Shown here: piece after piece, positions 1-64,000 of the stretch
How the letters are laid out: every line of letters begins with the position of its first letter
Numbering within the stretch: the stretch's first letter is position 1
Translations under genes and position numbers: made by a program
Notes under the pieces: generated by a model
Databases searched by the model: none
What the model was told of the DNA's origin: nothing
Seen by the model: the letters and a program-made list of their open reading frames with translations, nothing else
NCBI RefSeq assembly: GCF_964194155.1
Contig: NC_135885.1
Span: forward strand, 131,502,001-131,566,000
Length of the DNA stretch: 64,000 bases
From: Cetorhinus maximus
Lineage: Eukaryota
Reading direction: 5' to 3'

Positions 1-1462
1 GCTAAATTTGGCATTATTAAGCTCAATCTTGTTCTGAGACTACATCAAAAATTCCGCAGGTATGAGAGGTGGTCCTATAATGGAAAAGAAAATGTGTTAG
101 CTTGGTTGCTATGGAGTCTCCAGTTAATTTCTTCATGCCAGTTTTGAATGTTTGAACCACTCTCTCGGCCAGTCCATTTGATGAGGGGTGGTATGTTTAA
201 GTTTTTACATGAGTGAAAGCACTGAGGCTGATAAACCATTGAAACTCAGCCCTCGTAAATGCCGGGCCATTATCTGATATGACCACTTCTGGTAGTCCGT
301 TGATGGCGAAACTTTGATGTCACTTGTCAATTGTAGCAGATGTTGATGACTTCGCCCCTTATATGTCCATCCATTTTGAGTGAGCATCAACAATAAGGAG
401 AAACATTGTTTCCATAAAAGGTCCCACATAGTAGATATGTAATCACACCCGTGGTCTTCCTGGCCACTCCCAAAGGTGTAATGGAGCTGTTGGAGGTAAC
501 GTTTGCACTTGCTGACACTGCATACAACTTCTCACTAAGCTCTCTATTTCTCTATCCATTCCAGGCCACCATAGGTAGCTGCGTGCTATGGTCTTCATTC
601 GGGAAATACCTGGATGTACACTATGTAGTTCAGTTAGCAATGGCTTTTGTCCTTTTGAAGGAACAATCACTTGAACTCCTCACAATAAGATACCATCCTG
701 GCTGGTTACCTCATGTCTTCTGTGAAAATATGGTTTTATTTCGTCAGATTCCTGCTCTTGTGACCAACCGTGAAGAACTTGTTCTCATACTTTGGGTAAG
801 ACTAGGTCTCGATTTGTTCAACCTCTGATCTGTCTAGCACATACTGATGATGAATCTAAGCAGTTCAATAATAAAATGAGTTCCTGAGGAACTGGAACAT
901 GCTCATCAATTTCGTTCAAAGGCAAACGATTAAGTGCATCAATGTTTGCAATCTGATTTCCAGGCCTGGGGATGAAAGTATATTCATACGCTGCCAGAAT
1001 CAATGTCCACCTCTGTATTCTTGCTGAGGCTATGGGTGGTATAGACTTGTCCTTGTTGAACAATCCTAACAAAGGCATGTGGTCCGAAATGATGACTGTG
1101 TACATATTGCTGAAAGTTCTTGACATCAAAATGATTGACAAGCCTTCTTTTTCTATCTGTGAGAATCCCTTTTCCGCTGTGTTGAGTGTTCTTGATACAT
1201 ACCCATTAGGCCCTTCTGAGCCATCGTCCATTTGATGGGAGAGCACTGCTCCCCCTCCATAAGGAGATGTGTCACTGTCAAAACTAACTTATCTTTGGCC
1301 AAAATGTACTAATAGGGTGGAAGAGTGTAACAGTTGTTTCACTTTTGTGAAAGCTTCTTTTTGTGGTGTTTGCCAAGACCAACATTAGCTTTTCTCGAAT
1401 AAGTAATACAGGGGGTGCCAGTTCTGTCGACAAATTAGGCAAGAAACGTCGATAATAATTGA

Positions 1463-1894
1463 TCATTCCCAAGAATGATTTTGATTTGGAGGTACCTTTG
1501 GTGCTGGTGCCTCTCTAATGGCTCTCACCTTTCCCTCAACTGGGTGGAGGCCCTGTGAATCTACCCTGTGACCTAAATAGACTACCTCTTTTGCTTGGAA
1601 TGTGCACTTTTCTTTTTTTAAACGCACTTCCACCTGTGAGAAATGTTTCAAAACTTCTTCCAAGTCTGCCAAATGCTCCTTTCCAGTGAGTCCTTTCACC
1701 AGAACGTCATCTAAATAAACTACAACGTGAGGCAATCCCTGCAGTAAACTATCCATTGTGCACTGGAATATGGCACAAACTGAGGATACACCAAAAGGCA
1801 AATGGGTATATTGGTACAACCCTTTGTATGTATTAATTGTGACAAATTTCTGAGAGGCCTTCTCTAATTCCAATTGTTGATAAGCATGACTCAT
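1463..1894 (-). pseudogene. Gypsy reverse transcriptase core fragment
   Basis: AYQQLEL...LPFGVSS...VVVYLDDVLV...EKCTF...YLGH motifs. Confidence 0.92.
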
Positions 1895-2322
1895 ATCAAG
1901 CTTCGTGTAGGCGGTTCCACCTGCCAGCTTAGCATACAGGTCTTCAATTTTTGGTATAGGGGCCTGTCCAACTTAGCCACTTTATTAACAGTCAATTTGT
2001 AGTCTCCACAAATTTGAATGCTTTGGCCGAGGTTAAGTACGGGGGCTATTGCCTATTCTGAGAACTGCACAGGTTGTATAACTCCCAGTTTCTCAAATCT
2101 GTCCATTTTGGCGCCTACTTTTTCCCGCATTGTATAAGGTACTAGTCTTGCTTTCATAAATCGGGGATAGCCTCTGGATCCACATGAATTTTTGCTTGTA
2201 GCCCTGGATCTTCTCAAGCTCATCTTGGAAAACTGAGGAATATTTTTGTAGTAGCTCAGGTAGCCACTGGCTCTCAGCTGGAAGATCTCAGCCCAATCCA
2301 ATTTAATTTCTTTCAGCCAGTT

Positions 2323-2628
2323 TCACCCAAGGAGACTTGGCCCCTCACCTGCTACCACCATCAAGGGTAATTTTACTGGTTGACTTCCATACAGTACAGT
2401 AACCCTGCTTGTGCCTTTGATTTTGATGTCTCCTCCAGTGTAAGTTTTCAAGTTGGCATCTGTTTCTTCCAAATTTAATTTACATTCCCCATAACTCAGG
2501 TATTTGAAAGTATGCTCACCTATTGCCGTAGTGGATGCTCCTGTGTCCACCTCCATTCTGATAGGTCTATCATTCACCCTCACGGTTACATAAATTGGTT
2601 CTGTTCTTCCTACTTTTAAATTATACAA
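2323..2628 (-). pseudogene. Gypsy retropepsin-type aspartic protease fragment
   Basis: DTGA catalytic motif and C-terminal SLLG. Confidence 0.88.
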
Positions 2629-3310
2629 TGAATAAATATCTGAATCTGCTATTTCAGGTTCTTAAACATTATGGATCTCATGGGGTTGTTTCTTTTGATT
2701 GAAAGTCTGCCTGATTCTATCCTTGCTACATCCCATGAGGTGTCCATTTCGACATTCAATTTTTAAAAACTTCCATTCATTAGAAGGTTGTCTGCTTCCA
2801 CCTCTGTTACCATTATTCCATGTTTTCACTGCTAAGCTATTTCTTTTTATTTGTCTGCAAACAGTGGCTGTTTTTCACTTCTCATTAGAGCTATGCATTT
2901 TTGCACCCTTTTTGGCTGGGGCTCCCTGCCCAATATGGAGGATGACACCACTTTGTGCTCCCTGTATGGCTTTCGAGTCCCTCAATGCACTTTCCATGTC
3001 CAGTGCTATTTCTAGCACCTTCTGAATATCCAAATTCGTATTTTCATTTATACCGCACACCAAATGACCTCTAAGCATATCGTTTATAGATGTACCAAAC
3101 TCGCAATATTCTGTCAACTGTTTCAGACTTGCCACATAACAAGCAACTGTCTCCCCTGAGTCTCTATCTCTTGAGTTAAATCTGAACCATTGCATTGTTA
3201 ACGAGGGTTTGGGCTGGTAATGACTCTTCACAAGGTTCACTAAGTCATCAAAACTTTTCAAATCCGGGGGACTGGGTGTCATCAAACTTTGAATTCTTAC
3301 TCCCACACAT

Positions 3311-4710
3311 GGATGAGAGGATCTACCTTCAAAGCTGTCAACTGCAGCTAGAATGGGTGGTCCATTTCCTTGATCCTTCTACCCCACATATGATTAGTTT
3401 TTCACTGTAGGAACATTGCCTATCTAAGTTCCTATCTTGTATCTTCCATAGTTGAAAAATATCAATGGCTTAGTTGAGTGGGCGGAAAAGTGGCAAATGG
3501 AATTCAATTCAGAAAAGAGCGAGGTAATGCATTTGGGGAGGGCAAACAAAGCAAGGGAATACTCAATAAACAGGACAATATTGAAAGGGGTTAAGGGAAT
3601 TAGAGATCTTTGAGTGAATGTCCACAGGTCCCTGAAGGTGGCAGGACAGGTGGATAAGGTGGTAAAGGAAGTATATGGAATGCTTTCTTTTATTGTACGA
3701 AGTATTGAATGCAAAAGCAGGGATGTAATGATGGAACTGTATAAAATGCAGGTTAGGCTAGAGTTAGATTATTGTGTACAGTTCTGGTCACCACATTACA
3801 GGAAGGACATAATTGGTCTGGAGATTGCAGAGAAGATTCACAAGAATGGTGCCGGGGCTGGAAAATTGCAGCTATGAGGAGAGATCGGATAGGCTGGGGT
3901 TGTCTTCCTTAGAACAGAGGAAGCTAAGCAAAGACCTAATTGTGGTGTACAAAATTATGAGGGGCCTAGATAGGATAGACAGGGAAGACCTGTTTCCCCT
4001 AGTTGAAGGGTCAATTACCAGGGGCATAGATTTAAGGTGATTGGTAGAAGGATTAGAGAGGGCATAAGGAAAAGCTTTTTCACCCAGATGTGATTTCACC
4101 CACCCAGGTGGGTGTCTGGAATTCACTGCCTAAGTTGGTGGTTGATGCTGAAACTCATTTCAAAGGTACCTGAACCTGCACCTGAAGTGCTGTAATCTGC
4201 AAAGCTACAGACCAGGTGCTGGAAAGTGGAATTAAAAATGAACTGCTAGTTTCTTTTTTCTCTTTTTCAGGCCACAGACATGATGGGTTGAATGGTCTCT
4301 CTCTGCACTGTAACTTTTCTATGGCTCTATGGTTCTATAGTTGAAGCCATGGCTTCTTGATTGCCCTCCTTACCAATCTTTCATCTTCCTCCCTTTACAA
4401 GCTACAACTAATCTAAATCTCTGCTTTCCCAGTCCATGGACACCAAGGATTGTGCACTTCAAATCTGCCTGCTAATTGCCAAGCTCCCTGTTCCACATCA
4501 TGCTAGTTTCAAGATCCTTACCCTCATTTACAGTATCTTCCATAGCCTCGCCTTTTCCTAGCTTAGTAATCTGCCCTTGAACACACTCTCCCACTTAGAC
4601 TCTGGCTATTCTGTTTGTTACCCACTCCCCCTTCCCTACAATAAGTGAGCAAAGTGTTCATCACTAGGCTCCCACTCTTGATAAATCTCTTCCACGATCA
4701 CTCTGACTCG
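3311..4710 (+). mobile_element. Old L2-type LINE 3' fragment, split by the CR1 at 3457-4336
   Basis: Near 4508 the sequence reads FKILTLIYSIFHSLA, typical of the L2 ORF2 C-terminus. The flanks rejoin across the CR1 TSD. Confidence 0.5.
3457..4336 (+). mobile_element. CR1 LINE, 5'-truncated
   Basis: RT C-terminal peptides (KWQMEFN, YCVQFWSPHYRKD, QRRFTRMVPGL); tandem (TTCTATGG)-like tail; TSD ATAGTTGAA at 3448-3456 and 4337-4345. Confidence 0.93.
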
Positions 4711-4713
4711 CCA

Positions 4714-4845
4714 CAAGAACACAAGATACTAGGAGCAGGAGTAGGCCATATAGTCTGTTGAGCGTGTTCCACCATTCAATATGATCATGGCTGATCTTAG
4801 GTTTAAGCACAATTTTCCTGCCTGCTCCTCATATCCCTTGATTCC
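4714..4845 (-). mobile_element. Short CR1 3'-end fragment
   Basis: taggagcaggagtaggccat...ccattcaatatgatcatggctgatct matches the CR1 3' UTR at 18250-18340. Confidence 0.75.
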
Positions 4846-5277
4846 ACTTCATTTGTTTTCTTCAAAAGTCTCTCAAAATGTTGTCTTCTCTTCCTTGTTG
4901 GGTGCCTTCTTTCTCCTTGTTAGTGACTGAAGAAAGTCTCTTACATGAGCCCCATTCGAATATAAATTGTCTCACTATTCCTTGAGTTGGATGTAGGATG
5001 GAAAGTCTACCTGTTTTACCACATAAAGGCAATAAAATTATGTGATAAACAATTGTCACCTCAAGATTATTCCATATATTGAAGGAAAGAACCTGGTCAG
5101 TACTATGTTCCTAAGAGCTTTTGCAATTGAAATAAATCTCAAAGAGATATTCTTTTACTCTCAACTCCAGCCAGTGCCCGCTATAACCAAAACGACGCAC
5201 TTCCAATATAATGCTATTTTATCAAACTTCATTCTTTGCAAATAAATAGGACTTGTACTGGGTATAAACTCTATTTA

Positions 5278-7165
5278 AGTTGATGTGGTATACATGGATT
5301 TTCAAAAAACATTTGAGACAGTGCCACACAACAGACTTGTGAGCAAAATTTTAGCTCGTGGAATAAAAGGGAAAGGAGGTACTTGGATAAGAAATTGGCT
5401 GAATGACAGGCAACAGGGGGCAACATTTCCCCCCCATCTTGGGGGACGTGCAGGAGTGGGAGCGGGCGGGTTCCTGATCGGCGCCCCCAGTCGGCGGTGC
5501 GCCGCCATTTTATGTGGGCGGGCCAATTAAAGCCCGCCCAGCGTGACGTCCCCAAGGAAGCGCTATGCGCTCCCTGTGCGGGCGGGGAAGGGGGATTCCC
5601 TGAGCCGGGAGTGTGCTCTAGCGCACAGATCTCCCTGAGCCAAAAGTGCTGCCTCAGGGAGATCGGCTCAGGTTTGAAATATTAAATAAAGATGAGAAAA
5701 AAAATTTTGCTGCCATGTCCCCTCATGTGACACCGTTATATGAGCTGGGACATGTCCATAACTTTAAATATTCTGAAATTTTTAAGTCCCTCATGAAACC
5801 TCATCCCGCCTGTGGATGAGGCTTCATGTCTTTTCTGAAGCCTGCCAGGGCTCCCGGCCTGCCCACCAACCTTAAGGTTGGACAGGCAGGTCCATTAATG
5901 ATTTCAATTACTTTTTTAATGGCCTTAATAGGCCATTGACAGGTCGGCAGGCGTGTAGCCGACATGGCTGCGCGCCCGCTGACCTGAGAATGTAAATGAC
6001 ACGGGGTGACGTTGGGACGCCTGCCTGACATCACCCCCCATTATTTTACATGTCGGCGAGTGGGCCCCACTGCCCCGCTCGCCAACCGGAAGATGCAGCC
6101 CAGGGAGTAGTGATAAATGCTTGTTTTTCATTGGAGGAAGGTTTGTATTGGAATTCCCCAAGTGTTAGTGTTGCAACCCTAGCTCTTCCTGGTATATATT
6201 AATGACCTAGACTGTGGTGTTCAGGGCATGATTTCAAAATTTGCAGATGACATGAAGATTGGAAACATTGTCAACTGTGATGAGGATAGACGTGAACTTC
6301 AAAAAGACATAGACATGTCGGTGGGTTGGGCAGACAAGTGGCAGATGAAGTTCAATGCAAAGAAGTGTGAGGTGATTCATTTTGGCAGGAAGAATATGGA
6401 GAGACAGTATAAAATAAAGGAAGAAACTCTAAAGGAGGGACAGGCACAGAGAACCTCGGTTTACATGTACATAAGTCGCTGAAGCTGGCAGGGCATGTTG
6501 AGAGACCAGTTAACAAAGCATATAGTTGCTTAGGCTATATTAATAGGTGAATTGAGTACTAGAGTAAGAAGGCCATGTTGAATTTGTAAAAGACACTAGT
6601 TAGGCCTCACCTGGAGTACTGTGTCCAGTTCTGGGTGCCATACCTGAGGAAGGATGGGTGGAGGCATTGGAGAGAGTACACAGGAGATTCACAAGAATGA
6701 TTCCAGGGATAAAGAACTGTAGCTATGAGGATAGATTGGAGAGGGTGGGACTGTTTTCCTTGGAGAAAAGAAGGCTGAGAGGAGACGTGGTGGAGGTATT
6801 CAAGATCCTGAGGGGTATGGACAGGGTAAATAGTGAGAAACTGTTTCTACTCAAGAGAGGATCAAGAACTCAAGGGCACAGGTTCAAAATAATTGGCAAA
6901 AGGAGTAATAGTGAGGTGAGGAAAAAATGTTTCACTCAGATGGTGGTTGGAGCCTGGAATGAACTTCCTGAGAGGGTGGTGGAGGTATGTTCGATCAGGG
7001 TATTCAAAAGAAAATTGGATGGCTATCTGAAAGGAAATAATGTGCAAGGTTATGGGGATATGGCGGGGGAGTGGGACTAGGTTGAATGCTCTTCCAGAGA
7101 CCCAGCGCAGACTCAATGGGCCAAATTGCCTCCTTCAGGATTGTAAAGATTCTGTGATTCTGTTC
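5278..7165 (+). mobile_element. CR1 LINE 3' part, interrupted by the MITE at 5418-6101
   Basis: DVVYMDFQKTFETVPH, SKFADD, KWQMKFN and ERVHRRFTRMIPG peptides; tail attctgtgattctgt; the sequence rejoins as caacagggagtag once the MITE is removed. Confidence 0.92.
5418..6101. mobile_element. PIF/Harbinger-type MITE, family A (orientation B)
   Basis: Termini GGGC...GCCC; 3-bp TSD AGG (5415-5417 and 6102-6104); clean insertion into CR1; homologous to five other copies in the window. Confidence 0.88.
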
Positions 7166-8939
7166 GGTTAGTTTATTTTCAATGTTAACAAAATACCATG
7201 AAATTGGAACATGTATAAAGAGAATCTGTTGAATGTGATCTTTGCCCTGTGTGTGAAGAAATCTATGCAGACATTGTACAACTTATTTTTCAGTATACTC
7301 CACATGTCCCTTTGTTGATGCAGTGGAGATACTAAAGAAGTGACATGCAAGTCACTGTTAGAGTTTAGGACAATAACTGTTAGGTTCCAGAGACTAAATT
7401 TAAAAGTAGAATTACAGAGTACAACCCGTCATTGCCATAGACAACATACAGTTTTCAACCATTTCCCAGAAGACGCTATTTATTTAATTAGATGAGATTA
7501 ACACATTAGCATCTTGGATGTAATTTCCAAATATTGCACTTTAATTTAATAAACAGATAATAGGTGCACAATCACTACATTTAATGTCAATCATTGGAGT
7601 GCAGATGACCTTAAATTACCCTGATTAAAATATACAAATGGTAATTTGATTTACTTTGCTTCTTATTTATTACGATAAAACTGATAACTTGACAAAATGT
7701 TCAAATATACGTATTCTATAAGCAGGAAAAGAAGCTTCCAACTGGAATATTAAATCACCTGCAGTGTTAAAATAGATCAATTTAGGACTCTTTGGATACT
7801 TATACGAAGGTTTTTATTTTTTTTTCCCAACTCTTCTGTTTTATATCTCTCCTGCCCAAATTTATTTACAGGCGAACCTATTGGAAATACAATCCAGGAA
7901 TAATGTCGGGAAGGCTGCTGCTGGCAGCTCATCTATTTTTTATACGCCACTCAGACAAATGAAACATGAGCCACCCAGAACAAGGGGACCTTTTGACACT
8001 TCAAAGGAAACCCCTATGGGTGGTTTCCTCTTGAAGCTGTGCTAAACTGGCTCTATCTCCTCAGCTGGAAGCTGGCAATGTCTCATTAACCCCTAAACAG
8101 TCCCCGCAAGATCCTTCCTTTTCTGGCATAATTACGGCACTCACTCCTGTTATGCTTTCAGAGAATGGCAACACTGCTACAGCAGTATTCAAAAAACACC
8201 TTCTTAATTGAGAGAACATAAGTCAGTGTGCTAGCTAGCTGAAGGGACTTCCCACTTTGCATGAATTATTGGTGCCTTTTAAATCGGGAAAATGATAAAA
8301 TCCCCAGGAAAGGTAAGGAATGTGCTGATATGCAATAACCTGCTTATTAACTTCAAATTCACGTGAACTTTAATTGTTTATCAGGCTCATTTGGCAGTGT
8401 TAATGTCTTTACAAATTAATTATCCAAATTAGTCATGCCTTTTGGAGTTTTCCAGATGAATAGACTGTACAGTAGCTTAGAAGAATTAGAAAAACAGCGG
8501 GGAATCATTGTGCAGCTGTTTGTAGTTAAAACGGCTGAAAATCTTGACTGCAAGCACACCATCATCAAGATACAAAGGAAGTTCTATTATCTACAGTACC
8601 TATGACATACCTGAACCAACAGGGCACAAGGGCCTTTTCAGTTCTGAAGAGTGTGATAGTGTAAAATTGACAAGACTTATTAAATGACGAGATTCTGTTA
8701 AGTGTCATTACATTTAGGTGATGAATCCTACAGTTAGGGTTTTGGATATTGGGAAATAATAGCAATAAAATATTTCTTGAGCATTTAACAGTACTAAAGA
8801 CTTCAAAATTATTAGCCCAACACGAAATAATACTTGATTAAAACTTTTAGATACTACAACATATCTTCAACGTTTTATTAGGTTTGTGATCATCAGCGCT
8901 AGGATTGTAATATTCAGTCCTTGTCCATGTTGTTGCTGC

Positions 8940-10700
8940 CTGCATCTGTGCCTATCGCTCCTGGAACTCTTTATCTGAATCCCTCCATTTCGGCTTCTAC
9001 CTCTACCACATCATCAAAACAGCCTAACCAATCTTCATTGTACAATGCAGTATCCTTCCTCGCCCTTCTCGATCTCTGCTGTCTGTGACATGGTTGGTCA
9101 CAAAATTACCCTGACATGCATCTCCTTCGTTATCCAGCTTGGGAGAATTGCCTTCACTTAGTTCCACTATTACGTATCTGAACATAGCCAAATCATCACT
9201 GCGAATGGTTTCTCCTCCACGCCCAAATTGTCACTTCAGAAGTCCCCTCACGAATCCCTCCTTGGACCTTCCCACTGCCTCATTTAACATCCTGCCCTGT
9301 ATTGATATAAGCCACAGCCATAGTGTTCAATTCCACTTGACTGCTGATGACACCAAACTCTACCTCTTCCTCAGCTCTCTTGGCCCAGCCACCAGTCAGA
9401 CTGGCTGTCTCACATTCGGGGTGAGCTAAAATTTCTCCCAAAAGACCAAAACCATAACGGGAACTCTGTAGCCTCACCAGCAACTTCACCCCCACACCCA
9501 ACACCACCCCCGCCTCCCTCCCCACTCCCTTGACAATGTATTAGTCTGAATATGAATGTTCACAATTTCAGAATCCAAGGGCTGGATTTTATGCGTTCCC
9601 GCTGGGTGCGTTTTCATCTGTGGTGAGGGGGGGGTAGGAGTGGAGGGGGGTTGTTGGGCAGGGGCACGTAAAATAAGTCACATCACCTTCCCGCTCACAC
9701 TCATGATACACTAAATAGATGGGTGCCAAAATTGGCAGCCCACCTGTCATGTGTAAATAAATAATTTAAGGATCATTTAGGCTTGTTAACAAGCTGTTTG
9801 ACCTGAATAATGCGCTGCCCATACCATAGCACATTTAGTGTGGCAGTCGGGTGGGAGTGGGCAAGCCATTTTTAAAAGCCAGCATGAACAAAGGTGAGAA
9901 GGGAGGAGGGGAGGGGACACTTTATTCAGTGGGCGCCCTGCATCCATTGAGGGCAACCAGCCTTCCCCCGCACAAGGTGTCATCCCCCTGCTTCCTTCTA
10001 TGCCGCGTGTCTGACAGAACACGGCCCCCCCAACCCCCTCTCCCGGGATTCTAGGCTCTCTCCTTGCCCTCAAACCGTGAGGCTTACATTCTCAGGGCAA
10101 CCATGTTCCTCCTTGCCCTCTTCCTGTAGTCCTGGCAGTGGCCACTGCTCAGCTCTGGCACTGCTGGGGGTGATATAGATTCCAGCCAACTTGATTGCCC
10201 AGCAGCTCCCAAGGGTGGGACTTGCTCCCGGGTGAGGGGCAGATGTCCCACTCTCCACCAATGTAGGCCACCTGCAGTATGTTATAGCTGCAGGGTGGGC
10301 TGGCATGGAGCTAGTCAGCTTCTGGCCAACTTTATCTCGGTGGGGGGTGGGGGGGGGGGGGGGGGGGGGTTTGGTGGGAGGGTGGGGTGGGCACTGCGAG
10401 CAGTCCATCCTCCCATAAAAAGCAGCCCTTAGTTTCTCCCAAGTTGAGCCTTGGGCCTCATATTCTCTATTTTATAAAAATAGCAACTTCTGCCTCTGTA
10501 GCCAGTCATCGCTCCTCAAAATCCATTGCTCATCCATGCCTTTGTCCTTCCAGATTTATTTATTCCAATGCCTTCCTTTTCTGCTTTCCATCCTCTATTC
10601 ATTATTGTAAGCTCCAACCCATACAAAACTCTGCTGCCCGCATCATTTTACTGCTCGTCTAGCGCCCCTGACTAATTACATTGGCTTTGGTCAAAGCCTT
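8940..10700 (+). mobile_element. Degenerate L2 LINE fragment split by the MITE at 9579-10428
   Basis: HLTADDTKLYL (RT YADD region) near 9335 and KLQPIQNSAARII near 10610. Confidence 0.75.
9579..10428. mobile_element. Older Harbinger-type MITE (~850 bp)
   Basis: Terminal inverted repeats (TIRs) GGGCTGGATTTTATG / CATAAAAAGCAGCCC; GC-rich body interrupting L2; TSD imperfect (CAA/TTA). Confidence 0.72.
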
Positions 10701-11504
10701 TTACCTAATAGCATCAAACGCTAATGAAGGGCAATTATTGGCCCAAATACTTTTTTACTCCTCACACACAATTCTAAATGCACACAGCCATTAAGTGAAA
10801 GGTGAGTGTGTGTGAGTATATTGCATGGATTTGGGTGCTTCAGTTGACTTTGTGGTAACAATAATTGTCTTTGCTGTAAACTGAATAGCTGATTCATCAG
10901 TTGTCAGATGCTTAGAAAAAAGATCAAAATATTATGGTACATAGAGCAAGCACAGTCTGTTACACGACACCACATACAATCAGATCTTATGTCACTATTG
11001 GTTTTATCACCTTATCGTCTATGTCAAAACATTTTGACAGCATTTGGCACACCTTTTACAGAGCAGCAATTAAAGTGGAAAGCATATGTGATTCAGCCAA
11101 ACACAACATAACAAATAGCCAGCAATAAGATTGAGGCTGTAATTCAATTTTAGCTTTCTGCTGACATACTTAAACTGTTTATTTGTGTTTCTGTCTTCTG
11201 ATTGATTGAGCCTTGTATCTCACCTCCAGTTATCTTTTATAATGCATTTAATTAAAACAACCAGTTTGATGAATTTAGGGGAATATGGCATAGTGGGGAC
11301 ATTAATTTAAAAAGTCTCTTTGTGCAACATGATGGTGCAAGCAGTGACTACAGGGCAATATTTGCATCAACAAAGGTTGCAATCACATGCCTGATAGTTA
11401 CTTGAATTTGCCTGCCTGCGTTTGAGTGAGATGACATTTCTGCCACTGGCTAGGATCCTATGTTAGACCAAAATATTCCACCTACTGTGAGGAAAGGGAA
11501 ACTT

Positions 11505-12305
11505 TCTCACTCCCCATTAAATATTGGAAAGACTGAAGTCATTGTTATCTGACCCTGCTCCAAACTCCGTGCCCTAGCTATCGACTCCATCCTTCTCCTT
11601 GGCAACAATCTGAAATTAAGCCAGTTTATTTACAACCTTGGTGCCACATTTGATTCTGAGGTGAGCTTCTGACCTCATATTCACGCCGTATCTAAGGCTG
11701 CTTAGTTCCACCAGTGTGACATGGCCTGACTTTGCCCCTGTCTCAGCTCATCTGCTGCTGAAACCCTCTGCATGTATTTGTTACCTCTATTTCAACGTAC
11801 TGCAGAATGGTCTCCCACAGACTATGCTTCATAAACTTGAGGTCATCCAAAACTCTGCCCACATCTTAGCTCACAGCAAGTGTCGTTCCCCTATCACCAC
11901 TGTGCTCTCTGACCTACATTGGTTCCCGGTCAAGCAACACCTTGGTTTCAAATCCTTCCATGACCTTGCCTCTCCCTATCTCTGTCATCTCAACCCCACA
12001 GCCCACTGAATTATCTCCTCTAATTTTGGCGTCTTGTGCATTCCCAATCATAATTGGTCCACCATTGGTGACCTTGTCTTCAGTTGCCTGGGACCCAAGC
12101 TCCGAAATTCCCTCTCTCTGCCTCTCTAACGTGCTTTATTTCTTTAAGGTACTTTTTAAAACCTACTTCTTTCACCAAGCTTTTGGTCATCTGACCTAAT
12201 ACCTCCTTATGTTTCTTGATGGCATACTTTGTTTTATAATGCTCCTGTGAAGCACATTTCATTATGTTAAAGGCACTATATAAATTTGGTTGTTGCTGTT
12301 GTTAC
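11505..12305 (+). mobile_element. L2 LINE 3' fragment
   Basis: LNIGKTEVI, KLEVIQNSA and PITTVLSDLHWFPVKQ peptides; 3' end ggcactatataaat followed by a (TTG)n-like tail. Confidence 0.85.
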
Positions 12306-12764
12306 TTCTGTTGGTTTCCAATGGACAGGTGCAGACACCAATCAAGGAGAGGTCCATGGCCCAAGCTGTCCAAGCAGGATGCCTGTCGTCGAGAGCCCTG
12401 TGAAAAGAGATAAATGCTGGAGAAACTGGGGAGTTGATGGTATTAAAAATAGAAATATTTTCAAAGGCATCAAATCTAGGTTTTCACTGTTATATTCTAA
12501 AGAAGGAAACCAACAATCAGGGCCAAGGCTGAATAATTCAATCGTATGAACCATTCACAGAGCATTTTTTTCTGATAATTTATTAAAAGAGGACAATTTT
12601 CATAATACTTAAAGGACCTGACAAAGCTACTTATTTGATTTAATGGGGATGTACATTTTGTCTTTGGCTTGAATTAGAATGAAGGTGCCATTTAGTTCAA
12701 CAACAAACCATTGAAGTCAGAAAACCCTAGATTTGAACTTTGGAGTCTACGGATCTAAGCCATG

Positions 12765-13452
12765 GAGCAGAATGTTAGGCCTGATGAGCTGGTGTGCACC
12801 CGACCCGATCGGGGCGTGAAATCGCATGAGATGACGTCGGGCGAGCGTCCCGACGTCACCGCGTACTTGCGCGATATTTCGCTAAGCAGGTGCGCATAAA
12901 AGTCAGAAGTGCGCCAGCCGACAGTCAAGAGGGCAATTAAGCCCAGTAACAGTGCAATTGTCTGTGATTTTTCCTGGCTCGTCCAACCTTACGGTTAGTG
13001 GACGGGCAAAATCAAACCTTTTTTTCATCCAAGGGCGGGATGAAATCTCCGTTAGGAAATAAAATAAAAATAAATATCTGGGGGCAGCACATTTACGAGA
13101 TATGCTTTCAGGTGCTTGATTGTGATGCAGAGATTTTTTTTTTTTTTTTTGCAGATTTTTTACAGCTTTATTTCATTATTTGAAGGTCTGCAGCTCCCTG
13201 AGGCAGCTGTCTGCCTCCCAGGAGTACTTTCGCAGTGCTCACCTGCGACCGCAATGACACCATCGCCTGCTCTCTTCCCACCCCCACCCCGGCAGCGTTG
13301 AGCTTTTCAGCACGCGTTTCATGCTGGTTGGCCGTTAATTGGCCAGCCAGCATGAAATCACGGTCGGGGGCCGATCGCGGTCAGTGGTCCATTTCCCGGC
13401 CACTCCTGGGCCCGCCAATCGCGCCCGCCCGCCGAGGGTAAAACTCAGGCCC
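12765..13452. mobile_element. Harbinger-type MITE, family A (orientation A)
   Basis: GAGCAGAATGTT...AAAACTCAGGCCC termini; TSD ATG (12762-12764 and 13453-13455); reverse complement of the 20901 copy. Confidence 0.87.
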
Positions 13453-14024
13453 ATGAGAACATGCTTTTTATTGTCCTTCATGCTCCTGGACTAGACAGGC
13501 TGGCAGAAATTATCCATGGTTCAGCCTCTTTATCGGTAATGAATATATAGGATGTATCAGTTGAGGACAAGATGGGTTATAATGGACCTCATGTCAAACA
13601 ACCTGTCACCACTCAGTGTGGGCCTTCACAGATGGGGCATGAACACTTGGACTCAGCACTGGAAAGCTGCTGGTAGCGAAAGAACTACTATAAATGGGTG
13701 TTTTCTTTTAGTTCTGTATGTTAGCAAGAGTTAATGTCTTCAGATGTAGATGGGTGAAATGGAGGGAAAAGTAGTTTTCAACAAATATCCTTCCAATGAG
13801 ACATTTACAGGTATAAGTGGAATTTGATAAATACATAGAATAGGTCGTGCTCTTGTAGATTCTTCACAAATGACAACAGAGTGATGCTTTTAATTTGATT
13901 TTGTTGGTGTACTTTCGGGCAGTTGAGAAATTCCTACATAGCGCAGATAACAACTGAAATTACGTCATAAATGTGACTCTATAACTGGCAAGTCGAGAAG
14001 TCACAAGCTGGCTAATGCTGTTCA

Positions 14025-14470
14025 GCAACACAAAAACACCTTACATTCATATAGCATCCTTAAGTAGCAATGTCCCAAGGAATTCACAAAAGCATTACCA
14101 GACAAAGCTTCACACTGAGCCACAGAAAGAGACAGTAGGACAGGTAACCAAAAGTTTGATTTTTGTGGAGCGTCTTAAAGGGAGAGATAGATAGCAAGAT
14201 GTGTGTGTGGGGGGGAGGGTGGGAGGGGCGGGAGGAAGGGAGGAAATTCCAGAACTTAGGATGAAGGCAGATGGCGGTGTGGCTTCCAATGGTAGAACAA
14301 TGAAAATTGGCGGTGTGCAAGAGGCCAGAATTAGAGGAGTGTGGCGATCTTGGAGGGGTTTAAGGTTGGAGGAGTCTGCAGAGATAGGGAGGGTGAGGCC
14401 ATGGAGGGTTTTAAAATCCAGGGTAAGAATTTTAAAACTGAGATGTTGTCAGACTGGGAGCCACTGTGGT
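14025..14470 (-). mobile_element. L2 LINE 3' fragment
   Basis: Reverse complement of the L2 3' region seen at 11900-12300. Confidence 0.78.
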
Positions 14471-14641
14471 CCTCTGAATGGGACTTGTTCTGCACTGGGA
14501 CTCGAGCAACTCTCAGATTTTTAGATTAGTTCAAATTAATGAATATCATATAAAAACCACAATGAAGAATTCCAGTGCCACAATGGAACATTATACCATG
14601 GTTAAAATAAACGGATTTGTGGTTCAAGAGATACATCAGAG

Positions 14642-14813
14642 GTGATGTTCCCTCTAAGCGGATGTGCAGCAACCTGGGAGTAAGTGCACAGGTCGCTCAC
14701 AAATTGTCCCGTTTATGATAACTTGTGGATGTCCATGCAAAAAGACCGATTAAAAGTACCGCACGTTGAAACAAACAGGCCACACACAACACAAAAAAAA
14801 TAGAGGACACATT
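14642..14813. mobile_element. Possible short hAT-like MITE
   Basis: Imperfect TIR atgttccctcta / tagaggacacat; 8-bp TSD not clear. Confidence 0.35.
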
Positions 14814-15820
14814 GGCCAGAGATATATAATTTTTACACTGAGTCCACAGACTAGAGCCACGATATTAAATCTTTGCTCACATGTTTCCCCTATAATTTTG
14901 ATTCATCATGATTAATATTTTAAAAGAAACCTGCAGCATTTTCAACCAGAAATTACACAGAATTGCTCTTATTTAAGCTTCATTAATGGTAGACTTCATT
15001 TCATTATCTTTGCCATGACCTCAGAGAACAGAAGGAAAAAATTGCTATGTTGAAATAAATACCTTAACTACATCAAGGAAATAAAACAAATGACAATTTT
15101 GAGATGAAAATTGATGCACCAGGCACCAATTTTCAACCACGTGGGCTTTATTCATTTATTAATGAGCTCCATAAAGGCACCCTCTGTGTCAATGCACATG
15201 GGATAACCAACCAGACACCAACGGGCCATAAGCAGGGGCATTTCCAATGAACCCAGTGACAGAGTAATTCTGACGTGCAGAAGAGAAAATTCATGTCACA
15301 TCCTCCAGTGAGCACTAATTATATTGGCTTATTAATTTAACTTCAAGTGGTCTCATACATGAGGAGCTAAAGAGACATTACTGTTTCCAATTGATTGCGC
15401 TAAATATGCTAGAGTTTTAAAATGAATAGTCACCAGGTATCTCCTTTTTGCAAGTTTTGTTGTGCATAGCATGGAGACTTATAAATAACAGAAGCCAATT
15501 TTAATCCAATAAATAGGTGTAAGTTTACTTACAATCCATTAACTATTAAACATCATTTTTTATTTCTCACTGTAAATGCAGTTATTTATTCTCTGCATAA
15601 TATCTCCCAAATTTTACAAATATCTAAATCTTAATGTTGGTCATGCAATTGGGCATTTCCACCAGGTGGGCGCAAGCACTTAATGTGATTTTTCTTGCTG
15701 GTTTCTGCAGGGGAAGCAGCCCCACCCACACCATCCATTGTCCTGGAAATCCAAAACTGCAGTTAGACTGGAGGGACTTTTGGGGAGCTCTGAAAGTGCT
15801 GTGAAACAGCTCACCCCCAG

Positions 15821-16450
15821 GTATTTCCGGTCGGCGAGCGGGGGCGGGGCCCGCTCGCCGACACGTTAAATGACACGGGTACACGTCGGCCATGCGTCCC
15901 GGCACCGCCTCGCGTCATTTAGATTTTCAGTTTGTCCTATGAAGGCCATTAAAAAACTAATTAACCTGATTGATGGACCTGCCTGTCCAACCTGGAGCCT
16001 AGGCGGGCTTCGGAAATAGCATGGAACCTCATCCACGGGCGGGATGGGGTTTCATGAGGGTCTTTAAATTTTTACGAAAGGTTTCAACGAAAGCTATGGG
16101 CATGACCCAACTCACATGACAGTGCCACATGAGGGGACATGGCAGGGAAATTTTTTAAACCTCTTTATTTAAAGTTTTAGATCGGAGATGATCTCCCTGC
16201 GACAGCACTTTGCCTCAGGGGGAATCTGTGCGCTCTTTCACGCGCACGCGCAAAATAGCGCACTCCCGGCTGAGGGAATACCCCCTCCCACCCGCACAGG
16301 GAGCGCATAGCGGACGTCATGCTGGGCTGGCCTTAACTGGCCTGCCCCTGTAAAATGGCGGTGCGCCCCCAATTGGGGGCGCCGATCGGAGGCCCGCCTG
16401 CCCGCGTCTGCTCCCGCTCTTCCTCCCCAACGGGGGAAAAATGTTGGCCT
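15821..16450. mobile_element. Harbinger-type MITE, family A (orientation A), left TIR eroded
   Basis: Reverse complement of the 5418 copy; same internal hairpins; ends gaaaaatgttggcct. Confidence 0.85.
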
Positions 16451-17715
16451 ATTAGTTCAGTACTGCTTTAAGCTCAAATGCAAACAAAGCATAGCACCGC
16501 ATGGATGTTTATGGTTCTGTTTTCATTGGGCAACCTTCATTTTTTATTGAAAGAGTCTCAAAAGCAAACCCAAATGCTGGAAGTGCACAGCTGATACATT
16601 GAAGCCATCAATCGCATACATATCGTTTACAAACATCTGGAATCACAGTTGTCTGACCAGGACTGTGTGTTCCTTTTAACGTCAAAAGGCGCTTTAACTG
16701 GTCACCAGTGCAGAACCGGGAACTTGCATTAATTGTGGACCATTCTGCTTTGAAATGAACGGAATCTCAATCGGGCTGCAGTGTTTCTGCCTCAGAATAG
16801 CAGAATTCCTTTGTTAAAGTTTTGTCAGCATTCTAATATGTAAGTTTAAAAAGCTGCAGAGAGAATAATTCTAGTGTTGGCTGCAGCATATCACGGAACC
16901 AGTGAAAGAAATCAATCTATTGTTATTTAACAAACAAAATTATACCCAAGAAGAAATTCATAAGCATAAGCTTGGTGTCAGAAACTATTCTAGCCCTCAA
17001 AGGTTAGACGGCCGCTCAAGATTGTGCAGGTCTTTTAGGGAGAAGATGACAAAAAAAAAGCCTTCTATTGCTGATGAATGAAAATGGGAAAGATGCCAGC
17101 TCTTTAATGCCATGGTTTTCATTTGAATTGTAATCACCAGCCCAGAATGGATGATTTACTAAGTGCTCAAATTCAGCTTCTGATAGCAAAGAAGGCGAGT
17201 GGTGTAAAATCAGATATTTGGCCGTTATGTGTGTTTTGATGGTCGTGTTAAGACTCTATGATGTGACAGATGTTTCACTGCACTATTGTGAAATGAGTAG
17301 ATTATGAGACGTAATTAGATGTACATAGGAATCAATGCTGTTATCATTGGAGCCCCCAGGCTATGCAGTAGATGACAATCGTGGCAGCAGGTGGTCGAAT
17401 GACTTGGAGACAGGAAGACACACCACAGGAGACTGAGTGGCAGGTTTCAGAGTTCTGGGGATGGGGGGGAGGGGGTGGGGTGAGTGAAAGATCTAAGCTA
17501 CAACATCCATTTGTACTGCTTCTGATTTATAAATAATACAAATATACAGCATTTCATAAAACAGATTACTACTTGTCTGTTCATTTTCCATCCTGTCGGC
17601 AGTTCATGAGTTTTACGTATCAGTACAGATTATTGCAATCAAGCTTGGGCATAAATTTAACCATTATTTCCAATGACCCTACTCCATATTGTAGTTCAAA
17701 GTTTATATTGCTTAT

Positions 17716-18072
17716 TCAGCTTTGCTCCAGTGGTAGCACTGAGGGGTCTGAGTGCTTGTGGGTTCAAGTCCCACTCCAGTGGCTTGAATTATGAAGCATT
17801 AAACCAAGGCCCCTTTTTCCTCTGAGATGGACTATTTTGAAGAAGATCCAGGTAGCTCCTTCCAAGTATTATTTATCCCTCAACTGACATCACTAAAGCA
17901 GATTAGCTTTTTGTTTTTATTATCTCATTGTTGTTTGTGGGACCTTGCTGTGCATAAATTGGCTGTTGTGTTTCCTTTGTTAGCCACTACACTTCAAAAG
18001 TGTTTTGGCTGTAAACTGCTTTGGGATGTCCCGAGGTAGTGAAAGGTGCTATATTAATGTAACTTCTTTCTT
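17716..18072 (+). mobile_element. tRNA-derived DeuSINE-type SINE (SacSINE1/AmnSINE-like), internally deleted
   Basis: B-box ggttcaagtcc, Deu-domain remnant ttaaaccaaggcccc and L2-like tail gaaaggtgctatattaatgtaacttctttc. Confidence 0.72.
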
Positions 18073-18248
18073 TCTATTCTACACCCTGCCCTCTCAGCTT
18101 CTTCCAGCAGAAGGTATATTGATTTTGTTTTTCTTTCTTGCCAAGGCTCTTCTCCACCGGGTTTACAGGCGTGGGTTAAGCCAATTCTTCTTGTTTTTCT
18201 GTGTCTCCCCTTAGGCTGGATTGCTTTACCAGTGCCCAGATTGCTCTT

Positions 18249-18668
18249 TACGAACATACGAATTAGGAGCAGGAGTAGGCCACTCGGCCCTCGAGTCTGC
18301 TGCACCATTCAATAGAATCATGGCTGATCTGACTATAACCTCACCTCCACATTCCAACCTACCCCGATAACCTTTCACCCCCGCCCTTGTTTATCAAGAA
18401 TCTAATCTGCCCCGCCTCAAAAATATCCAAAGTCCCTGCTTTCACCGCCTTTTGAAGAAGACAGTTCCAAAGACTCATGACCCTCCGAGGGAAAAAAACT
18501 TCTCTGCATCTCTTAAATGGGCGACTCCTTATTTTTAAACAGTGACCCCCCCCTAGTTCTAGATTCTCCCACGAGAAGAAACATCCTCCCCACACCCGCT
18601 TTGTCAAGACCCCTCAGGATCTTAAAGGTTTCAATCAAGTTGCCTGTAACTCTTCCAAACTCCAGCTG
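18249..18668 (-). mobile_element. CR1 LINE 3' fragment
   Basis: CR1 3' UTR and ORF2 end on the minus strand; flanked by the near-direct repeat CCAGTGCCC(A/G)GATT (18229-18242 and 18669-18682), a probable TSD. Confidence 0.85.
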
Positions 18669-18745
18669 CCAGTGCCCGGATTTTGGATAAGCACTGGATC
18701 AGGTTCAGTCCCCATGCCCAGAGATCGAGCCCGTTTGGTGCAGAG

Positions 18746-19575
18746 GTTTTTCTCAATTAAAAGGGGTCATTGGTGCTCCAAATTCAAAGAGGCGCCACTG
18801 ATCAGCATTAACAAAAAAAAAACGACAAAACTTTAAAGGAAGCTCGACAAATCAAATTCAAATGACATTCTTGAATATGGCGATGCCCTCCTGTCCTTCT
18901 GACTGCAGAAGGCCTCAAGTCTACCTTGTGCTGGCTCTCCAGGGATATCCAGGTGCGGATGTAACCGCGGAAGAGGGGCAGGCAATCGGGCTGGATGACC
19001 CCCTCCCCCACCTCCACCTCCACCCCACCCACTTGACTGCCCATTCATTGCCTAGACCTGTTGACAGCTAACTTGGCTGGGCCCAGGAGTAGTTCCATGA
19101 GGCGTTCCTCTTGATTTCCTTGCTCCCTGTCCCACACCGGATGGACACAGACAATGAATGTGCGACTGAAGTGCCATCAGATAATGGAAGAAAAGGGCTT
19201 CAACCTCTCACATTCTACGTACACCTGAAAAGCGGACTCCCCTAGGCTCCAGAAATTACAGACTCTCTGGGAGTCTGTGAATTGACGTCCAACCTGTTGC
19301 ACGGGACTGCTGTGTGCAACATCCTCCATGCTAAATCTCCAATGGACAAGGGCAGGATTTTTCACATAGAGAGTCCCCTACTGTGGACCGCTGTCTCCTT
19401 CAGTATGGAGTGCCCTGTGTTCTAACTTTTTGAAATGCAGTGTGGTCATAACGCAGGAATAACGCCGGTCCAGGATCTGACTGGGATGAGCGACTAGAGG
19501 GCCGCCTCTAGTACCACTTCTGAAACTGCAATCCAATATAAGTCATCAGGTTCGAGGAAGGAAGTGGGAACATTT
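18746..19575 (-). mobile_element. Tx1/L1-clade LINE 3' fragment (ORF2 C-terminal zinc-knuckle region plus 3' UTR)
   Basis: Minus-strand peptides QFTDSQRVCNFWSLGESAFQVYVECERLKP (decayed CCHC-type motif) and EGVIQPDCLPLFRGYIRTWISLE; T-rich UTR and short A tail. Confidence 0.75.
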
Positions 19576-20368
19576 AAATTCCAGTGTGTGTTTGCCTTGC
19601 TTGATCACGTACCAGGCTGCAGGTTTTAAAAATAACCTGTAACGAGCGTTTCTGGAGTGCAAAACCACATCTTTGAAATTGCTTGAAAGGACTTTTACAA
19701 GAGAAAAACTGCAGTGTGCTCACATGAAAATTGCCATTGTTCATATCCACCGTAGTTATGCAGGAATTTATCGCTTGCTCGTCTAAAAGCCTGAGGGTCT
19801 GGTTTGTCCAGTTCCCTCCTTTCCAAGGGTTACTTGCACGAGCGGAAAATGAAATTTCATAATGCGCAGATTCAACTTCATTCCCCGGGCCCAGTAAGGA
19901 TATTCCTCCCCTCCCAGTGCAGTTGGTATGGGTGAGTGTGAGGGGAATGGGGCAGTTGAAATTAAGGGTGGTGGGTGCCTTCGCTCAAATAGCCTCAAGG
20001 CATTTATGTTTTAAAATGTTTTTTTTTTCAGCCATCACAGATTCTCACACTGACTGGAAAATTGGGGACCAATAGGTTAACAAAGCAATGTGGACAGTGT
20101 GACTCACTCACACTGATGCTGCAGTTGATAGGAAATGATGATTTCAGGCACAAATTAAGTTGCAGTTAGTTGCATGAGTTTTACTTTGAGAAATGTGTCT
20201 CCCTTGCATTGCCTGCGTGGGTGAGTTTGTCTTGCCTGCTGTACAACCGAGCACTTGTTTAAAGATAGCAAAGATGTCGGGGGAAAGACGGAATATGTCT
20301 TATTTGGTTTATGTAAGGGCCATGGATTTTAGAAGTCTGAATAATGAAATCTCCAAAATATTATTTAT

Positions 20369-20480
20369 TACATAGTATTTACAGCACAGGAACGGGCCAT
20401 TCTGCCCAACAGGTCATAGCACTAGTTGTCTAGCTCCACATGGGCCTCACCTCACCTCATCTCACACCATCAACATGCTA
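20369..20480 (-). mobile_element. Short CR1-type 3' end
   Basis: tacagcacaggaacgggccattctgcccaac; related to the tail at 61800-61950. Confidence 0.6.
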
Positions 20481-20900
20481 TTTATTTACTTATTAAGTAA
20501 ATCTTGATGGATCTCTCCTCCCTTCACGATCCTCTGTATTGTTCATCACACAGCTGCACTGCACCCAAGACCTGATGCTCAAATTGTTGACAAATTGTTT
20601 ACTTGAAAGCCAAAATATAAAACAAACAGCACTGGGACTTGAAGATACATGTAAAGACGGCACCGAGGCAGCTCAGACTGATTGGCCTCACCACCCTGAC
20701 CGCCAGCAGCGAATACAATGCCGACCACTTCAATAAAACAAACATCAAACGGACAATTATTTGCTGCATCCCTGGTTTCTTCAAGCTACAGGTCAGTAGC
20801 TATTTCACATGCTGGTCACTGTTTCTGTTCTTTTCCAGCAAGGTTACTTCAAATATTTTGGGTACAGTGAGTGGGGAGGTCATGGGAGTAAAGAAATATC

Positions 20901-21599
20901 GGCCTGAATTTTACCTTTGGTGGGTGTGCGCAATCGGCAGCCTCAGGAGTGGCCAGGAAATGGACTGCCGACTGCGGTCAGGCCCCCCCAACGCGATCTC
21001 ACGCTGGCTGGCCAATTAGCGGCCGGCCAACATGAAATACACGCTGAAAAGCTCAGCGCTGCCGGGGTGGGGGAGGGAAGAGAGCGGGCAACGCGGGCAC
21101 GGGTGAGCGCTGCCAGAGAGCTGCCCGAAGGCAGACAGCTGCCTCAGGGAGCTGCAGACCTGAAAATGATAATATAAAGGTTTAAAAAAGCTGCAAAAAA
21201 AAAATGTCCACGGATCACAACCAAGCAGCTGAAAATATACCCGATGAAAATGCTGTCCACAGATATTCATTTTTATTTTGTTTCACAACGGAATTTTCAT
21301 CCCGCCCTTGGATGAGGCTTGATGAAAAATGTAAAGGCCGCCCGGCCGATTTGCTCGTTCCCCCAACCGCAAGGTTGAACAGGCCACGAAAAGTCAGAGA
21401 CAATTGCGCCGTTGATGGGCTTAATGGCCCTCTCAATGGTCAGCGGGCGCGCTTCTGGCTTTTGCGCGTGCCCGCCGAGCAAAACATCGCGCGAGTGCGT
21501 GAAGAGGTCGGGATGCTCGTCCGACGTCATCTAGCGCGGCTTTTACATCCGATCGGGTTTGGCACGCGCCCGCCCACGGTATGTAAAATTCTGCCTCCC
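20901..21599. mobile_element. Harbinger-type MITE, family A (orientation B)
   Basis: GGCCTGAATTTTAC / GTAAAATTCTGCC TIRs; probable TSD ATC (20898-20900 and 21600-21602); CpG-rich. Confidence 0.88.
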
Positions 21600-23097
21600 A
21601 TCCCTGTGCGTGATAATGATGCCACTACACTAAGATGCAGGGTGCAGAGATACCCACAGAAGAATCCACACATCATGAAAGGCATGTTGAAAAGTAAGTA
21701 AAGGGGGCAGAGATCAAATTATCGATGAATCAATATTAACCTTGCTCACGATTGATCAGTTACAAAAAAAAAAGACAATTCCAGAATCATTTGACCCACT
21801 CATATTACCATCAGAGCTCAGCCTGCTTTTTAAAATTTCATCCCTGACACTAACTTTGCTGGAGTAAAGCCTGATCACAGGCAAATGTGTAAGCGAGTTG
21901 CAATGCCCACGGAAAAGAAAATTAGAGAACGTCTGAGATGGCTTGCAATCCTATGGGGAATTTTTTTTTAAAGTGGGATGAAGCAAGGAGCAGTGGATGG
22001 CATGTAAATAGCTGAGGAACACAGCTCTTTACTTCAGCACTGACCCCTCATTACTTCAAAGCAAACACCCCAAATAGTAAAGTTGCTTTGCCGTTTCTCA
22101 CTTATCCCTGTGCCTGCTCTCCCAGCGTGCTCAGCTCCTGGTGATGTTTTGTAGCACAGATCCCAGCTGCCGCTGATATTTTCCCTCTAGCGCAGCATTT
22201 TATCCTGCTCTAGCCTGCACCTTCTCAACCGATCCACTTGTGATCTTTCCAGCAATTAACATATGCTTATTAACGTAAATTGTTTAAAGGTTTGCGGCTG
22301 CCACGGTTTACGAACTGTAACTGAGTCAAGAAACAAGATGGCAGCTTAGCCCCCTGCCTCTCTTCTAAATCTTTCAGCACCATCAAACGCATCGGGCATA
22401 ATTTTCTCAAATGATCTCTCTTTCCCAAGCAGTGTTGTACTTGTGCAGGTTTTGTCGACAAAGATTTACATGCTGCACATTAAGGCAGTGTTGGAGGAAG
22501 GCATAGTGAAATTTCATTTTGATGTATAGCGTACATTTATTATTTTACAGGCATGAGTTGTAATTCCACTGCCCTCAGGATCAATAATTTGAATGTGTTA
22601 AAAGAAATAAAAGATATTTCAGGAGTGATATAGCGCAAAACCTAGCACAGGGCACATTGTTCCGGAATTAATTTCAAGGGCTTTTTGTGGTTCTACAAGC
22701 TGCTGAATGCACAAAACCATCTCAATCGGCAGCTTGGGCTGATTTTTAACTTGAACCTTCAGTGTATTTCTTTTTTGGTCATCCATGCCTGTGTATTTCA
22801 CTGTTTCCAGTCACACCCTTCGAGAAATGTTTCTCTTATTTTCCCCCTCTTTCTAGGTCACTACTTTTCCTCCTTACGCTGCAGTTCTGCTTGTGTCAAT
22901 GTGGTGTCAGGTGGAGGTGGGCAGGGGGACTTAGAGGGTGGGAAAAAAATGTTCCTTCTCAAGTACCACCTAAATGTTGATTTGGTTCAATTGCTTGAGC
23001 TCTCATTTCTAAGCCAGAAAGCAGCAGGTTCTAAGTGCCAATACAGCACTTTGCGTAATTTAAACTGATACTTCAGACCAATAATAAAGAATATAAA

Positions 23098-23470
23098 GTT
23101 TTGCATTTATATAGCACTGTTCACAATCACCAGAGGTTTCATAATGCTGTACAGGCAATAGAGTACTTTTGAAGTGTAATCACTGTTGTAATGTAGGAAA
23201 TGTGGCAGCCAATTTATGCACAGTAAACTCCCATAAACAGCAACATGACAAACCAGGTCATCTGCTTTTGTGATGTTGATTGAGGGATAAATATTGGCCA
23301 GGACACTGGGGTAACTGCTTCTTTGAAATAGGATCATGGGATCTTTTATGTCCGCCTGAGGGGCAGACAGTAGCACAGCTTACCCAAAAGGCGGCACCTG
23401 TAATAGTGCAGCACTCCCTCAGTACTGCACTGGAGTGTCAGCATTGATTTTAGTGCTCAAGCCCTGGTGT
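23098..23470 (-). mobile_element. DeuSINE-type SINE
   Basis: ttgcatttatatagcact...gggataaatattggccaggacac...catgggatcttttatgtcc...gtgcagcactccctcagtactgcac. Confidence 0.85.
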
Positions 23471-23604
23471 AGGCATGCTGTATTTTAGATAAGATGTTTT
23501 ACAAGAGTCCCTGAATGTCAGGTGGACAATATCCCAAGTCAACATTTAAAATATAACAGAGAGTTGTCCTAAATGATATTTCTTTCCCACCCACGATATT
23601 CAAA

Positions 23605-23720
23605 CTTGACTGTTGGCCTGTTGTCTTTGTTTCTTTCTCCACAGATGCCACTAGTTGAGTATTTCCAGCATTTTCTGTTTTCATTTCAGACTTCCATCGT
23701 CCAAAGTATTTTGCTTTTGT
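23605..23720 (+). repeat. Short interspersed repeat end, probably Penelope-like-derived
   Basis: tctccacagatgcc...gagtatttccagcattttctgttttcatttcaga...agtattttgctttt; recognised from recall only. Confidence 0.45.
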
Positions 23721-24741
23721 CTATTCATTTGCTGCTCTGTGCGACCTTGTGTAACTGTCTGTTGTGTTTGCCCACAGCATGACCCTGACTACAGTTCAAG
23801 TTTAATTCATGCAAACATTGTGAGGACATGAAGGTTGTTATATAAGTACAAGCTTGTTCTTTCTTTCAGGATTGCTTTATGATCTATCCAAGCCAGGGCT
23901 GATTTGACCTAATTATTGCTCCAAAACCACTGAGGACTCCATTGTAGCATAGATAAGAAATTATGAAACTTCCTTCAATGAGAGCAGGTGACCTTGCTTA
24001 CCAGTCAGCCCTGTGATGTGAAATCATCCCTCTACAGGTTGGGGGTTTGTGTCACATGAACTAGAAGTGCCGGGCCATTGTGCTCTTTAATGACAGGGAT
24101 AAGAACTCAAACTAATTGCTGCAGTCCTTTAAAACATTCACACTATTTTTCATCTACACAGCCACGCTCTCTAAAAGCCAACTCAGAGTTTTCAGAATGC
24201 ATAGACAGTGGAATTTCAGTTCAGATCAATTCAAATTGGCTCAACTCAGCCTGTCCTTTCCAAGATTTGTTGAAATTAGATCGCTCTGGCTTGGCTTGTC
24301 TGAAACTGGTCTCTCTCCCATTTGAGTGAGCTCCAGTTGGTTTGATTAATTTGCTCGGCTTCATCATTACTGCTCTAGGATTGAAGAAGGGCTTGGCTTG
24401 TGGATCCGTCCCTGGTCAATCCCAAATTCTAATTCCTGTGGGGTGACTGTGCCAGCAACATGCTGAATTTGAAATGTCTTTGCCCTTCATTGATTTTAAA
24501 AGGGAAATACATTAATCCATATTTTTGTTCCAAGGCATTTGCCAACAAAGTTTTTAAGTCAGTCATATGAAATGCATAAGAGTGGCTCAAGGAGACTCAC
24601 CTGATTTGTTTTCCCTTTCTTGCATCTAAGTAGCTTTCACTTCACACATCTCTTCGACTGAGAGATATATTAATTACATATTAATATATTAATGACCACA
24701 GACAGCCATTAAGAGTAGTGTATGAACAGAGAAAGAAGATA

Positions 24742-25135
24742 AAATTGCATTTATGTATTTCCTTCTATGACCCTGTGACAATCCAAAGCTCTTCACAACT
24801 CATGAAGTACAAATGAAATGAATTGTTGTCATGATCGACAGTCAGTTTAGGTACAACAAGGTCCCACAAATAGCAATGAGATTAATGACCAGGTAGCATT
24901 TATTACAGAGAAGTTTTTTTAAGGAATAAATGTTAGCCAAGGCGCCAAGAGGACTCCCCCGTTAAAAATATGAAAATATCATGAGATCTTTTACGTCCTG
25001 AGAGGACTGACTATACCGTGACACCACTGACGCTGCAGCACTCCTTCAGTACTGCACTGAGATGTCAGCCTGCATTATGTGCTCATGACCTGCTGACTAC
25101 AGTTGAGTGTACTATCATTGAGCTACGGCTAGCAC
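24742..25135 (-). mobile_element. DeuSINE-type SINE, degenerate
   Basis: Colinear with the 23098 copy (gatcttttacgtcc; gcagcactccttcagtactgcac). Confidence 0.75.
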
Positions 25136-25324
25136 TAAGCAGAATGGAAGAGACAGGGGACAAGTTAAAATGAAAGACAACAAGAAAGCACATTAGGTTA
25201 TGGTCCCTAATTCCATAGAAACCACCATTCCCACACTATTCTCACTTTTACCTGGATTAGATTTAAGTGCTAGTTTCATATTTATTCATATGAAGGAAAT
25301 TTACCAGACTGAGCAGTCTAGTCG

Positions 25325-25605
25325 ATCCTCTCAGGATGTAAAAGATCTCATGGTATTTTCATATTTTTAACAGGGGAGCCCTCTTGGTGCACTGGCTAAC
25401 ATTTATTCCTTAAAAAAACTTCTCTCTAATAAATGCTACCTGGTCATTAATCTCATTGCTATTTGTGGGACCTTGCTGTATCTAAACTGACTGTCGATCA
25501 TGACAACAATTCATTTCATTTGTACTTCATGAGTTGTGAAGAGCTTTGGATTGTCACAGGGTCATGGAAGGAAATACAAAAATGCAATTGTATCTTCTTT
25601 CTTTG
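25325..25605 (+). mobile_element. DeuSINE-type SINE, 3' half
   Basis: ggatgtaaaagatctcatgg...ttgtgggaccttgctgt...aaatgcaattgtatcttctttctt. Confidence 0.7.
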
Positions 25606-26589
25606 TACACGTGAAAGTTATTGGTTGTACACGTGTGAAAGCTCTGATTCACAATGAATTTGATGACATTGTCAACACCATCAGTCCATACAGGTGCACG
25701 TACATGAGGGAACACTTTGCAGAATACACAGTACGGAAATTCATATCACAATTTGTGTAGCACCTCATCTAGGTATATAGAATTTACAACTTGGAAACAG
25801 GCCATTCATAGTTAGTTAAACACTAATCGTGGAAATGAGTTCTACATTCTCATAACACACTGTGTAAAGGAACCTCTCAATTTCTGTTCTAAAGCTCTGA
25901 CATTTAATCTTCACTGACATAACTAGTAACTTGATTTTTAGAAATGTTACTGCACAACTTGTGCTTTGAAACTGGTTAGGAAGATTCGTAATGTGCAGTA
26001 AAAGTCCTCTCCAACATTGGATATGGAGCCTCGCTGAATTTATCCATTCTTCCTGCTTCTGGCATAGTGGAGCTGCTACAAGGCTACGCAACTATAAAGC
26101 CACCACTTTATAAGGTCCCACTCCAATTGATACAAGTAAATGGGGAGACATGCTGATGAGAGCAGCACTAATGGAAGCATGAGACAGTTTGCATGTGAAC
26201 CTTCAATGTATTGACACATTTCCCTTACTACGATCAGATGTTTTACATGGGTCAAAGTGAGGGATGTTGGTCCTAATTTTAGTCCCAATCAGGCTCAGAT
26301 ACCAAGAGGAGGAACACTTAGTGTTATAATAGAGACAAAATATGTCATAAGTAACACACCTATGTAGTCACGTACAAGATACCTATCGCGATGCCAAGAG
26401 TCTCCCAAGTTACTGAGCTTTTCAAGTTGAGTAACTAGTACACACAGATTTATTCAGAATTATGAAGTTCAGTAAAAGACATTGACAATGGTCACCTAAT
26501 ATAGTGTAACCCTGGCCTCATATGCTCATTGTTAGTGCTAATCGAGTTAACTTGTTTGCTGCATTTGCCATCTAAAACCAATGGTTCAC

Positions 26590-26672
26590 CTTGTACCAAA
26601 CCATATTACCCTGTACTAGATCCCATCATCTTGTGCTAAACCATTTCAGCCTGTATTAGATCAATTTATCTT
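26590..26672. repeat. Degenerate 40-bp tandem duplication
   Basis: cttgtaccaaaccatattaccctgtactagatcccatcat followed by cttgtgctaaaccatttcagcctgtattagatcaatttat. Confidence 0.6.
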
Positions 26673-28599
26673 AAAGCCCAACTTGCATGTGTTAACCCTT
26701 ACACTATGAAACGACTCTACCTCCTACATTCTGGTTAGGTGATTTGCATTTTGGAGCCTTGAGTGTATTTTTTTGGGAACTTGACTCTCAGTGTGAAGTA
26801 TTACCCAACAGATGGCAAGACAGAAAACTGGGCATGTTCACCTCTGTGCCCGTTTTGTACTCCTGCCGAGGGAGACTCCGGACTGGCAGCAGTACCTACA
26901 AAAATTATACCACTTGGTGTCAGTGTCAAGTCTTCCCAAAGCAGATGCAATGCAGTTAGATGTGGCCTAAATCTCCCACTGCTTTATCCCAACAATGTGC
27001 CTCACACTCAGCATGACTGCTTTCAATTTTCCATACAGATAGTTTAGTGCCAACTTAATGCCAGTTAACGCTGTATTATCAACAGTTTAAGCATTTTGGG
27101 GAAATTATAAGAACTGGATTAAGAACTGCACAAAAAATCGCTTCATGTCGATGAAAGGTTAATGTTCCACTCACTGCATTATCCAGTCAAAGACATTTTT
27201 GGTGATACTTCTGAAGAGAGTCACCGGTATGCACCAGGCCAATGAAACCCATTCTTGGCAACGTAATAATATGATGAATAAAACATTTCATAGAGAATTA
27301 AGTATGAGCATATAAATAATATAATTAAAATGTAATCAAACTCAGGTAAGAGTCATGTTTTTAGTGATTTGTCATATTGACAAATGAGTCTTGCAAAATA
27401 AATTAAACAAAATACAGGATTGTACTCATTCATTTGCTGACAACGTTCACACCCATTTGAACGTTACATATGGGCAACTTGATGTTACTGAGGGAAATTG
27501 AGCTTGGTTGGCAAACTTTTAACCACAACACGGCCCTTTTAAAATTGGCAAATACATTCGGAAAATAACACCATGACAAACATAGAGACTCACAGAGACC
27601 AAGAAAGACGCAGAAGCCAAGGGTTTATTTTCAGCTACTGTCCTCTTGTTTCTCACTTTTAATGAAGTGGCTCTTCAGCCACTTCAATGATGCCCAAGGC
27701 CCACCTGTAATATCCTCGCCTGACATGCATGGGAAGCTGCTTATATTTGCAAATCGGGGTATAACGCACGTTATAAGGCTCCAATTGCAGTTTTGGGCAT
27801 TGAGCAGCCTTAGGAATCGTGCTTGAAAGGACTTCAGGATGCCGCTCAATAAGGGGGTTAGGAAGCTTTCAGCTTTTTTGTACTGGACCCAGGAAGAATG
27901 TGCCTGTTTGTTTTAAAGAAAAAAAACACTCGCCACTGATGGCCTATTTTAGGACCACCCCCCACCAGGTATTGCCTCCTTCCAAGGCCCAAGGCCCAAA
28001 CTGCTGGCTGGGCCAACATGGGAGTTGACTAATTTCCCACACTTCCAGAATTGGTAAACGACAGTGGGGGCATTAATGGGGCTCAGGCCTATTTTCGGCT
28101 CAAATGGAAGAAAGGAGAAGCTCTGCTGCTAACTTACACCCACACTGGGCTACATGAAAATAACCTCTCCTGTGTTCCAGAGATTCTGAACTCCAGCTGC
28201 ACCAATTGGCTTTGAGTATACTGTATGTGGAACTGGGTTGCATTCCATTCACAAAAATCTCTCTCTTTGTGTTTATTCCTCTTAAAATCACAGGTTCAGA
28301 AGTCTTTTTACTGACGCTCTACATTTTACCCAGTAGTTTAACAAATTATAGTATTACCTCCATGATTAGGCTCCATCTGCTGGATATATATGCAATTACA
28401 CATGGTTCCAATGTGGCTTTGACATTCAGTATAATCCATCAAATTTACAGATGTTAAAATATTTTTTTAAGTGTGAATTAAATTGATTTGATTAGTTTTA
28501 TTCAGAACTAATAGAAAGAACTATACTAGTTCTATTAGTACATCCTTTACGTCCCCATACAGTAAAATTGAAGCTAGGCTCTCAGTACAATTGAAAATA

Positions 28600-31590
28600 A
28601 AGGCTTGCATTTATATAGTGCCTTTCATGACAACCAGACATTTCAAAGTATTTTATCATTGAGCCATAGAACCATAGAAAAATTACAGCACAGAAAGAGG
28701 CCATTCAGCTTGTCATGTCTGCGCTGGCCAGAAAATAAAAAATAAAAAAATTAGCTGCCCATTTTAATCCCACCTTCCAGCACCTCGTCCATAGCCCTGC
28801 AGGTTACAGCACTTCAGGTGCAGATCCAGGTGCCTCTTAAATGAGTTGAGGGTTTCTGCCTCCACCACCAAACCAGGCAGCAAATTCCAAACACCCACCA
28901 CCCTCTGGGTGAAGAGATTTTTCCTCATGTCCCCTCTAATCCTTTTACCAATCACCTTAAATCTATGTCCCCGGTAATTGACCTCTCTGCTAGGGGAAAC
29001 TGGGCATCCCTGTCTACTCTATCCAGACCCCTCATTATCTTTTACACCTCAATCCGGCCTTCCTCAGCCTCCTCTGTTCTAAGGAAAGTAACCCCAGCCT
29101 ATCCAATATTTCCTCATAGCTACAATTTTCAAGCCCTGGCAACATTCATGTAAATCTCCTCTGTACTCTCTCCGGAGCAATTATGTCCTTCCTGTAATGT
29201 GGCGACCAGAACTGTTCACAAAATTCCAGCTCTGGCCTAACCAGTGTTTTATATGGTGCCATTATTACATCACTGCTTTTGTATTCTATACCTCATCCAA
29301 TAAAGGAAAGCATTCCACATGCTTTCTTTACCACCTTACCCACCTGTCCTGACACCTTCATGGACCTGTGGACATGCACTCCAATGTCTCTCACTTCCTC
29401 TGCCCCTCCCAATATCCTCCCATTTGTTGTGCATTCCCTTGCTTTGTTTGCCCTCCCCAAATGCATTACCTCACACTTCTCTGGATTGAATTCCATCTGC
29501 CACTTTTCTGCCCACTCAACCAAACCATCGATATCACTCTGAAGTCCATGGCTATCCTCTTCACTATCGACCACAAGGCCGATTTTTGTGTCATCTGCAA
29601 ATTTCCCAATCATACCAGCCACATTTAAGTCCAAATCATTAATATATATAACAAACAGCAAGGGACCCAACACTAAGCCCTGTGGAACACCACTGGAAAC
29701 AGTTTTCGATTTGCAAAAACATCTATCAATCACTATCCTTTGTTTCCTGTCACTGAGCCAATTTTGAATTCAATTCAAACGTTCCCCTGTATTCCATGGG
29801 CTTTTACTTTTCTGACCAGTTTGCTGTGTGGGACCTTGTCAAATGCCTTACCAAAGTCCATGTAGACAGCATCCATTACACTACCCTCATCAATCCTCCT
29901 TGTTAACGCCTCAAAAAATTCAATTAAATTAGCAAGGCATGATTCCCCTAACAAAACTATGCTGATTATGCATGATTAATCCATTCTAAGTGACAGTTTA
30001 TTGTGTCTCTCAGAATTGATTTTAATAATTTGCCCACCAGAGAAGTCAGACTAACCAGCCTATAATTATTTTGTCTATCCTTCGCACCCTTTTTAAATAA
30101 TGGTACAATGTTCGCAAACCTCCAATCTTCCAGTACCTCGCCTGTATCTAGTGAGGATTGGAGAATGATCCTCTGAGCATCCGTTATTTTACTCTCTGGC
30201 TTCCTTTAACAGCCTGGGATACAACACATCCGGTCGTGGTGACTTATCCACCTTCAAGGCTGCCAGTCTCTCCAGCACACCCCCTCTCACTATGTTTATT
30301 GTATCTGATATTTCACATTCCTCCTCTTTAACTAGAATATCTGCTTCATCCCTCTCCTGAGTGAAGACAGGGACAAAGTACTCATTGAGAACCCTGCCCA
30401 CATCTTCAGCATCAGAGCACAAGTTACCACGTACACCTCTGATCAGCCCTGCCCTTTCCTTTGTTATTCTTTTGCTCTTAATGTACTGATAAAACGTCTT
30501 TGGATTTTCTTTGATTTTACCTGCCAATATTTTTTTATATCCTCTCTTTGCTTTCCTAATTACTTTTTTTACTTCACCCCTGTACTTCCTATACTCCTCT
30601 AGGCTTGCTGCAGTATTAAGCTTTTTGTGACCATCATAAGCTTTCTTTTTCTGCTTTATCTTATCTTTTATGCTTCTATATAACCAGGGGGCTCTGGATT
30701 TGGCACTGCCGTCCTTTTCCTTTGTGGGGACATGTCTACACTGTGCCCGTAAAATCTCGCTTTTGAACGCCTCCCACTGGTCTGTCACTGATTTCCTTTC
30801 AAGTAGCTGTAACTTGAAAGATAACCTCTTAGCTTTGTAAAATTTGTCTTTCCCCAATTTAGAACTTCTATTCCTGTTCTATCTTTATCCTTTTCCATAA
30901 TTATATTAAATCCAACTGCATTATGGTCACTATCTCCAAAATAGTCACCCACTGCTACTTCATCCACTTGCCCAGCTTCACTTCCTAAGACTAAACCTAG
31001 GATTGCACTCCCTCTCATTGAGTTTGTGACGTGCTGGCTAAAAAAGTTCTCTTTAATGTAGTTTGAGAATATTGTGCCCCCTGTGCCTATTACACTGTTT
31101 GCATCCCAGTTGATATTAGGGTAGTTGAAGTCCCCAACTATTATTGCCCTGTGCTTTTTGCACTCAGAAATTTGTCTACATATTTGCCCGACATATTTGC
31201 AGTCAATTTAGTTATTTTGAAGTGTAGTCAGTTTTGCAGTGTAGGAAGCGCAGCAGCCAATTTGCACATAGCAAGCTCCATCAAACAGCAAAGTGATAAT
31301 GACCAGATAATTTGCTTTTGTGATGTTGGTTCAAGGATAAATATTGTGCCGAACACCGTATATAATCCCCCAGCTCTTCTTCAAAGTAGTGTCATGGGAT
31401 CTCTCATGTGTACCTACAGGGCAGACTGGCTCTTGGGGCTTGACATCTCATTCAAAAGATAACACCTCCAACAGTGCAGCACTTCCTCAGGATTGCATTG
31501 GAGTATGAGCATATATTTCTGGGGTAGGATTATGAACCCATGACCTTCTGAGTGAATGGCAAGAGTGGCTGCCAACTGAGTCACAGCTGA
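28600..31590 (-). mobile_element. DeuSINE-type SINE split by a CR1 (SINE parts ~28600-28655 and ~31200-31590)
   Basis: SINE tail cttgcatttatatagtgcctttcatga lies left of the CR1; its continuation ttttgaagtgtagtca...tgaacccatgaccttctgag lies right of it. Confidence 0.78.
28664..31190 (-). mobile_element. CR1 LINE, 2.5 kb of ORF2 (endonuclease end, linker, RT) plus 3' UTR
   Basis: GDFNYPNIN-W, FGDSDHNAV, KENPKTFYQYIK, SGVPQGLVLGPLLF and KFADDTK peptides; (CCATAGAA)n tail; same subfamily as 3457-4336. Confidence 0.95.
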
Positions 31591-32084
31591 CACTGTTGAA
31601 GTAAAGCAAACAAAGCACACCTATTAAAAATATTTCATCAATGGTAGCATATAGCAGCTAAAAGAATGAACATATTCTGATCACTTTGCTTGCACCTGCC
31701 ACCATAAATGTAGAGGTTTGAAGAATACCATGTGCAAATGAAAACCTGTATTTGACAGATTTTGAAAAGTTGCCAGCGTTTCACTTTGGCTTGTGGTTGT
31801 GTAAGCGATAGAAATGAATGGCCAATACCTGCTGAATTATCTTCCTTCTGCCAATGTGCTGATCTCAATCACTCCATTTTTTAAAAGAATTGTAGGCAGG
31901 GAGTCGAAGCATTTTTGATTGTGGTTTGGCAAAAATTGGGAGTACTTGAGGCACTTGGGCAGAGAGTGCTCAGCTGTATTGCCTTCGAGCACTGCCTTCT
32001 TCCTACCATGAGGACATCGGCGAACATCAGAAACAATATTCTGATTCTTCAGAAATGCCTTGCAATGGCAGATAACAGCAACTT

Positions 32085-32449
32085 TATTTTTCTTTCATGG
32101 GATATGAGTGTTGCTGGGAAAGCCAGCATTTGTTGCCCATCACCTAATTGCCTTTGAACTGAACATTTCCGAATTCAGTTAAGAGTCAACCACATTGCTG
32201 TGGGTCCTGAGTCACATGTAGGCCAGACCAGGTAAGGACAGCAGATTTCCCTCCTTAAAGGACATTAGTGAACCAGATGGGTTTTTACAACAATCAAGGA
32301 TAGTTTCATAGTCACCATTGCTGAGACTAGCTTTGTATTCCAGATGTATTAATTGATTTCAAATTCCACCAGCTGCTAAGTCCCCAGAGCATTAGTCTGG
32401 GCCTCTGGATCACTAGTTCAGTGACACTATCGCTGTGCCATCATCTCCC
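32085..32449 (-). mobile_element. tRNA-headed SINE sharing both ends with the single-ORF LINE
   Basis: Reverse complement of the 32924 copy; body matches the LINE 5' UTR (45370-45600) and tail matches the LINE 3' end (42171-42240). Confidence 0.85.
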
Positions 32450-32923
32450 GCTAAACTGACTACACTGCCAAGGTTAACTCATTTTTATTCCAGTTTAAAA
32501 CTCCTTTCCTGGAATCAATTGATTTCAAGATCCAAATCTGGTCAAGTGCGCCTATTCTGCTCCATTAATAGCTGGTCAATGTTTGTGATCAATGAAGTGA
32601 TTTCAAATCTCTTAATGACCTGGGTTGGTTTGAATGTACTTTTAGTTTCTTCAGGCATTTTAACAAAAAATGTAGGCCAATTAATAAATATTGGCTCACG
32701 TTATCAATGTGTTTGTTGGTCTCTAAGCTCCCATGCTAACAGTAGCAATTAGACTAATAATTAATATTATTCATTATCATTTTATAGCCAGTATTTTGTT
32801 TATTAAGATATTTATTTATTTATTTATGTGCTCCAGGTTACCTAAAGCAGACTCAACCTGCTCTCAGTCTTCCAACAAACTTACTATGTCAAAACTCCTC
32901 AGTCAAAAATTGCTATTACACTT

Positions 32924-33285
32924 GGGGTGATGGTATCATAGTGGTAATATCACTGAGCTAGTAACCCAGAGACCCAGCTAAATACTCTGAGGACATGGAT
33001 TTAAATCCTACCATGGCAGCTAGTGGACTTTGAACTCAATTAAGAAGTATGGCAACCATCACTGATTGTTGTAAGAACCCATTTGGTTCGCTGATATTGT
33101 TTAGGGAAGGAAATCTGCCTTCCTTACCTGGTCTGGCTCCATGTTATTCCAGGCCCACAGCAATATGGTTGGCTCTTAACTGCCTGCTGAAATGATCTTG
33201 CAAACTACTCAGTTCAAGGGCAATTAGGGATTGGCAACAAAGGTTGGCCTTGCCAGTGATGCCCACATCCCATGAAAGAATAGAT
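32924..33285 (+). mobile_element. tRNA-headed SINE sharing both ends with the single-ORF LINE
   Basis: A-box-like tggtatcatagtgg and B-box-like ggatttaaatcc; body matches 46610-46905; tail caagggcaattaggg...cccacatcccatgaaagaata matches 49780-49850. Confidence 0.87.
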
Positions 33286-33590
33286 TTTTTAAAAAGTATT
33301 ATCATGGAGTATGAGGAAAATCTTAACTACCACTTCTCGATGACAAGCAACCTGTGCTGAACCCCTTCCTTTGTGCACTCTACTTATATATCCAGTGGAA
33401 AATGTGAGGAGATAATGGATTTCATTTGTCTTAAAGATTGAGATTAACTACTTTACTACTTTATCATCCTCTTCCACTGCCCAACCCCCCCTTCAGCTTC
33501 CTCTTATTTAAACTCCAACCTCAAATCATTCTGTAGCTGATCTTCCATCATTTCCCAGCCATCATCAGGTTCAGTTCCTCCATGATACTT

Positions 33591-34381
33591 GGGACTGAAT
33601 TTCTGTTTGGGTGTGATGGCATGTTTCGGTGTGCAAATAGCCACACTTCAGATTTCCTCAAAAAGAATTATGAATGCTTGGCTGGGTTTCAAAAGCTTCA
33701 GCTCAGCAGGCGGTCTTATTGATCTAGGAGCTATTGAAACTTTTGCCCAATCTATAATAACAGAATATATCTTCGATGTGGTTTCTTGTTTGTTTATAAA
33801 CCTAATTGGCACTTAACTGATTACAACATTTTCCCACGGAGTTTTTTGGTCCAGTGTCAATGATAATAAGCTTTAATTCAATGTTTCCTTAGATTGTTAG
33901 AGGTTTAACCTGTCTTTTCCAATGATTTTAAAATAATTCCCATTGCTATTGCATGGCTTCTGAGAATTGTACATAGTACATATTGAGTGAGTGGTTATGG
34001 AGGATACATGGGGCATGGAGGAATGTGGCATGGGGGCATGACAGTGGCATGGTTTGACATGGGGGCATAGAGGTGGCATTTCATGGCATGGGTACGTGAG
34101 GTGGCATTGTATTACATAGGGGTTTGGGGGGGGATGAGGTTTAGGGAGCCTTTAAATAATGTTAAGAGCTGGGCTGCTGTGTTGGAGAACCTACTAACCA
34201 GCTTGCCTCTGCACCCGCACTCCAAATGCACTTCATCGCGGTTCACAAATCACTGCAAACCCGCCGCTTGTGCGAAAAGAGAAAAATCCCTCGTAAAGTC
34301 ACACGTGGGTCGGGTATGCATTTTGCGAACCATGAAACTGTGCAGGTTGTTTTTTCCTGAGCCCAGATGAAAATTCGGCCC
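33591..34381. mobile_element. Older Harbinger-type MITE (~790 bp)
   Basis: GGGACTGAATTT / AAATTCGGCCC TIRs; TT(G/A)-like flanks. Confidence 0.65.
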
Positions 34382-34659
34382 TTAGCTTCTGCATCCTTGT
34401 CCTGCATCTGACCCAACTTTTGACTCTACAATTACATTTTCTTGCATCACTGCCCCCTGCTGGTGTTGAGAGTTATCGGGCTGGATTTTTATCCTCAAAG
34501 CAATTAATGGGAGTTGGAAAATGTTTCTAACTTCCTGCGCCCACCTCAGGAGAAAGTGCCTGCAGAGGTGGGAATTTTGTTCCAGTGGGTGGGTGGGATG
34601 GAGGGAAGGGGGGGATGGTGGGGGTGGTATTGGGTGCTAACTGGAGTCAGACCTGCTAT

Positions 34660-34940
34660 CCCTCTGAAATGGCCAGCAAATCACTAGCTGTATAGCAATG
34701 GGCCATAAATGTTGGCCTTGCCAGCGGTGTCCACATCCTGTGAAAGAATCAAAAGAAAAGTTTACATTCCCTAAAGGGCATTCATGAACCTGTTGCATTT
34801 TTATGGCAATCCAACAGCCTCATGGTCACTTTTCCTGATATCACTTTTTCTTTTATCTCCAGAATATTTTTAAACCTGAATTCAAATTCTCAAATTGCCA
34901 TGCTGGGATTTGTGTTATGTTACTGGACTAGTACTTCAGA
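34660..34940. mobile_element. Two fragments (+ tail, then - body) of the tRNA-headed SINE family
   Basis: ccctctgaaatggcc...ccacatcctgtgaaagaat followed by ttccctaaagggcattcatgaacc...ttactggactagt. Confidence 0.65.
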
Positions 34941-35314
34941 GTCCTAATTGCAGTCAGAAGCATCAAAGCAGCATTAACCAACACCAAATGGAAAAGTCAT
35001 AATTACCAATGCACCAGGGAAAGATTTTGTCTTAACAGCAATATAAAACGAGTTGGAAAGGTTTCTCTGATTGATTGTTTGAGCCAAACCATAAACATGT
35101 TCTCTTAAAAAGCTTTGTACAGTTTTGCTAGAACTGGAGAGGGTAGAAAGTTTTCCTGCTACATATACAATGTTGGTAGCACAATGCAACCAGGAGAATT
35201 GTATTCCCAAGTTAAACACTGAATCTCCATGTTCAATTCCACCTTGTTAGAACCAGTTGCACTGATACTGTGCTGCCTGCTTGCAGTTTACATAAACACT
35301 TATAAAACAAAGGT

Positions 35315-35800
35315 TTTTTTTTATACTTGTTCATGGGCATCACGGGCAAGGTCATCAATCATTACTCATCCCTAATTGCCCTTGAGAAGAAGGTGGTGGG
35401 CCACCTTCTTTAACCGTTGCAACTTGTGTGATTTACTGTTAGATAGGGAATTCCAAGATTTTGACCCAATGACAGTGAAGGGATGGCAATATAGTTCCAA
35501 GTCAGGATGGTCTGTAACTTATAGGGCAACTTGCAGGTGGTGTGTTGCCATGGAAATGCTGCACTTGTTTTTTTCTGGGTGGTAGAGGCTGTGGGTTTGG
35601 AAGGTCCTGTCAAAGAGACCTTGGCAAGATGTGTGCAGTCTGTCTTGTAGATGCATCTATGCTACAGCCAATGTGTGCCGGTGGTGGAGGGATTGAATAT
35701 TTAAGGTGATTGCTGGGATGCTAATCAAGTGGACTGCTTTGACCTGGAATGTGTCAACCTTCTTGAGTGTTGTTGGAGCTGTACTCATCCAGGCATGTGG
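35315..35800 (-). mobile_element. 3' fragment of the single-ORF LINE family
   Basis: Colinear with 42171-42640. Confidence 0.85.
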
Positions 35801-36967
35801 AATATATCATTTCAATTTTACTAACTTAAATAACGTTAGTGTTGAGAAGATATCTTTGGTTGAGTTCAATTCTTATTTTTTCCAAATAGTGGGACTGACT
35901 ATTATCAAAAATACTGGGACTCTTGTGTTAATTGTAAGTCATCCCCTATTCATTTAGTTTATTTTGGATAGCTGTTTAGTATTTTTAAACTTTCCTTTAG
36001 ACCTTTCTGGGTTCAGTGGCCAGCTGAGAGAACAAGGACTGTGTCGTACACTTCAGCATTCTGCAACTGATCATCTGGTGATGGTGTATTGCTGAGACAC
36101 ATTTTGACAGACCTTCTATCCCACCTGCGAAGATATTTTGTCCTGAGCTATCGTACCATGGCATGATAATGATCAGCAATGTAATATGTGGGCAATCACC
36201 TCGCAGCACAGTGTGTTGTGAGCACTAGCGCTCTCTACTGCCGTTTGTGCTTTCAATATTTTGCTTAAATTTGGAGTTTTTGCTGCCAAATTCCATATGT
36301 TAATAAGCACAATCTACAGGAAAGCTTATTTAATTATTAGAACCATAATTTTCCCTCTCTGTAGACCCCACAGTTTCCTCTTTACAACCACATTGCAAAA
36401 GCAGATGCAGAGCTAGGGGGTTAGTGAGTAGGTTGGGGAGACATCTACCACTCTCACAGCTCTAAGGGATTTTCGGGTTATTAAAAATTAGGAACTGGTT
36501 AGTCCTTGTTGTAACCGTTGGCTAAGTGATTACTCACATGAGATAGATTCAAAGCATATTGCCAAAGTTTACAAGTAAGTGCCTTTAAGCTATTTCCGGA
36601 ACCGTGCAGAGAAGGAAATGGTACGGTCTCAAGTGTATTTGCATATTGGAATTGGGGAAAAAGAAGCTGAAACTCTTTCACTAAAGCTTAACCACTTACT
36701 TAGCAAGAATATTAGAAGATTGATTAAGAGGAAAAATGAACTAGGGCAATCAAGCATTTACACTCGCTTGCTGATAGCTCCTAATTATTGCCAGCAAATT
36801 TGCTTTAATCTAAATCTAACGATTAATAGAAAAACAAAATTGATACATTAATAGTTCCTGTTTTGTTATGTATCTAAAGAAATCAGGTTAAACTGTTTGT
36901 AGTGTTATGTATATTATTTTCTGTAATTTTCTCTCATCAGCCAATCCCTCTGGTCACTGATGAAGCT

Positions 36968-38090
36968 GGATGCGGTAGCACAGTGGTTACATTATTGGAC
37001 TAGTAATCTAGAGGCTTAGTCTAATTATGAAGTGATATGAATTCAAATCCCACAGCAGCTGCTGGGGAGTTTAAATTCAGTTAATTAAATAAATCTGGAA
37101 TAAAAAGCTAGCATCAGTAATTATCATGATTATACTGGCCATTCTCAGCTTTGGTGGCCATGAAACTGCCAATTTGCTGTAAAAGCCCATTGAGTGCACT
37201 CACACCCTTTTGGGAAGGAAATCTGCTGTCTTAATCAAGTCTGGCTTATAGGAGCATAAGAACAGGTGTAGGCCATTTAGTCACTCAAACCTGTTTTGAC
37301 ATTCAGTGACCTGCCGCCTAACTCTATGTACCTGCCTTTGCCTAACACAGTTGATTAAAAATATGTCAATCTCAATTGATCAATGTCAATTGCCATTTCT
37401 GGAAGAGAGTTCCAAAGTTCCAGCACCCTTTGTGTTTCCTGATTTCACCCATGAGTCTAGATATCGTTCCAGTAAATCAACACGACACTCGCTAAGGCCC
37501 TTCCTAAGGGGTGGTGCCCAGAACTGTTCAGCTGTGGTCTAACCAAGGCTTACATGTGACTCCAGAATGTGGTTGACTCTTAGTCAGCAAGCCACTCAGT
37601 CATATCTAACCGCCACAAAAATCTACAGCAAGAATAAAACCAGACAAACTTATGCATTGATCTTGGCACCGGGCATGACAAAGGCAGACCCAGCCCAGTT
37701 AACCTGAACCTCTCTAACCTCTCTAACATCGGGGTCTAATGTAAAAATTGGAAGGACTGCCCACAGGCTAATCCAGCAAGAGCATGACCTAGTCATATTC
37801 TCAGAAACATTCCTTTCAGACAATGCTCCACACGTGACCATTCCTTGTGTTGTTGAGAGGTGGTGACACCGAGTCCCACACCATCCTGAATTGGAAAGAG
37901 ATTGCTGTTCTTTCATCAATGCTGGGTCAAAATTCTGAAACTTCTTAGCTAACTGCAGCTTGAGAGTAATACACCATACAGACTGCAGGGATTCAAGAAC
38001 GCATCTCTGCAGCTTCTGCTCAAAGGTAATTAGGGATGCACAATAACTATTGACCTTGTGAGTGTTCCCAAGTTCCATGAATGAATTTAA
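36968..38090 (+). mobile_element. Internally deleted derivative of the single-ORF LINE (tRNA head, 5' UTR and ORF start fused to the 3' end), interrupted by a CR1
   Basis: Head ggtagcacagtggtt...ttcaaatccc; 37550-37845 matches 46830-47160; 37875-38085 matches the LINE 3' end. Confidence 0.78.
37249..37546 (-). mobile_element. Deleted CR1 3' fragment
   Basis: CR1 tail cataagaacaggtgtaggccatt; TSD GGCTTA (37243-37248 and 37547-37552). Confidence 0.7.
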
Positions 38091-38244
38091 AAAATGACCA
38101 TACTGAGCTTTGTTTCCATTGATGACAGTGATGGTCTTTATATAATGATATATTGCATGATGCCTGAGTGAATAATGTTGATTCTTGAAATATGGGTCTT
38201 GCACAAGTCAAATGTAAAAATGCAAGGGCTAAGACCAGCTATTA

Positions 38245-38580
38245 CTTATTCCTTCATGGGATGAGTGTCACTGGCAAGGGCTGCATTTGTTGTTCATCCC
38301 TAATTGCCCTTGAGCAGGTTGGGTGAGCCACCCTCTTGAACTGCTGCAGTCCATCTGGTGTAGGTATGCCCACAGGACTGTTAGAAAGGAGTTCCATGAT
38401 TTTGACCCAAGAACAGTGAAGGAACAACGATAAAGTTCCAAGTCTGGATGGCATGTGGCTTGGCAGAAAACATGCAGGTGGTGGTGGTGTGGCCATGCTT
38501 CTGCTGCCCTTGTCTTTTTAGGTGGTAAAAGTTGCTGATTTGGAAGGCGCTGTTGCAGGAGCCGTGGCAAGTTGATGTAG
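38245..38580 (-). mobile_element. 3' fragment of the single-ORF LINE family
   Basis: Colinear with 42171-42480. Confidence 0.85.
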
Positions 38581-38874
38581 TGCTTATTTAATGTGGCACA
38601 CACTGCCAAGAGACCCATTTGATCAGTTCTTTTCATCTCCATGCCTTAGTGGGTTCAGAAGTAGACACTATAAAACACTTTTTATCCTCAAATCTGAACA
38701 GCAAGTATGGAACAATTCAACTGTGGGTACTGACTACAACTGAACTCAGTGTTATCCTTGCCTGGACACTGCGCACACACACTCAGTTGCATTGGGAATT
38801 CCTGGTTGACTAGGGGAATTTAAACTCTTGATTTTTCTTCTCCCTTGTTTGAGGGCAGTGACACCGGTCAGATT

Positions 38875-39195
38875 ATGTTAGGCTGATCGTTATGATGCTG
38901 GACCAGCAATCCAGAGATTTTGCATTCGACTGTTACCATGGGAAAATGCAAAACTGAGCTCAATAATTCTAATCTGTGATAACCTGTGGACCACTAATAG
39001 AGAAATGTCCATGAGAGTTGTCGGCTTGTTCACCGACAAACTTCAGGGAATGAAACCTATTTCTCCCTACATAGTCTGGCCACCAAGTAGTTTTAGTCCC
39101 ACACGACATAACTGACTCAAAACCCCCTCAGGGCATCTAGAGATTGGTAATAAAGGCCCCCTTGCCAGTGTTGTCCATTTCTGGAGGATAAAATA
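38875..39195 (+). mobile_element. Highly diverged copy of the tRNA-headed SINE
   Basis: gctggaccagcaatccagaga...ttcagggaatgaaacc...tctggcc...gggcatctagagattggtaataaagg...ttgccagtg. Confidence 0.55.
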
Positions 39196-39349
39196 TTATC
39201 AGCATCACCTAAACTGAGATTAGATAATTCAGGAGAGAACCTTGAATGTTTAACAAAAACATCTTTGTTTGGGTATCGATTCTTTTGATATTAATAATTA
39301 TTATGACATTAATTTTGATGAGAATTTTAGTGTCATTAGCTTTTAATTA

Positions 39350-39513
39350 TTGCATTTGTCAGGCTATAAAATCCACCAGATCATAACGCGTACCAGGATT
39401 TTAAAAGGAAATTTTTAGGAAATATTTGGACATAACCTTTAGACCATAAGATGTGCGCCAATTTTAGGCAACTTTTTTCTGGAAAAAAAAGTCTTATGGT
39501 TGGGCAAATACGG
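39350..39513. mobile_element. Possible Tc1/mariner (pogo/Tc2-like) MITE
   Basis: Right end cttatggttgggcaaatacgg|ta (reverse complement CCGTATTT-type TIR); degenerate left end ta|ttgcatttgtcaggctataa. Confidence 0.4.
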
Positions 39514-40779
39514 TAATTATACCATTTAAATTAAACTAATTTGATGTAAACACATGGAGTGGTTCGAGTGGCTTTCCTTGATTTCTGTTTGAATCTGGAT
39601 GTGACTTTTGCCCAAAAACTGCCCCAGAGATGTCATCAACATACAATCTCAAGTTTAAAAAACGGGTCTCAATAAAATTAGGCTACATTTCAGTTTTGGG
39701 CTTCAAATCTATTTTGTGTTAACATGCAGCAAATATGGAATGATTGTTTTGTAAAAGTAAAATTTTACAATTTTGCCATCTTATAAACCTCATTAAAGCT
39801 CAGTGCTAGAGACATTCAAAACAGACGCCTTTATAATTGTCACCAGTCTTCTGTTTCATCTAGCCTCTGTACGAGCATTGCCACTTGATGCTCCCATGAG
39901 TTGAGTGGAGAAATGAAAGTGAAATTGTATCACTGATGAAGCATTCCATTGAGAGTAGAGTAGCAAGATACAAATTTAACAAGATGTAAATTCAGGATTG
40001 TAAATCATTGAACATAATGTTAATCAGAAATATAAAACGTTTTTTGAATTAATAGCGTTTGCCGTCAGTAATTTAGATACCAATTAACTAAATCTTTTGC
40101 AAAGAACAGCAAGATCTAGATTGTCAACAGTTCATTTTTTTTTACTGGATATATTGCAACTCCTATAGGCTCCCATTTTGTACCAGATTGCTTATGAGAT
40201 TGAACTGGATAATATATTTCAGACAGCACAGCTGAATCATTAAATTTTCATGATGCCCCTTGCTTCTCTACTTTACATATTACCATAAATAAGAAAAAAA
40301 TCTATTTTCATAATGTGATCAAAAGTGACAATTAAGCATTCTTTCAAGTGTAGAGAAGCCTATTGCTTGTTGTTTCAGCTCAATATGATGGACACAATAG
40401 TGAGTAAACCATGGACAGAACTGAGACAAGTCTTTTGATGTTTCCATTTTATTGCATGACTCTTCATTTGCACTTGCTGAATTTAAACAATGTCATGTGA
40501 TTAATAGTTACCGTTTGTTGATGTAATAGGGTTTACTAAATAGCCAGAAGAGAGCAGTTCTCATTAAGGGATATGCTATATTTTAGTATGGGAGTTGCAG
40601 ACAGTATTATATATATCTTGCTGTTCAAATGATGCTTTAAAGTGTCGACTGCCCTGCCATTGCTTTCATTGTAGTTTCCTATGACAGGCTTATCATACAT
40701 TCGTTATGCTGTTTCAAAACTGCCTAAAATGTTCAATTGATATTGGCCAGTATGGAACTGAACTATCCCAGGTTCAATC

Positions 40780-41535
40780 CAGAGGAATGTTTTGTTGGGA
40801 GGAACCTGCGCTCGTTGAATATTTTCAGGAATCGGGGCCATTTCTGGGTCCCAACACTGCACAAGCCTGATGTGCACATGCAGGAACACTCCTAATTAAT
40901 CACCTCTGCTCCTGCCATTCGATTAAGGAGGGTGGGTGGACTCCAGAGGCTGCAGGCACAATTAGAGGCCCATAGTGATGTCCTGTCAGCAGCCTCATTG
41001 GGCAAGGTGGGCGCTTCTCAGGAAGGCAGGAGACTGCGAGGACACCTCAAGATGAAGGCGCCTTCTGCAGAATTATGATGTATTAGAATATCCGTGTGCC
41101 ACTGCTGCCAGTCCATCAGTGTGGAGAGAGAGCCGCACTATGTGATGCCTGGAGCTGCAGCTGTGGCCTCTGGCATTCATTGCTCTGGGGGGTGTGGGAG
41201 GGAGGGGGGGTTGCTGGTGGGGGCTTGGGCTAGAGCAGGTGCCACTGCTCTCCCCCAGCCAGCCTGCTCCTGGGAGTCCGCATCCATGGAACTGCCAGGC
41301 TCAGCATTCAGCAGGAGTCCACTCTGCCCTTCCTGTCCCCCTTGCTAGGCCCTTAATTGATCATTAATGGCTACCCGCCACTGTTGGGCAGATAGCTGTT
41401 GCCATTATTCACCCACCTCTGGCAAAATTGATGGACGCAAGAATGCGTTGTCCCTCTGACCCAATGCCCTAACCTTCAGGTTTGCTCCCAATCCTGCCTT
41501 CAAATGCTCCTCCACAGGACTGGGAAGATTCCACC
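40780..41535. mobile_element. Degenerate Harbinger-type MITE
   Basis: GC-rich body with ggcccttaattg / caattagaggcc motifs as in other MITEs; ends gaagattccacc. Confidence 0.45.
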
Positions 41536-42170
41536 TGTTAATTTGCTTTGACTTTTTCAAAATGCAAAAGATGTAAAATTCAGACAGCACTGTGCAACAT
41601 CTATGTATTTGTTTGCCAGTCTCCTTATTGCTCACTTGGCTTGACTACATGCTGAACTCGACCCCAGTGAGAGAAATACGCATCCCCTGGAGAGGGATGG
41701 ATTTATGTTGCTCATACAGTATCTGTGAAGGTGTCACTGCACCTCACAGGCTCTCTTTCATCTTGTTTCAGAACGTTTACTTTCTGCTCAGGCTGTTGCA
41801 GCTCAGTCAGGACATTTTTAGATCTGTCCTGCTTCATACACTTGCATCTTAGATTTACCAGCTGCTAAGATGTAGTCCTGTGGTGACAGTGTGAGGGCAA
41901 TTTAACCTAACTCGCCAAGTGAGAAACCTCCCCCGATCACCCACCCTGCCCAATGAAGATAATTTTAACCTGTTCTGCGAATTGGGAAATGGATGACGTT
42001 GGGTGCAATATCGGTTTTACACCCGGCCCTATTTGGCTCTTTATTGAAGTCAGTAAGTACTGTTGGGTGGGATCCAAATCAATCAAATTCCACCTTGTGA
42101 AGTTTTTAGAAAGAAATAGTAAGGTTCAGTAAGAAGCATTCAGAATCAGAACTGCACATGTTTTTTAAAA

Positions 42171-45100
42171 ATTCATTTATGGGGTGTAGGCATCACTGGC
42201 TAGTCCAGCATTTACTGCCCATCCCTAATTGCACTTGAGAAGGTGCTGGTGAGCTGCCTTCTTGAACCACTGCAGTCCACATGGTGTAGGTACACCCACA
42301 GTGCTTTTAGGGAGGGAGTTCCAGGATTTTGACCCAAAGACAGTGAAGTCAGGATGGTGAGTGGCTTTGACGGGAGCTTCTAGGCGGTGGTGTTCCCATG
42401 TATCTGCTGCCCTTGTCCTTCTAGATGGTAGTGGTTGTGGGTTTGGAAGCCAAAGGAGCCTTGGTGAGTTTCTGCAGTGCACATCTTGTAGATGGTACAC
42501 ACTACAACCACTGTGCGTCGGTGGTGGAGGGTGTGAATGTTTGTGGAAGGGGTGCCAATCAAATGGGCTGCTTTTTCCCGGATTGTGTCAAGCTTCTTGA
42601 GTGTTGTTGGAGCTGCACTCATCCAGGCAAGTGGGGAATATTACATTACATTCCTGACTTCTGCATTGTAGGTGGGGGACAGGCTTTGGGGAGTTAGGAG
42701 GCGAGTTACTCACTGCAGAATTCCTAGCCTCTGATCTGCTCTTGTAGCCACAGAATTTATATGTCTAGTCCCGTTCAGCTTCTGGTCAATGGTAACCCCC
42801 AGGATGTTGATAATGGAGGATTCATTCAATGGTGGAATGGCATTGAATGTCAAGGGCCGATGGTTAGATATTCTCTTGTTGAAGATGGTCATTGTCTGGC
42901 ACTTGTGTGGCGTGAATGTCATTTCCGCTTGTCAGCCCAAGCCTGGATATTGTCCAGGACTTGCTGCATTTGGACATGGACTGCTTCAGTATTTGAGGCA
43001 TCACAAATGATGCTGAACGTTGCGCAATCAGCAACGAACATCCCCACTTCTGAACTTATGATGGAAGGAGAGTCATTGATGAAGCAGCTGAAGATGGGCC
43101 TAGGATACTACCTTGAGAAACTCCTGCAGTGATGTTCTGGAACTGAGATGATTGATCTCCAACAACCACAACCACCTCCTTTTGTGCTAAGTATGACTCC
43201 AGCCAGTGGAGAGATTTCCCCCGATTCCCATTGACTCCAGTTTTGCTAGGGCTGCTTGATGCCACACTCGGTCAAATGCGGCCTTGATATCAAGGGCAGT
43301 GTGGTAATCTGAGGTGCAATACAGCTTTAAGAGAAGGTGAGCAGATTGACCACGTGACTGTATTACCCAATTCATGTGTAGTGCGGGCTACAATGTTAAT
43401 CAGTAGTTTAGAGTAGGGTCTGGTTGGAGAAGCACACAATGTGTTAGTTCTCTGTTACTTGTGTTAATAAACAGCATGTGCTTCATCTTATATTGGTCTC
43501 TGCATCTGCAGTATATTGTTTGCCAGCTCAATCACCAATAGATAGGTGTGCAACCGTGTTTGCGAGCAAAGCGACCTGACAGAAGGAACATAACAGGCAG
43601 CCATTCTCACCTCAGGAGTTCAGCTCTTTTGTCCATGCTTGAATCAAGGCTGTAAATAGGTCAGGAGCTGGGTGGCCCTGCCAGAACCCAAACTGAGTGC
43701 CAGGGAACAGGTTATTGCAAAGCAAGTGCTGTTTGATAGCACTATTGATGGCCCCCTCCATCACATTACTGATGAACGAGAGTAGACTGATGGGGCAGTA
43801 ATTGGCCGGGTTGGATTTGTCCTGCTTTTTGTGTACAGGACATACCTGGGCAATTTTCCATATTGCCGGGTAAATGCCAGTGTTTTAGCTGTACATGAAC
43901 AGCTTGGCTAGGGGCGTGACAAGTTCTGGAAGACAAGTTTTCAATGTTATTGCCGGACTATTGTCAGGGCCCATAGTCTTTGCAGTATCCAGTGCCTTCA
44001 ACCGTTTCTTGATATTACTTGGAGTGAATCAAATTAGTTGAAGACTGGCATCTGTGATGCTGGGGACCTCCGGATGAGGCCGAGATGGATCATCCACTCG
44101 GCACTTCTGGCTGAAGATTGTTGCGAATGCTTCAGCCTTATCTTTGGCACTGATGTGCTGGGCTCCTCCATAATTGAAGATGGGGATATTTGTGGAGTCT
44201 CCTCCTCTAGTGAGTTGTTTAATTGTCCACCACCATTCATGACTTCATGTGGCAGGACTGCAGAGCTTAGATCTGATCCGTTGGTTGTGGAATCTCTTAT
44301 ATCTGTCTATTGTTTGCTGCTTATGCTGTTTGGCACGCTAGTAGTCCTGTGTTGTAGCTTCACCAGGTTGACACCTCATTTTTAGGTATGCCTGGTGCTG
44401 TTCCTGACATGTCCTCCTGCATTCTTCATTGAACCAGGGTTGATCCCCTGGCTTGATGGTAATGGTAGAGTGGGGGATATGCTGGGCCGAGGTTACAGAT
44501 TATGGCTGTGTACAATTCTGCTGCTGCTGATGGCCCACAGTGCCTCATGGATACCTAGTCTTGATATGTTTGCAATCTATCCCATTTAGCGCAGTGGTAG
44601 TGCCATATAACACAATGGAGGGTATCCTCATTGTGAAGGCGGGACTTCGTCTCCACAATGACTGTGTGGTGGTCACTCCTACTGATACCGTCATGGACAG
44701 GTGCATCTGCGGCAGGCAGGTTGGTGAGGAAGAGGCCAAGTATGTTTTTCCCTCACCACCTGCCGCAGACCCAGCATAGCAGCTATGTCCTTTAGACTCG
44801 GCCAGCTGGGTCAGTGGTGCTACCGAGCCATTCTAGGTGATGGACACTGAAGTCCCCCACCCAGAGTACATTCTACACCCTTGTCACCCTCAGTGCTTCC
44901 TCCAAGTGGTGTTCAACATGGAGGAGTACTGATTCATCAGCTGAGGGCGGGGCGGGGGTGCGGTATGTGGTAATCAGCAGGAGGTTTCCTTGCCCATGTT
45001 GACCTGATGCCATGAGACTTCATGGGATCTGGAGTCGATATTGCGGGCTCGCAAGCAACAGTCCCTCCTGCCAGTGGGACAGGACATACCCATGGATGGT

Positions 45101-45609
45101 GATGGTGGTGCCTGGGGCATTACCTGTAAGGTATAATTCCGTGAGGATGACTATGTCAGGCTATTGTTTGACTAGTCTGTGAGACAGCTCTCCCAATTTT
45201 GGCACAAGCCCCCAGGTGTTAGTAAGGAGGACCTTGCAAAGGCGAAAGGGCTGGGATTGCCATTTTCATTTCCGGTGCCTGGGCTGATGCCATGTGGTCT
45301 GTCTGGTTTCGTCCCTTTTCACTGACTTTTTAGTGGTTTTATACAACTGATTGGCTTGCTAGGCCATTAGGATTCAACCGCATTAGAGCAGATCTAGAGT
45401 CACAGGCAGGCCAGACCAGGTGAGGATGGCAGGTTTCCTTCCGTAAAAGACATTAGTGAACCAGATGGGTTTTTACGACAATCAATATTGGTTCCATTCA
45501 ACTTTTAATTCCAGGTTTTTATTCTGCCATGATGGGATTCAAACCTGGGTCCCCAGAGCATTACTCTGGGTCTCCGCATTACCAGTCCAGTGGCAACACC
45601 ACCACGCCC
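42171..45609 (-). mobile_element. Near-full-length single-ORF (APE endonuclease + RT) CR1-group LINE with tRNA-like 5' head
   Basis: Reverse complement of 46608-49850; LDIKAAFDRVWH and MSAAPTTLKKLDTI peptides; A/B-box-like head at 45530-45609. Confidence 0.9.
43300..43595 (+). mobile_element. Solo LTR (296 bp)
   Basis: TGT...ACA ends, exact TSD GGCAG (43295-43299 and 43596-43600), internal AATAAA; interrupts the LINE RT. Confidence 0.85.
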
Positions 45610-45709
45610 TGTGGTTTCCTTTATTCTCTTTCCAGACTACCTCTGCTGATGCATGGTTATGGTAGCCTTAAGTGGACAAAATGCACAATGCAGTTTTCAA
45701 TACACTGCA

Positions 45710-45722
45710 TTCCTCCCCTTCT
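45710..45722 (-). other. Polypurine tract of the Gypsy element
   Basis: Reverse complement AGAAGGGGAGGAA immediately precedes the TG of the 3' LTR. Confidence 0.85.
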
Positions 45723-46499
45723 TAGTAAGTGAGAGGCATAACATATTTCAATGGCTTGCTTCAAAATTGTAAACATAAAACTTAAGCGTAACTTCAATTC
45801 AACTTCACCAGTAACACTATTATATAACTTTTGTACTCAGTTAACAATGTACTCAGTCATGTACAATGAGATGAAAGATTTGTTCATCAATTGAAAATAG
45901 TTCACCTCATAAGGTAATCACTTAAGCATGGTGGGCATTTTCTCTCACTATTGAAATATCGACTGAATTCAGGCGGCATCTTTTTTAGCTCCTTCTTCGT
46001 TTGAGACATCAGGATTGGATTCAATGCTTACGAGTTGTGTTTTCAGTGCTTTGAAGAGTGGTGCATTTTGCGAGATGATTTGTGAACCGCGGTTAGCAGG
46101 AGTCATTGATCCTTTTGTAATAGTCACAACAAATGGCTGCATGTCATAAGAGGTTGTTTGCTTTCCAACATGACCATTACATTTCACAGGCACTTTATCT
46201 CCCGGCTTTAGTAGTGTAGCTCGAAATTTCATGTCTTACCCTGTATTTACTTTTATTTGATCCTTCTGTTCTCAATGGTGATCACATGCATGTTGATCAT
46301 TAGCTCTGCGGGATAGCTCAGGGAGATGCACACGCATAGGATGTACAACTATGAATGCAGCTGAAGACATTTCAGCAGTCGGATGCAGAATCATTCTGTA
46401 ATTGCGAAGAAAGCGATACAACTCTTGCTCAATGACTTGCTCTCAGCTGTAACTGTACATACTCAGAACGAAGAAACAGTAAAAACAGGGAAATAAGAA

Positions 46500-46566
46500 T
46501 ACTGGTCTGAACTGGTCTGAACTGGTCTAAAATGGAATACCAGTGAACCATTCACTGGTCTGAACT
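46500..46566. repeat. ACTGGTCTGA short tandem repeat (about three adjacent copies plus one)
   Basis: Directly visible in the filler sequence at the LINE 5' junction. Confidence 0.85.
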
Positions 46567-46607
46567 GTTTTTTCCTTCTGGGATATTACATTCAAAGTAC
46601 ATTACTG

Positions 46608-49600
46608 GTCGCTGGACTAGTAATCCACAGACCCAGGGTAATGCTCTGGGGACCCGGGTTTGAATCCTGTCACGGCAGATGGTGGAATTTGAATTTGAAT
46701 CCAATAAAAATCTGGAACTAAAAATTTTAAGATGATAACCATGAAACCATTGCCGATTGTTGTAAAGACCCATCTGGTTCACTAATGCCCATTAAGGAAG
46801 GAAATCTGCTGTCCTTACTTGGCCTGGTGTACATGTGACTCCAGACCCACAGCAATGCGGTTGACTCTTAAATGCCCTCTGAAATGGCCTGGCAAGCCAC
46901 TCAGTTGGATCAAACCGCTACAAAGTCACAAAAAAGGAATGAAACCGGACGGAGCACCAGGCATCGACCAAGGCACCGGAAAAGACAACGGCAAATTCAG
47001 CCCTGTCGACCCTGCAAAGTCCTGCTTACTAACAGCTGGGGATTAGTGCTAAAACTGGGAGATCTGTCTCACAGACTAGTTAAACAACAGCCTGACATAG
47101 TCATCCTCACGGAATCATACCTTACAGAAAATGTCCCAGACACCACCATCACCATCCCTGGGTATGACCTGCCCCACCGGCAGGACAGATCCAGCAGAGG
47201 TAGCGGCACAGTGGTATACAGTTGGGAGGGACTTGCCCCGGAGTACTTAACATTGACTCCAGACCCATGAGGTCTCATGGTATCAGTTCAAACATGGGAA
47301 AAGAAACTTCCTGCTGCTTACCACGAACTGACCCCCCCCCTCTGCCTCTCAGCTGATGAATCAGTGCTCCTCCATGTTGAACACCACTTGGAGGAAACAC
47401 TGAGGGTGGCTAGGGTGCAGAATCTACTCTGGGTGGGGGAACTTCAATGTCCATCACCAAGAGTGTCTCAGTAGCACCACTACTGACTGAACTGGCCAAG
47501 TCCTAAAGGACATAGCTGCTAGACTGTGTCTGCGGCAGGTGGTGAGAGAACCAACAAGGGGGAAAAACATACTTCACCTCATCCTCACCAACCTGCCTGC
47601 CGCAGATGCAACTGTGCATGAGAGTATTGGTAGGAGTGACCACCACACAGTCATTGTGGAGACGAAGTCCCGCCTTCACTTTGAGGATACCCTCCATCAT
47701 GTTGTGTGGCACTACCACTGTGCTAAATGGGATAGATTTCAAACAGTTCAAGCAACTCAAGACTGGGCTTCCATAAAGCGCTGTGGGCCATCAGCAGCAG
47801 CAGAATTGTACTCAACCATAATCTGTAACCTCGGCCCGGCATATCCCCCACTCTACCATTACCATCAAACCAGGTGATCAATCTTGGTTCAATGAAGAGT
47901 GCAGGAGGGCATGCCAGGAGCAGCACCAGGCAGACCTAAAAATGAGGTGTCAACCTGGTGAAGCTATTACACAGGACTACTTGTGTGCCAAACAGCATAA
48001 CCTGCAAGTGATAGACAGAGCTAAGCAATCCCATAGCCAACGGATCAGATCTAAGATCTGTAGTCCTGCCACATCCAGTCGTGAATGATGGTTGACAATT
48101 AAACAACTCACTGCAGGAGGAGGCTCCACAATTATCCCCATCCTCACTCATGGGGGAGCCCAGTACATCAGTGCAAAAGATAAGGCTGAGACATTTGCTA
48201 CAATCTTCAGCCAGAAGTGCCAACTGGATAATCCATCTCGGCCTCCACCAGAGATCCCCAGCATTACAGATGCCAGTCTCCAGCTAATCGATTCACTCCA
48301 CGTGATATCAAGAGACGGCTGAAGGCATTGGATATTGCAAAGGCTATGGGCCTGACAATATTCTGGCAATAGTACTGAAGACTTGTGCTCCAGAAATTGC
48401 TGCACCCCTAGCCAAGCTGTTCTAGTACAGCTACAACACTGGTATCTGCCTGGCTATGTTTAAAATTGCCCAGTTATGTCCTCTACACAAAATACCCAAC
48501 ATGGCCAATTACTGCCCCATCAGTCTACTCTCGATCATCAGTAAAGTAATGGAGGAGTCATCAACAGTGCTATCAAGCGACACTTGCTTAACAATAATCT
48601 GCTCACTGAAACCCATTTTGAGTTTTGCCAGGGCCACTCAACTCAACTCCTGTCCTAATTACAGCCTTGGTTTAAACATGGACAAAAGAGCTGAACACCA
48701 CAGTTGAGGTGAGAGTGACTGCATTGACATCAAGGCAAGATTTGACTGAGTCTGGCATCAAAGAACCCAGCAAAACTGTGGCCAATGGGAATCAGGGGGA
48801 AAACTCTCTGCTGGTTGGAGTCATACCTAGCACAGAGGAAGATGGTTGTGGTTGTTGGAGGTCAGCCATCTCAGCTCCAGGACATCACTGCAGGAGTTCT
48901 GCAGGGTAGTGTCCTCAGCTCAACCATCTTCAGCTGCTTTATCAATGAGCTTCCTTCCATCATAAGGTCCGAAGTGGGGATATTCGCACAATGTTCAGCA
49001 TTATTCGCGACTCCTCAGATACTGAAGCAGTCCATGTCCAAATGCAGCAAGACCTGGACAATATCCAGGCTTGGGATGACAAGTGGCAAATAATTTTCAC
49101 GTCACACAAGTGCCAGGCAATGACCATCTCCAACAAGAGAGAATCTAACCATCGCTCCTTGATGTTCAATGTTATTATCATCACTGCAACATCCACTATC
49201 AACATCCTGGGTGTTACCATTGACCAGAAACTGAACTGGACTAGCCATATAAATACTGTGACTACAGGAGCAGGTCAGAGCCTAGGAATCCTGCGACGAG
49301 TAACTCACCTCCTGACTCCCCAAAGCCTGTCTACCATCTACAAGGCACAAGTCAGGAATGTGATGGAATCCTCCCCACTTGCCTGGATGAGTGCAGCTCC
49401 AACAACACTTAGGAAGCTTGACACCATCCAGGACAAAGCAGCCCACTTAATTGGCACCACATGCACAAACATTCACTCCCTCCACCACCGATACACAGCA
49501 GCAGCAGCGTGTACCATCTACAAGATGCACTGCAGGAATTTGCCAAGAGTCCTTAGACAGCACCTTCCAAACCTAGGACCGCTACCATCTAGAAGGACAA

Positions 49601-49850
49601 GGGCAGAAGATAGATGGGAACACCACCACTTGGAAGTTCCCCTCAAAGTCACTCACCATCCAGATTTGGGAAACTATCGCCATTCCTTAACTGCTGCTGG
49701 GTCAAATTCCTGGCACTGTGGGTATACCTACACCATATGGACTGCAGCGGTTCAAGAAGGCAGCTCAACACCACCTTCTCAAGGGCAACTAGGGGTGGGC
49801 AATAAATGCTGGTCCAGCCAGTGAAGCCCACATCCCATGAATGAATAAAA
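46608..49850 (+). mobile_element. Near-full-length single-ORF (APE + RT) CR1-group LINE with tRNA-like 5' head
   Basis: PDIVILTESYL, PTRGKNILHLILTN and SDHHTV (APE); GVLQGSVL and KWQIIF (RT); tail catgaatgaataaaa; inserted in the Gypsy integrase. Confidence 0.92.
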
Positions 49851-50307
49851 CAAAAATGTATAAATCTCTTGACTTCTCCATTAAGTCTTGACCAATGGGG
49901 TGTGATTTTTCAATAATGAAGCCCAGGTAGTTCACGCGTTTACCGAACTCATTGCCGTTGGATGGAGTCCATTGTTCCTCCTTACTTTTGAGGGACTCCA
50001 AACAAAGCAAAAATCTGTTCAAGCTTTGGTATGACTGCTTTTCTTGAAGTGGACACAACTATTTCTATGACTGGGAATCTGCTGTAGTCGTCAGTGACAT
50101 TAAGCAGGTGTTCACCAGTGAGCAAATCTGCAAAATCAGCACTAACTTCAATCCATGGTGCTACAGGTAGTTCAGACTCCTGGGGCTGGATTTTGCCCTT
50201 GGCGGGCGGGCCCGGGAGTGGCCACAACGCCAACCACTGCCCGCAATCGGGCCCTGACCACAATTTCATGCTGGTGGGCCAATTAAGGCCCGCCCAGCGT
50301 GAAACGT

Positions 50308-50741
50308 TTGAGGACTCTGGGTCTATACTCGATGGAGTTTAGAAGGATGAGGGAGGATCTGATTGAAACTTACAGAATACTGAAAGGCCTGGATAGAGTG
50401 GACGTGGGGAAGATGTTTCCATTAGTAGGAGAGACTAGGACCCGAGGGCACAGCTTCAGAGTAAAGGGAAGACCTTTTAGAACAGAGAAGAGGAGAAACT
50501 TCTTTAGCCAGAGAGTGGTGAATCTGTGGAATTCATTGCCACAGAAGGCTGTGGAGGCCAGATCATTGAGTGTATTTAAGACCGAGATAGATAGGTTCTT
50601 GATTGGTAAGGGGATCAAAGGTTATGGGAGAAGGCGGGAGAATGGGGTTGAGAAACTTATCAGCCATGATTGAATGGCGGAGCAGACTCGATGGGCCGAA
50701 TAGCCTAATTTCTGCTCCTATGTCTTATGGTCTTATGGTCT
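50308..50741 (+). mobile_element. Young 5'-truncated CR1
   Basis: Uninterrupted ORF2 C-terminal frame, (TCTTATGG)n tail and TSD AAACGT (50302-50307 and 50742-50747). Confidence 0.92.
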
Positions 50742-50808
50742 AAACGTGGCTTGTCACTGGCCAGGAAGTGCCGAGCGGGCGTGGGGGCCTGTTTGCCACC
50801 GGGTCCAG

Positions 50809-50814
50809 TATAAA
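50809..50814 (+). promoter_or_regulatory. Candidate TATA box of the Harbinger Myb gene
   Basis: TATAAA about 40 bp upstream of the ATG at 50850, preceded by GC-rich motifs. Confidence 0.35.
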
Positions 50815-50849
50815 GAGGGCCCAGGCAGGCCCAGAAAGGCTGCTAGGGA

Positions 50850-52683
50850 ATGACATCTGGCTGCCATTCTGACGATGCACTCGAGTGCGGCAGCAAACGC
50901 CTGGTGGGTGGGCGGGTCGGTTGGGCACATGACCCCCCCACTTTTTGGATGAGTGCCACGCGGTCCTGCTGAAGGAGATTGCTGCCACGGAGGACACCCT
51001 TGTCCTTAGAAATGGGAGGAGGAGGCCACCGCACCTCACCAAGAGAGTATGGGAGGAGGTGGCATCCCGGGTGAGCAGCCATGATGTGGTGTGGTGCACG
51101 CGGGTGCAGTGCCGGAAATGCTTCAATGTCCTGCTGTGCTCAGGAAGGGTGAGTACCGTATTGGCATGGGTCAGTGTGCAGATGAATGAAAGCGTGGCCA
51201 TAACCCCCCGCATGGACCTCAGGGGTGCTAGAGCCTGATTGCCAACTGTCAGTCATGCCAGAGCTGGCCAAGGGGGTGAGCCCTTGCTGCTTGGACTGAG
51301 TACCTTGCAGCTCGAGGGCCATGACTCGGATGTGCCCTACGAGTTGTTCCTCAGCTGGGGTTGGCCAGGCTGCAGTGGTGTTGCAGGTAGAGAGTGGAAC
51401 AATCAATGCTCTTCTGTCCTTTCAGGAGAAGTCGAGCCATAACCAAGCTGAGAGGGCACGGAGAGGCAGAGGCCTGCCCAAACTGCTGCTTTTCTCCTGG
51501 TTAGAGCAAGATGCCCTAGAGCTGGAGGGCCAGCACGCTACCCATGCACTGGGCATGGAGAGACAGAGGTGCCAGACAGAGGTAAGGGCACAGTGCATAG
51601 AGGTGAGACTTTTGGGTTATGCAACCATTCTAGTGTAGTCTCCTCATTGATGGGAGCCCGAACCTGGAGGACGAGGGCACCATGATGCAGATCTCTGTTG
51701 TCTCACCAGGGTACCTGGCATGCACAGTGACAGCGTGATGACTTTAACTAATGACATGTCCTTCTTCTCCCTTTTAGTTTCGCCAGAAAGTGTCCCATCC
51801 GCAGACCCTGAAGGGTCACCCCTGACGCAGAGGACCACCGGGCATCACTGCCACCTGTGCCACACACTCTCTGGAGCAGGCACCAGTGCAGATATCAGCA
51901 TCTCAGTGGGTATTAGATCAGTGGCTCGTATCTCAGTGCACATTGGTGAGGGCACTTCATATTTACTCGAGGTGCAGGAGGAGGTAGAGAGTTGCCCGGG
52001 CACCAGCAGTTGGAGGACTGCTGGGGACCAGGACAATGCTCAGTCAAAGGCTGATGATGAGCCTCTGGAGCCGTCCATTAGGCAGCAGATGTTGGATGTC
52101 CAGCAAGATGTGTGGGGGCATCTGGCGGAGATCCATGACAGTATACATGCCATGGTCTCCGTGATGGAGGAGTCCATGCAGAGCATGACCACTGCATTGA
52201 CCCTCATGGCTGAGTGTACTGTCTCCTCCATGGAGAGAGGGGTTCCTGGGGTTGCACTCGGACCTGCAAGCCCTCACACAGGCACTGGCCTCAGGTGGTC
52301 AGTGCCAATGTGGGAGATAGATGAGGCACCCAGTAGCCAAGCTAGGTACCTGTCCATCAATGGTGTGCAGGGAGGTCCAGAGTGAGATCACGTTGGCGCA
52401 CGAGCTGCCTGTTGTCTCTGTCGGTTCCACTCAGGGCTCTCTGGATGATGGAAGTCCTTCCGCCAGTGGCCGTGGCACCTGATGAAGCTGTGGTGACTGG
52501 GGAGATGCCAGCCATGGCACTGGCTGCTCCCTCCCAAACGGGGCCATCACAGGCTCCACTGGCCAGAGGACGACCACCAAGGTCATCGAGACCAACAAGA
52601 CAGCAGACTGTCTCCGATGCTGGTGCCAGCGAGGGGGAGCACCTAGACGTAGCACTCACAAGCGTAATTTAAAGGCACCATGA
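50850..52683 (+). pseudogene. Harbinger Myb/SANT-like DNA-binding protein gene, three exons (~50850-51148, 51426-51581, 51778-~52683), frameshifted
   Basis: PHFLDE..VLL...KRVWEEVASRVSS...RVQCRKCFNVL trihelix pattern; AGG|GTGAGT donor and TTTCAG| acceptor join in phase; second intron has GTAAGG, CTAAT and a pyrimidine tract ending TAG. Confidence 0.8.
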
Positions 52684-53014
52684 GCACAAGAGGGACAGGT
52701 CACAATTGATTTTATGTTCATTTATGTTTAATTAATGTATACTGGTCTGGGACATAAGACCAGATAAGTTGATGTAAATAGTCTGTACTTTTCAAAATGA
52801 TATAAATTTTGTTTTTGTTGTCATGGCCTGAGTATGCTTCACCTTTTTATTTTATTAGTGCAGGGTACGCCAGTATGTAATGCTGGACGTACATGGCTCT
52901 GAACTTAATCGCACAGGTACTGAGTGTTTTTTGTGTTCAAATGAAAGGGTCCTTTCAGACATGTGGGATGGAGGAGGCAGCCATGGCCTGTGGTTGAAGC
53001 TGATCTTTGGCAGC

Positions 53015-53158
53015 CTAACTGAAGGAGTGTTGGATCAAGGCATCCCTGGTGTCCCAGCCTCCCTGGAGCTTACCAAAGTCTGGCTCCACGCCCTCAGCAT
53101 TATCCTCACCGTGCTCAACTTTGGACTCACCACTGGACTCATTGCCTGTGGCCTGAGC
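53015..53158 (-). pseudogene. C-terminal remnant of a HARBI1-like Harbinger transposase
   Basis: Reverse complement reads AQATGNESSGESKVEHGEDNAEGVEPDFGKLQGGWDTRDALIQHSFS*: an acidic tail plus an R-D-x-L-I-x-x-x-F terminus typical of the family. Confidence 0.65.
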
Positions 53159-53159
53159 C

Positions 53160-53612
53160 TACCCCTTGGATCTCACCCATACAAGTCATCCAGAAACCCA
53201 AAAGCGAGAACCAGATTAGAATTCATATTGATATGCAGTTACCAGACCAAGCTATACAATGAGAAAGACACTTGACACCAATGATTGCTGATATCATAGA
53301 GAAAGTGAATGGTGTTAAATACTTTGCTAAGCTTGACCTCAATACAGGATACCATCAAATTGAGCTTTCAGAAGAATTGAGGTGTCATACAGTATTCTCC
53401 GCTCACATCAGAATTTTTCAATACAAGAGGCTCAACTTTGGAGCCAATTCAGCAGCTGAAGTATTTCAGCACAGTTTGCACTTCAAGGACTTGAAGGCAT
53501 GCTGAACATTAGTGATGACATTCTCATTTATGATTGCACTGAAAGCAAACTCGAGACACACAACATCATGCCTACAACATCTTAGAGAATGAAACCTCAC
53601 CTTGAACAAAGG
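53160..53612 (+). pseudogene. Gypsy RT fragment in opposite orientation to the host Gypsy
   Basis: TPWISPI, FAKLDLNTGYHQIEL, YKRLNFG, NISDDILI and LTLNK peptides. Confidence 0.88.
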
Positions 53613-53727
53613 CTTATAGATTCAGCAGTCCTACACACTGATGTAATGGTAACTAAACATAAATATGTAGTATAAATAGATACACTTTTATGGAAGGGGA
53701 TAAATTATCTTTAAAATGAAAGGGGGA

Positions 53728-53959
53728 TGTTGTAATATGCCTTTAAGGGATAACAGCATGCCATCATGTGATCTAGCCTCAGTTACACTTTACCCAGTGA
53801 GCAGAGCACACAACACATAGTTCTGCTGCTGATTTCTTCAAGCTTTCTAAACATGTATACATGTTCTCATGTGCCTAGTTTAAATAAGTGAACCCACATT
53901 GTGTTTACACAATCTGTTATGAGTGTTTGGTGCGTTTATATCATTATAAAAATATGACA
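53728..53959 (+). mobile_element. 3' LTR of a second LTR retrotransposon, with upstream PPT
   Basis: GAAAGGGGGA|TGTTGTAAT ... AATATGACA; unrelated to the host LTRs; the host pol resumes at 53960. Confidence 0.75.
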
Positions 53960-55362
53960 ACTGGGGGTGCATTCACTTTGCATGTATCACCTTTCAGTTT
54001 GCCAATACCAATGAATTGGTCAGCATACAATTCAAGAATGTTGTTGATATGTGTAGGAATTGTATATATAACTGCAATCATGTATACATCTGTTACCGTG
54101 TGGAAACTGATAAGAGAGTTCCATCCTCTGGATATGACAGAGAATACAACATTTGTTTTAGTGTCTTTGAATGAGACTGATGTTTCAAAAGTCCTGAGAA
54201 CTTTCAACGGTTTGTCATTGTTGTAAGGGAAAATTTTCATATTCCCTGGTTTGCAGAGAATGGGGAAATCCTGAAGTTTGTTGAACTTTTTGTCTCCCAC
54301 AACGTTGACAGATGCTCCTGTATTGATCAGAGCATCAACGTCCGAGCAGCCAAAGATCACAGCCAATGAACATGTGGCCGGTAGCTGTGGCTGAAAGAGA
54401 ACACAAAAATATATTCAGGGTCATTTGCCTCTACATGGACTACATTCTGTTGCCCTTTTGCTGTGATACGAGCATGTAGCACCCTTCTGGTGGTATTGGT
54501 CTTAAAAGTTGATTTTGCAGATGAGCGATAAGCACAAGCAGAGTGGTTAGTTTTCCACAGGCTTTGCATTGCTTGTCAACTTTCTGATTTTCTTGAGTGG
54601 TTTGCAGCATTGTCGACTAGCGAGACAACTTCCAATTATTTGTGTCTTGATTTCCCGCTCAACATTTTCAACATCACCAAAACCACGTTTGTTTGCTGGT
54701 TGCCTCAACTACATGCAATATTGATCAATTGCCTCGTATCCTTCTCGGTTAGTCTGCTGGAGGGCAATTGTTTTGCATATTGCATTTTTATTGGGTGCGA
54801 AATTGACTGTTAGAGCATTTTTTTGTTGAGTTGTAACCGTCTTCAACTTGAGCAAGTGTAAGTGTTTCCAAAAAATATCTTTCAATTTTTCACCTCCATA
54901 GTGGAGAAGTAAGGCCTTTTTCCTTTTGTTATCTGCGATCGCAAAACCGGTCATTGTGCCTTCAAAATGTCAACCACTTTTGCCAACATCATGATACAGA
55001 TGATGACTTCGAGTGCGCATCAAAACATGATAGATTGGGCATAGCCACGCCACTTTAATCAGCAATACATTGATAGCGCATGATCAAGAATCCAGGATCA
55101 TATTCCTTCTGAAGAGAAGAACTTCTCTGTAATGATCCAACTGGCTGGTTATTTGTGCGAGTCTGTGTGTGTATTTATGTGTGTGTGTATATACCATGCA
55201 GGTCTTCTTCTTGCTAATCCAGAATTGGAGTGCCTCTTATGCACCTAACAAAACCTCAATATGCTCCCTAAATCTCCAACATAAAATGCTGTGCTGTCCA
55301 CAGAAAGTAGGCAAAGGTCTTCCACATGTTTTATACCTGAAGGTAATGCTTCCTATTTCGCA

Positions 55363-55377
55363 CCATCTTCATCACCA
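55363..55377 (-). other. Primer-binding site, tRNA-Ser(GCT)-like
   Basis: Reverse complement TGGTGATGAAGATGG, 1 nt after the 5' LTR; matches TGGCGACGAGGATGG with CpG-type decay. Confidence 0.72.
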
Positions 55378-55378
55378 C

Positions 55379-55550
55379 TGTGATGTTGTTAGGAAGCAAC
55401 AGTAAAATTGAGTAAAACATTTAGAATCAGAACTGCATGTGCTGTTAAAACATGGATTCCTTTATTCTCCTTCTAGACTCCCTCTGCTGGTACATGGTTA
55501 TGGTCACCTTAAGTGAATAAAATGCACAATGCAATTTTCAATACTCTACA
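55379..55550 (-). repeat. 5' LTR of the Gypsy element (172 bp)
   Basis: TGTGA...TACA ends; adjacent to the PBS and the TSD. Confidence 0.9.
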
Positions 55551-55811
55551 CACCTGATCTTGTGGGTTTGTTTTCAGGAAATGCATTGGGCAATTAATTT
55601 TTACTGACCTGACCAGCAGGGAATGGGTTGGTCAGCAAGTTAGTGGGATCCAACAAGGCAGCAATCCCCAACAAACTGTGGAGTTTTAACTCTACAGCAT
55701 GTCTCTGACATTGTGGATTGGTTCCCCACCAAAAGGCCCAGTTATTTGATAACTGGGACTCCACTTGAGCCGTGATTAAAGTATAAAAACGTTCATAATA
55801 TTTTTCTGGTT

Positions 55812-56677
55812 TCTTGTGAAGTCAGTTTATGGGGGTAGGTATAGCTGGGCCTGTCTGTGTGATTTAATTACATTTGGAGTACAAGCTTGGATCATCAAAA
55901 GAAGCTACGTGCTTGACATGCTAATGAGTAAACATGGATGCTTGTTTAGCATGTAAGGTGTGAAGGGAATTTGCATTCTTAGATAAATGAAGAGATTTGA
56001 ATTTCAAAGGGATCTTAGTCTATTTACAACAAGCCAGATAAACAGGGCTAAGGAGTGTGTTTATTTTTCCCAATGGTTACTGACACTATTGGCAACATGA
56101 AAGTTTTTATATTGTGAGGAAGATACAGTTTCAAAGACATATGGAACAATAGAATTTACATATTAAAAAGAGAGAAACAAATATAAAGGAGGCTGCAAGG
56201 CTATCTGGAAGAATACCATGTAAAATCTAACAGGTGTGTGTGTGAAGTAACCTTAATGAAGCCTCCAGCCATGTGTTCATGAATCTGCTATATAATGAAA
56301 CTGAAGTTGGGGAAAAAGCCATTTGGAATTTCACTATCAATTGGGTATTGTGTTAACTTGCTGGTTTTGTTTAAAATCTAAAATCTATTTTGGACCATTG
56401 CCTTAAAGGAGATATAACTGGGGGTCAGGTTAATTAGGAATTTTATGAGTTATTATAGTAGTAATTATAGTCTTATGTATGTATTCGAAATCTTTTATTT
56501 TGTTAATAAATATTTTAATTTAATTTTTAACATCTTTAAAGGTCTTGGTGGACTTCTGAATTTAATGCACACATCTTCTTGTAATAAATACAAATTGCAA
56601 AACCATTGTGATAGTGCGACCAAGTTTCCTTTGTCGATCTGGTCTGCCTGGCACACATCATCTTCCACGTCATAATA
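55812..56677 (+). mobile_element. Probable solo LTR (~870 bp) inside a degenerate MITE (~55588-57378)
   Basis: Decayed ends TCTTGTGA...TCATAATA, flanks GGTT/GGTC and AATAAA signals near 56504 and 56584; the outer element ends aaagttcagccc. Confidence 0.5.
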
Positions 56678-57957
56678 GGTCGGAAAGCTGGGCACTGATG
56701 CCTGCAACAGCAGGTAAGGCTGCTCAGGGAATGGGAGTGGGGGGCTAATTGGTAGTGGGGGCTAATTGGCAGTTTTGCCAGAGTCAGGATGGTGAGCAGA
56801 GTCGATGTGGCAATCGGAGGGGTGTGCAGGTGCAGCAGGGGAGACAATCCTGGGGTTTGCAGATTCCCTGGAAGTTGGGTGTTTGAGCCATGGGAGGGAC
56901 GGGGCAGGTTGGAGGTCAGAGGATGGAGGTTGGAGGGCACAGTGGTTGGAGGTTGAACGCCTGAGCAGGTGACAGTGATTAACCCTGGTGAGGGGAGTTG
57001 AAGTTGGCCTTTTTGGGAAGGTCATTAAGGGTGACCTTGATCACCGAGTCTCCTTAGGCAAACACCTGGCTCCAGGAACAAAGTGTGAAGTCACTTACCT
57101 CCTGAATCCACCAAATCCTCACCTTGAGGAAGCTGCCTGTTGCCTCAACAGTGGGAAAATCCGGCCAACAGTAGTTCAACTTTAAAGGCAGAAAGACACT
57201 AAGGTTCACAGTCTCATTATCATATTTAAAGCTGGAATCAAGCTCCTTGAATCCATTCACCTACCGGCTTCAGTTAAATCTGGAAATGAATGGTTTGTAG
57301 GTGAGTTTGAGTTGGAAAATAATTTTTTGACACTTTAACCTCCCACCTGAACCATTTTTTTTAGTTAAAGTTCAGCCCAATGTGTTCAGAATACATATTT
57401 CTATAATAAAGTGGACCTAAAGAGGAAAACTCAACAAACCTTTTCCCCTGACATTAATGTAGAGTCGACTTCAATAGATTAAAAGCAAGGTTTAAAATAT
57501 ATGTGTTATGCTTGGCAATTTGAAGTTTTGCTTTGAAGTTTAGATTTTTTGGGGATTTTCAATATTATGAAGAAAATTGAAAATGATGACACACTCACGA
57601 TGATGAAGGGTTCACATTAGTGATAGGGACACATTAAAATTTTGCAAGTTCAGATTAAGGAGGGAGGGCAATGGGACTTCTTTAACACAAATAACAGTAG
57701 ACGTGTGGATATTTCATAAGTCAAGGCCAATGAAGGTGTGTTCCTCATGAGAAAAGGGACTGTGAGGTATGGCAAAGAAGTAGGTTGGTTGTTTTCAGGT
57801 CCATCAAAGGGATTTTTGGAACTAATATCCTTTTCCTATGCTGAAAATTCTTATGCTCTGGCAAAATCTGCAGCCATATTAATATCTAATTGGAACGACC
57901 AACTCAGAGAAACTACTGACAGAAGCTATTTATTCAATCATATGTTCCAACACTAGA

Positions 57958-58617
57958 AGGCTTGATTTTTCAAATCGGGGTAGGGAACCTGACGCTCAGG
58001 TAATTCCCGGGTCCCGAACCTGCTTTACATCTATGTTGCTCATGCAATGTTATCTTCAAATATAAATGCCCGAATTGGGCTGGAGGCGAGCTGGATGTGC
58101 AATTAGCGGTGCTGAGCGATATCAAGAAGCAGGAGCTGCCTGCAAGGCATGAGTGGTAAAGGCAGCGGCAGACATTATGGGGCCTGCCGCTGCATTGTAG
58201 AGAAGAGGAGGCTTTGCCTTGGAGGGATAGCAGCCTCAATGCACAGTGGCTAAATGGTCAAACTGAAGGTAATGCATAAAATTTCGTGAAAGATCCCCCA
58301 AGTCCCAAATGCTTTCAACATTAAAAAAATACCTTTAATATCTGTTCACATTGAACTGACCATGCACCAGACTGGCCAGATTTGGCGCTTTGCAAATTGA
58401 AAATTGTCTTCTTGCCCTCCCCGGCCTGTTAATGAGCCCCTCAAGGAGCTTAATGGGCTGTCAATTGGAGGCTAGTGAGTTCCCCTTTTTATCCCTCCCC
58501 TCCTGCCCTCTGTAAATAGAGTTGTGTGAGGCAGGTGGCAGCATATAGTGCTGCCCTCTGGGAACACAACTTCCACAACCACGTTCCTGGCTCCAGTAAC
58601 AATAGAAAATGCAGCTC
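57958..58617. mobile_element. Older Harbinger-type MITE (660 bp)
   Basis: AGGCTTGATTTT / AAAATGCAGCTC degenerate TIRs; TSD AGA on both sides. Confidence 0.62.
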
Positions 58618-60897
58618 AGAGTCTGTTGGGGCCATTCAAGATTAGATTTGAATGGATTTAACCCCCTTCTTATTTTCCTGTTTTTAGATTGTTGTGAATA
58701 CCAGGGCCAGTAGAGAAAGAATACCAGAATGTACCAACTTGTTGTTTGAAACCAGTTCTGGCTGTTTACTTATATAGCTGTCAGTTACAGTATATATATT
58801 TTTTTCTTTTCTTTTTGATGGCTAAAGTAAAGGTTTGTGTGGTGATTAAAGTGAAACTTCTCCCTAAATATCCAACTGCATTGCTTTTCAGGGTGGTAAA
58901 GATTAGAAAAATTATTATGAAACTATTACCTTATCCTCTATGATTTTCAGTGCAAGCACTTCATTACAAAAGTCCAGGATTGTGTTGTTACCTTCAAGTG
59001 TTGGGGAATTATTGACCTAGATTTTGTAGTAGTAATGACAGTGAAACTGTTAGCATTTGCTGCTATTACTAATCTGGAACTGACAGCAACTTCCAGAATC
59101 TGCACATACACATTTGAACTAGAAATCCAGTAATTATTATTAGTGATTTTACCCTTCTCCAGATGGCGTGCTGTTAAAGTCACCCTCTCTGTACCACCCA
59201 AACTTCAATCAATTAGAATTCATTGAACTGATGGGAACTTGCCCTTTTGATCTATTAGTCCCACTGTAAAAACTCTTGAAAAAGTTACACTTTTGTTGAA
59301 TGAGGTGCAACTGGGTTTTAAACAGCACACTAGGTTAATAATTACTACTGAACAGCCTCACTGGCCCTGAATCTCTCCATTAAGATATAAAAAATTACGC
59401 ATATTTTAAAATATTTTTAAAAGTTTGTCCTTGATATTTCAACTTTTATCTTAATCCCAGGCAGATGTCCCAATTATTTATTTTGTTCTCTGTAAAGTTC
59501 AATTAAAAGTGAAATATAAACTTTGCGTTCCACTTCCTGGTTTGCTTTCTGTAAGAATGTGATTAGCCGCTTACCCTGCTTGTTGTCATCACTGTTACTG
59601 AACACCTGGATATCAGGTGTCAGATTTAAACTAATGTCAGGAAAGGGGCAATTCATGTCACAGAGATCTTTAGATCTTTGTGGGCACGTTTCTTTGAAGT
59701 CACCAGTGAGTGTTTCACCATTGATGATGAAATATGAGCTATAGGCTTTAGTACTGAATCTGTTGGCCATGTGCCAACAGATTATTTCAACATTATTTCA
59801 AAGTTCAATATGATGCACTCATTTCTTTTTCTGTTGTGTAAACTGTATGGAAGGCAACCTATTCTCTTATTTACCAAAGTTTTTGTGACTGAGGTATAAA
59901 GGAGGGATGGCATCCTCAACATGACTGACTGACCAAGTTTATACATAATTTCCCTCTCTACTAGTACCTGACTTTAGGAGCAATATCTGACCTGATAGTT
60001 AGGCATAATTTGGTCAGTGTGTAATGAATTCTGCATATTCAACTTATAGAAGAAAAGTGTTTGACTGTACAGGAACAATACAGATCTACAATATAAATAA
60101 TAAAAGCACTTGATAGCTATCTGCTGTTGGTATAAATAGCTCTTTCAACTGCTGACCATAGGACTCATTCATATGAATCTGTTTATTCCTCCTCCCCAGT
60201 CTTGCTGTTATGAAACATGTTCCCAGGCCGAGAAACTGGACAAGGGAACTGGTCTCTGATATTTCTCATTATTGCCGTGAAGTTGGCCGCTAAGGAGTAC
60301 TGGGGTAGCTCAGGATAACTGGTTCTTGCTGTTGCTCTAATCAGCAGTTTCCCTCACTGGGGACAAACCCAACCCTTACCTTCTATTGCACATTGTATTG
60401 GCGTTCCAAAACACTGTTCCGCTATGTTGCCCAAAATTTCAATTGTTCGAGAGCTCCCATGATGGTCTAGTAGGTAGAAATACTACTCAGTGTAACACTA
60501 ACTATCCAGGTGATCCAATTTATTTTAGCTTCACAAGCAAATCAATGTGGAAATTTACTGCGCTGGAGTCTTTTAATTAGCCTATGTAATAAGTTTACAA
60601 ATTTACACGCGCCACTTATTAGCTGGATATTGTTTACCACTCAAAAAAATGGACAAAAAATTAAGCAGTGTTTATAATGTGTTTCTTCAAGGCCAGAGTT
60701 TCCCAATTAACATGGCTTTTGCAGTCAAATTATTAGGTTTCAAATAAATTAGATTTAACCTAATTTTGTTTCATTCTCTTCTATTTCTGTGTAAATCCGA
60801 AGTGATATTGCTTTGATAGAATCATTGAGCCTCACAGTGTGTGGCATATACTATTGGAATGGCACAATTGTTGAACAGCTTGTGTTACTGACAGCAG

Positions 60898-61607
60898 GGA
60901 GAGAATTTTCACATCAGCGTGTGGGGGTGGGCCCCCCACGCCGACGCATGAAATGACGCATGGTGACATTGGGCGTGCGTCCCGACATCACCGCACATCA
61001 TTCCGATCTTTTGTTCAGGGGACACGTGCCGGAGGCGGCTGCGCGACCGCTGAACTATCAAAGGCCTGTTAAGGCCATTAAGTAAACCAATTAAATTAAT
61101 TTTCAATGCTGCTTGTCCAACCTTAAGGTCGACGGGCAGGTAAAGAGCCCAAGCGGCCTTTGCATTCTGCATGAAACCTCATCCATGGGCAGGATGAGGT
61201 TTCATGAAGGTTTTATTAAATTAATAAATATGTTTTCACACAATTCATAAACATATCCCAGCTCATGTGACACTGTCACATGAGGGGACATGTCTAAATA
61301 ATTTTATTCTTTCTTTATTTGAAACTTTCATTTTGAACTTAATCTCCCTGAGGCAGCGCCGTGCCTCAGGGAGATTTCTGCGCTCTTTGGCATGTACGCG
61401 TGAAAGAGCACGGGCCCCGACTCTCCCTCCACTCCCCGCCCGCACAGGTAGTGCTAAGTGCTACCGGGTGTGCGTCATGCTGGGCGTGCCTTAATTGGTT
61501 CGCCCATGTAAAATGGCGGTGCGCAGCTGATCGCGGGCAGCGATCTGCTTCGTGCCCGCCCACGCCCGCTCCCGACCGGCCCACCCAACAGGGAGAAAAT
61601 TCTCCCC
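60898..61607. mobile_element. Harbinger-type MITE, family A (orientation A)
   Basis: GGAGAGAATTTTC / GAAAATTCTCCCC TIRs; flanks CAG/TAG; best-preserved internal hairpins. Confidence 0.9.
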
Positions 61608-61799
61608 TAGGTGTTGGCTGGGAATGTTCTCTTAGATAACTCATTGCACTTTTGGTGGTAACTAAATGCAAATTTGCATGTTTAGCAGCAGGCTGTTAGT
61701 GCATCATCCTAATTCCCTTCTTGATGGCCTATCACTGATACTGATTTAAGGCAGCGGCAAATTAAATTATGCTAACATACTCATAGTGCAAATGCATTT

Positions 61800-61955
61800 A
61801 AGGTGAAACTAGTTAAACAAATGAGGGAGAAAGGAATAGAATATTATTGTGTTAGGGTCAGATGAAGAGGTGGGGAGTGGACCCATGTGGAGCATAAACA
61901 TCAGCATGTATCAGGTGGGTTGAATAGCCTGTTTCTGCGCTGTACACTTTATATA
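61800..61955 (+). mobile_element. Old CR1-type 3' end
   Basis: atgagggagaaaggaataga...gtggagcataaaca...gggttgaatagcctgtttctgcgctgta. Confidence 0.65.
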
Positions 61956-63574
61956 GTTTTGCACTGTACTCCCTCAACAACTGTTAATGACCTCCTGCAC
62001 CTTTGATGATAGTCTTTTTTTAATTAAAAACAGTGAGGTACAGCTGAAACAGAGCTTTTAAGAAAGTCAATTAAAAATGTTAATTAACCAATACTTAAAC
62101 AGAAGAAGGCATCATGGACATTCCAGATAAAGACAAAGAACCAGGTGGATGTTAAATGCCTTTGTTACAATTTAAAAGGAAGGTTGTAAAGGCATCTTGG
62201 ATCACCCAAAAAACACCTTGCATCAGTTGAAAAGTGAGCTGGCCACCATTGTCAAAACCTTGAGAAAGGTGACATCCAAGGAACAAAGTCTCAGATTTTG
62301 GTAGCGTTATTTAGCACATATACATTATGGTTGCCACTTCATATAATTTTCAATTATATGTAATGTTAGATAGCTAGATATTGGCAAGCCGGCATTCATA
62401 GAGAGTATATAAAGCATGTTATTTTCTCTTACTACCATTTGGGTGGTGGAAGATGGTTGCCATAGGTGGGGATAGAGAAGAAGTGTTTAGCCATGATGGT
62501 CCAGCCATTGTGGTGCACAGCAGACTTGGTGGATCAGCCAATCTTTTCCCTCCCATTATTTTCATATGCTCATATATCTTCAAATAAAAAGTGCTTTCAT
62601 TTTAGTGAATATACACATCTTCAGTTCATACCTAGTAACTCCTTCATTCATATTTTCACAGATGAATCATTCAGATGCAGGAAGGTATGGCGAGTTGCCA
62701 GTAGCACTTTCCAAGAAGTAAGAGAAATAAGACTCCTTAGGGGATCAGGGCTAACACGAGGCTACTTTGGAGCCAGACAATGTGAAAAAAAATCTCCATC
62801 TAACAAAGGAGGAATAGAGCCATATGAAATGAGGGGTAGAATTAAACATGAATGCCACTGAAAAGCTGTTGGACATCAGGTAAGTAACCTGTATGCAATA
62901 TTATTGTACATTAGCTCATGTGCCCAGGAGTTGGAAACTCATCTCACTCAACCCTTTGAGAATTTACTATTCAAAATACATTATAATATCTATGCAAGTA
63001 ATTATTAGATTGGAGTACAAAATGCAGCAAGGTTAGGCACAGTTAGGTGTCACTGCTCCCTTCAAGGGCTCCTCACATCATCTTTTCCCTATTTCATATG
63101 CAAAGAAGAGTTGAATCACTTCAACAGCTTTCAGAGCACTGAGACTGGTTCCTGTGCTTCATGGTAAAGAAAGGAAAAAGACATATCCTTGGTGTTTCTC
63201 CTGCTCTGCCACTTTAACTTAGGTAACCTTTTTTACCAGCTAAAGCTACAAGGCTGGAGATCATGTAGAAGAGAAATAAAGGAAGTAGTTGAAGAAAGAA
63301 AGGGAAGGAAACTGTGTGAGATATGTACAGAGGGAGTCAGGAACCAGAAATATATAAAGGAGGTAAGAGTGAGAAAATAAGATAAAAGAGTAGGAGAGAG
63401 AAAGAAGGCAATTTTAACCCTTACTTGTTGGGTGGGAAAACCATGGGATCAGGCATAATGCTAATTTTATACTCAATGGGGGAAGTTTAACCTACCCCAC
63501 TTGTCAGGAAGCTGACAGGGTTGGGAGCAATATTAGTTTCATACCCATCCAATTTTACTCTCCATTGAAGCCAA

Positions 63575-64000
63575 GGGCCAGGACCTTTTGGTCGGTGAGC
63601 GGGGGCGGAACTCCCGACATCACCCCGCCTCCTTTCAATTTTCAGGTCAGCGGGGGCGCAGCCGAATCAGCTGTGCACCCGCCGACCTGTCAGCGGCCTA
63701 TTGAGGCCATTTAAAAAGCTATTGACATAATTAATGGACCTGCCCGTCCAACCTTAAGGCTGGCGGGCAGGCCGGGAGCCCTGGCGGGCTTCAGAAAAAG
63801 CATGAAACCTCATCCACGAGTGGGATGAGGTTTCACGAGGGTTTTTAAAAATTTAATAAATGTTTGATTTAAAGTGATGGACATGTCCCAACTCATGTGA
63901 CAGTGTCACATGAGGGGACATATCAGGGAAATGTTGTTTGTGCACCTTTGCCATTTTTAAATTTGGCGCCGATCTTCCTAAGGCAGCGCGCAAAAGAATG
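63575..64000. mobile_element. Harbinger-type MITE, family A (orientation A), runs off the right edge
   Basis: Starts GGGCCAGGA; colinear with the 15821 and 60898 copies. Confidence 0.87.

Follow-up and report, generated by a model that had tools for sequence, protein, structure and literature searches.

In the conventional division, LINEs are coding Pol II units, and SINEs are non-coding Pol III units. The closest described relatives of the element studied here are the Zenon LINEs of the CR1 group. According to the parts of PMC13343379 available, all Zenon elements lack an ORF1 and carry a poly-A tail; its main text mentions neither tRNA nor Pol III, and the word SINE occurs there once, in a reference. 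Lepidopteran Zenon is likewise a single-ORF element of ~3.3 kb that has spawned deletion derivatives made of its 5′ and 3′ ends, several times independently, and the internally deleted derivative Persaeus is described, in the part of the paper available, as having neither tRNA homology nor a Pol III promoter (PMC6740152). CR1-Zenon-like LINEs are also named in a whale-shark preprint, the available portion of which does not give their structure.

Outside the Zenon group, tRNA-like sequence has been noted in the RTE LINEs RTE-1_DAn and relatives, and bipartite SINEs such as Bov-tA are built from the 5′ and 3′ ends of a LINE, like those reported below (Kojima 2018, PMC5786205, in part). These systems differ from the present one in that they belong to the RTE or Vingi clades, it is a non-autonomous derivative that received the head, and Pol II is taken to transcribe the LINE itself; nowhere in the available sections of PMC5786205 is an autonomous LINE claimed to be a Pol III unit. 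The shark SINEs SacSINE1 (Deu) and the MetaSINEs also have tRNA heads, and those of the MetaSINEs resemble tRNA-Thr (PMC5499810, PMC4824008, and PMC7245038, each in part). No report of an autonomous LINE transcribed by Pol III came to light in the open-licence literature, and we found no established precedent for a translated 3.3-kb Pol III transcript. A paper on Vingi may mention Pol III-like heads on Ingi/Vingi elements.

The stretch of DNA analyzed here is 64,000 nt long (referred to as the window) and contains two divergently oriented copies of one element, ~1 kb apart (Table 1). Copies A and B are about 80–82% identical to each other, and each is 85–90% identical to the family majority. 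The APE-RT frames of both copies are broken by stops and frameshifts. Clipping at the 5′ end has left copy B without an A box and copy A short by 11 nt. An earlier note, made from the letters alone, had described a tRNA-like head shared by the two copies, with an A-box-like motif in the minus-strand copy only and a B-box-like motif in both, leading through about 350 bp of UTR into an APE-RT frame with no recognizable ORF1. The head and both motifs were confirmed, and so was the single APE-RT frame with no ORF1 upstream; the length given for the UTR was about right, the frame opening at ~+320 and the endonuclease starting at ~+420. Copy A carries a later insertion of 296 bp, which has an 81% match in another locus (L271:102–372).

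Table 1. Positions in the window of the two element copies, their parts, and two short relatives (element positions, marked +, refer to the family majority)
Feature	Window position	Strand	Basis
Copy A, element +12..2116	45608-43606	-	alignment to family majority
Copy A, element +2126..3283	43300-42171	-	alignment to family majority
Copy A tRNA-Thr-like head (element +12 onward), with A box and B box	45515..45608	-	
Copy A A-box-like motif GGCGTGGTGG (this copy only)	45608-45599	-	
Copy A B-box-like motif GGTTTGAATCC	45545-45535	-	
Copy A leader, with internal deletions; body common to local SINEs	45341..45514	-	
Copy A decayed single APE-RT frame (stops, frameshifts)	42228..45340	-	tblastn
Copy A later 296-bp insertion, solo-LTR-like: TG..CA ends, 5-bp flanking repeat	43300..43595	.	
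Copy A 3′ tail, the last ~69 nt of the element, common to SINEs	42171..42238	-	
Copy B, element +26..3284	46608-49847	+	alignment to family majority
Copy B head, clipped (element +26 onward); B box, no A box	46608..46677	+	
Copy B B-box-like motif GGTTTGAATCC	46657-46667	+	
Copy B leader up to +315, the point at which SINEs jump to the tail	46678..46906	+	
Hairpin in copy B leader, 7-nt loop, mutated in copy B	46879-46904	+	
Copy B decayed single APE-RT frame; Arg-rich N-terminal stretch	46911..49792	+	
Copy B 3′ tail and A-rich end	49780..49850	+	
Short SINE-like relative, element +2..295 joined to +3216..3282	32090..32449	-	
Short SINE-like relative, element +16..315 joined to +3216..3284	32939..33282	+	

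On sequence grounds, copies A and B belong, in decayed form, to the elasmobranch Zenon family of LINEs (CR1 group), which is abundant in sharks and rays. Three motif probes matched Zenon rows in the part of the PMC13343379 supplement available, where the length is given as 3,288 nt compared with 3,284 nt here, and the first 400 nt of the element match the published elasmobranch Zenon consensuses nearly letter for letter (by eye). The consensuses CarCar_Zenon-1, ScyCan_Zenon-1, RhiTyp_Zenon-1, HypSab_Zenon-1, and SquAca_Zenon-1/2/3 from that source represent the same family, with which our element shares the length of ~3.3 kb, the lack of ORF1, and the poly-A end. The head stands at the start of seven of the seven published shark/ray Zenon consensuses, and three hagfish/coelacanth Zenon consensuses lack it (PMC13343379; first 400 nt, by eye). 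The nearest homologues are 43–46% identical. The element departs from a canonical vertebrate CR1 in having no ORF1 and in sharing about 27–33% identity with the CR1 pieces of the window; these other CR1-type LINE fragments, so compared at the protein level, lie at 29200–30200 (−) and 6141–6392 (+).

The earlier note had treated the missing ORF1 as unusual, a premise that does not hold for Zenon, all members of which are reported to lack it in the available part of PMC13343379. Whether the architecture had been described before, a question that it also raised, has a divided answer: the family has been published, as has its lack of ORF1, and the main text of that paper does not mention the tRNA head. 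The head, the T-run depletion, the missing AUG, and the end-to-end relation to SINEs reported below are not described in the literature examined, parts of which were available.

We built a family majority profile from 31 copies, each 91–94% identical to the profile. The profile spans 3,284 nt and comprises a canonical A box at ~+11, a canonical B box at ~+77, a leader of ~230 nt extending to about +325, and one APE-RT frame of 969 codons from +320. The 3′ end is a short A-rich tail, in keeping with the poly-A tail of Zenon elements. Pfam searches with natural open stretches of other copies identified the APE (PF14529, E = 8.6e-12) and RT (PF00078, E = 2.1e-33) domains. No intact copy was seen among those scored by protein query, the longest open frame being 751 aa.

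The tRNA-derived 5′ head with its A and B boxes corresponds to a Pol III type-2 arrangement. It aligns to a host tRNA-Thr(AGT) gene (L389), except for an extra hairpin of ~20 nt in the variable loop. ARAGORN called tRNA-Thr(agt) in one of five copies without the extra hairpin and no tRNA in the window, and Rfam found no tRNA and no IRES family in 8 full-length copies. The missed tRNA calls are probably explained by the extra hairpin, which would hide the tRNA fold. Short deletions between micro-repeats recur in the head and leader of many copies, some removing the extra hairpin and others the B box.

A query covering the head and the start of the frame returned 11,443 first-look candidates, and the 40 that were scored were nearly all full-span; such a query selects for the joint. 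For an unbiased test, copies were selected by the endonuclease alone, using a DNA query and a protein query, which together gave 68 non-self copies. The head was reached in 40 of them, and the other 28 end inside the head or leader region. With the DNA query (39 non-self hits), 20 copies run past the B box into the more 5′ part of the head, 1 goes no further than the B box, 7 end in the leader, and 11 end at +328 to +400. With the protein query, 20 of the best 29 non-self copies among 114 scored reach the head (1 doubtful), whereas 6 end at +92 to +255 and 3 at +344 to +424. Similarity among 31 copies begins sharply at +1, and an all-against-all comparison of the 500-nt upstream flanks revealed scattered other repeats only and no common extension. 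No longer, ORF1-bearing form was found among the endonuclease-selected copies. The leader also continues into the frame in contigs of four other organisms (these assembled contigs have no bearing on transcription starts or on expression), and the same +1 boundary and +315 SINE junction are present in contigs of two of the four.

Together, these data show that the family truly begins with the head, at a fixed 5′ end, and that the head is no chance neighbor. The earlier note had argued against a chance SINE neighbor from the two copies of the window, and the fixed junction, the proportion of copies that reach the head, and the unrelated flanks support its argument. It had also suggested looking for target-site duplications outside the head. 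This gave no signal: none was found in 14 full-length copies, which are about 7% diverged (mean best match of 2.9 versus 2.6 nt, permutation p = 0.255). A reading in which the joints are one-off chimeras, as in U6-L1, or SINEs lying beside truncated LINEs, with no master element behind them, could draw on the great abundance of the SINE and on copy L075, in which the other head variant is combined with a disturbed middle. We consider it highly improbable, because one fixed junction refutes it, 40 of the 68 unbiased copies reach the head and no alternative upstream sequence occurs among them, and the same joint is found in consensuses from five species.

Five of the 39 copies (L064, L071, L073, L085, and L098) are truncated in an A-run at +338 to +343 and have unrelated flanks. 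The possibility that they represent a head-less subfamily was rejected because of these unrelated flanks; the A-run is likely to be a truncation hotspot.

Short elements, both local and elsewhere in the genome, consist of the first 292 or 315 nt of the LINE joined to its last 69 nt (+3216 onward). They are abundant, with 6,727 and 8,496 first-look candidates. These derivatives of 360–385 nt are short and non-coding, as expected of SINE2 elements, in contrast to the LINE with its 3.3 kb and 969-codon frame. Two head variants were distinguished: exact pattern searches gave 48 hits for the longer, on LINEs, and 11 for the shorter, on SINEs joined at +315. When 20 longer-head hits were examined, 16 ran well into the frame, 3 jumped to the 3′ end elsewhere, and 1 ended at +415. 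Both variants occur across LINEs and SINEs, indicating that the head is shared through more than one subfamily; the second head subfamily was revealed by a gapped pattern search and not by using L075 as the query.

The SINEs match the 5′ part of the LINE right up to the point at which their tail starts. Internal deletion is therefore the simpler account of how they arose, and the local ones are likely explained by a single internal deletion of the LINE. Unlike Persaeus as described in the available part of PMC6740152, the resulting derivative is a tRNA-headed SINE in structure. Its body differs from those of SacSINE1 and the MetaSINEs, in the published material available, in having no Deu, Meta, or UCON3 sequence (by eye, for these domains only). 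Identity of the body with SacSINE1/Deu and with MetaSINE was in each case rejected by eye on the published domain sequences. One-off internal deletions were also seen in LINE copies L244, L246, and L253, in which about +364 to +385 is joined to +3111 to +3139.

The reverse order of events is that an older tRNA-headed SINE gave its head and body to the Zenon LINE by template switching, so that the SINEs would not be deletion products. Hagfish, coelacanth, and lepidopteran Zenon lack the head and body, which were hence acquired (PMC6740152 and PMC13343379, in part), and template switching and module exchange among SINEs have been described (PMC4824008, in part). We nevertheless regard this order as rather unlikely. 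A deletion directly accounts for the similarity ending exactly at +315/+3216, whereas capture would require a coincidence; besides this junction there are a second one (+292) and the one-off deletions; and internally deleted derivatives of Zenon elements are already on record (PMC6740152, in part). The question concerns the origin of the SINEs, and a SINE-first history would be compatible with transcription by either polymerase.

Turning to the LINE itself, we asked how its sequence stands with respect to Pol III terminators. The sense strand of the majority profile contains no T4 run in 3,284 nt, compared with 14 A4 runs. The probability of finding no T4 was 0.012 under a base shuffle, 0.004 under a codon model, and 0.078 under a synonymous shuffle, and a dinucleotide model predicts 1.6 T4 runs in this T-poor (20%) element. 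Taken alone, the absence of T4 is suggestive and is weak under the strictest nulls. The frame contains 4 TTT runs, compared with 12.7 ± 2.5 expected under synonymous shuffles (z = −3.3). T4 is absent from four natural open stretches of the family, which total 4,566 nt, and individual old copies have a mean of 1.3 T4 each.

As controls, three CR1 frames from the same genome (21–26% T) have 6–7 T4 each, as expected, and a fourth control frame of this genome (L061) has none, like the element, with 1.5 expected. We further compared 80 metagenome loci of distant relatives, in which no tRNA and no matching head were found. A frame of at least 500 codons was present in 49 of these loci, and T4 occurred in all 49 (2.3–16.7 per kb); most of these frames are T-richer than the element, and their most extreme T3 z value, −3.2, is close to that of the element. 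Phenylalanine makes up 1.86% of the encoded protein, compared with a mean of 4.1 ± 1.0% and a minimum of 2.3% in 50 homologues of 900–1,200 aa.

These values bear on whether a captured head could accompany transcription by Pol II, with the head and leader serving as an internal Pol II promoter or with read-through from the flank. The scarcity of T-runs would then reflect an A/C-rich composition or the avoidance of splice or termination signals. LINE RNAs are normally capped Pol II transcripts (Kojima 2018, discussion, PMC5786205, in part). Pol II would solve the problem of the cap, and both the lack of significance of the T4 count under the strictest nulls and the control frame without T4 are in agreement with it. 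Against this stand the seven consensuses in which canonical A and B boxes lie precisely at the 5′ end, the TTT depletion in excess of codon usage together with the low phenylalanine content, an AATAAA at +115, and the deletion derivatives, which work as SINEs with the same head; moreover, a capped RNA would still offer no usable AUG 5′ of the endonuclease. On balance, we judge transcription by Pol II to be unlikely.

RNA made by Pol III is uncapped, and the family majority has no in-frame AUG 5′ of the endonuclease. The first in-frame Met is located ~280 residues into the frame, and translation from an in-frame ATG at +293 would meet a stop two codons further on. A hairpin folds at +288 to +313, and its 7-nt anticodon-like loop is complementary to an in-frame GCTA at +326. 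The GCTA is kept in seven of seven published shark/ray consensuses amid variable neighbors, and the loop is deleted in one (by eye); the hairpin is lost from one SINE type. A point against a role for this pairing is the spiny-dogfish Zenon-2 consensus, in which a downstream ATG is in frame instead (by eye). The GCTA is in frame with the endonuclease in 45 of 72 copies, and a homologue (P0032) has a similar Arg-rich stretch before the endonuclease. Translation would most likely start at a non-AUG codon near +326, and the start might possibly be set by pairing of the anticodon-like loop of the hairpin with GCTA. Such an arrangement would resemble the dicistrovirus intergenic IRES, in which a non-AUG start is set by a mimic of the tRNA anticodon–codon interaction; the available part of the same paper speculates on IGR-IRES-like elements in non-LTR retrotransposons (PMC3894237). 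The element differs from that IRES in having only a hairpin with a possible 4-bp loop–codon pairing, and no Rfam IRES match.

We observed a fixed 5′ head, one frame without ORF1, a depletion of T-runs, and SINEs that represent the two ends of the LINE. Our preferred reading, to which we assign a probability of roughly 60%, is that elasmobranch Zenon is an autonomous LINE with a tRNA-Thr-derived head and a TTTT-free frame that would be transcribed end to end by Pol III. TFIIIC would bind the A and B boxes of the head, and Pol III would read the 3.3 kb until a T-run in the flanking DNA ends transcription. Lacking a cap, the RNA would have to be translated by a cap-independent route; the APE-RT would then attach to the 3′ tail and use target-primed reverse transcription to copy the RNA. 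A complete SINE would arise from an element of this kind by one internal deletion. The earlier note had proposed either the capture of a SINE/tRNA promoter by an autonomous LINE or Pol III transcription of an ORF1-less LINE, and had suggested that a consensus be checked for TTTT terminators. The fixed head, the lack of ORF1, and the sense strand free of T4 agree with this proposal, whereas Pol III transcription itself is still a prediction.

A more far-reaching version, which we put forward tentatively and consider possible rather than probable, is that elasmobranch Zenon makes an uncapped 3.3-kb Pol III RNA that would be translated without an AUG via a tRNA-mimicking IRES. The element would then combine LINE and SINE, would have been maintained in sharks and rays, and would shed complete SINEs by single deletions. 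If true, an abundant vertebrate LINE would be a natural Pol III messenger RNA, and a single construct could test both uncapped, AUG-less translation and the origin of SINE bodies. According to the available part of Kojima 2018 (PMC5786205), the source of conserved SINE bodies had not been found; the element would offer a one-step route from LINE to SINE.

Finally, we noted several other features in the same material. The predicted shark proteins P0012, P0013, P0015, P0018, and P0024 carry pieces that are 55–76% identical to the RT of the LINE, and these are probably gene-model artefacts or products of exonization. Pieces of another SINE are located at 23152–23449 and 31200–31517 of the window, and part of this SINE resembles, on the minus strand, a published Deu-type SINE sequence (by eye). 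An inverted repeat at 24723–25609 of the window has arms of 294 nt that are 94% complementary and are separated by 299 nt.
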